A stretch of 50,699 nucleotides of DNA from Catajapyx aquilonaris (Eukaryota): NCBI GenBank assembly GCA_000934665.2, contig KZ538728.1:1-50699 (forward strand), in the 5' to 3' direction. Below the pieces are notes generated by a model. That model worked only from the letters and a program-made list of their open reading frames with translations, made no database searches and was not told the DNA's origin. Below, in pieces: positions 1 to 50,699 of the stretch (positions are counted from its first letter, which is position 1; each line of letters begins with the position of its first letter). The position numbers were made by a program, and so were the translations under genes.

Positions 1-278
1 TGCCGCCACGCGGGGAACAGGGGAACTGGAGGGCTGCACCGCTCTGGGATGGGCCTAAGCGCGCGGGTAGGCGGGAGCAGCCCTCCAGTTCCCAAGGTCC
101 CGAGGGCGACGCTGGCGGATGGCCAGCTTCTAGCGCACTATTTGAATTTCACCACTTCGACCCCTCGCCCTGGGATTACCGTTCCGCGTAGCGAAAAACG
201 GATTGCACCTTCCGATTCAGGATTTTTTTTGCCCGATTTTTAGAGCCAAACTGTTTTTTTTTTAAGTGGAGTGTCCCT
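1..278. mobile_element. Right end of a Kolobok-like non-autonomous DNA transposon (left end outside window)
   Basis: Ends in AAGTGGAGTGTCCCT followed by TTAA, resembling the TTAA-flanked element at 2608-4201; internal hairpin GGGAACTGGAGGGCTGC...GCAGCCCTCCAGTTCCC (21-93). Confidence 0.5.
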
Positions 279-307
279 TTAAAATAGGTGCTTTTCAAAC
301 CCTGCAC

Positions 308-473
308 GAAAAAGTAACTTAGTAACTTTCGTTACAAAGTTACTGTTTAAAGGTAACTAGTTACAAGTACTAGTTACTTGTGCACAAAAGTAACGAAGTT
401 ACCGGGAAAAGTACTCAAAAAGTAACTAGTTACTAGTAACGCGTTATTTCTACTCAGTTACTACCCAACTCTG
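308..473. mobile_element. hAT-like MITE fragment with GTAACT/AGTTAC subterminal repeats
   Basis: Many GTAACT/GTTACT motifs in both orientations, ending in CCCAACTCTG (reverse complement of a CAG-type TIR); left TIR not found. Confidence 0.45.
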
Positions 474-568
474 GTAAGAATATTATTCAGGTCTGCTTCT
501 GGCCTTCTGGCACGTCTTTTCAACCCACTTTCTTTTTCATGTCATTCTAAGGAGTACTGTAGGGCAAT

Positions 569-650
569 ATACCATAATGCTCAAAAAGATGGAGATGATT
601 TTGTATTTGGTTTTAATGCAAAATTGTCTCTTATCTTTTTCAGCAATATA
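569..650. mobile_element. ~85-bp hairpin MITE, copy 1 of 3
   Basis: CTCAAAAAGATGGAGATGATTTTG...ATGCA(A/C)AAT(C/T)(G/T)TCTC is shared with 15175-15256 and 34937-35019; imperfect palindrome. Confidence 0.65.
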
Positions 651-1121
651 ATAATAATAATTCATACCTGTTATCAGCCATCGGCTCTTTAGGGGGGAAG
701 TTTGTTTTGCCTGGAACTCTTTGCTTTCAAAAACCAAAACCGTCGACGGCCTGTGTGAATGGGCCTAGAGTCCTAAGCACTGGGCTCTGACTTGTCTCAC
801 ACTTGAAAGCAAGCTCCTGTGTTGTCCATTGCCAAGTTTCCTGCATGCAACATTCAACAGCTGCGAGCGCGACAGGCTCGGGTCATCTGAGGGTGATGGT
901 AGGGTGGGGAGGTCACGTTTTGTTTCTCCTCTCTCTCTCTCTCTCCTTCCCCCCCCCTCCCCCCCGCACGCGATGTGGGCACCTCCTATATACCAGATCA
1001 AATTGTAATGGTCGGCACTTCAAAACCTACTGTCAGTTTTATTCTACTCTGGACTCACGCCATCAAGCCCCTCTCTGCTCCACCCATCCACCCTTTCATG
1101 GACTGTATTTGTTACCAGCCA

Positions 1122-1745
1122 CGGGCGACACGGTGGCCGAGTGGTTAGCACCGGAGACTTCCACCTCTAAGGTCCCGAGTGCGATCCCCGGGTCGGACGG
1201 AGGATACTTATGTGGATAGAGTTACGATGGGTTCTCTCCGTGTTCGTGTGGGTTTTCTTGGGGTTCTCCCGTTTCCTCCCACTATCAAAATCCATCACAC
1301 CAAAGGAAATGATTAAAGTCAGTTTACGAAAAGATGATCCCCTAGGAGTCCCAAGGAGCCCTATCATGGGGTATCCCAAGGGGATAGTCACTCCTCAAAA
1401 AAGTGTACACCAGCTCTCTTGGGCACCGGCTCTCCGTGGCTCTCCTCTGCTCTCCCTGGCTCTCTGCGGCACCAGTGAGCCTGTAAGACCATGGGTGAAC
1501 TGGTGTATACTCACTGATGAGCATGTTGGTGAGCCGAGGAGAGCCGCGGAGAGCCGCGGAGAGCCCACGGAGAGCCCTCGGAGAGCCAGGGTGGGCCGAG
1601 GAGGCCGCTGAAGGCACACTACGTCATATGATGAGGAATGATGAGGAAGAAGGTGCGTTTTGCACCGGCTCTCCGCAGCTCACCAGTGAGGGTGTACACT
1701 GGCTCTCCGAAGTTACTACCCCCTTGGGGTATCCATTATTATTGG
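1122..1745 (+). mobile_element. tRNA-derived SINE with V-domain-like core, interrupted by a MITE at 1377-1726
   Basis: A box TGGCCGAGTGG, degenerate B box AGTGCGATCCC, core GTGTGGGTTTTCTTGGGGTTCTCCCGTTTCCTCCCAC similar to the V-SINE domain, (ATT)n tail; homologous copies at 19730-19982 and 26081-26379. Confidence 0.85.
1377..1726. mobile_element. MITE with CAAGGGG TIRs and 8-bp TSD (P-element/hAT-like)
   Basis: TIR CAAGGGGATAGTCACT / AGTTACTACCCCCTTG; exact TSD GGGTATCC at 1369-1376 and 1727-1734; internal GGCTCTCC/GGAGAGCC repeats. Confidence 0.85.
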
Positions 1746-1937
1746 TAGTTTAAATAGATATCAAATTATCTTAAACTCCAGGTAAAGGTTGGAGAAACCA
1801 GGCATAAGTCACAGTATTCTAGGGTAAAATTTACAAAGGGCCAGTTGCATGATCAATAGTGTATCCACACAGAACAAATGATTAATCCTACATGAATGAC
1901 AGATGTATTATACCTCGCAGGGTGGTGGTAAATAAAC

Positions 1938-1982
<45 letters not shown>

Positions 1983-2034
1983 GATTATTATGATTATTAT
2001 GATTATGATTATTATGATTATTATTATTATTATT
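1938..2034. repeat. (TAT)n/(TATGAT)n microsatellite
   Basis: Directly visible. Confidence 0.95.
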
Positions 2035-2035
2035 A

Positions 2036-2575
2036 CCGTATTTACTCGCATATAAGATGCACCTTTTTTCCGATTTTTGTAGCTCAAAAAGTAGGGTGCG
2101 TCTTATACGCGTGTGCGTCTTATACGGCAGGGCACAACGGGTGAAACCCGTGAGAAATCGTGAAAATTGTTTATTGAAAAATTTAAGCTTGTCGGTTTGA
2201 TGTCCTGTCAGCACAGTTGATCACTTTCCTCTTGAAATCGGCACGGTACGACCTGCGTTTCTCCTTCACTTCCATTGTTATGCTCTCCCCGTCCACACAC
2301 GTGCACAATTCCGGTGTGACCTTGCCACCTATACGTTCAGATGCGCGGCATTGTCCCATTTTCCACTTGCATTTTCCCCCCCCCCTTTTACTGGATTCTA
2401 ATGGATTCCACACGCACATGCATTGCACACGAGGTTGCTGCCGGCAGCTCGAGGCCAGTTCCCAAACTACGGCAATAAATCTGGGTGCGTCTTATATGAG
2501 TCAACAACCGATTTTTCGCCTCAAAACCGGGGTGCGTCTTATACGCGTGTGCGTCTTATATGCGAGTAAATATTG
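2036..2575 (-). mobile_element. pogo-like (Tc1/mariner superfamily) non-autonomous element
   Basis: TA-flanked TIRs CCGTATTTACTCGCATATAAGATGCACC / GCGTCTTATATGCGAGTAAATATTG; minus strand retains MEVKEKRRSYRADFKRKVINCA, resembling the Brinker-type DNA-binding N-terminus of pogo transposases. Confidence 0.8.
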
Positions 2576-2607
2576 TATTATTATTGTTACATGAATGACT
2601 TGATTAA

Positions 2608-4201
2608 GGGCGCACTACAGGCAAAATCAAGGGTTTTGTGAAAAATCGCCAAAAAAACCCATTAGAGACAAGAAGTTGGGACTTCATTTTCATGAATGTA
2701 CATAAGTCAAAGACCTATTAGCGCCTATAATTGAATCACGTTCCTGTGTCGAAGGGCCTCCAGGGCCGCGTGACGTCATGCCACTGTGGGCACGATTTAG
2801 GGCACTGGGGTCAACCTACAACAGTCAGATGGACCTCATGCTTCCTTGAGCATGTAGTTTTCGTGTGACCTAGAATTATAATTTTTGAAATTGATTTATT
2901 TTTTTTGTGACGATTTCAGAAAGATAACTACAAAATTAAGCAGTTTTGAGAAAACATAATTTATTAAAGTTATAAATAGAAGTACGAGGATGGTTCAGTA
3001 AATAACCTTACAAGTTGATTTACAAATTTGTACTATACATTATGTGAACTATTCTTGCTGTAGGTGGTACGGCCATTCATGTAGTAGGTATGGAGCGTTT
3101 CAGATCCACCACGTGACAGCTATTTGAAGATGGCGGCCCTACTGGAGGTGTGCACCATAGAAGAGCAGCGGTTTCCTTGCCAGTGAAGGTGTGAAACCCA
3201 CAGACATTCACAGTCGGATGAAGGCACAGTATGGTAGTGCCTACATATCACTACAGCAGGTGTATGAATGGGCGTGGAAGTTCCCAGGAGGCTTGACAAG
3301 TGTGCTGGACACCCGACGACCTGGTCGCCCGCACACTGATGTCACAGACGAGACTGTAGAGGCCACAGATGTGCGTATTTGTCAAGACCAACGCATCAGT
3401 GTGAATGATGGGAGTGTTGGGTCAGTTGAGGTCATCATACACGAGCACCTGAGATATGCAAAAGTGTCAGCCAGATAGGTTCCCAGGCAATTGACACATG
3501 AATTGAAGGAACTGCGTGTCGATGCGTGTGGAACGCTTCTCAGACTTTACGAAGAGGAAGATGACTTTTTGCATTGCATAGTGACTGGCGATGAATGCTG
3601 GGTGCATCACTTCCAACCAGAACTAAACATTCCAGCAAAGAATGGCGACTCTCGCCTTCCCCAAAATCCAACTGCTCTTCTCTGGTGCACACCTCCAGTG
3701 GGGCCGCCATCTTCAAATAGCTGTCACATGACTACCTGGTGTCACGTGGTGGTTCTGAAATGCTCCACACCTACTATCTGAATGGCCGTACCACCTACAG
3801 CAAGAATAGTTCACATAATGTATAGTACAAATTTGTAAATCAATTTGTAAGGTTATTTACTGAACTACCCTCGTAGTTCGAGCAGGCTAATTCTTTTAGG
3901 CCGAACGATAGCGCCATGTTTGAGGATAAATCTGGTGAAGTGGGAAGTCTGTAGCTAAATTTTTGTGGCATGGGCGATGCCCACAGTGTCCAAATCCGGC
4001 AAACTGAGAAAAACGCGTTTAAAGTTAAAAGAGTCCGAAGGTCGTTGCCCGGCAAGGCTGCCAGGTGTCGGCTCCCGACGCTCCAAATATTTGAATTTCA
4101 GGACGCGGTTTACCGCGTTCGACGCAGGAAAAAGACGCTTGATTTTTTTCAAAAATAAAAATAAAATTGATTTTTTGAAGGTCGATGACTGTAGTGCCCC
4201 C
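2608..4201. mobile_element. Kolobok-like non-autonomous DNA transposon containing a nested mariner
   Basis: TTAA TSD at 2604-2607 and 4202-4205; TIR GGGCGCACTACAG / CTGTAGTGCCCCC (purine-starting TIR with TTAA TSD). Confidence 0.75.
2985..3873 (+). mobile_element. Defective mariner element with ~190-bp inverted arms and transposase pseudogene
   Basis: TA TSD (2983-84, 3874-75); TIR CGAGGATGGTTCAGTAAATAACCTTACAA; transposase remnants 3129-3660 (KPTDIHSRMKAQYG...VYEW...RRPGRP, stop-VPRQL for WVPxxL, IVTGDECWVHHFQPE). Confidence 0.92.
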
Positions 4202-4467
4202 TTAACCTTTCGTTTTGGATTTATGCTCAGTCAAGCCCTTAGATTCTATCTGGGATAAAAGGATTGAGACAATCTTGAACTTCGTTTCTCTTCAAATTGT
4301 CTCATTATTTTTGTCCAATTTATAATACATGTGTTAATATGTCATTTCTTTTTGCAAAATTTGTTATGCATGGGGCATTTTACTGTGCACACGTACAGTA
4401 GAAGTGAAATACATTTTTTCAAAGATCCTCCTTTGTTGGATACAACAGCCAGACATGAGAGATGGTG

Positions 4468-4851
4468 CAGTACCGCTCATAAAGAATGGTACAACTCTAC
4501 GGACAAAATGTTTATTCTGTTCCCAACCCCTGGGTCACTAGCATGTTTTTAGGGGTCATGAGGAAGGCTGGGAAAGGCAATTAAAATCAAGAAAAAAAGA
4601 GAAGAAAAAAACAGGGCATAGTAAGAAAATTTAAGAGGGGAAATTCATCTCAAATCTACATAAGCATTGTACCAGGTTGAACATTTTGGTAAATTTTTTT
4701 TTTGAAAATTCAGAATGGGGTCATGGTGGTCGTTGGAGGTCGAGGACAAATTCTCTATTGAGTCGTGACAAAATCAGGTTGGGAATAATGCTGAATAGTC
4801 GGGATAAATACGCCATCCGTAGGGTCATTCCATTCTTTATGAGCGGGACTG
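4468..4851. mobile_element. Tc1/mariner-type MITE
   Basis: TIR CAGTACCGCTCATAAAGAATGG / CCATTCTTTATGAGCGGGACTG followed by TA. Confidence 0.7.
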
Positions 4852-5000
4852 TACCATAATGTCACAACGTATGCAAAATTATTGTCCTGAAGTATAATGA
4901 CTTTCCTGATAATAAATACTGCTTGCTCCACAGAGACCTCATGACATGCCAAAAAAAAAAAAAAAATTAAACTAATTTTTTCATTTCTTTCATCCCTAAG

Positions 5001-5087
5001 GAAATGATTGATGAGGCTGACCGAGATGGTGATGGGGAAGTGACCCTGGATGATTTTTTGAGGATCTTTGAGAAGCATTTAAACTAA
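5001..5087 (+). CDS. Centrin, duplicated alternative terminal exon A (EF-hand 4; [28 protein letters not shown])
   Basis: CTAAT branch motif, pyrimidine tract and AG at 4999-5000, phase 0; intact EF-hand loop [12 protein letters not shown]; near-duplicate of exon B. Confidence 0.6.
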   Translation, partial: EMIDEADRDGDGEVTLDDFLRIFEKHLN

Positions 5088-5111
5088 TTATATCATTTGT
5101 TTCCTCCCAAG

Positions 5112-5201
5112 GAAATGATTGATGAGGCTGACCAAGATGGTGATGGGGAAGTGACTCTGGATGATTTTTTGAGAATTATGAAAAAGACTTGCCTGTACTG
5201 A
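5112..5201 (+). CDS. CETN2: Centrin (caltractin, CETN1/2-type) terminal coding exon B ([29 protein letters not shown]); upstream exons not found in the window
   Basis: Matches the centrin-1/2 C-terminus [29 protein letters not shown] acceptor at 5110-5111, phase 0; TGA at 5199-5201. Confidence 0.9.
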
Positions 5202-5750
5202 AACACTCAGGCTTAATTATTTAGTTCACAATCATGCTGGGAAGATTTGATTTTGAAACTGAACTATGTGTCAGTCATGTCACCATTTCACACTCCGGTG
5301 TTTGTTGGTGGTGTTGCACATGGTGTCACACATGGTGACAGAAACACTCAGGCTTTTAGTTCACAATCATGCTGGGAACATGATTTTGAAACTGAAATAT
5401 GTGCCAGTGGTGTCACCATTTCACTGTCTTGTGTTGGTTGTGTTGCACGTGGTGTTCAGTACATGTTGGTTGATGAAATTATAAGTTACTCCATGTAATG
5501 GGAGGGAAAAAATTGAATATATGATTTTTTGTAACTAAGCATATTTTTTTCTGCAACACTAACTCTAGAACAGTCTACTCTTTGGGTGAAAGAGTATTAG
5601 GTTCACTGTCTTGTGTTGGTTGTGTTGCACGTGGTGTCCAGTACATGTTGGTTGATGAAATTATAAGTATTGAAAGGAGAAAAGTGAATGTATGATTTTT
5701 TGTAACTAAGCATATTTTTCTGCAACATGAACTCTAGAACACTGTCTACA

Positions 5751-6183
5751 CCAGCCCCCTGACACTTCCTATACCAGTACATTTCTCCCCATGAGCTTAG
5801 CTCTGCTCCCCCATCGAGGGAGTTTGTCACTGGCGGTGCTAGTCTCAGTACCCAACGGGGTACCCTACGCCACAGTGCCTTACCTAGAAAGGATATTCCG
5901 AACCATATCGATCGACTCCGACTCCGACTGGAGTAGTTAAGACCTCCTGTGCTACGCCATGGCTACTCCATAGGAAGCCTTAACTACTCCAGCCAATCGG
6001 AGTCGATCGATATGGTTTTGGAATATCCCCGCTAGGTAAGGCGCTGTGGTGTAGGGTACCCTGTTGGGTACTGAGACTAGCACCGCCTGTGGCAAACACC
6101 CCCCCCCCCCCCACCCCCCCCCTCCCTCAGTGGGGGAGAAGAGCTAAGCTCACACAAAATGACGGGGAGTGTCAGCCGGCTGG
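5751..6183. mobile_element. CCA...TGG foldback element A (6-bp TSD TCTACA)
   Basis: Ends CCAGCCCCCTGACACTTCC / GGGGAGTGTCAGCCGGCTGG; TCTACA at 5745-50 and 6184-89; internal palindrome about 5795-6150. Confidence 0.85.
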
Positions 6184-6371
6184 TCTACACTTGGGGTGAA
6201 AGAGTATTAGTTTCACTGTCCTGTGTTTCCTGGGTGTGTTGCATGTGGTGTCCAGTACATGTTGGTTGATGAAATTATAAGTGACTCGATGTAATTGAAA
6301 GAAAAAAGTGAATATGTTTTTTGTAACTAAGCATATTTTTCTGCAACACTAACTCTAGAACACTGTCTACG

Positions 6372-6750
6372 CCATGGACTAGTAATACTAAGGACTCGTC
6401 ACTCCCCCTCTTATCACGTTGGGAGGCTAACGGGGAGGTAATGCAGTATGGAACCACAGGAGGCGCTGAGCAGGGCCCAGGCCGAAGGGAAGCACTTCGC
6501 GTCGATGCCATCGATCGAATCCTCCCAACGCGCCAATTCAATTCGGTCTTATTTAAACCAGTGACCTGCTGGGGCCTGAGAGAGTGCTCTTCGAACTAGT
6601 CATCTATGGCATCGATGCGAAGTGCTTCTCTTCGGTCTGGACCTTGCTCAGTGCTGCCTGTGGTTCCACACTGCATTACTCGTTAGCCTCGTTAGCCTCC
6701 CAACGAGATAAGAAGGAGAGTGGCCAGTCCTTAGTATTACTAGTCTGTGG
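6372..6750. mobile_element. CCA...TGG foldback element B
   Basis: TIR CCATGGACTAGTAATACTAAGGACT / AGTCCTTAGTATTACTAGTCTGTGG; nearly the whole element is palindromic; flanks TCTACG and TTAACA. Confidence 0.85.
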
Positions 6751-7013
6751 TTAACACTTTGGGTGAAACAGTATTAGTTTCACTCTCCTGTGTTTCTTGG
6801 GTGTGTTGCACATGGTGTCCAGTACATGTTGGTTGATGAAATAAATTATAAGTGACTGAAAAAAGTGACTATGATTTTTTTGTAACTAAGCATTCTTTTA
6901 TTCAACACTAACTGGAGAACAAAGTCTACACTTTAGATGAAACAGTATTAGTTGTTAAGGACTGGGTTTTTTTTCATCCACAATGTTAATGGTTTTATGA
7001 ACATTAAAATGTT

Positions 7014-10000
7014 TTATGAGTAACTTCGAGCTGACGATGACGATGAGTGGTGACGAGAGCTGGACCATGACTGCTGGTAGACATATGTTCCACCATTGTT
7101 ACTTCCACGACGACTATATGAGGTTGCAAATGCACTGCAATAACAATGCACAAAATTATTCATGTTCCTGAAGAAATGCTTCATGAAGACCTCACCCTGC
7201 CTGCACATTGTTGTTTTCTGGGACGAGCACTCGATCTATGACATGGACTATCCCATTGGTGTTGAGGATGTCACTCTTAGTGACAACTGCATCATTGATA
7301 GTGATACGGTCCTTCTTCTTGACAATGCCCACACTGCTCTCCTTTGTTGACACGCCATAGTACAGGTTAGGTTTGAAGGATTCCATTGCCATCATGCCAT
7401 CCACAACATGGTTCTTAATCAGCTATGTCAAGGAAACAAAGATGTCACTCTCTCTGACCAACCTTCATGTGTACAATTTTGTATGGAAGGAAAAGTGCAG
7501 GAGAGGCACAATACTTACATGTATAGTAGAAGGTTTTTTCACATCAACCCCAATCATTCATAGACCTTACAGCACTGCTTGTGCAGGCACGTAATGAGGT
7601 ACAAGAAAAAGAACATGTATGGCCAAGTCAGGAATTGTGTGTNNNNNNNNNNNNNNNNNNNNNNNNGGGCAAGTTTCTATAGTCACATTGCACTGTATGT
7701 GAAGTCCCTCATACAGGATGAATTTCCCTGAGCTTAGTTCTTGTTCCATATGCTAATTCCTAACAGTGCAGTGGTTAAAATTAAAATGTTACTCACAAAA
7801 CACGTGGAATAATTTCATGCATTACCGTGTATTACCCTGATGTAAAGTACAGGTCAGATAGCCCAACTCAAAACCCTGTATTTTGGCTTTTTGTCATTTT
7901 GAGATATTCGCTTTTGAAGTTTGTATGCTTCCGTTATCGTATTATAGGGAAGTGGATGGTTTCAATGTGGCCTTACCTGTTACTACCTCATGAGAGGGTT
8001 CAAATTAAAATTCTGCCACTCTCTCCAGTGTGGGTTAACATCTACTGTACAAGAAATTCATGTGCAATACACTTTTCATTCAGGTGAGATATTCCTACAG
8101 AATTATGGAGGTTGATTCATTCCTAGGGTTAATTACACAGATTTATATTATTATAAATTAAACTACATACATGTGTCAGGTACTCAGTGTCTTTCATCAT
8201 GTTCTGCACACGGTGGCGTCCCATCTTCTGGAAAGCCTCGTCATTTGGCACAAAAAAGGTAAAGGAAGACCCTCTCCTGCGCAGGTCCAGGTCAGGATTG
8301 ACATTCATCACACGTTCCATAGCCTCCAAGAATATTCTGCAATATGAGCCCTTATTTAAAGTTTCAATTTCAATAGAGGTTCTTTTAATTGAATCTTTGG
8401 AATGGTAATTTACTAATCTAGAGTGTAGATTATTGCCTGTAACAGTTGCTGCAATCCTCAACATTATCCCCCAAAAAGATTGTTTGAGTAAAAGATGTTC
8501 AATGTAGCATACGAGAAATTCCCTTCCTTCCTTAGTATGTCCCCAGCAGATTCATTGCAGGGTTGTAGAACCTTGTTGATGACATGAATGACTCCATTCA
8601 TTCCTTCAATATCTGGAGACTCTATGATGGCATCTTCAACACCCAGCGCCTTCCGATACACCATAAGACGGAGAGAATGTTGTTGATCCAAAGATCTAAG
8701 TGACTGGCTGGAAGTCATTCCATTTGTGCGGTGGCGACCCTGCGTCGTGTGGAACAGGACCAATTGCCTTGCCTTGTCTGGATTGCGCTTAGCTTCAGTC
8801 AGCACTGGTGTTGGCATTGCTAAAAATTCAGATATGGTATTGACAATATAATTATGCCCTTAATGTTTTCTAATCACAATTCCAATAGGATTATAATGTC
8901 AGTTAAAAGTTTCATAACAAAAACCTCTTTTCAACATTACTGCAATGCACATTAACCCTCGGACAGTGACATGGGCACTTTTTGTGACCAACGCAACTAT
9001 TTTCGCTATAACATTGAAAATATACCACATATGAGCGTCATCTTTTAGGACATCTCAGTTTGATTTCTTTTGTAATTAATGGCATTTAGTTTAAATTAGT
9101 AAATAGCACAATCACGAAAAAAAATCATTATGTACCGATGCGTAGCAGACTGCATTCCATCAATTTCTGCTTTAAGGTGCACTTACATGTGAGCGATTTG
9201 TGCGTGGCGATGCATCGCCAGCGGTAACATCGCTGTGTAACCAAAGTAACCCGTATTGTTCGAGGCGAAAATCGATTGTTACTTTCGCCCCAAACAATTG
9301 GATACATCGCCGCCGCGAACAAATCACTCACATGTAAAGGCATCTTTACAGAGCTTATCAGTACTGATAAGCTCAGGTCCTCCCTCTGGAAAGCTTAGTG
9401 ATTCATGAAGCCAGTTGTGGTTTTGGGCTTTCGAAAGGAAACCGGTTCGGCCTCTCAAGTGACATGCGTGTATTATGGCCCCAAATACGCATCAGTGCAT
9501 AATTGATTTTTATAAGATCATACTATCTGCTCGAAAATTATAAACTAAATGCCATTCATCGCAGAAGGAATAAACCCAAGATTGTTTTAAAGATGAAGTC
9601 CAAATATCGTCGGTGATCATGCAAAACCTCGTATCTTCCATTGGTTTTTGCAGGAGATACGAGGTTTTGCATGATCACCGACGATATGCTACATTTCCCA
9701 AGTTACGTATAACAAAAAATGTGACTTGGTCACAAAAAGTGCCCACGTCACCAGAGGAAGAACTTCTTACACATCACCGTCCTAGGGTTAAGGAGAAACA
9801 AAAGTTTGATTTTCACTCTATTTACTACAAATCTTTTGGGTTATTCTCAGCCCTGCAGGCATGTAATGGACATACTTAAGACAAAGGCACAATGTCACTT
9901 CACGAGAGCACACTAATCTTAATGCAGTTGTATATCACATCATCACATTGACTGCTTGTAAATGAAGTCTAAATTACATGCTCTGAGGTTTATCCAAAGT

Positions 10001-10712
10001 GAAAGGAAATTCCACACAATTCAATGTTATTATGGTACATTTATTCCTGAACTTATTGCACATGCATAATTTAATTTTTTTAAATTACGCCTTTGGGCGA
10101 TTTGCCCTTTCGGCGGGTACTGCTCCTGCATAAGTATGAGCAATCTCATGATTTGAGTCCCTTTAGAGCTTTAAATGCAATGTAGTCAAATATGCACATA
10201 CTTACAGTACATGGCAGCCTCTGAAGGCACAAATACTGTATAATCTCCTGACTTCTCAAACGCATCTTCAAGTCCTCCTAGCCTGACAAGCTGCTGGAAA
10301 GTGTATAGTTTTTCTGCTGTTGCCAGTTCCATCAGTGACTTAGCTGCAACAAGACTCACTCTGTAACAGTCAAACCACAACATGGATTGCAAGCACTACC
10401 TCTGTTTGGCAGCATTATATCATCCAACATATATATGACCCCATTAGATCCCAAGCTGAAGTCGCCTCGGATACGGTTGTCCTCAATGGTGTGGCCTCGC
10501 CGGTCGCAATCAAAGCGTATCTTATTTTTGCCTGTGGTCCTCATTTTGTGCTCACCTGTTACAGCAGGGAGGCACATGGTGTGGGGTATGACATGGTTGT
10601 CCAACAGAGCTGGAAATATTGCTGCCATTATTGAAGTTACCTTCTGTACCCATCCTCATGCTCATCACTCACCCACATCCAGGCCAGTGACACTAATATA
10701 AAGCATGTAGCC

Positions 10713-10781
<69 letters not shown>

Positions 10782-13700
10782 GGACCTCTATTTATAGGTG
10801 TGGTGGACTTGCGGTGTGGGACATGCAATGGGAGTGACTTTACAGGAGTGCCAACTTTACAGAGCATGCAAGGTTTTCGCTGTTACAGATCTGAGATAAC
10901 ATCTGTTCCACTTGCATAAGTATACTACAGGCACTAAAGAATCAAAAGCTACTTCAACTTCCAGAAAATGTGGAGGCAATTGTAGGCCACATTTGCACAT
11001 ACAATTACTGAAACCACAACACAATCAATTATAATACCTTCTCTTGCTTCCCGGTCACTTAAAATTTTCTCCAGGCGAGATGCTGGAATTTTCTGAAAGG
11101 CTTCATCTGAGGGAGCAAATATTGTGTAGGTTTGTCCGGTTGATTTCAGTTTCTGAATGAAATTGGAGTCTCTCATTGTTTTGGCTAACTGTGAGAAACG
11201 ACCATCCTGAAAAATGTAGAAACGTGATAAAGCTTGACCTGCACATTGGGTGTAAGTACGGTGAAACATGTCTACAATGAATTTTGGACACAGGGGAAAT
11301 TGTCAATTATGGAACTTTGATTCAGTCTGGCACAGGATTTCCAATGTACTGTAGGCTTACTCCTGTCACACGTAACAGAAACTTATTCAATGCTGATTTC
11401 TACAAACATGTTCCACTATACGTATTATGAATGAAACTTGAGTAAAGTTCTCAATTTTCTTACTTGCAATATCATATCTGCCACATCCATACGAGATACT
11501 ACAGCTGGGTCCAAAACATTTTCAATGAGATGAACAACTCCATTTGTTGCCTGTTGGTTCTTCCTCACGATCAGGGCACAATTAGCAGTTTCCATCTGCA
11601 ACAGTCATGATCAAGGCCTTCAGTTATAGACAGTATTATTTTAATGTGGACTCTTTTTGTAGCTTGAAGGGAAGAGGAGGTATTGTTGCACTCACCCCAT
11701 TGGAATATCTATTAATTCTGATGGGACGTTCATTGTACTTTGACACAAGGACTAGATTAGCTGAGAATTCATCTGCTGGAACTTTCCTGTCCACCAAATG
11801 ATAAAGAACAAATGGATTTCTAGGGTCACTCAATGACCGGTTCAGTTTTGTTTGCATGCTTCGAGTAAGGCTCTGAAATAACAAAAAAGGTGTCTATATA
11901 AGAGTTTGGCAATTTGTCTCATTCTTAACTTCTGGAACATATGAGTACTTTGTAGTGGTATTATACATGGAAGGATGATACATATAGGCCTACTAGGCGC
12001 AAGATAACTCATGCGTTTTGGGGCTGGCTTGTGTCCTTGGCAACCATAATTAGCCCCGCCCCCTGCTTAGTTTTTTGTATGGAATTTAGAACGATTGGTG
12101 GGGAAATATTTCCCCCCTGCTTGGTTACCAATTGTGTAAGTGTAAACAAACTCATCTCATTCTTGAGGTTTTAGAACATACCACCCATCTCCTTTGAAAT
12201 CGAATCCTGATTGGTCGACCGGTATAGGGGGCAGGGCTAAATATATGTTTCCCAAGGACACAAGCCACCTCCCAAAACGCATGAGTTATCTTGTCCCTAT
12301 AGTATACCCTTGGCCCGAGGAAGTATGAAAAATTCAATTTGCATTAAATGAAATGAAACTGACAAATTTTGTGATTCATTTTGCTTGCTTATGAACTCTT
12401 CCCTGGTTGTAAAAATGTCATATCTGCAATGTTCAATAAGGCTGAGTGTTGCTCGTCCAATACAACACTTAACGTTACTGCACAATACTGATACAGGTAC
12501 TGATATACAATTTTTTTCTGAGCAGGGTAGGACTTATATCAGCTCAGTAAAATACTCACCAGCATGCAACAAATCAGTACTCATTTATGATTTTCCCAGA
12601 AAATTAACCATGAACCAAGTTCTAGTTTATACTTTTGCTATTTTACCTTTATATTACGACTTGCAATCTTTAGGACAATCAAGTAGTAATGAGCAGGTTA
12701 AGTAGTTAGTATAGGGAGAAAATTATCACACAATCATATGCACTGGACTGGAGTAAGTTCAAAAATATTATCAGATTGGAAGTATTTCTATATTCATAAT
12801 AGTATTGTGGTTATGTGGTATCATTGATATAACATAAAGTATGCAACATTACCGGTATTTCTGCATATCATTACACTGATATACTTGTCAAAAGTACAGA
12901 TTGACATGTACATAATTATTTTCTCCTACCGTACTGTACTGTACCATTATTTGCCACTGATAAAATGCTGCGAATAGTGCAAGACATGCTTGACTTCATG
13001 CTTTTTATGCAGGATGGCAGGCTTGATAGGCTGACAGAGTAATTCGAAATTTAAATATTTGCAATTAAATAAGTGTAAACATGGTCTTCCATCATGATAA
13101 GCCGTGGTGATGATGTCGCTTGATCAGAGAAGCCAATAGCATTGTAATTTGCAGCAAGACTGCAAGAGCACATCTTGATTTTAGTAGGTTATCATAAAAA
13201 TACAGTCTATGACTTTATGCAATGATAAAGGTCACTGAAACATCAATATGCCTATGTCAAAATTAAATTAAGCATGTTTTAAAAGTTAATGAGCCAGAAT
13301 AACAGTTGACTCCGGATATAACAGCCTCGGCTATAACAGATTCTTAACTATAGCCGACTCGAAAGGCTGGTCTTCCCATACTTCCATATATGGTCTGTGT
13401 AGTGTATCTGACTATGACAGAGCTAGGTTATATCAGATTGATTTACACAGGCTCTTGAAGTCTGTTATATCCAGAGTCTACTGTACATTATCCATCAACT
13501 CCGTATAGCCACACTTTGGCCTGTGTTAGTAAAAATTATTACAAATATGATTCTCCATTGTAATTTAGGTGGTTTCAGGCTGACTACAAAGAATGGAATG
13601 CTTTTTATTATACTGTAAGCTTCTTTGGGCAGGAGAGTCATAGTATTCCAAATACCTGCTATACCACATTGTAACAATATTAAAATTAGTGGAAGTCAGC

Positions 13701-16700
13701 AATGGGAATGGATGCAATTACCCGATAATGGTACATACATTTATGAGCTAAATAATGATTGGGACTCCCAGCCATAGTTGGCAGCTGGCAGAGGATCCCC
13801 AATCTTTTTGCTTGCAACTGTACCTGTGATAGGTAGGCTACAAGTATTCAGATACCTCATTTTGCAGAATTTGTGAGAAATCTAGTTGCAGAATTATGTG
13901 AAAACGAACTTGGAAGAACTGGTTAATGGTTTATTAATATCAAGTCTGAATGATTTTATTGATCACCTTGTACAGTATATAGAGGATGAGTCAAAAAGGA
14001 CACAACACATTTGAAAAAGAAATTATTGGAAATGTTGTGTTGTATATGAAATGAAAATGAAGTTGCAAAGAGCGTAAACTTGGTGCTACAAAACTATTTC
14101 ATTTCTGTTGCTCAATGGCAAGAAAGAAGATCACCAACTGGAAGTCCTCATTATTTTGAAAAAGTTAAGAGCTTAAATAAATAATGTATATGTTTCCTTT
14201 ACTAGGTGATGTAAAACATTGTTTCTTATTATCTCAGAGTTCTGTAACCATCTCCTGAACATAATCCCACAGTAAATATTTAGACACTGTGAGATCCGAT
14301 GGGTTGTCATGTACACGTTACATACCGGTACTTCCAACCCTACTTCCAGGACTGTCTCTTCTCAAGTCTTGTCACAATGAAATATCAAATGTCTAGTGTC
14401 ATTTCTGACTCACCCAGTATTTTGAGAACAGGGAATCCCACCTCAAATGCGGAGTCAATTGGTGCGAAGAGTGTCATTGGTCCTTCAGATGTCAGCAAAT
14501 GAGTCAATCCTGCACTTTCCACATAATCAATAAACTTTGTTGCCCCTAATTCCTTTGCTGTTTCCACAATATTCTTCAAGGGCTTAACTGCCAAAATAAT
14601 TACAAACTGTAGTGCTATCTTGAAAAAACAAGCCATGTTATAAATTCATCTTACCTCCAGTGCACCCTTCTTCACCTGGAACTTGTTGATATCCTTCGCA
14701 ACATTCGTACCTTATGATACTTTAAAAGTTTGCAGTAAGGCAGAGTTCACGGTCAATTATTATGAAGAGTTGTGCACTTACGTTTTCATTCCACACACCT
14801 TCCTATCGACCCAGTACCGGCATTCAGTCCAGTATTTCCTATCTTTCCCTGGAGTTTCTTCTACTACACAAGCATTAGGCCTACATGGTAATGTAAATAA
14901 TGAATGGTATGGTGGTAATGAGGAGCAATATAATTTTCTATCAATAGGTGTACAGCTTGTGAAAGGCCAAAAGTTTAAAGAAAGAATAAGAAACAAACCT
15001 TCCACTTGCTTCTCTCTATTTTAACATAAGGGAATTGAACCACCAAACATTTCTGTTAAACGAAAAGAAATACGACTTGCACGTATCAATAACAAATGAT
15101 TCATTATTCATTCATTCATTCATTACATCACGGCATTATCCCAAAAATTGGGTAGCCAGTGACGACTAGTGTGTACTATATCACTCAAAAAGATGGAGAT
15201 GATTTTGAATTGAAACCAAATGCACAATCGTCTCCATTATTTTGAGTGATATAGTATATCGAACCATCTTGTGTGACCATTTAACTAACATAACACACAC
15301 AAATTGATTTAAGTTAATCTATTAATAACTAATATTAATTATATTAATAACCAATACTAATTATATTAATAACTAACATGAATTATATTAATAACCAATA
15401 CTAATTATATTAATACCTAACATGAATTATATTAATAACCAATACTAATTATATTAATAACCAATACTAATTATATTAATAACCAATATTAATTATATTA
15501 ATAACAAAGTATGAATTATTAATAATTATTACAGCATGTAAGGAATTCTTAGCATTTCTCCAAACTTGACAAAATCATTACCTGGCAGGAGGCTGACAAT
15601 CTTTGTGCTTCTGATTTTTTTCTCTCAAACAAAATGTTCTACATAGCCGATACTTTTATGCATACTTTAGGATAAATAGGTCTTCCAAATGTACATTTTC
15701 ACCAAATTTTATATCTTGTCCCTTTTTAAGTCAAAGGTCGTTATTTGACCTCACAAAAATATTAAGTTTATGTACTTTCCAAAATTGCCTGCATTATTAC
15801 ATAATGCCAACAAATTGAAACCTACTTCACAAATGCAAATACCTCAATATGATTTAAATGTTTTTTTGTGTAAAAGTAACATTTTTTAAATAATCTTGAG
15901 ATTTCTCTAACCCACTGTCCTTAGCGGATAAGATAAGAGGATAATACTCGTACTTACTTGTTAGTACTACTACATGAGCTACATATCTATTAGATGAAAA
16001 CTTCTCACAACCTTGGATACACAGATGTAGGATTATATATTTAAATAATTTTGATTGATTTGTCACAGAATTGTCCAAAAGCATCGTGAATTTTATGCAC
16101 GTCAAGAAAAGCACTGCTCTCCTGCCTATGAGTGATAGCCTACTAACTGTGAGGGGTGACTTACACTTGTATAGTATGCATGCAATCCTATTCCAAATGC
16201 ACCTATCCTGCTAGCAAGCAGCATTTTCACACAGACCGTCGCTTGATATCGATGTATTCAAATGCTCTAACCCGAAAAAAAAATTAGCAAATCAATGCCA
16301 CTGCTGCAAAATCAGTCCAGTTGAATAATCGGCCATGCAGATTAATATTGCATGGAAATGAAATTATCAGCCGAGCTGCTAATTTGACGAAACGCGGCCA
16401 GCTTTTTACACAGCCGAATTTTCAGCAACGAAACAGAGCGACTTGAATAAATCCCGCTTGCAATGGCAAATTATCACAAACGCAAACACGCCAACATCAC
16501 GACCTGTGTGCATAAAATAAATCGACTCCCCCCCCCCCCNTTTCCTCCACTACACCTCTAACGACTTTCCAAATCCGCATTCATTTGCATTTAAATCGCA
16601 CTGCCCGACGCCAGTAAAGCCCATTCCACATGACAATGAGATTTGCAATCGACAGCTTCCCCTCCCATCCCCACCCTACCCCTTTTTCAAATCCCCCCCC

Positions 16701-17365
16701 CCAAAAAAAAAGAGCCTACAAGTCAACTCGAAACCGTGACCGAAAGCCTCCTAATTGGTTGTTTTACTGGGCGCTTAATTGGAGAAACAGCGACCTTGAG
16801 GTAATCCGAGAGTTTGGCGGGATTTTAATCCCGCATTCCGGTCAGTTCACATACCAAGAGCGTCGTAAAAATTCGGCGCCCCCAAATGATTGACGGTATT
16901 ATCTCTTCTAAGCCCAAGCTTTACTTTCGCTTTGGGCAGTCTTGCATATGAAAACAAATCGGGCTCTGATTTATCTGATTGGCATACGACGAAAACCTAG
17001 GATAGAGAATGATCTATTCTCATTTCGCAAAAGTGCCAGAAATATGACGAAGGACGTATACGACTTATTTGTTATGAATAGAGTAGCTCTATCTGGGTAA
17101 GCATGAATTTATTGGTGATGAAGTTGCCAAATTATAGTTGACATATCAAATTATATCACTGCGAAATATTCGCAGTTCTCTGTCCAATGCAACCTAACAT
17201 TGTCGCACAAGCATGACCCCTTTGCTGAAAGAGAATAAGTAGGATTAGTTGTTCGCAAACTCACCCTTGATCTTGAGCGAGCTTAATTTGCCACCAGGGA
17301 ACCCTGACAGCCACAACTCCACTTATTGTCAGCAACAGTACACTCCAAAGTTGAACAGGTACCAT
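7014..17365 (-). CDS. TGFBI: TGFBI (beta-ig-h3)/periostin-like secreted protein: signal peptide + EMI domain + four FAS1 domains, about 685 aa, 13 exons
   Basis: Phase-consistent GT-AG exons: 17365-17265 (MVPVQLWSVLLLTISGVVAVRVPWWQIKLAQDQG), 14880-14782 (PNACVVEE...VCGMKT), 14719-14655 (IIRYECCEGY...GCTG), 14587-14442 (TLFAPIDSAF), 11872-11696, 11595-11464 (ATNGVVHLIENVL), 11206-11038 (YTIFAPSDEAF), 10609-10400 (SNGVIYMLDDIM), 10343-10206 (YTVFVPSEAAM), 8819-8513 (MNGVIHVINKVL), 8336-8171 (FTFFVPNDEAF), 7422-7196 (TNGIVHVIDRVL), 7134-7014. Total 2058 nt. Four FAS1 H1/H2 motif pairs; QGPNxC start as in TGFBI/POSTN. One-to-one orthology to TGFBI rather than POSTN cannot be resolved. Confidence 0.93.
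9175..9345. mobile_element. PIF/Harbinger-like MITE nested in the piggyBac element
   Basis: TTA flanks; TIR AGGTGCACTTACATGTGAGCGATTTG / CAAATCACTCACATGTAAAGGCATCT. Confidence 0.7.
9604..9687. repeat. Near-perfect 84-bp hairpin (mini-MITE)
   Basis: ATATCGTCGGTGATCATGCAAAACCTCGTATCT / AGATACGAGGTTTTGCATGATCACCGACGATAT. Confidence 0.85.
10713..10781. repeat. (AAT)n microsatellite, possibly the tail of a minus-strand retroelement
   Basis: Directly visible. Confidence 0.95.
11993..12299. mobile_element. Foldback MITE
   Basis: CAAGATAACTCATGCGTTTTGGG...GGCTTGTGTCCTTGG / CCAAGGACACAAGCC...CCCAAAACGCATGAGTTATCTTG. Confidence 0.75.
13303..13483. mobile_element. Tigger/pogo-type MITE (related copy 27941-28041)
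   Basis: CAGTTGACTCCGGATATAAC / GTTATATCCAGAGTCTACTG followed by TA. Confidence 0.7.
15175..15256. mobile_element. ~85-bp hairpin MITE, copy 2
   Basis: TACTATATCACTCAAAAAGATGGAGA...TCTCCATTATTTTGAGTGATATAGTA. Confidence 0.7.
15315..15530. repeat. 22-bp AT-rich minisatellite (AATTATATTAATAACCAATACT)n
   Basis: About 9 imperfect tandem units visible. Confidence 0.9.
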
Positions 17366-19166
17366 GTTTCGGGGCTAACTAAATCCCCCCTCCCCTTGAA
17401 AGACCGGCTATCTCGCACAAGTTTGAAACTAGTAATGGCAGCGAAGGGGGTATCCTTAAGGAACCATCTATAGTCCGGGGGCGTTTGAAGGGGGGCGGAT
17501 AGGGGGAGATGTTGGTGGGGTGGCTTTGGACCAGTTGGTTGGTTGGCAACTATACCTCCCACAATCCCTCATCCGCTTTCAGGAAAGGAAAGAAGCAGAA
17601 GAAGGAGAAGGAAAAAAAAAAAAAGCGGCCAAGGATTCCTAGGACACGAGAGAAGATTGCCCAATTCCCGCGTCAAGTCATGTCGCGAAACTTGTCCAAA
17701 ATAAGAGAGGCATGTTCTGCTCACTAATGATTAAGGCTGACATTTTTTTTTTCCAGTCAGGTGAAAGGGTTTGAACTTCTGGAGTACGATTGACAAATGG
17801 GTCGTTCGGAATGAGGCCGGGTATATGCCTACGAAGTTTGCAAATAGTGATGAGTTGGGGGCCCTCACTGGAGAATTTTTGGTGCCAGGCTCATTTCAAA
17901 ATCTATGCAATTTTCTGTCAGAAACCAACACAAATAGCGCCTAAATTACAATGTGACACTCTTTCTCCACCGCATGTAAATGTAGCACATTACGCAATTT
18001 CCAGACAACGGTAACGAACAGCGTGGGCAATATTCTCAAGGGCATCAGTCCTTCTTTGCACCTCGAATGTAAAAATAAAGACAATTGACTCTCCTTCGCC
18101 ATGACCTTGTTTGATTAGCATGCGTCGTATATATCTGAGTAACATAGTGCTAATCTGGTTTTCAGACTGGAGGCGGCATGCGGGCTGGGATGATATGTGG
18201 AGCTCATAAAAACAGGGTGAGGAAAAAAGTGCGTCACGCCATCCATCTGTCTTTTCCTCTAGCGAAGTGATGATTAAGACCTCAGAATTTTTCGCCCCAG
18301 GCAAGGGAATCCAAAGTGATATGCTGGAATTGTCTACCTGCCGAATTCGCAAATATAGAGAAATATTTCGGATTTGTGATGCTACGTAACCCAGTTCGGG
18401 AACTGTCATTAGGGACCATCCATAAATTACGTGGACACTTTTTTCAATCCCCCCCCCNNNNNNNNNNNNNNNNNNNNNNNNNNNNNNNNNNNNNNNNNNN
18501 NNNNNNNNNNNNNNNNNNNNNNNNNNNNNNNNNNNNNNNNNNNNNNNNNNNNNNNNNNNNNNNNNNNNNNNNNNNNNNNNNNNNNNNNNNNNNNCCCCCC
18601 TGTCTATGTTTATGGACTGCCCCTTAAATCTGCAAAAATCCTCCTTCTTGATACTTCCTTGTATTTTGCAGTCCCTCAGCCACACCCTACTATTACATAG
18701 GGCCTACTGTTTTCCTCAAAGACCACTACTTCAATGTATGGTGTTACACATTCTCTAATTAACACTTTTCAGATTTTCAGGAACAATGTGATCGATAATA
18801 ATTATACTTAATAATATGTGCTAGTCATATTGCCACTTGCTTACCTTTTGTAGCCAAGTACAGGGTGCTCAAGTGAACTCAGATAAGTAGAAATCTCACT
18901 TATGTTTCCAAGTCCAGTTGGTGCCATGGATTAATGGTGTGATGGGTTACTTTCTTGCACAGAGACTGAACCTTTTTCTGAACGACTTACAAATACCAAA
19001 TTTACATGCTAGAATGAGGTTATTTCCAGCAACACAGACTTGAGCTGACATTTGGGGAGCGTCCTGTATCATATTTACCAATTAATGTAGCAACCACCGG
19101 GAAGCATTATGAAAGGCAGGTCTAGCTGAAATATTTAAGCGCACATTATGATAATTTTATGCCATG

Positions 19167-19258
19167 TACCATGGGCGCCAAAAGAATTGACCGGATTTGA
19201 TGGGTATATGGCGCTATATACCCATCAACTCCGGTCAATTCTTTTGGCGCCCATAGTA
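19167..19258. mobile_element. Near-perfect 92-bp palindromic mini-MITE
   Basis: ATGGGCGCCAAAAGAATTGACCGGA...TCCGGTCAATTCTTTTGGCGCCCAT, TA-flanked. Confidence 0.8.
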
Positions 19259-19267
19259 CAATAGATC

Positions 19268-19721
19268 AATTGAAGAAGTCACTTGCCAACAGTCCACGAG
19301 GTGAAATTTTTCAGGAGACACTAAAAACTGCATATACTGTATGTGTAATCGGTCCATTCAGAGTTTCGCGGTTTATGATGCTCATAAGGCACCATTATAC
19401 ACACCTAGTGGCATAAATATCGTCTACTAGAACGCAATAGGTCAGAGTCTATTGAAGGTCAAAATCTGTGGACTTGGGCCCTTTGGCAAGTGAACACCCT
19501 CACCAACATTTCCTGTTGCAAATTTCAGTGGTATAGTCATGCCTGTCCATCTCAACACATCATATTCATAAAGTAGTACTTCAATTTTAAGGCACTTCTG
19601 ATTGACTTTGGCTCTTCATCTTCACCAGGGCTGAGGCCCGACTCCAAGAGTAGGAATCCTCAATAAAACAGTTTTTCGAAATTTTGGGACTTGAGCCCTT
19701 TGGCAAGTGACGTCTTCAATT
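19268..19721. mobile_element. MITE with AATTGAAG TIRs
   Basis: AATTGAAGAAGTCACTTGCCAA / TTGGCAAGTGACGTCTTCAATT; internal repeat GGACTTG(G/A)GCCCTTTGGCAAGTGA. Confidence 0.65.
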
Positions 19722-19729
19722 TATAGTTA

Positions 19730-19982
19730 TAATAATGGATACCCCGTGATAAACCTCTTTGGGCTTTTCATCTTTTAATTGACCGACTTTAATCATTGCC
19801 TTTGCGGTGATGGATTTTGATAGCAGGAGGAAACTGGAGAACCCCGAGAAAACCCACGCAAACATGGAGAGAACCCATCGAACCTCTATCCACATAAGTA
19901 TCCCTGTCCGACCTGGGGATCGAATTCGGGACCTTAGAGGTGGAAGGGTGTGGCGCTAACCACTGCGCCACCGTGTTGCCCT
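19730..19982 (-). mobile_element. tRNA-derived V-domain SINE, copy 2
   Basis: Reverse complement of the 1122 SINE; intact A box TGGCGCAGTGG; flanked by TTATAGTTAT repeats. Confidence 0.85.
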
Positions 19983-21412
19983 AATTATTATAGTTATCAC
20001 AATATAATATCACAACTGAAGGTCTTCACCATCTTAATTAATTAATCATTTCTTAACTTATTTTAGGAAGTTATGAATTATGAGAAACTGTGGAGGGTAT
20101 CGAGTAAACATGACTTGATTTCAGGGTAGCAACCAGATTGAAAGAGCACTTGATGCCATGTTTAAATCTGCATTAATTCCTCTACTTCCATACTTACCTT
20201 CAGATTTTTGTTTTTGTTTTTTTTTGACCCCGTGATAGAGCCATTGGCTCCCTTACGGGGAGTTCATCCCAATTTTTTGTCAGGAACTCTTTGCTTTTTA
20301 CTTTTTGCTTCGCTTTTTGGGAAGGGATAGGGATGGAAGGAAGTGGCTGTGGCCTGTTACTTACCTTCAGATTATAAAGGCTAAAATAAAACATGGAACT
20401 GTAACATGACTGACTTTTATATTACACTGTTTCAGGCCACCCAGGTTGAGACTAGTGAACATAAACTTCTGTGTTCCATTTTCCTTGGTTGAAACTTTTT
20501 ATTAGCAATAACAGTGCATAAGATTTCAAACTAATACAGTAGGCTACTATATCGATGGAGTTTAGGAAAGAAACAAAAATCATTATTTCATATGCTAAAC
20601 TTTAAAAAGACATCAGAATTTCACTGTTTCTAATATCAAAAATGGTACTGTATTACAGCAACAAATTACACGAGGTAGAAACCTTCTCAAACAGCATTCA
20701 TTATGTCACTAATTAGGAAACCATAAATCCATCGAAATATTGCAATAATTGAATGCTTATAAAATCATTTCTATTTATTGATAATGAGAAATAAGGTTTC
20801 ATCCCAAATTTTGTCTTATAGTAACACTTTGAGCCAGATTTCAGTTCAGAGTTCCTGGAAGCGGATTTAGAAACATCTGTTTTGGCTGTCCTCCTTGTTG
20901 TTGTTGTGTGGTTGCCTGAAGAGTTGAGTGACTTAATACATGTTGATGGCAGAATCATATATACTCCCTTCTGTTGACCTAACCCATTTTTTAGATTCTG
21001 GCGGAATCTCAATACTGGTAGTACTTTCACCACCCGCCCTAAAAACTGCATATTTTGAGGAAGTGAATATGACCTTTGATAGAAACCAGTTGTGGTTACT
21101 GTCAGATCTTTATTAGGATTAAAACAGTTTAGAAGAGCAGTGCATGACCCAATGAAGAGAATAACGTCACCCACATATGACATCACAATCATGCTTGTTT
21201 TTTGCTTTGTCATGCTTGTGGTTCAGTTGATATCATCTTGAATTTTGGTGAAATAGGATGATTAACCTATTTCCTCGGTATTTATAGACAGCTCCTTCTA
21301 TCCACATGTGACCCACTTACAATTTGCAATGACAAATCATACATAGAATTTACATTTTATTTGTGGGCTTAACAAAGGAGGGAGGGGGGTGGGAAAGGAA
21401 TGGAATTGGTTT

Positions 21413-24400
21413 TTAATACACATGCACCATGCCATACAAGAATCTGAATGCGTTGTTAAGAAAAGTTACAATGTGTAGGTGAAGCTTGACACTCAAGTAC
21501 ACGCATATTTCCCAGACCCAGATCAAGTTTCCTTTTACAGATCCCAAGAACAGTGTTCAACACCCACACACATCCCTATAAAGTATGTGGCTCACTACCT
21601 AACAGTGTCTGTGACATGTAAGAGCACGAGCAAGAAAAAATGGTATAACCTTGACATTGACTTTGACCTTATATCTGTTTCACTAATCTTGATGCAATGC
21701 GTAGTAAATTGTTTTTCCTCACTCTCTTTGTGGTTAGGAAAAGCTCATACCCAGTGTTATGCAACAAAATTGAAGGGCTCAGGAGAAAAACATGTTAAGA
21801 GTCAGTGGAATGTACAAAAAGTTCTTGGCCAGAATTTTTTTCATGGAAACAAATGAAGCACACTAGGTGTCCTCCTGCGGGTAGGTGTGGAGTACCTTCA
21901 TGAGTATTCGTGAATATTTTCCTGCCTGCAAAGAGCACCAGTCACTAGCAGTCAGCCTGAGAGCCCACTACTTTATGCCGGTTAACATGTTTTACTCCTG
22001 AGACGTTCATTTCATGCCAAAGCTACCTACTGACGGAACTGGAAGTCTCGCAGGGGATTCTGGATGCCTCAAAAGGTGACCCCGACTTCCAGAACACTGT
22101 GATGACTGGTGGCAAGTCGTGGGTCATACCCTGTTCAAGTTGTTCCTTAATTTCGCGGAAAATGAAAATTCAACAGGTGCCGATTACCCTTGGTCACTCA
22201 CAGGCTGACTGCCAGTGACTTACACTCTCTGCAGGTGGGGAAAAATTCACGAACACTCATGAAGGTACTCCCCACCTGAGGACACCTTCTGTGCTTCATT
22301 TGTTTATGCCGAAAAAATTCAGGCCGAGAACTATTTGCATTTCCCACTGCTGATTAACACGTTTTTCTCCCAAGCCCTTCAATTATGATAGTGACTAATA
22401 TTCACCCACTTTTTGAATGACTGCAATTACCGGAACATCAGCTGCTAATGGCCTGTTAAGGCACTTCAAATCCAACAAAAGGATACGTCCAGCAGAGAAC
22501 ATACGTCTGAAATTGTTGGTCAAGGAAAAATACTTTGGCAAAAATATTACACACCATACCAATGCAAAAGGATACAAATAGGCCTCCAAAGAATCCGTTG
22601 GTCAGGAGACCTTTTCGGCTGATAAAATACTTTTGCCAATAGAATCCAGCTTTTAATAATAACAGCATCTGTGTCAATCAAGTAGTACATCAGGTTAAAA
22701 AGTTCTTGCATGCGAATGGAATATAAGAAAGCTATTGTAAAACTCACCCATAGTCCAAAAACAGCAAACATGTAGAATATAAATCCATATAATCCGGTCA
22801 GTCCAAGAAGACCAGCAGTACTTCCTGACAAGGCAGCCATTGAGGTTCGGCAATATTCGACAATGGCAGCATTGTTGCGAATTGCAACTTCGCTGTAGGC
22901 TATCAACTCTGAGGAAACAAGAATTACAGAAGTGATTCTAATTGCATTGTTTGTTATCTAGAGCACAGAAACATAATATTAAGTAAATACAAATAAAGAA
23001 ATGAATAAAACAATGGAATCAAGGTTGGAAGAAAAATACAATCTTCACATTCTTCCCTGACACACTGCTTGTACATCAGCAATATTATTTTCAATGCTAT
23101 TAGTAACTATTTTATCAGATATTTCATTTGTCTTGCAAACGCAGTCTGGGAAATGATATGCATGGGTGTGCTCTTTCTGAGAGTACCCTGTCATGGTCAA
23201 TGCTTATCACATCCTATATTCGGATTTGTTAGTTAGTTAAGCTTTTTGTGGTGTAACAACAACAGTGGCTATACTGTGCAAGAGACAAAGTCATGTTTTA
23301 TGTTAACTTACATTAACTGCAATAATGAGCCAAAAGTGGGTAAATTGGGCTAAGACTGAGGTCTGTAATTGCACATAATTGTGAAGCAGCAGCAAATGAG
23401 AAGGTGGCAGCATGCTTGAAGAAATTAAAACTCGTTGATTTTCACAGTAGAGATTGGTGAAACACCCCATCATGAATCAATTTCATAGACTGTATAACTT
23501 TCCTGCATGAATTTTCAGCAGACTTTGGAGCACACTTTACTATCACATTTCTTGTTATGACAATATTACTTTCCAATACATAACTTTTGTCAATATGTGA
23601 TTGATTTATTGATTTGGATTTTATGGTGCAAAAGCAAACATGACTAGATGCTGTGCTAATTTGCCAATCTGTCATTTCTCCTAACCACAATTGTGCAAGG
23701 AAGATATGCATTGCATACAAGCACCATACTGTCCCTGCCGTATGCCACTGAAAGTATTAAAGTAATGTAAATCCGCAATATGTAGGCAACAATATTGTAC
23801 TGTACACTTGTCCACTAATATGCATGGGATGTGCCAGATGCGCAACTAAGCAAGTGCTCACATGTGAAGGTTAGGCAAAATCCACCATTAAAAAACAATT
23901 TGACTGTGACTACTCAAGTGCATGTGCAAAGCTATGAATTGTCTTATGACAGCTTGTAATATTAGGGGTTGTGACACTATCATAAACCTAATGCAGTGAA
24001 ACCTCGATAGTGTCTGACAATTTTCAAATAGGGACACACCTCCTCTCCCTCCCGCCCAATGAGCTTTGACTATCCCTATCTATCATCCCTCTGATTGGTG
24101 CTTCTATGAAAGGTCACCTACGTCACGTCCCTTACTCAAAATTGTCAGACTCTATAATGCTCCAGCATATACAGCTATCCTGGTTTTAACCCCCTTTTTT
24201 CCGGTCTCTTGATCAGTCCCATAAGGAGAATTTCCAGCATATAATGAATTCCTGATTATAACAGTACTTTGAGTCAGTCCCTTGAGAATCATTATATTGA
24301 GGTTTTACTGTATTTGTAATGGATAAATGTGTTATATGTAGTTTATAACTTCACACTTCAACGTTGTAGCTTACACTCCATTCTAAGAAGTAATATCATC

Positions 24401-26079
24401 CTCTGACGGCATATATTCATTTATGTATGAATATTATCCAATAAAAATTGGAGACTGAGTTCTCTCTCTGATATTGTACCATACCTGTTACAACCAAATA
24501 ACATCAGTTTATTTGTGCAAAATACACATTAGAGTGTAAAACACAAATTGACAGTTCTTATTCCACCGTTTATGAAGCAGTAATAATTGAGTGACCATAC
24601 AGTCAAGTGCCAAAGTTCAAGGTAATGCAAGCGTCATGTGTGGTAATGAACTTAGAATCAAAGTACAGTCCCGAGTCTCCAACTTTAGTTGGAGACACTG
24701 TGGGCCTTCTCTGGACACCTTCTATTATCAGACTCAAATTAATTGACTATTTTTGGACCCAGATGGCTGCTTTAGGTGTGTGTTCATACATTTATAACTG
24801 TAGGCCTATATTTGATACCGTAATGGAGGGGATTGGCAGAGCACCCTGCCGAAGGGGAGGGCCTGCCGTCTCCAACTTTATGCTCGGGACTGTATATCTG
24901 CTCATGGATTTGGCACAATAAATACAATTCACCCCCATTTCCCTTACAGCATGAAACCTGCCTAAAACAGATCCTGAATACAGCTGAAACTTCTTTACAG
25001 AACTTGGTTTAGTCCTGGATGAAGCTTTTCAATGTATTTTACACTAGTGAAAATACAGGGTGTTCCAAATATCCAGGTCACTTTTGGATAACTGGTATCG
25101 CCCGATAGCAGTTATCCAAAAGTGACCTGGATATTTGGAACACCCTGTACACACGCACTACTGGAGGGAGTAATCCATCATGCTTACCCCAGCCCATTGT
25201 TGGAGGTTTCAACTTAAGCAGTGTAGCACTCTGCATATTCAAATGCATCGGGACATCTGAAAGATGTCCCTAAGTCAGTTCAGATCTGCATTAGTGGAAC
25301 TCCTTTGTACAGACATGAGTCAAATTGGCACCCTGTTTGAACATATGATGTAATGAATTTTCTGAATACACATGCAGCATGTATGACTCACAAAGCTTGA
25401 CAACTTGAGTCAGGACTGTGTGCAATATTTCCAAATATGGACCTCACAAGTCAGCTGTTGTCCTCTCTTACTCCTCCTCCAAAGCGCGATTAATTATTTG
25501 GGCTATTGGTTTTTGCACAGCTATTAAAACGGTTTCACCACCTCACCTCGTAAAATTGGCGGGAGTACTTCTGAAATAGAACAGTTGGCTCCCTGTTGCC
25601 CATGCGCTTTTTAAATTATTTAGCCCAAACCGGTTCCCTGGCAACCAGGACAGGGAACCAACTGTTCTGCGTTTGAAAGTTCTCCACCGATTTTACGAGG
25701 TGAGGTGGTGAAACCGTTTTAAGCTGTGCTAATAGCTGTGCAAGAACCAATAGCCCAAATTAATCATGCTTTGGAGGAGTAAGAGAGGACAACTTTTGCC
25801 ATCGCACAACTGCGATATATTTTCCAAATTCGAATCAGAAACCAAGATGTCGTGAGCCGTTTTTCAAAAACCCCTCTCCTTGTAGAGCTCTCAATTATTA
25901 TTCTAATGAATTGAAACTCTGTCAGGGGCGCAATTGCCCCTTCCTCGCCATACTGTGAAAATTTCAGGTCCGTACCTCCAGCGAGACGCCCGCATCGGTG
26001 GTGCAAAGCGAACGCTGCACCCGTGACTCAGCCAAACTTAAACCGCAATTCCGAAAAATCACTTAGGTATCCGGCGCCC

Positions 26080-26136
<57 letters not shown>

Positions 26137-29013
26137 GATACTCCATGATAGGCCTCCTTGGGCCTTTTAGATCATCTTTTCAACAACCGACTTTAATCAT
26201 ATGCCTGTGCTCCAATGGGTTTTTCCATGTGGGAGGAAATGGGAGCCCCCTGAGAAAACCCATGTGAACACGGAGAGAACCCATCCAAACTCTATCCACA
26301 TAAGTATCCTCTGTCCGATCCGGGGATCGAACTCGGGACCTTAGAGGTGGAAGGCTGTGGCGCTAACCACTACACCACCCATAGTAGGCCTAATATGAAA
26401 TGAACAAGACTGGGCAGAGGTGATTTTGCATGATGTACAGCAAGACTGCACCACAACCAATCATCATTATCACTTGGTATATGTCAGCTATTGAGACAGA
26501 TTTAACAGAAAGCTGAGACAAGGTGCATGGTTGTGGTACTCATGTCTCCACACGCCAGAGAACATAGTGGTAGAGGTGAAATTGTACGAAATTCTCAATC
26601 CAGGTGTCTCTCTCTTGGGGTTTCCATCACAACCTGTCTTTAAAACATTTTTGGGGGTGCAAAATTGATGTTAGAAAGTACACTATTATTTTGTGGATAG
26701 GTTCATGTAGGGGCACAGTCCTGCCTAGATTTAACCCGGCTAGGATGTGAACATTGTGAGAGTGGGGTATCAACGAGCCTTCATTAGGGATGGGACTTGT
26801 CAAAAGATTTGCCTCATTAGTTTATTTCACTGCCTCTTATTCTACCATTGTAATAAAAAAAATTAGAAAAGAAAAAAAACAACAAGAGAAGCCATGTGCA
26901 CCACTACTTGTACAGTGCCATTCCGCTGTAATGTAGACGCAACCCAATGACCCGAAGAGGTAATGAAACGAAACTCGGGAAAAGGGGAAGGAAGAAATGA
27001 GGAGAGTATAAAGGAGAGCCAGGATGGAGCAAAGACAGAGGCGGACAACAGTGGAGAAGCAAAGTCCCGAGCTACAACTCAGATTTGCCAATTACAGGGT
27101 GAGTGCAAATGGAAGGTGTCACCAGGTTGTGCACACTGCCAGTGAGTGCTGGCCCATGTCTGGCCATAAGAAAGTGTGGTCACCCTACATAAGTGTACTA
27201 CATAACTAGTAGTATTCTATATGACTGTTAATAAATGTTGCTAGATCTGCTCACCTGGATTTAGAAAGCGCCTAACTCCTTCTACACTGGAGTTCAGGGC
27301 CAGTATCCAAACTGTCCAGCATCCCGATCCCAAAACCCCAGACACCACCACAAATGCGACATTGACACAGCCCGGTAAAATCCTGCTAGAACCAAAAATG
27401 GACTAATCTCCTTTTTGGAACTGAATACTGCTGTATGACCCATACTTTTTCCGGGTTGGCCTGGATGCAGTCTTTCGGTACCCCGTGACCCAAATAGACA
27501 ACCTGTTCTTGGAAAAAGTTACATGTTGAGATCTTCAGGCATAACCCGGCTTCCATGAGCTTTTTAAATATGCTCATGAGCCTGTGTAGGTGTTCAGCAT
27601 CTTGAAATGTTCTGGAAAATATGATATCATCGAGCTATACCAGGCCTGTCTCATCCTTTAATCCTGTTAAGATTGTGTCCCAAAATTTTTGAAATGTTGA
27701 CCAAAGTAAAGGGTATTCTAGTAAATTGGAACCTCTGAGAAGGAAGTGTAAACATGGGTTTTCCCTATCCTCTGGCAGGCTGAGCCATTGTCGTATTTGT
27801 GGTGTCGTTTGGACTTGGGTTTTGAGATTGGGATGCTGGGCAGTTTGGGTTGTGATGTGAAGGGTGTTAGGGGCACTCTAAACCAAGGAGTGCTAATCAA
27901 ACACCAACATTGTTTAAACAGGCATATAAAAACACTAATACAGTAGACTCCAAATATAACAGCCTTGGATATAACAGACTCTCGATGATACTAGACTGAT
28001 TTCCATGGTCCCTTGAAGTCTGTTACATCCAGAGTCTACTGTAGCTACATGGTACACTTATGTAGGGTAACCACCCTTGCTGATAGTCAGACATGGGTCA
28101 AGACTCACTCTGGCAGTGCACACAACCTGGTGATATCATCCATATGCACTCTCCCTGGCATCAGAATCTGGTTGTAGCTTAGGACTTTGCTTCTCTGCTG
28201 TTTTCCTCCTGTGTCTCTGCTCTGCCCTGGCTCTCCTCTCTCCGCATTTCCTCCTTTCCCTAAGTTCCGTTTAGAGACCTCTTTGGGTCACTGGGTCTAC
28301 GTTACAGTATCAGTGGTAGGTTGTGGTACAATCTAGTCCTACTTCATTCATGACCAATACCTCTGTAGAGCTGTGCTTGATATTGTTTCATAAAACCACA
28401 GACAATACATGGCATACCTCCACAGCTGCAAATTTCCTGATGACATCCTATGCCTATCTGGCTGGTGAAAATAATACAATGCAATCTATAGCACGAATGA
28501 CAAAACTTGGTAATTATGGATCATTTTAAATTAATTTTAATTGGTATGTTTTTTCAGATATGAATTTCTCTTTGCTCAGGTAGTTTTGAATAAAGGACAG
28601 GTGTAGTTTTTTGTTGACATGTTTCAGAGAGGTATATTTTCTTCCTTGATAAAGTGCCTTTAGTGGCATTAGTTTAACTATCATTTAAGCTAATCAGCGA
28701 GGAAAAATACCTCTCGTTCTCATGCATACGATGGACCAAACATTAGACCAAAAAAAAAAAAAAAAAATCGCACCTTCGTCTTGTGTTTCTAAGCATTGTA
28801 AACTGGCTTCATGTGCTTCAAATGAGCGAGAAGTGTTCGTTTTTTATCTCGATCAGCAAAACAGAACAGTCACTTTTTTCGGGGTAGAAAAACAACTCGT
28901 CTGGGACGGAAGTAGAAAAAAATCACAGCTGAGACCGCACTTTTAATATGCACGCTCATAAATAACTCACCTCCTGTTTTTTCCAATTTAGTTTTCACTC
29001 TGTTAGACACCAT
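21413..29013 (-). CDS. EMC6: ER membrane protein complex subunit 6 (EMC6/TMEM93), 115 aa, 5 coding exons
   Basis: Exons 29013-28971 ([14 protein letters not shown]), 22908-22748 ([54 protein letters not shown]), 22668-22576 ([31 protein letters not shown]), 22506-22487 (TYVLCWT), 21443-21413 (FLYGMVHVY*); all phases compatible; matches the known EMC6 signature [25 protein letters not shown]...[16 protein letters not shown]. Confidence 0.96.
21444..22486 (-). other. U12-type (minor spliceosome) GT-AG intron, EMC6 intron 4 (1043 nt)
   Basis: 5' site GTATCCTTTT (22486-22477); branch CTTTTCTTAAC (21465-21455) about 11 nt before CAG, with no polypyrimidine tract in between. Confidence 0.88.
21768..22384 (+). 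mobile_element. Mariner-derived foldback element with ~190-bp inverted arms inside EMC6 intron 4
   Basis: AATTGAAGGGCT...GAGAAAAACATGTTAA / TTAACACGTTTTTCTC...AGCCCTTCAATT; centre encodes [29 protein letters not shown] (22039-22125), a degenerate mariner xxTGDExWV region. Confidence 0.75.
22507..22575 (-). other. U12-type (minor spliceosome) GT-AG intron, EMC6 intron 3 (69 nt)
   Basis: 5' site GTATCCTTTT (22575-22566); branch TTTTTCCTTGAC about 12 nt upstream of the CAG end. Confidence 0.9.
23994..24310. mobile_element. Tigger-type MITE with nested foldback (24010-24153)
   Basis: CAGTGAAACCTCGATA / TATATTGAGGTTTTACTG; inner GTCTGACAATTTT...AGGGAC / GTCCCT...AAAATTGTCAGAC. Confidence 0.6.
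24665..24891. mobile_element. TA-flanked MITE
   Basis: TA-CAGTCCCGAG...CTCGGGACTG-TA; GTCTCCAACTTTA subterminal repeats. Confidence 0.65.
25056..25147. mobile_element. Near-perfect 92-bp Tc1/mariner-type mini-MITE
   Basis: TA-CAGGGTGTTCCAAATATCCAGGTCACTTTTGGATAACTG...CAGTTATCCAAAAGTGACCTGGATATTTGGAACACCCTG-TA. Confidence 0.85.
25457..25792. mobile_element. Foldback/palindromic element
   Basis: GTTGTCCTCTCTTACTCCTCC...AAAACGGTTTCACCACCTCACCTCGTAAAAT / ATTTTACGAGGTGAGGTGGTGAAACCGTTTT...GGAGGAGTAAGAGAGGACAAC. Confidence 0.75.
26081..26379 (-). mobile_element. tRNA-derived V-domain SINE, copy 3, with long (ATT)n tail
   Basis: Homologous to the 1122 copy; B box GAGTTCGATCCC on the minus strand; CCCATA flanking repeat. 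Confidence 0.85.
26927..28306 (-). mobile_element. Gypsy-derived element: two LTRs in inverted orientation flanking an RT pseudogene fragment
   Basis: LTR1 26927-27361 (+, TGTAA...CGACA, TATAAA, AATAAA); LTR2 27789-28306 (-, same family, interrupted by a Tigger MITE); RT 27700-27375 (-): [65 protein letters not shown]...PEKV. Confidence 0.85.
27941..28041. mobile_element. Tigger-type MITE inserted in LTR2
   Basis: TA-CAGTAGACTCCAAATATAAC / GTTACATCCAGAGTCTACTG-TA. Confidence 0.7.
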
Positions 29014-29300
29014 GTTGGCGCTTTCGGACCAGAAAAGCACGCTAAAAGCACACACCGCTGTACACTCCTTATTGCTCAACGGCGGCCATCTTGCAGAACA
29101 GAATGTCCACCTGCGGCAGATAATTGTTATACGTGTCATTATTTTCTTAATAATACACCACTGTATTATCATCATATCTGTTTTATTATACTAAATAAAA
29201 CAAAAAAACACCTTCAAAACAGAATTTTCTGAAAATCATAGCCTATCTGGCAACGTGAAATTGGAAGTGTTTTTTTTTCCAAGATGGCGTCCACTGGAGT
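29014..29300. promoter_or_regulatory. Putative bidirectional housekeeping promoter (EMC6 and a divergent + strand gene)
   Basis: YY1-type motifs pointing outward: CAAGATGGCCGC on the minus strand (29082-29093) and CAAGATGGCG on the plus strand (29280-29289); GGAAGTG near 29263; AT-rich core between them. Confidence 0.6.
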
Positions 29301-29419
29301 TCCGTTTATTTTTGTGCATATTTCCCACCTCCTTTTGTGAATTGCTCCCTGGCTGAAACTCGTAAAGACTGTTGCGGTGCCTCAGCAACAATTGGTTAGA
29401 TGCGTAGACGTTGCTCTCG
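29265..29419 (+). other. Probable first (likely non-coding) exon of an unidentified divergent gene; 5' start approximate
   Basis: Strong donor CG|GTAAGT at 29420 (second GTAAGT at 29424); the ATG at 29284 opens only an 18-codon ORF. Confidence 0.5.
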
Positions 29420-29937
29420 GTAAGTAAGTATTGCGTTGAACAATGGTCTCAATATATTGTGGATATTACATCCTGATTACAACGCCTGTTTTACACCAAG
29501 GGTTAAGCCTGAGATGCACAGACGTGCAGTGGGATTAATGGGTATTGTGTACACATGGTAGAAAATGGTAGCCTTACATAGATGTAAAAACTTATTTGCT
29601 TGTTTAGGCATTTACATTTAGTTTTTTGTTGTTGTTTGTTTTTTGCTAAATCATGTACCCGGTACCATTATCTTTTCAATTATGAATTAACATTATAATG
29701 TACTATTCGGAAAATTTCAGACTGACCCAGCCAAAATAGGTTATGCAACCCATCAATTGCCTTTTTTATTTACAATTTACTAGTGCATTAATTCCCACTT
29801 TCTTCCTTCCTACTCCTCCTTCGCCGTCTACCACCAGCTCCAGTTTATTAAAATCCATAACTGCACTAAGCCATACCTCTTCCCTTGCAATTTATATCCA
29901 CTAAATGAGTGTCAATCAGTAAGCAGAAATATTATTA

Positions 29938-30482
29938 CCGAATTACCTAGCTCATATTGCGGGATGCCGGTATAAAACGAGGTCGACCAGCATGCCGGTA
30001 TAACCTGGGGGTGGCCGGCATGCTGCAATAACCGAGGTAGATTTCCGTAATTTTGATCCTTGCCAAATTTTTTGGAATGCTTCTGGTACCATACTAAAGT
30101 AATGTTACAATGAAAATGGGCGAGTGTACAAGCTGTGAGAATATGCAACTTCTGTTGCACAGTGCATTTAGAAAATGTAGAGTGTATGACCAATCCCATC
30201 GTCAGCCTGCTTTGACAGGGGAACCCCCTGCTCCAACATACTGTTTAAATAGAGATTATTGCCAGAAAATGTGCCTTTTTGATGGCCTTTCCGTGAATTT
30301 TGCTTTTCATTTCAGGCAAATGTCAAGTTCGGAAAGGATAATGTAACTTATGTGAAAACCTCGCCTTATACTGGCATACCTCGCCTTATACCGGCATGCT
30401 GGTATAGCCACCAGATCTAGCATTTTTAAAAACTGGTCGACCTCGCCTACACCGGCATGCCCCAATATGAGAGGTAATACGG
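29938..30482. mobile_element. TA-flanked pogo-like MITE
   Basis: TA-CCGAATTACCT..CTCATATTG.GG.ATGCCGG / CCGGCATGCCCAATATGAGAGGTAATACGG-TA; internal CCGGCATGC repeats. Confidence 0.7.
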
Positions 30483-30733
30483 TAAATGTCACACATCCAA
30501 TGGATGTCAAAGCAGGCCAGTAACAAGACCAACCAAGTCCCTTGCATACCACATCTCTATGCAGAAAGATATGGGCTAGAACCACTTCTCTCAAAGAACA
30601 ATGCCAAAGTACGAGATGTTGCGCATCCAGAATTCCCTGTCCACACAAGCAAAGAGTTCCACCATCTTTCGCCTCACCTTTTAGAAGTTTGAATCGTCCT
30701 AACTAGGCTAGGTAGGGACCCTGCCCTGATGGC

Positions 30734-31027
30734 CCAGCCCCCCGCAACTCCTAGCCTAGCCTTATGATGACAGTAGTGAACTTACACAGTCTCCGCCAGC
30801 CTGGAATTTGGCGCTGGCGCAGCCCCACAGGCATGTTACAATTCGGGTGGTTGGCTGGGAGTCTGCAAATGTACCCTGGACCCAGCTGATGGGGAAAGGA
30901 ATGTTTGGGTTGGTTGAGGCGTCCGCCCGAATTGTAAGATGCCTGTGGGGCTGCGCCAGCGCCAAATTCCAGGCTGGCAGAGACTCTGTACATACACTAC
31001 CGTATCGTGGGAGTTGCCCCCTGCTGG
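30734..31027. mobile_element. CCA...TGG foldback element E
   Basis: Ends CCAGCCCCCCGCAACTCC / GGGAGTTGCCCCCTGCTGG; internal palindrome AGTCTCCGCCAGCCTGGAATTTGGCGCTGGCGCAGCCCCACAGGCAT and its complement; flanks match only 3/6. Confidence 0.65.
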
Positions 31028-31149
31028 TCTAGCCTCATGGTCATGAAATGTATCTCACAATAGAAACTGTCGAGCAAAAGCCATGATAACATTAATCTCT
31101 TAGTTGATCCCATTCAGACTGCCAGGTTCCTAAAGCTGCTCCCAGAGAT

Positions 31150-32700
31150 CACCAGTGAATTACAGCTAAGGGTTCAGGAAGGAAAAATTTTGTTACCCTC
31201 AATGCAGCAGCCTCCTTGACCAATGCATCTGCCATTTCGTTTCTTAATATCTGTGCTTGGGCTTTGATCCAGCACAGCTTGATTTCCTTAACACTTGCAG
31301 CTAGAATTTTCTGGGCCCATACAGCTTAAGGATTGGTTGTTCTAGAATCAGATATTTTCGTTAGGGCGGAGAAAGAATCGGAAATGACCCATGCCATCCG
31401 CCCCCAACATGCTGGAAGATCATTAGTCCATAGCAGCCTTTCTCAACCGGGGTTCCACGAGTAATAGTGACCAATAGGCTAATCACATTATGTAAAGGTA
31501 TTTTTGAGTCATAGATTGAAATTTATGTATAGGGCTTGGAAAAAAAATAATAGGGACACTTGCGAAAAGCGATTGAAAGTTCGCGTCGGTTTTATTCGAA
31601 AACTGGGAATGTTACAAAGGCAACTTTTTACGGAGTTTTGAAGCTATATCGATGTACATTTGTCGAGGTCTGCTGATGGTGCAAAGATCACAAGAGGAGG
31701 GGGATAACGAAAGTCGAATGACACCTCCTCAGCCACAGTTTTCGACCAGAGGGTCCTACCGTATTCATTTGAAAATGAAAAGAGTTACAGATATGAATGG
31801 TGTTTTAAGCTCTATCAATGTCACATTGGTATAGAGATGGGCCAAAAAACCAACGCCACACATTTACATAATAGAACTTCAATACCCAGTAAAGTAAATT
31901 ACTAAAGGTGGGACACTCTGGTCGAAAAAGGAAGCTTGGGGGGGGGGGGGGGGGNNNNNNNNNNNNNNNNNNNNCCCCCCCCCCATGTGACTTTTGTAAA
32001 ACTCGGCACACCTCAACAAAATAATATGTACTACATCAACAGAGCTTCAAAAATCACAGTAAATGTCATCTTTGTAACTTTTCCAGTCCTGGTTTTAGAA
32101 TAAAACAGACATGAACTTTCAACGTCCTTTAGCAGGTCCCTATTATTTTGTCCAACCTCTGTTAGGCTCAAACGACAATGAGAGAGAGAGAAAACATCTA
32201 TTTCGAGAAAAATTGTTGTTTTCAAACCAACCATTTTGCGACATGGTCATTTTTGTTTTTTTTCCGCTCAGTGATCGTTTTCAGTGATTGAGTCTAACAT
32301 ATTTAATAACTTAAATTTTTATGTAGGGGTTCCCTGAGACATGAAGATAATTTCAAGGGTTCCGCACGAGTAAAGAGGTTGAGAAAAGCTGGCCCAGAGT
32401 ATAGCTTAGACAATCATGGACAATTCCATGTCATATATCAAAGTGTCTGTATTGAAAGGATAGTGCCTCTCCCCTGAAACCGCAGATTTACTAAAGCAAA
32501 TTATGGCACAGCCAGATCCTCCTGGCATAACCGACCAGTAAGACATTATCATGTACTGTGGAAAGTCACATGTATATAAAGCAGTCATAGGTATTGGTGC
32601 AAGTTTTTCAGCTAGGTTCTTATCTACCAATTTTCATGATGTCTAGTGAGTTATAAACCATTATTCTGGATCCAACTTTAAAAGGCAGCTCCCAATCACC
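31150..32700 (-). pseudogene. Degenerate non-LTR retrotransposon RNase H domain, split by a hAT element
   Basis: Minus strand: GSGCAIICF...LIYDMELSMI (about 32520-32410) and ISDSFSAL...EIKLCWIKAQAQILRNEMADALVKEAA (31390-31205), resembling the RNase H motifs AEL.AI, SDS.SAL and WV.AH.G..GNE.AD.LAK. Confidence 0.7.
31434..32391. mobile_element. hAT non-autonomous element
   Basis: TIR CAGCCTTTCTCAACC / GGTTGAGAAAAGCTG, GGGTTCC subterminal motifs, 8-bp TSD GTCCATAG / GCCCAGAG (6/8). Confidence 0.8.
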
Positions 32701-32909
32701 AAATTATTTGAATTCCACCCCCAAGCCATCACAGCTGTGATAATTTAGGGTGATAAGATGCTAACTAAGACACGGAATGATCATGTCATGCATTTTCCCA
32801 TATTTGGTAGTGAGTTCGGACAGCAGTAAGGCCTTTCGAGACTAGGATGCTTGTTCCCAACTCTCAACAAGTCCTGAGTCCAATTTCTCGATGAGATTAT
32901 GGAAGTTTC

Positions 32910-33000
32910 TTTTGTGGATTGAGTTTTGATGGGTTTTCTCCATGCCTGTGAGGGTTTTCTAGGGCATCTATATCCTGTTACTCTCAAAATCCATCAGCAG
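32910..33000 (+). mobile_element. Degraded V-domain SINE fragment
   Basis: GTGGATTGAGTTTTGATGGGTTTTCTCCATG...GGGTTTTCT...TCAAAATCCATCA aligns to 1211-1297. Confidence 0.6.
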
Positions 33001-34936
33001 TACAGTCAATGAATAAAGTTGGTTTATAAAAAAGATCCCCAAAGGCCCCCAAGTTGACCATATTACTATGTATACTGTGGCATGCTGACATAAAACAGAG
33101 TTCCAGTATACCTTGGGGGAGTTGGCTGGCAGTGTAAGGTGGGGTCAATTTTGAGATTCCTTCCTTTCCTGCAACATTTTCCAAAATTTATAAACAAAGA
33201 TTGGAATTCTAGGTTATAAAAAACTCTCAAATAGGTACGCATTTAGGTCCTGAAAACAAGCTCTTAAATAGGCACTAAAATTCAAGCAGGTCCTAATTTA
33301 TTTTTAGGCCCATTCAGTATTAGTATACGTATAGTAGTAGTATTAGTCCCATTACAGCGTACTCTTGGCCATGTAATTTTGCAACACAGCAACAAATTAG
33401 CAGTTGTTCCATATTTTAGTGTTTTTTATTCTTATTTGTTGGTGATGCCTGTGTGACAGTACAACTATTTACATGCTGAAAATGACCTTTCAATGCCACA
33501 CAAAGCAACTGGATCATTCTTGAAAAGTTAAATGTCTTGTGCAGCCAGTTCATCCGACATGTCTATATAGGCTACAGCTTCTTCGCTATTCACAGGTTGA
33601 AATGGGAGGGATGACTTGAACGGAAAACACGTAAAAACTGCCGAAAATATTACGAAAAGGCGCCAAAACGGCGTAAATAGATTAAAATAGGCATTTAGGT
33701 CCCAACGGCCCAAATAATTTTTTTTTGGTTTTATAAAATTACGATTTTTGAGGTCCTTGTGTTATGAAACAGATAGATATTTTATTTCTGATGTTCTGCG
33801 TACAAAATAAAAAGTAGGTAAAAACCTAGAAATCCATTCTTTGTTTATGAGTAAGGGACAAGCCACCAGAATGAGTTTATTACTTATAGGCACAATATTT
33901 AGCCATATTTTTGAGCTGCTTGTAAGTGATTGATATAGGTACTTTTTACTTTGTGTGGTGCAGGCAGTGTTTGGGATCTTCACAAATCACCAAAATAATG
34001 TGACTTTGCCAATTTTGAATGTACTGGGCTGCCATATCCTCCCGAGACCTGAGAAGAATTTTTTAACGCAATGTCAGTTCCTATTGCATTTTCTGAACAT
34101 GTTCCCAATAAGAAACGAGAAAAAATTTTAGTTTTAAAATATCGACAAAAATGGCGGCAAACAACCAATGAGAACATTAGGACCCAATTGGTGCTACAAA
34201 AGCAGAACGGATGAAAGCTGAAAATTGAAATACCACTTAATGGATCACTCACATAGTGCTCTATCCTCCAAACAATGTTTTTAAAATTTATTTGTGGTAT
34301 TCGTGGTAGCAATTCCTCTCAGAAGACAATTAAAGATAAATGAAATCATTTTTTAACGCCACCACTCCAGGGATGGGGCTTGCTCCTTCCCTTCTTACCC
34401 GCTGGAGTGGTACTTTGCTATTCTCGATTTTAAAACTGAATAGCAGAGTGCAAAGCCCACTTCCTTATGGGTGTATAGGTACAGGCACGTAAAGAAAAGT
34501 CACACCCATTCAGCTAAAAATGCCACTTTTCGGCTGTCCATTTAAATGGGCATTTGGTCTCAGGAAGAAAAGAAAATGACCAGTTCTCTACAGCAACAAA
34601 GATTGTCACAGAATCATCTTTTCGCAGTTCCTAAGACACATTCCTTGCGAATCCCAGGACATTCACTGCATTGCGAAAATCGCATTCTAAATATGAGTAA
34701 AAAAATAAAACTGATCAGATGAGCGCCTAGCTTCAGCAGCGGAATCCGCCATTTTGTCCGCGATTTAATTTTCGCGGCCCAAGCCAGATATTCGACGCTA
34801 GGTGGCTACAGCTATTGAGGCCAGATTGTAACCATGGGATACCAGCCTATTACAGTTCTGTTGGCATCACTGGTTGGCGCCAAAAAAATCTTTTGCTGAT
34901 GTTGACATATGTCGACACCAGGTCTCAGGAGGATAT

Positions 34937-35019
34937 TACTATATCGCTCAAAAAGATGGAGATGATTTTGGATTTGGTTTGAATGCAAAATCTTCTCCAT
35001 CTTCTTGAGCAGTATAGTA
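34937..35019. mobile_element. ~85-bp hairpin MITE, copy 3
   Basis: TACTATATCGCTCAAAAAGATGGAGA...TCTCCATCTTCTTGAGCAGTATAGTA. Confidence 0.7.
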
Positions 35020-35172
35020 GGCTTCATCAACAGAAAATTTCGGGAATTTTGAAGTTATTTATTTTTTGCAAGTAGGACATTTTAACTCTTAAAATTAATA
35101 TAATATTTAAATAACTAATACTAAAGTCTTGTCATCCCCAATTTTACTGTTATGCCTACTGTATCCTCCTAG

Positions 35173-35513
35173 CCAGCCCCCGGACACTTCCCCTACAATC
35201 TTATCGCCTGCCGGGGCGTTTTGCATGAGGTGCTCACCTGAGAGCGCCATGTGACCTTTCATGGAGCTATTACGTGGCGACCATACCGGACTACGCTGAG
35301 TGCTACATGCAGGCCCAACATGGCTGCGACCATGTTGGGTCCCCCAATGTAGCGCTTCCCTTTTGTACCTATAAAGTTCAGCGTAGTCTGGTATGGTCCC
35401 CACATAATAGCTCCATGAAAGGTCTCATGGCGCTCTCAGGTGAGCACCTCATGCAAAACGCCCCGGCAGGCGGTAAGTGGGAGTGTCCAGACCTTAATAT
35501 TCTAAGACCATGC
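35173..35513. mobile_element. CCA...TGG foldback element C (6-bp TSD TCCTAG)
   Basis: Left end CCAGCCCCCGGACACTTCC, right end GGGAGTGTCCAGACCTTAATATTCTAAGACCATGC; TCCTAG at 35167-72 and 35514-19; internal palindrome 35205-35472. Confidence 0.85.
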
Positions 35514-37128
35514 TCCTAGCAGACCCAAGATCCAAAGGGGCAGTCTCTTAACTGTCACCAGTTGTTTTAATAATGCACTTGCAGAAAAATCAAAGTACGG
35601 TACTGGTAATGTAACGTTTGTGTGTGTATTCCCCAAAAATGGTACTGCCCTCGAAAGGGGTGTCGTAAATAAATAAATAAATAAATATAACGTTTGTGTA
35701 AAGGTAGCGAATGGGATACATGGGGTCCCAACAACTACTTTCTAACCACAACTTGGGGAAAAAATTTCGAACCTGCATATGGTGAGGTATCACTGGTGAT
35801 ACTGGGGTCTGAGAAGGGTATACAGGGTAATACAGAAAAATATTGGAAATCACATTTTTAACCTAAATGTAAACTGAGGTAAAAATATAATTTCCTAAAT
35901 AATCAACAACACAATTTAGTCATGCTCATTTCCTGAGTCGTAAGATGAAAAATCCAAAATATATACGTTTAGAAGTAAATTTTTCAATATTCATCTCGTT
36001 CTTCTTCAATATATTGTAAGCTTTGTACCAACCCTGCAGGAAATAATATAGAAAATAGCTTTCTTTCCTATGTTGGATCATGTGTTAGATATGCAGTACA
36101 GGACTTTTTTGGTATTGTCGGGGTTGAGTGCCAAGAGCAAGGCAAGGATTACTGGGAGGAAAGGTGTAGGTGCAATTGAAATTTCTGACATATAGTCATT
36201 TTGTATTCCCTTGTGGGTGGGTAGTCTAGTGGAACTTCCACCTGAGACGAATCTCCCGATACTTCAACTTCACACGAATGACGAAAGGAAAGTCTGGCTT
36301 AGGAGCACTCTCAGGACCTTCCTATCTGCAGGGGCAAACATTACTCAAGAACCACTTTACCTCCACACTACACCAGGTAGGTAGCAGATTTATTTTCTTT
36401 ACAGTACAGTAAGTACCCGTTTTACGCCGTTAATTGATTCCAGCAACATAGCTGCGCAAAGTGAATCGGCTTAAAGTGAGACAAAATTATAATGTAAGCG
36501 AATGAGATTGGTTCCCAAATTTCCCCACAGACAGTACAGTGCCCGACACATTAGCAGTCCATAAATGTAAACAACGACGTTGGCGTTACCTGGCAACCGC
36601 GCCGTTCAGATATCATCATATGGAGGTTGCTTACAGTGTTCTTTCGATTATTGCCACTGTTTTCATGGAGCTAGTGACGTGGATGACCCAGTGACATGTC
36701 TCTGCCTGCTTACATAATACTCAGCCATACGCAGGGAAATAAAATGCCTGGTTATTTTTAATGCTGGTGTAGCAGCTTCATATGACCATATGCAAACATT
36801 GTTCAGGGTTTCTAAGGAGAAGTTATCGTGAACAATATTAAATTAGTTTGAAAATATGCAGAAAATTACTTCCAGTGATTTAGAAATATATTTATACATG
36901 CACTAGCTTGGCTTGCTCCAAATCATGTTTATGGGAAGCACTTCTTGCAATTTTTTACTAAATTGTCGGACTGATTGAGGATGATTGCCATGTGCAAGGA
37001 TTTCAGGGGTTCTGGATGGACAGGCACGCTAGGAAGCTTTTGATATTTTAATTCAATTTAATGTCATGTAATAACTCCTATAATTTATAAGTAATGGGAA
37101 GTAACCCTGCTTAATAATAAGCAGGTTA

Positions 37129-37468
37129 GTAGGGAGACGGAGTGGTGCTGCGGTAACGTATGCACCCACAGATGTTAAGATCCCGGTTCGATCCCATCCT
37201 GGGGACACCCCCTTCATCTCGTGCAGAGTTGGGTAGTCTTTCGCTAGACATATCCACCCGGGGAAGTTCACAAATTATGTACCGATACCATCTTGGAAAC
37301 TTTGCACTGCACATTGCACATCCCCTCTTGTCATCCTGCCTGTGAGCCCGGGCGATTCAAATTAATAGGCACCAAAAATGTAACACCGATCAATAAAAAA
37401 TAAATAAAGGTCAAAGTGCGTGTACCCAATGGGTCAGAAGCACTACCCACAATTATTATTATTATTTA
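37129..37468 (+). mobile_element. tRNA-derived SINE, second family, apparently full length
   Basis: A box TGGTGCTGCGG, B box GGTTCGATCCC, (ATT)n tail, 13-bp TSD AATAAGCAGGTTA at 37116-28 and 37469-81. Confidence 0.85.
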
Positions 37469-38315
37469 AATAAGCAGGTTAATGTCAAAAATATTTTATA
37501 CACAGCCCAGCCAGAGAAAGGCACTGATAATAATGACCTCAGAATGTCAATCTGTTAATTACTTAACTCTGAAGGAGGAAAGAGATCAGGTAAAGGTCAA
37601 CCATATCACTACAGTATCTACAAGTACTTCCGTTTATTGTCTTCACCTGGCTGCTTTCCTCACCATTAGGCAATGATTAACAGACTCGAATATTCACCAA
37701 AAGTGCTAACATATCAGCGCCTTTCTTGTGCTCGGGTTGCAATAAGGACTCTGACAGTTCAGTTGGAACAGCCTGTACAGTGTTCCAAGTATCCGGTTTC
37801 CTTTTAGTTATCCTAGTTGATGTTTTTGTGTAGCTTTTTGTGCCCCAATCTAGGCTCAATTATACTGTATAGCAGCTGCTATATTCGACCACAACTGGGA
37901 ATAGTTGGGCATGTGGATCATGGCGCAAAAAGCTACTCAAAAAGAACATCTTCGAGCAAAATGTACCGTAACTAAAAGGATCTGATTACTTGGAACACAC
38001 TATAATTTATGCACATGTTTCAATTATGTACAATTTAAATTAAAAGCAACTAAATTACCACTAAGTAAGCTTGAATTTGTGAAAAGCAATGCTGAATGGT
38101 GGGTGGGGGCGTTGTATGGGGGAAGTAGGTTATACTGTTTTACACCTAATTTGTCTGATAACGTGACCAACAGTGATTTTGTAACATTGATAATTTACAT
38201 AGAGTAAAGATTACTTCTCGTTGGCTTATGAATTGTGAATGCCTACACCTAATTGGAGATTTTCCTTAAAGTAACGTAGGCCTACAACAGGGCCTAAATC
38301 TCCAAGATATTAAAT

Positions 38316-38317
<2 letters not shown>

Positions 38318-38372
<55 letters not shown>
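38318..38372. repeat. (CT)n microsatellite
   Basis: Directly visible. Confidence 0.95.
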
Positions 38373-38374
<2 letters not shown>

Positions 38375-39343
38375 GCAGTTTCAGAAACTTTGAAGCCTTT
38401 GGAATCAATACTTGTATCATAGTTTGACATTCTCCCATAGCTATAAAAATAACAGACTCTGAAACTAGCAAGAAAAGTTGACCATTACAGTAATACTTCT
38501 AATTGGCTAACCAAATAATACCTGCAAAATAAACTATACCCTTATTCTCTAAAGGCTCTGAAATTAATTCTTGAAAGGCCTCCACACATTTAACTGTGTA
38601 GCGGGGAACCATTGTATTTTATCTTTCCATTAGGCTGCACCATTATTGAGCTAGGGCCTACTCGGGAAAAAGCGTTAGCATTATTTTTTGGTTTACACTT
38701 CGCTGTAGCCGAGCTTTTCTCATAGAGAAGCACTCTTATGCTCCTGGATTGTAATTCCCAAGAGCTTGCTTGGGGTGGTTTAATGTGATAGGGAAAAAAG
38801 GCGAGGGGGGGAAGGGAATGGCATTTGCTGCAAAGTTCCTATCGCAGCTGGGAAAACCTTATAATCATGCAACATACGGGGTGCAGTATCATGCTGCATA
38901 CATATTGGAATCTTTTCCGTATCGGAAACACCGGGTCCACACAGGCGAAGGAGGGGTGACGGGGAGGGTAAGTGCGATATCACAATGGACAGAATTTAGG
39001 GATTTTCTTTTCCTGCATGAGCTACAGTAGATTATTCAACCTGAGATGGAGACAAAGATGACTCAACTTTTCACATATGAGGTAGGGAAAGTCTGGACTT
39101 GGAATCGAACCTGTGACCTTAAGTATTGTAGTGTAAACATTTTCGCTGTGCCACTCCACAGATCCTGCAGATAATGACAAGGAAGGACCAGTTCTTACAG
39201 AACGCCTCGAAGTCGTGTTAATTAATATGTCCATTAACAGATTTGCAAATTCTAAACACACTGTTCGACAAGAGTATTATTATTTTCTCGGGTAATAATA
39301 TGTGTTCCCATAAGTTTTTTGTGACGCTAATTCCATATCAGTC

Positions 39344-39993
39344 AAGTAACCTGCTCAAAATGACCCGGTGACCACATTTTTAGTGGGGCAGAGGTCAACT
39401 CGTAAAATTCGGAAAACTCCTAATTCCCATTTTTGACGGATTCTTCAAGTAATGTTAATGGGAAATCATGACGTTTTGACGGTAGACGTGGTTCACCATT
39501 CAACACCATTAGACAGGAAATGTCATGAAATGTTCGAAATACCAAATCAGTTTATACCCAGAATGTGATGCTGACTACACTGTAAACCGCAAACCATTAA
39601 AAGAGCAGCACTAGTGAACCACCCGTGGTGCATCAATATTTAATGCTCTTGTAATGCTCTTGTGATTCTTTTTTGTTGCTAAAATGTCACAAGGGCATCA
39701 CCGGATAATCACAAGAGCATTAAAAATTGATCCACCACGGGAGGTTCACTAGAAGTGATGCTCTTTTAATGGTTTGCGGTTTACAGTGAAGTCAGCACAT
39801 TCTGGGTATAAACTGCTTGATATTTCGAACATTTCATGACATTTCCTGTCTAATGGTGAACCAGGTCATGATTTCCCATTAAAATTTAGTGAAGAATCCG
39901 TCAAAAATGGGAATGAGGAGTTTTCCGAATTTTACGAGTTGACCTCTGCCCCCCTCAAAAAGTGGTCACAGGGTCATTTTGAGCAGGTTACTT
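39344..39993. mobile_element. 650-bp palindromic foldback element with a CACTG...CAGTG (EnSpm-like) module at its centre (39578-39788)
   Basis: AAGTAACCTGCTCAAAATGACCC / GGGTCATTTTGAGCAGGTTACTT; GGGGCAGAGGTCAACTCGTAAAATTCGGAAAACTCC and its complement; inner CACTGTAAACCGCAAACCATTAAAAGAGC and its complement. Confidence 0.85.
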
Positions 39994-40139
39994 TAGGTGC
40001 GTTTTTTATCCCTTGGGGTGGGGTACCAATGTAGGCTACCGAATTTCAAGAAAATCGGTGAGTGGCACTTGGAAAGTGTCCCTTGTAAGCCGAAAATGCC
40101 TAAGATTTTCGCTTACGCGTACTCCGAAGATACGGACAA

Positions 40140-40435
40140 AATATTTTAAAAATAATAACAGCTACATTTACCCGTTCATGGAAAACACTATGAATGCGTT
40201 TGGACGAATTTTCATCGTCTAGAAGTCCCTAAATTAATTTCCAAAAAGAACGCTGCAGAGTATAGCTATACCGCCAGCGCAACGCCTATACTCTGAAGAT
40301 GAGGACAAGATATTTTACAAATAACATCAGCTATATACTTACACGTTCATGCAAAACACTATGAATGTGTTGGAAACGATTTTACTCGTCTAGAAGTCTC
40401 GAAATAAATTTTCAAAAAGATAGCTGTAAAAGCTT
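40140..40435. repeat. Two-copy ~170-bp tandem duplication
   Basis: ATATTTTA.AAATAA.A.CAGCTA...CGTTCATG.AAAACACTATGAATG.GTT...TCGTCTAGAAGTC occurs twice. Confidence 0.75.
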
Positions 40436-41221
40436 GAGATGCGAGTACTATACTCTGGTCTGACGGAGTGGTACATTCCTCTCGAGCTATGCTTTGCCCC
40501 TTACGTTCGTCTCTTCACTCGGTGAGGTTGAGGGGAGTCTACAACTCTCGGGAAAAGGCCATCTGGCACACACAGCTCGCCACACTGTTGCTCGTAAAGA
40601 TTCGCACAGGTCTCCTTGGAAACCACGCGGAAACAATACTTGATACCACCCACCTTTAAGGCTCTCTACACTCATCCACCCGGGTTTATTAATTAACGGC
40701 CATAAATGAGCAGGCTGCAGAAGAAACTTTGAAATACTCTGTACATGGAATTTATTGCGTTACAGATAATTACAAAAGCGGAACGAGCGAAAGAAAATGG
40801 CGATTTTAAACATGTAAAGTTAATCTCCTAGCGTTACAACGGCAACAGTGATTTTCGACAAAGTCAACAATTAATCAAGCAATGCCGAAATGTCCTCAAA
40901 TTCCACTGTTAGGACATGGTCGTACGTGCCACCCCACTGCAACTCCGTCTGTTTTTTCATATACGTGACCTTAGATCGACATATCAGTAGTTAGGTGGGG
41001 TGCCACTTCGCTTTAGTTTCGGCGCTTGGCCCGTTCCTTTAGTTACTGTAAGTCCCAGTCGGCACCACGGTTGAGGAGTGTTTTTGTATATACAGGGTGG
41101 TCGGTAAATGACGCACAAGCTTCATGTAGCGATATTCCTTGTGAAAAACCAGTATAAGGAAGTGAAGGTCTTATTGCTCTACAATGCCTGGTTAGAGCTC
41201 ATGAGGCCTCCAAAGTTATGA

Positions 41222-41583
41222 CCACGGTCATATAAGTAAGGTCTGGTCACTCCCACCCACCCCCTGCCGGGGCGTTTTGCAGCGGGCGCTCACCCGAGAG
41301 CGCCAGGAGTCATTTCCGGGGCCACGACATAGTGGCGACCCTACCGGACTAAGGCTGAACTTTATAGGTACGAAAGGGGAGGGGCTACATTGGGGGGCCC
41401 AACATGGCCGCCGGCGGCCATGTTGGGCCCCCTTCGTATCTATAAAGTTCAGCCTTAGTCCGGTAGGGTCGCCACTATGTCGTGGCCCCCGAAATTACTC
41501 CTAGCGCTCTCAGGTGAGCGCCCGCTGCAGAACGCCCCGGCAGGTGATAACGCCAGAAAGTAGTATAAGTGTCCGTGGGCTGG
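41222..41583. mobile_element. CCA...TGG foldback element D (6-bp TSD TTATGA), same family as C in opposite orientation
   Basis: Left end CCACGGTCATATAAGTAAGGTCTGGTCACTCCC, right end AAGTGTCCGTGGGCTGG; TTATGA at 41216-21 and 41584-89; internal palindrome CCTGCCGGGGCGTTTTGCA...GAGAGCGC homologous to C. Confidence 0.88.
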
Positions 41584-44500
41584 TTATGACCAAATCATGA
41601 CGTCACATCCGCCCGCGAAATTCAAACACTACCGTATCGCTCCTGCATGCGGTGCTTTGCCATGCTGACATCCCCAGGACATCCCCCACAGCTAAGGCAG
41701 CAGGAAAAGTGTGTAACGCTATCAATAAATTAATTTGTTACATGTGCTGCAATATTCAGGTACGGTACGAACTTTTATTTGCAAGCCACTCCTACCATTC
41801 CTCCAATCACCTCACCCATATTTTAAGAACATCATTATTTCACCTTACCATGTAATAAGAGTCTCAGCATTAATGCTTAAGGCCTCCCCTCGGAGAAATG
41901 CGATTCTGGAAGTTAAAAAATTACTTAGCGAAATAATTGCACGACGCTATTTTAAAGGTTCTGGCATATCTTATTCCCTTGACTCATGCCATGCCAACAT
42001 CACCTTCGCCCCCACCATCCATCCGGAGCCCTGATGCTGGAATTTGACATTTCCAATGAGGGCACCTTCCTGAAATTGCACATTTTCACTATCTGAATCA
42101 GCACGAGAGCATCATAATCTGTCTCCGGATGGCTAACGTATGAAGCAACCGCCAACCGGCATTACCATGCGTAACCACCATTTTCTTACACACGTACTGT
42201 ACAGTACATTACTCCTCTCTCTGGGTGTAACGTGGAACAAGGATCAGTATAACAAAGCAGAGCTGGAAGCAGAATAGAGACCCAAACACACACATTTGAG
42301 TTCATAACATTTAACTTGATCAGTCCTACCTTGAGTTTAAAATAACGCAGAAGAAACAGAACTAGTATGAAATACAGGGCGTAATAAATTTTGTTAGCTG
42401 CTGAAAGCAACTGCATGCATAATAATGATCCGCATGTAGTGCCATTTTTTTTTGCTGACAATAACAGACAGTTGCGTTTGGAACACCCTGTACCGCGTAT
42501 GAAAAAGGACAAAAGCTACAAATACCATAGGCTACTGCAACTCGTATGCAATTTTACCGTGCCCTAAATATTCCAGCAGTTCCCAACCGCCTGCCTGGTT
42601 TTATTGCCATTTTTTTCTTAGTCAACATGCCTCTCAACTGCGTCTACATATCCTATATAGTGGCCTGTAATTTGCATGCCAGCCCAGTAATGTAACCCTG
42701 AGTTTAGCGGACGAGTTTGGTGGGCGGTACAGGGGGGAACGCCGTTCATAGACGGTTTCGGAGTGATGAACTGTTTCGACTCTTTTTCCCATAGTGCCGA
42801 GTCATTGAAATGTGCTGGGCAAATGTGCATTTCAAACGAAAATGCTAATATGTCAGGAGCTGACTTTGCAGGACACGAGTGTAATTGAATATTTTCCAGT
42901 TACTGTGAAAATGTGTGACCAGTGCCCGGACAGCAGTATCATTACTCCATTTAATATCGTATTCAAATGGTCATGTCACCAGAGTGTATTTAAATTCTAC
43001 GTGCTTTTTCTGACGCACTATAAATACAGGGCCGAATTGGGCTTGACTATAAAATTTGATTCGCACGACCGCAAACTAACGCGCAAATATTACAACCGCA
43101 ATCTGTGCAATTTCATCCCCAGAAGCTTAATGGCTTATGCCGTTGTAATGATATTGGGTCTGCATGGCAACAGGATGTGTTCCAATTGCGCGCAAATAAT
43201 ACATTAATTTGACAGAGGACTAGGTTTTTTTTTTTTTTCCATTTCTGCGATTGTAGGCATATACTCGGACGTGCAACGTGCCACATGCAGACCATCCATA
43301 TATACCGCTGCTGGAGTTGAGCTTCTTCATCGCTGCTATAGAACGGCCATGCAGCTGTATAAGTGCATAGCAACAGGGATTATTTCAATCCGGCCGCGTT
43401 TCCCAACGCACCCACTAAATAATTTAACTGAGGGTGTATGAGCACCTGAACAACAATCAACTATTGTGCAAATATTGCGCGGAAATCCGTGCAATCTCAC
43501 CAGTTATGCAGTAAAAGCCGTGGCATAGCAACCTAGTCTGCATACGATTCTATTTTAAACCATCTGGCCTATAGTTTTCGTGCCTATTTTCCCCTCCCCC
43601 CCCCCCCTCTCAAGTCTGGATCAATGAGAACCCAGTGCAGCAGGTTATACTGTACAGTAGCTATATACGTGCAGTACAAAAAGCAACGTAGAACCAAAAC
43701 GAACGCAATTTTCCCAGCCCCCTCCCATCTCCATAGTTTATTTAATTTTTTTTGAGAGAGAGCCCATCACGTTTGAATGCGAGGCCTCGAAAATAACGAT
43801 GAACGGCTAGGGAAAATGCATTTTCTAGCATGATTGAGTTTATTTGCATTCTTCTATTGCATTAAAACCTCGTTAGAGCTGGCAGCATGCGAATGAAACT
43901 TTAAAGGGTATTATTGGCGTATTTATTCCGTCGGAAAAAAATAAACAAATGGGGGCAAGTTTTAATCACAGAGACTTTACCTCGGAAGAGCTGAGGGAAC
44001 GTCAAAATCTGATTGCTTTTCAGTATCGTAATTGGGAGGTCTTGAGCCCAGGGAAGGAGATAAAGATGAGGCCCAGATTTTGGGGGAAAAGTGCGGCTAT
44101 TTACATGTAAAGGCGAGAAGTTGGCTGCCGTTAGAACGCCCGCAAATTGCCCATTCGGTGGTAAAACGCAGTCCAGATACGAGAAATGACTTACAAGTTC
44201 CGCCACATTTCTTTGCAATTCAAATTAGGTGCCCTAATTTCCATCGTTCTTTTCCCTCCCTTTTTTATACGGAGGTCTTCAAGGTGGTCGTATAGTTCAA
44301 TTTTGAATAATCTGCCGAGACAGGTTGAATAGAGGAATATTTGGGTAGATTGGATGTATCGATTGGTGGGCGAAATTTAAGAGTTGACATTCATTGAATT
44401 CGTTTTGGAAGGCACGTATAGCAAATGTAAAATATGACGCTACTTTTTTTTTTTCCTCGTGCAGAATACTGCATACCGGCGGTGCTTTTTTTTTCTTTTT

Positions 44501-47500
44501 CGGAACCACTTATGCCTTATTACTATACGCTGTGCTCTAAATCAATATAGACTTCCAAATGGCTTACATAATTTTCCCGACGAGAATGATGGACCAACTG
44601 CTACTAATATTTACCCATTTCAACGCGCCGATAATTTTATTGTGCATTTTTATTAAACCCTATATAGCAGAGTTTTATCATTGCACGGTCACTGCACTTC
44701 AGCCTATAGTCGTTTACCATTGAATGCGAGGCATCCTTTAAGCGTAAAAAAAAAAAACCCATATCAGCTTACAGGCGGCAGTCTTTTTTGTTGAAAATAT
44801 ATATAGGAATCGCTAGCCCAAGAGTGAAATCCGCGCCAAATGGCATCGTGGCACAAAGCTGGTTTACTTAAAGAACACAAGCTACGCCCCTTGTGAAGTC
44901 ATCTGAAGGATTCTGATCGCGACTGGCGAGAAATCTCCGGAAAAGAAGACAAATGGCGGCCCCCGTTGAATACGGGGTAGTGGGGATGCGGGTCATTAGG
45001 TGATCCCTCAGCGATGAAACTGAGCGAAAGCAAGATGAGGAAAGATGGTGGAATGGAAGAAAACTCCGCGCCATGTGTAACGAAATGGGCCGGAAGAGCC
45101 AACCGAAGGAAATTTCCTACCCGAGAGAAGTAGAGAAAAGGGGGTAAAAAAAAAAAAGAGGATGATCGAGAGCCCGGCCCCGATGCTTTACGGGTCTAAC
45201 CGAAGTAATGATGGTTCATAAAAGAAGGTCTGTTGAGGAAAACGAGCGGAGGCAGAACGAAATAAATGTCAGGAGACGTTTCGGCAAGGAAGTGGGGTCC
45301 CTTTTGCATACTCCCAACTCCCCGTTTTTCCATCCAGATCCTCCCTTAGCTCAGTCAGGAAATCACATTTGCATACGAGTTATTTTTTTTTTTTAAATAT
45401 GGGAAGGAAGGCCCTCGTTTTGCTTATTAACTCAATACCCATTGCCTGGAAATTTTTGCTTCAACGTTCGGTACCGTAACATTAATCTCGTGGGGAGGGA
45501 AGGAACTAAATCAATTCTAGCCTTCTTTTTCTTGTAGTGCGTGGGAATCAACGTGTGCATTTTCCAGGAGAGAGAGAGAGAGAAAGTAAAATAAGAAAAT
45601 AAATTCTGGGCTGTCGTCGTTCATTCCTGAAGCTCGGGAGAATTCGGTCGGAAGCAAGAATTCTGCAAGGAGGAATTTTGTTGGAATGCAGGAGAGGCGT
45701 TATGGAACACTCGGGTCCCGCAAAAGCAGGCTTTAGAGAACTATTAAGATAATAGCGCCTTTGCAGCAAAGTTTACCAGCAACGTTATTGTGCGACGCGG
45801 TTGTGTAAGCCGGTGGCACAAAAAAACCGCGCCTAGGAGTTAAGTCATATTACATATTAAATCCTCCCCGAGCGTCTGCATTGCCCATTTGCATTACGCA
45901 GTTTCTTTCTTTCTTTCTTTTTTTGGCCTTTATATGCAATCCATACATCAAGTATGTTACATCCGGGATCCTGCTTTTGTGACGAAAGACTGGTCCCTTG
46001 ATGCACATAAACTCAACATCGAGCTTCCATGCTTCGAGTTAGCAGAGCTGCAGGGCTGGAAATACATTTGAAACGACATACATTTCTAATGTATACTGGA
46101 TCAATTGCCAACATAATGTTAGTGTTTGAATATTTTGAGGCAGGATAATGCTTCAAGCTGGTTACCACATAACCTGCATACTCCTTCAGGCTCTTCGCCA
46201 TTTTTTTTTTCTACGGTCCTCTCGACTCCAGAGGATGCGGCTACGAGATATCTCTTCCATCCCAGAGGGATAATCCTTCAAGCTTGCCAGTAGGGTTACT
46301 ATTATCACTGCCCGACCAACACGTACAGTTATAGAGTCTGGCATTTATCGTGCCTCTCACCTGGGACTTCAGGCACGTGACTTGAAACCTGATTTTTTTT
46401 TTTTCCTCCTCTCCTCTCGGGTGGGTTAACCGGGCCCAAGTTTCCTACAATGTGGATTATATATTTTTAAACATGGCTGTACCCCAGGAATTAGTGCCGG
46501 AACATTGCCTCTGGAGAGAGAAAGAAAAAAAGTTTCCGCGAATTATACGCCGCAAGCTCTCGACATAAAAATGAAACGCTTTTACTTTAATTAGAACCGG
46601 AGTGCGGAGGAACTTTTCTTGGACATTCGGACCAGGATTTATTTCGGGGACGCGTTCCATTACAGATGACCACACATTGTTTTTCAAGATTTTTTTTTCT
46701 TGTTTGACCGTGGCCCACTTCGAGTGGTGAAGATTACACACGGTCCATTCTGGTCATTTACCTCTCAAATGAATATTGTCATTCGCCATAATCAGTCAGG
46801 AATTTGAATTTTTGATCACTTCGCTCAACCGCATTTTGAGAGCTTCGGAGCTTTCACTTGCGACAAATCGACCGTATTAATGGCAAGAATTAATCCTCTA
46901 AAAATTCTGCGTCATTTTCTGGTTGATTGCTATTACTTTTCCTTCCCCTAATTCGGCGAAAGAGATAGGATGGGTTTGGCAAAGAGGTGGCTTTGTGGGG
47001 CAGGGTCGAGAGTGCCAAGATGGGCGGAAAGGTATAGGTTTACTGTACAGGAGATGGAGTTGCAGTGCTGAGAAAGGTTTGTAAATGCGCCATTACTCTT
47101 ACGTCAGACCACAAAGACCACTGGTGAATACTTTACCAGGAATTTGGCGTCATGAATTAATTAGGCTCAGGGGCACCATCTAGTTAAATAATGGTAGTAG
47201 GAATAATAGGTTTTATTTGCATTTATAACGCGTATGTTGGCAGAATGATACATGCAGTGCAGTAAATGCAGGAAGAAATGCATAGCCCTATTTTATTTTA
47301 TTTCTTGGCATATACTTTGTTCGTCTTTCGAGAGGGTGTAACAGACATGCTGATCGCGAACCAAGATGGCCGATGATGGTAATTTTTGGCGGCCTCTTTG
47401 TTCAGCAACCCAGCTCGGTGCCTACATTTTTCTCCGTTTCTCTTTTTATGTCAGAAAATATTACTGACGACACGATAAGGGGCGGGAGAATAAAGAATAA

Positions 47501-50500
47501 ATATGATGTCTCACCCATGCAGCGAGGACGATTAAGGCCAGCGACGGAGATGTGGTGCCGACGCCATCTTCAAAAGAACATATTCGGAGTTTTGGGAGGG
47601 AAGTTGGAAGTTTGCGGGTGGGGCTCTTTGCCAGAGTTATGGCGCCATTACACCAAATTGCTGAATTCCAATGTGACTTTGGGAGGGATGTAAGTTGCAT
47701 GAAATTGGGTCTTCAAGCCCCCAACCCGTTTTCGCCCAGAGTTTTGGGGGATTTTCGTCGCCTACTTGACTCGGCCAAGGCTTCTTCATCGGACCGCATT
47801 TTTCGTCAGGGATTCGACCTGAATCTGAATGACTAATTTTCTTTTTCTTACATAGATGCGAGGGAAAAACTACACTAGAAATTGTAGTAGAAGAAAGTTC
47901 TTCTCCAGATATACTGGAGGTCAACTTTTTGTTGTACATTATCATGCAGTATGTTCTGTTACTAAGAGGACATTCCATGCAGTCGCTGTTACATGACTTG
48001 CAACCGTTTGAAATGTTAAGAATATATAAGAATATGTTATGAAATGTGAAATAACATGAAATGATGAAATACTCTACTAGGCTACTTAACTCTCGGAATA
48101 GAAATTCATCCTCATAGTGCGCGTAATCATCATTGAATATATTTTTTAAATTTTTAGCCCAAACTGTAGGGCAGGTATGTGACACGACCTTGTCCGATTT
48201 CGACCATATCAGGGTATTTGTAGTACTAATGCATATGCGTCAGCCGTCAACTTTGTTTGTCCCTGCGATGCGCGGTTGCGTAATTACAGGGTGGAACAGG
48301 CGTCCATTTTCGACCCCTTTTTGCCTGCTAGCGTTTGGGTGGAAGCACGTAACTCCCGCAAAACAAATGCGATACGGTGCCTAAATATGATAAGTGATTT
48401 TGGAAGCTTTTGAAAGGAGCTGTAAGCTGTGTAACTATAGTATTTGCACAAATCCAAATTTTATAATATACGTATTCTAAATGGCATCTGACATTTTTAT
48501 TTTAAAACTGAATAAAATGAAAACCTGCGATTTTTTCGCATGATCGTTAAAAAAAATAAAGAAATGTTTATTGAGATTTCAGAAAAAATTGGGTGGGCAA
48601 AACGCATTTTAAATCGATTTTATGTCATTTTGGACGCCGTATTATTGATTATAGCGAGAAATTCTCAACAAGGCTTTTAAAATCCCATAAAAGTACTAAA
48701 ATGTTACTTCAAACCATCTAAAATTTGAGAAAATGCCAAGTAAATATTTTACACTGTAAATTAAGTGACAAAAAATAGAAGGTTTAATACTGTATACTTG
48801 CCCATCCCCAGTGTAGTTCGCCCACCTCCAAAAAATGGAGTGGTGGGGTAATAAACAAAATGTGATAAAAATCGCCGTTAAGATTATCTGGACTTTAGAA
48901 TATATAATAATGAAGCGTAACAATGGAGTTAGGCGGACACCAAATTTTAAGTTGATTTGACAGTTAACAACTGAAATAAATGTGATTACACCTTGAACTG
49001 TGAATTCCTGTGGGGTATGGTAAAAATTGCTGCCACTACGTTTATATGTTACTTAGCAGGACGTTAATTTTAATAATTAACCAAAGGGGGCACACAAACC
49101 CGACGATAGTATTAAAATTAATTACAAAAAAATCTAACACAGAATTTAAAAAAATATTATGGCTCGTGGATTTTTTCTGAATTTGCTACACGTTGGTGTA
49201 CAACATCGGTGTTATTTATAAATAAATAAAAATGTGACAACATTGTCTATTTAGAACTCAGTCCCATGTGCTACGATAAAAAATCCAATTCAATTAACAT
49301 GAAATGGTTTTTAAAATCCTTGCATTAAAAATGCACAGAAAATTCGACATCTGCAAGCAGCGATAAACATTTTTTTATTCCGTGGTAGATTTTTTGTAAT
49401 TAATTTTAATGCTGTCTTAGGATTTGTGAGGCCCCTCAGGTTCATTTTTGAAATTAATATCATGCTAAGTACATACAAACGTAGTGGCATCAATATTTAC
49501 CAGACCCGACGGAAATTCTCTGTCCAAGGTGTAATCATTGTAGGGACGATAGTCCCTATAAGTAAGATCCTCGTGCAAAAACAACAATGAAAATTTTCCT
49601 TGTTCTTGTTGTTCTTGTTGGGAGGACGTTTTTCTGTCAAGCATATCTCAAAAACCGTTGCAAGTACAGCCTTCATATTTTGAACACGTATCCGGCCCGA
49701 CGTGCTGCAGTGCCCGATCCCCTACACAAAAAGCCCAAGGACGTAATAGAACCCCGAAATAAAATTATAAGTGAATAATTCATTATGAGCAGCAATGCGT
49801 GCAACTGGAATCCATGTGTGACAACAGTCACACATTATTTAGAATATTATTTTGTGTAAATATCATCTCTACACTTTATGCGGAATTACGTACGCTAACT
49901 GCTTAAATAAATATATGCTTCACCTTATTTTCATTATAGTATTATTAAATAAACATTCCATTCATTCAACTTGTTATTATATTTCATTCAGTTTCCACGG
50001 TATCCTCCTTAGGTCAACAGTTGAGTGACTCGATTATGACTGTGCTGTTGCCAACCATCAAATATTATTGCATTTGTCTTAGATACGATAACTCTATCAT
50101 GTTCGTATGAATTCCATTCGATCTTCGTGTCATCAGTCCTCCTGCACCCTTCAACCACTTAAACTAACTAAACTGAAACTATCTTGATTTTGGTAAGTTA
50201 ATGCATTTATAATTCACGCAGGCTTCGTAAACCCCTGCCAGCGGTTCGTCCTTGCCGGTATACGTAGCCAAACCAGTATAAGACTTTGGTGTTGCCCCCT
50301 TTCTCCTCCCGCTGATTCAAACGGCAACCACTTACCACATAGGCATACGACGCCCGTATGATATATGTATTTAGTGTTATTCTCACTCCCAATAACCGAC
50401 TTTCTTCCCTTTCTCTCACCATCATGTACCAGGATGATGAGAGAGGCCATGATCTTATTTCTTGTCCCTGCAATACTAGAGTAGTATTTTGAGGAGACTT

Positions 50501-50538
50501 GTGTCCACATGGGAAAGTGATTGAGTGGGCATGGGTAT

Positions 50539-50587
50539 AGGACCCGAACAACGCGACCACCTCCACGTGGTGGGTCCTGGGTGTTCA
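50539..50587 (+). ncRNA. 5' half of an HDV-like self-cleaving ribozyme fold (incomplete)
   Basis: P1 AGGACCC (50539-45) / GGGTCCT (50572-78); P3 ACC/GGT closing L3 TCCACGT; GG (50579-80) available for P1.1; no recognisable P4 or J4/2 before the SINE. Confidence 0.5.
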
Positions 50588-50589
50588 GG

Positions 50590-50699
50590 GGGAGGTGTGG
50601 TAGCCGTGATGGTAACGTCACGGCTTGCTGTGTGAAAGGCCCCAGGTTCGATCCCCGCCTGGGGAACTTTCCTTTCACCTGCGTCGGGAGGGTCTCTGA
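50590..50699 (+). mobile_element. tRNA-derived SINE 5' end (runs off the window)
   Basis: A box TAGCCGTGATGG, B box GGTTCGATCCC (50645-55), followed by CCTGGGGA as in the 37129 SINE; no tRNA acceptor stem or oligo-T terminator. Confidence 0.75.

What the first reader, a model, noticed from the sequence alone, without database searches (positions are those of the whole stretch)
21444..22575. Two consecutive U12-type introns isolate a 20-nt micro-exon in EMC6
Seen: EMC6 introns 3 (22575-22507, 69 nt) and 4 (22486-21444) both begin GTATCCTTTT. Both have U12-like branch sites (TTTCCTTGAC, TTTTCTTAAC) about 11-12 nt from the AG. They bracket a 20-nt exon (ACGTATGTTCTCTGCTGGAC, TYVLCWT) within the last transmembrane helix. 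Known: RTATCCTTT plus a TCCTTRAC branch defines minor-spliceosome introns, which are rare and usually single per gene; from memory, human EMC6 has no introns in its CDS. Inference: U11 and U12 must assemble on both sides of a 20-nt exon and across a 69-nt intron. Skipping the micro-exon frameshifts the C-terminus, so EMC6 output could be tightly coupled to minor-spliceosome activity.
Basis: partly seen in the sequence, partly recalled or inferred. Interest (0 to 1): 0.8.

Follow-up and report, generated by a model that had tools for sequence, protein, structure and literature searches.

The report
Two minor-type introns around 20-base exon
In this insect-like genome the small ER-membrane gene EMC6 carries two neighbouring introns of the rare "minor spliceosome" type that leave only a 20-base exon between them, an arrangement shared by many insects and apparently not described in print, though its parts are of known kinds.

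Summary
EMC6 lies on the minus strand in five coding exons (115 aa). Introns 1 and 2 start GTGAGT. Intron 3 (22575-22507, 69 nt) and intron 4 (22486-21444, 1043 nt) both start GTATCCTTT. These are the only two copies of that 9-mer in the window. Each intron has a TTCCTTRAY-type branch site 13 or 12 nt before its end. Between them lies a 20-nt exon encoding TYVLCW(T).

Comparison shows two different ages. Intron 3 starts GTATCCTTT in 18 of 18 sequences where that site is visible, including annelid-like and unassigned animal contigs. Intron 4 is present in 5 of 13 sequences, all insect-like. Four are U12-type. One has a GTAAGA start but keeps a U12-like branch site. Intron 4 is absent from all 8 non-insect contigs.

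Mis-annotated database proteins point the same way. Louse, mayfly and bee models read ...WT-YPF, and six insect models skip the micro-exon.

No RNA data could be obtained, so minor-spliceosome dependence is inferred from sequence. Adjacent minor introns are known in mouse (12 of 722). I found nothing in print on EMC6 or on a micro-exon between two minor introns. This is a new member of a known kind, in an unusual arrangement.

The parts
28971..29013 (-). EMC6 coding exon 1 (ATG at 29013; [14 protein letters not shown] plus the first base of the next codon), followed by a GTGAGT donor
   Evidence: Script scan and direct reading. The spliced product is 115 aa and aligns from residue 1 with insect EMC6.
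22909..28970 (-). Intron 1 (6062 nt), U2-like GTGAGT...CCTCAG. It contains repeats and a tRNA-derived SINE-like copy.
22748..22908 (-). EMC6 exon 2 (161 nt; (E)LIAYSEV...FAVFGLW)
   Evidence: Translation; Pfam PF07019 E 5.2e-10; 79-85% identity to insect EMC6
22669..22747 (-). Intron 2 (79 nt), U2-like GTGAGTTTT...GACACAG, phase 0
   Evidence: The same position is read through in database models (GLW-VS...).
22576..22668 (-). EMC6 exon 3 (93 nt; [31 protein letters not shown])
   Evidence: Translation; Pfam EMC6 profile positions 41-71 of 81
22507..22575 (-). Intron 3, 69 nt, phase 0, U12-type GT-AG. The donor GTATCCTTT is at 22575-22567. The branch site TTCCTTGAC is at 22527-22519, with the branch A at 22520, 13 nt from the intron end.
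   Evidence: The donor is GTATCCTTT in 18 of 18 orthologous sequences.
22487..22506 (-). Exon 4, a 20-nt micro-exon ACGTATGTTCTCTGCTGGAC (TYVLCW plus two bases of T)
   Evidence: The same 20-nt exon, with synonymous differences, occurs in L053, L056, L058 and L062.
21444..22486 (-). Intron 4, 1043 nt, phase 2, U12-type GT-AG. The donor GTATCCTTT is at 22486-22478. The branch site TTTCTTAAC (8/9) is at 21463-21455, with the branch A at 21456, 12 nt from the intron end.
   Evidence: The same site has a GTATCCTTT donor in L053, L056 and L058. WT-YPF read-through appears in 4 database models.
21413..21443 (-). EMC6 exon 5, coding part (last base of T, then FLYGMVHVY, stop TAA at 21415-21413)
21765..22387 (.). 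Foldback (MITE-like) inverted repeat inside intron 4. Arms are at 21765-21963 and 22197-22387, 78-84% complementary.

Best explanation
EMC6 of this insect-like arthropod has five coding exons. Its last two introns are both GT-AG introns of the U12 (minor-spliceosome) class, and they flank a constitutive 20-nt coding exon. Intron 3 (phase 0, between ..GGLF and TY..) is an ancient animal U12 intron. Intron 4 (phase 2, after TGG AC) is a second U12 intron found only in the insect-like sequences examined.

Inferred mechanism: each intron is recognised by intron definition. The preformed U11/U12 di-snRNP binds the donor and the branch site of the same intron cooperatively. In the 69-nt intron 3 these two sites are only about 40 nt apart. 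The branch A of intron 3 and the donor of intron 4 are 33 nt apart across the micro-exon, so two di-snRNPs can hardly sit there at once. Removal is therefore probably ordered. Intron 3 is fully transcribed first. Once it is removed, exons 3 and 4 form a 113-nt exon, and intron 4 can then be spliced normally.

Because both donors and both acceptors are U12-compatible, joining donor 3 to acceptor 4 (skipping) is chemically possible. It gives a frameshifted, probably inactive C-terminus. Correct EMC6 output should thus need two successive minor-spliceosome reactions.

Shown here: motifs, positions, frames and conservation. Inferred: snRNP binding, order of removal and dependence on minor snRNPs.
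For: (1) Motifs. Both donors match RTATCCTTT 9/9. The branch sites match TTCCTTRAY 9/9 and 8/9, with the branch A 13 and 12 nt from the intron end. Definitions come from PMC1635337 and PMC3584512.

(2) Not chance. 2 of 5690 GTs carry GTATCCTTT. Only 4 of 5789 AGs have an exact branch motif at the right distance, or 14 of 5789 with up to 1 mismatch.

(3) The exons are required. The spliced product is 115 aa and aligns end to end with insect EMC6. Of the 120 database relatives listed, 83 end ...GMVHVY.

(4) DNA-level conservation. The intron 3 donor is GTATCCTTT in 18 of 18 sequences. Its branch site has at most 1 mismatch, at 11-14 nt, in 11 of 12 sequences. Intron 4 has a GTATCCTTT donor and a TTCCTTCAC branch at 13 nt in the termite-like loci L053, L056 and L058. 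The 20-nt exon differs only at synonymous sites.

(5) Protein-level traces. Models of Pediculus, Menopon, Ephemera and Melipona read ...FWT-YPF, which is what AC|GTATCCTT encodes; a GTAAGT or GTGAGT donor would give a stop instead. Six models skip the micro-exon and read GGLF followed by frameshifted exon 5: Vespa, Ooceraea, Lycorma, Neodiprion, Halyomorpha and Daktulosphaira.

(6) Geometry. The review passages say the 5'ss and branch site are held close together within the di-snRNP and are bound cooperatively.
Against: There is no RNA evidence, and no whole genome is held in which to look for minor snRNA or protein genes. The intron 4 branch site has one mismatch. A 69-nt minor intron is short, and shorter minor introns are reported to be retained more (PMC6717393, passages).

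The signals are not universal in insects. Locus L062 has GTAAGATGG at the intron 4 donor. The Ooceraea model P0042 reads through a 58-nt intron 3 that begins V-Q-I, so it does not start GTATCC.

57 of the 80 fetched loci have uninterrupted coding sequence across both intron positions. They may be cDNA or intronless genes, and some lie in contigs above 100 kb. The V-S-F read-through seen at intron 3 in protein models is not diagnostic, because GTGAGTTTT encodes the same residues (ORF 22547..22957). The proposed order of removal is pure inference.
Confidence: 0.85

Rival explanations
1. The micro-exon is a regulated cassette. Skipping it (donor 3 joined to acceptor 4, both U12-compatible) is used on purpose to tune EMC6 level or to make an alternative C-terminus, rather than being splicing noise or an annotation error.
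For: Six insect gene models, several labelled isoform X1 or X2 by NCBI, are exactly the skipped form. The altered reading frame ends in the last exon, so by general knowledge of NMD rules the mRNA would probably escape decay.
Against: Automatic pipelines commonly miss 20-nt exons, so these models may be artefacts. The skipped tails are not conserved as protein. The lost segment ...[16 protein letters not shown] is invariant or nearly so. No RNA data were available.
Confidence: 0.15
2. The introns look U12-like but are removed by the major spliceosome, or by a mix of the two.
For: They have GT-AG termini. L062 shows that the intron 4 position can work with a GTAAGA donor. U12-to-U2 conversion is an accepted process (PMC2831892, passages).
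Against: GTATCC is a poor match to the U2 donor GTRAGT (recalled consensus). The donor is strictly conserved 9/9 in 18 of 18 intron 3 sequences and in 4 of 5 intron 4 sequences. The branch motif lies at 11-14 nt, which is what selection by U11 and U12 pairing predicts, and there is no room for a polypyrimidine tract.
Confidence: 0.05
3. The two GTATCCTTT copies act as a U11-binding splicing enhancer (USSE-like tandem 5' splice sites) rather than as donors.
For: There are two U12-type donor motifs 89 nt apart on one strand. The USSE is described as a tandem repeat of U12 5'ss.
Against: Both motifs sit exactly at exon ends needed for the conserved reading frame. Their spacing is 89 nt here but about 1.7 kb in termite-like loci. 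USSE motifs lie in non-coding regions and are not used as donors.
Confidence: 0.02

Closest known systems
Adjacent minor introns in mammalian minor-intron-containing genes (MIDB survey, Olthof et al. 2019, PMC6717393)
   Same: Two U12-type introns are direct neighbours in one gene. [quoted passage not shown]
   Different: The exon sizes between those pairs are not given in the passages I read. The exon here is 20 nt and one intron is 69 nt. The gene is not in any list I could search.
Genes with two U12-type introns, such as voltage-gated Na+/Ca2+ channel alpha subunits (Lin et al. 2010 PMC2831892; Janice et al. 2012 PMC3291851)
   Same: They carry more than one U12 intron per gene, of ancient origin, with lineage-specific loss or conversion to U2-type.
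   Different: The insect survey covered 71 U12 introns in 70 genes, and only one gene had two. EMC6 is not among the terms found in its text or supplement.
[quoted passage not shown]
   Same: A tandem pair of U12-type 5' splice-site motifs on one transcript.
   Different: USSE motifs are non-coding and are not used as donors; they activate an upstream U2-type 3'ss. Here both motifs are real donors, and their spacing is not conserved.
U12-to-U2 intron conversion (Burge 1998 model, as discussed in PMC2831892 and PMC7367187)
   Same: Locus L062 has intron 4 at the identical site with a GTAAGA donor, but still has TTTCTTAAC 10 nt before the AG. This is the expected intermediate after a donor switch.
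   Different: This is seen in one unnamed contig only, and the direction of change is inferred.
Micro-exons (30 nt or shorter) flanked by U2-type introns
   Same: A tiny, conserved, frame-critical exon that annotation pipelines often miss (search listings for PMC7821500 and PMC8831610).
   Different: Known micro-exon recognition is described for the major spliceosome. Here both flanking introns are U12-type.

Membership tests
U12-type (minor-spliceosome) GT-AG intron | 5' splice site matching RTATCCTTT | tested here: met
   Introns 3 and 4 both read GTATCCTTT, 9/9. Consensus from PMC1635337.
U12-type (minor-spliceosome) GT-AG intron | Branch-point sequence matching TTCCTTRAY | tested here: met
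   Intron 3 TTCCTTGAC, 9/9. Intron 4 TTTCTTAAC, 8/9.
U12-type (minor-spliceosome) GT-AG intron | Short branch-to-3'ss distance (optimum 11-13 nt) and no polypyrimidine tract | tested here: met
   The branch A lies 13 and 12 nt from the last intron base. The 9-10 nt between the motif and the AG are mixed purine and pyrimidine. Criterion from PMC3584512.
U12-type (minor-spliceosome) GT-AG intron | Conservation of U12 signals at the orthologous position in other species | tested here: met
   Intron 3 donor: 18 of 18. Intron 3 branch with at most 1 mismatch: 11 of 12. Intron 4 is U12-type in 4 of the 5 sequences that have it. YPF read-through occurs in 4 named insects.
U12-type (minor-spliceosome) GT-AG intron | PWM/SVM classification (intronIC or equivalent) | not tested
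Only consensus matching was done.
U12-type (minor-spliceosome) GT-AG intron | Junctions used in RNA; excision depends on U11, U12, U4atac and U6atac | not testable with these tools
   No RNA run was listed and no genome is held. An Rfam scan of the window found no snRNA.
EMC6 (Pfam PF07019) | Significant match to the family profile and full-length similarity to named EMC6 proteins | tested here: met
   Exon 2 scores 40.1 bits against a cut-off of 23.3. The 115-aa product aligns over residues 1-115 at 77-81% with insect EMC6.
USSE (U11 snRNP-binding splicing enhancer) | Tandem U12 5'ss motifs in a non-coding region, not used as donors, at a conserved distance from an upstream U2-type 3'ss | tested here: not met
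   Both motifs are exon-intron boundaries of the conserved reading frame. Their spacing ranges from 89 nt to about 1.7 kb.
Micro-exon | Exon of 30 nt or less | tested here: met
   Exon 4 is 20 nt. The definition is as in the abstract of PMC7821500 (search listing).

The most novel reading that the evidence does not exclude
Intron 4 may be a lineage-specific gain of a U12-type intron on the branch leading to insects or arthropods. It would have been created 20 nt downstream of the ancient U12 intron 3, for example by reverse splicing or transposition of that intron into its own transcript. That would make insect EMC6 one of very few documented minor-intron gains in animals.

The resulting 20-nt exon would be a natural case where U12 on an upstream branch site and U11 on a downstream donor, 33 nt apart, must cooperate or take turns.

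Intron 4 is present in 5 of 5 insect-like sequences and absent from 8 of 8 non-insect sequences that all keep intron 3. Precise loss of one intron 20 nt from a retained one, repeated in several lineages, seems less likely than one gain. However, U12 loss is generally far more common than gain, the outgroup contigs are not taxonomically assigned, and no chelicerate, myriapod or crustacean gene structure could be seen.
Probability: 0.4. Interest if true: 0.7.

Novelty: new member of a known kind. Interest (0 to 1): 0.5.

Why it matters
Minor introns are rare, and the surveys read here found almost no gains of them in animals. How the minor spliceosome handles exon definition has been studied only for mixed minor/major neighbours. 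A conserved 20-nt exon held between two U12 introns, one only 69 nt long in this species, is a compact natural substrate for two questions. Can two U11/U12 di-snRNPs bind 33 nt apart, or must removal be ordered? How sensitive is an essential ER-insertase subunit to minor-spliceosome activity?

The comparative pattern covers three states in one small gene: an ancient intron 3, an insect-only intron 4, and one lineage with a U2-type donor. That gives a clean case for dating a possible U12 gain and a U12-to-U2 conversion. It also explains recurrent mis-annotation of insect EMC6, seen as read-through tails and skipped isoforms.

Tried and rejected
RNA evidence: the look-up of sequencing runs listed no RNA holder (none was listed, which is not the same as none existing).

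Whole genome: none is held, so minor snRNA and protein genes could not be sought.

Earlier notes of this scan: nothing on this genome or sequence. A word search gave only unrelated items.

Rfam and tRNA scans of the window: no hits.

RNA structure around the micro-exon: not different from shuffles (z -0.09). No structural bridging is proposed.

Naming the non-insect outgroups: exon 2 of L078 gave at best 61-63% identity to named Priapulus and Lingula proteins. L069 and L068 are 82-87% identical to an annelid protein. The rest stay unassigned.

Looking for read-through or skipped models in chelicerates and crustaceans: the profile search listed only the best 120 of 974. All the newly fetched proteins among them (P0157-P0228) had normal C-termini apart from two with extensions after the normal end. 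Intron 4 therefore could not be dated beyond insects.

Origin of intron 4 by duplication of intron 3: the two introns share only GTATCCTTTTG in the window, and only the 9-mer in termite-like loci. There is no support for or against.

USSE reading: rejected (see membership test).

V-S-F read-through as proof of a U12 donor at intron 3: rejected, because GTGAGTTTT gives the same residues. Only DNA-level loci are counted for intron 3.

Literature searches:
- 'EMC6' with 'U12-type': 0 papers.
- Six phrases for adjacent, consecutive or tandem U12/minor introns: 0 papers.
- A two-of-six term search returned 740 papers. The 25 listed had no EMC6, TMEM93 or CG11781; the other 715 were not inspected.
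- 'minor intron' with 'microexon': 16 papers. Micro-exon terms with U12 terms: 392 papers, 25 listed. Of these I opened only one for the combination (PMC8329584). It mentions micro-exons only in passing.
- EMC6, TMEM93 and CG11781 do not occur in the held supplements of PMC11347168, PMC7644725, PMC10639083, PMC3291851 and PMC7367187.

The online databases IAOD, MIDB and U12DB could not be queried and may list these introns.
Full report
1. What is in the window

The minus strand between 29013 and 21413 carries a complete EMC6 gene (ER membrane protein complex subunit 6).

- Exon 1, 29013..28971, encodes [14 protein letters not shown] and ends before a GTGAGT donor.
- Exon 2, 22908..22748, translates to LIAYSEV...FAVFGLW. 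It matches Pfam EMC6 at E 5.2e-10, 40.1 bits against a cut-off of 23.3.
- Intron 2 (79 nt) starts GTGAGT.
- Exon 3, 22668..22576, gives MLLLLKAG...GFFGGLF.
- Intron 3, 22575..22507, is 69 nt.
- Exon 4, 22506..22487, is the 20-nt ACGTATGTTCTCTGCTGGAC.
- Intron 4, 22486..21444, is 1043 nt.
- Exon 5 starts at 21443 and encodes FLYGMVHVY followed by a stop.

Spliced by coordinates in a script, the coding sequence is 348 nt, giving 115 aa with one terminal stop. It aligns over residues 1-115 with insect EMC6 at 77-81% identity. The best matches are models named Hetaerina and Laodelphax; a decapod model reaches 67%. No whole genome is held for the window. By similarity the organism is an insect or a close relative. 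No database protein is more than 85% identical in exon 2.

2. Are introns 3 and 4 U12-type?

The published consensus is RTATCCTTT for the donor and TTCCTTRAY for the branch site (PMC1635337, passages). The optimal branch-to-3'ss distance is 11-13 nt, and there is no polypyrimidine tract (PMC3584512, passages).

- Intron 3: donor GTATCCTTT (9/9); branch TTCCTTGAC (9/9), with its A 13 nt from the last intron base.
- Intron 4: donor GTATCCTTT (9/9); branch TTTCTTAAC (8/9), with its A 12 nt from the end.

GTATCCTTT occurs only twice in the 50.7-kb window on both strands, and these are the two donors. The expected count is 0.45, and 1 of 100 shuffles reached 2. This is 2 of 5690 GT dinucleotides. 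An exact branch motif at 10-15 nt is found at 4 of 5789 AGs, or at 14 with up to one mismatch.

The 8-mer RTATCCTT alone is at chance level (5 found, 4.06 expected). I did not examine the other three sites beyond reading one of them. Introns 1 and 2 of the same gene have ordinary GTGAGT donors. By sequence definition both introns are U12-type. No PWM classifier could be run.

3. Conservation, DNA level

An alignment of 21 EMC6 proteins was used to scan metagenome contigs, and 80 loci were returned.

- 57 loci have uninterrupted coding sequence across both intron positions. These may be cDNA from metatranscriptomes or intronless genes. Some lie in contigs of 117-218 kb, so EMC6 without these introns exists in some eukaryotes.
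- 4 loci end before exon 3.
- 19 loci are informative.

With the window included, the counts are as follows.

- The intron 3 donor is GTATCCTTT in 18 of 18 sequences.
- The intron 3 branch site has at most 1 mismatch, at 11-14 nt, in 11 of the 12 sequences with a visible 3' end. L078 has 2 mismatches.
- Intron 3 length ranges from 69 nt (window) to about 1750 nt.

These loci include several groups:

- Termite- or cockroach-like contigs: L049-L051, L053, L055, L056, L058, L059. Exon 2 is 93-95% identical to Timema, Blattella and Zootermopsis models.
- Other insect-like contigs: L062, L070.
- Annelid-like contigs: L068, L069, at 82-87% to a Lamellibrachia model.
- Contigs I could not assign: L074, L075, L078, L079, L080. 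The best named relatives of L078 are 61-63% identical.

Intron 3 is therefore an old animal U12 intron.

4. Intron 4 has a narrower distribution

The intron 4 position is visible in 13 sequences.

- Present in 5: the window; L053, L056 and L058; and L062.
- The three termite-like loci have a GTATCCTTT donor, a TTCCTTCAC branch at 13 nt, and a length of 1243 nt.
- In L062 the 71-nt intron starts GTAAGATGG, which has 5 mismatches to the U12 donor. It still has TTTCTTAAC 10 nt before the AG. This looks like a U12-to-U2 donor switch.
- Absent in 8: L069, L074, L075, L076, L077, L078, L079 and L080. In these the 20 nt are fused to the last exon. All are non-insect or unassigned. Seven of the eight show a U12-type intron 3 just upstream (a GTATCCTTT donor and/or a branch motif); L076 shows only the CAG at its contig end.

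The micro-exon differs among species only at synonymous sites, apart from F/C and V/I changes, as expected for coding sequence.

5. Conservation, protein-model level

Of the 120 listed relatives, 83 end in the normal ...GMVHVY.

- Four models continue ...FWT-YPF...: Pediculus, Menopon, Ephemera and Melipona. T-Y-P-F is the translation of AC|GTATCCTT. A GTAAGT or GTGAGT donor would give an immediate stop. These four models therefore report a U12-type donor at intron 4 in lice, a mayfly and a bee.
- The Melipona model also runs through a 96-nt intron 3.
- Six models join ...GGLF directly to frameshifted exon 5 (tails such as IPLWYGTCLL). This is the micro-exon-skipped form. They come from Vespa, Ooceraea, Lycorma, Neodiprion, Halyomorpha and Daktulosphaira.
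- Read-through at intron 3 gives V-S(-F) in five models: Zootermopsis, Melipona, one annelid-like model and two unnamed. This is not diagnostic, because GTGAGTTTT encodes the same residues.
- One ant model (Ooceraea P0042) reads V-Q-I at the start of a 58-nt intron 3, so the donor there is not GTATCC.

The arrangement of two introns around a 20-nt exon thus spans Ephemeroptera, Blattodea, Psocodea, Hemiptera and Hymenoptera. The order names are from my own knowledge of the species named by the sources. Some lineages have altered signals.

6. How it probably works

Shown here: motifs, positions, phases, and the frameshift on skipping. The tail in this species is [24 protein letters not shown].

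Inferred from the literature: the U11/U12 di-snRNP binds the donor and branch site of one intron cooperatively, and holds them close together. That suits a 69-nt intron whose two sites are about 40 nt apart.

The branch A of intron 3 and the donor of intron 4 are 33 nt apart (13 + 20). I therefore expect the two introns to be removed one after the other. Intron 3 would go first, because it is complete before the 3' end of intron 4 is transcribed. After that, exons 3 and 4 form a 113-nt exon.

All four splice sites are U12-compatible, so donor 3 can be joined to acceptor 4. This would explain the skipped isoforms if they are real.

Correct EMC6 needs two minor-spliceosome reactions in series, and shorter minor introns are reported to be retained more. 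Sensitivity of EMC6 output to minor-spliceosome activity is therefore plausible but untested. No significant RNA structure surrounds the micro-exon. A roughly 200-nt inverted repeat fills much of intron 4; if it folds, it would shorten the effective distance between donor and branch site.

7. Comparison with what is known

- U12 introns cluster in the same genes in 21 of 21 genomes analysed (PMC7367187, section 15).
- In mouse, 12 of 722 minor introns have a minor neighbour (PMC6717393, passage).
- The insect survey found two U12 introns in only one of 70 genes, a voltage-gated channel (PMC3291851, passages).
- U12 gain is very rare; at most one case was found (PMC2831892, passages).
- A pan-eukaryotic survey speaks of a lack of minor-intron gain in recent evolutionary time, and of unusually long minor introns in insects (PMC10639083, passages and section 32).

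I found no paper linking EMC6 with U12 introns, no hit for phrases describing adjacent U12 introns, and no EMC6 entry in five supplements. The online intron databases could not be queried and may hold these introns as unremarked rows.

8. Verdict

The thing is a new, uncommented member of a known class, in an unusual and conserved arrangement.

The most novel reading still open is that intron 4 is a genuine U12 gain next to an ancient U12 intron. I give that about 0.4. The 5-of-5 against 0-of-8 distribution and the 20-nt spacing favour gain. The general excess of U12 loss, and the lack of chelicerate, myriapod and crustacean gene structures, argue for caution.

Noticed in passing
L062:750-1122 (metagenome contig, insect-like): The same 20-nt exon is preceded by a U12-type intron 3 (GTATCCTTT...TTCCTTGAC). 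It is followed by a 71-nt intron 4 with a U2-like GTAAGA donor that still carries TTTCTTAAC 10 nt before the AG. This is an apparent U12-to-U2 conversion intermediate.
   Followed up: partly
window 8129-8859 and 10949-11302, minus strand: Open frames encode FAS1 (fasciclin) domain segments, 62% and 43% identical to a 927-aa Timema model (P0060). That model carries Pfam FAS1 plus EMC6 domains. The FAS1 gene and EMC6 are therefore neighbours on the same strand in both genomes, and the Timema model is probably a fusion artefact.
   Followed up: partly
window 21765-21963 and 22197-22387: A large inverted repeat (foldback or MITE-like, arms 78-84% complementary) occupies about 620 nt of the 1043-nt intron 4.
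   Followed up: no
window about 1132-1330 (+) and 26190-26380 (-): Two copies of a repeat about 200 nt long with a tRNA-like head (GGTGG..GTGGTTAGC..GGTCCCGAGTxCGATCCCCGG). They are about 85% alike over the shared part, and one lies in EMC6 intron 1. ARAGORN and Rfam do not call either copy. This is probably a tRNA-derived SINE family.
   Followed up: partly
window about 25060-25150 and 25480-25750, minus-strand reading: Near-perfect palindromic stretches inside EMC6 intron 1, seen by eye. They look like further foldback or MITE-like elements.
   Followed up: no
window about 18300-18560: A run of N (assembly gap), visible as X runs in the open frames.
   Followed up: no
window about 26090-26150 and about 1900-2000: Long trinucleotide (TTA/AAT-type) microsatellites.
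   Followed up: no
Database protein P0042 (named Ooceraea biroi by its source): This model reads through a 58-nt intron 3 starting V-Q-I, so not GTATCC. It then reads the micro-exon in a shifted frame. This suggests that the intron 3 donor has changed in this ant, although back-translation of I-Y-F-F-L-N allows a TTCCTTAAT-like string about 37 nt from the intron end.
   Followed up: no
Loci L013, L026, L048, L066 and others: EMC6 coding sequence is uninterrupted across both intron positions in contigs of 39-218 kb, at 44-62% identity to the insect query. Some eukaryotes therefore have EMC6 genes lacking both introns.
   Followed up: no
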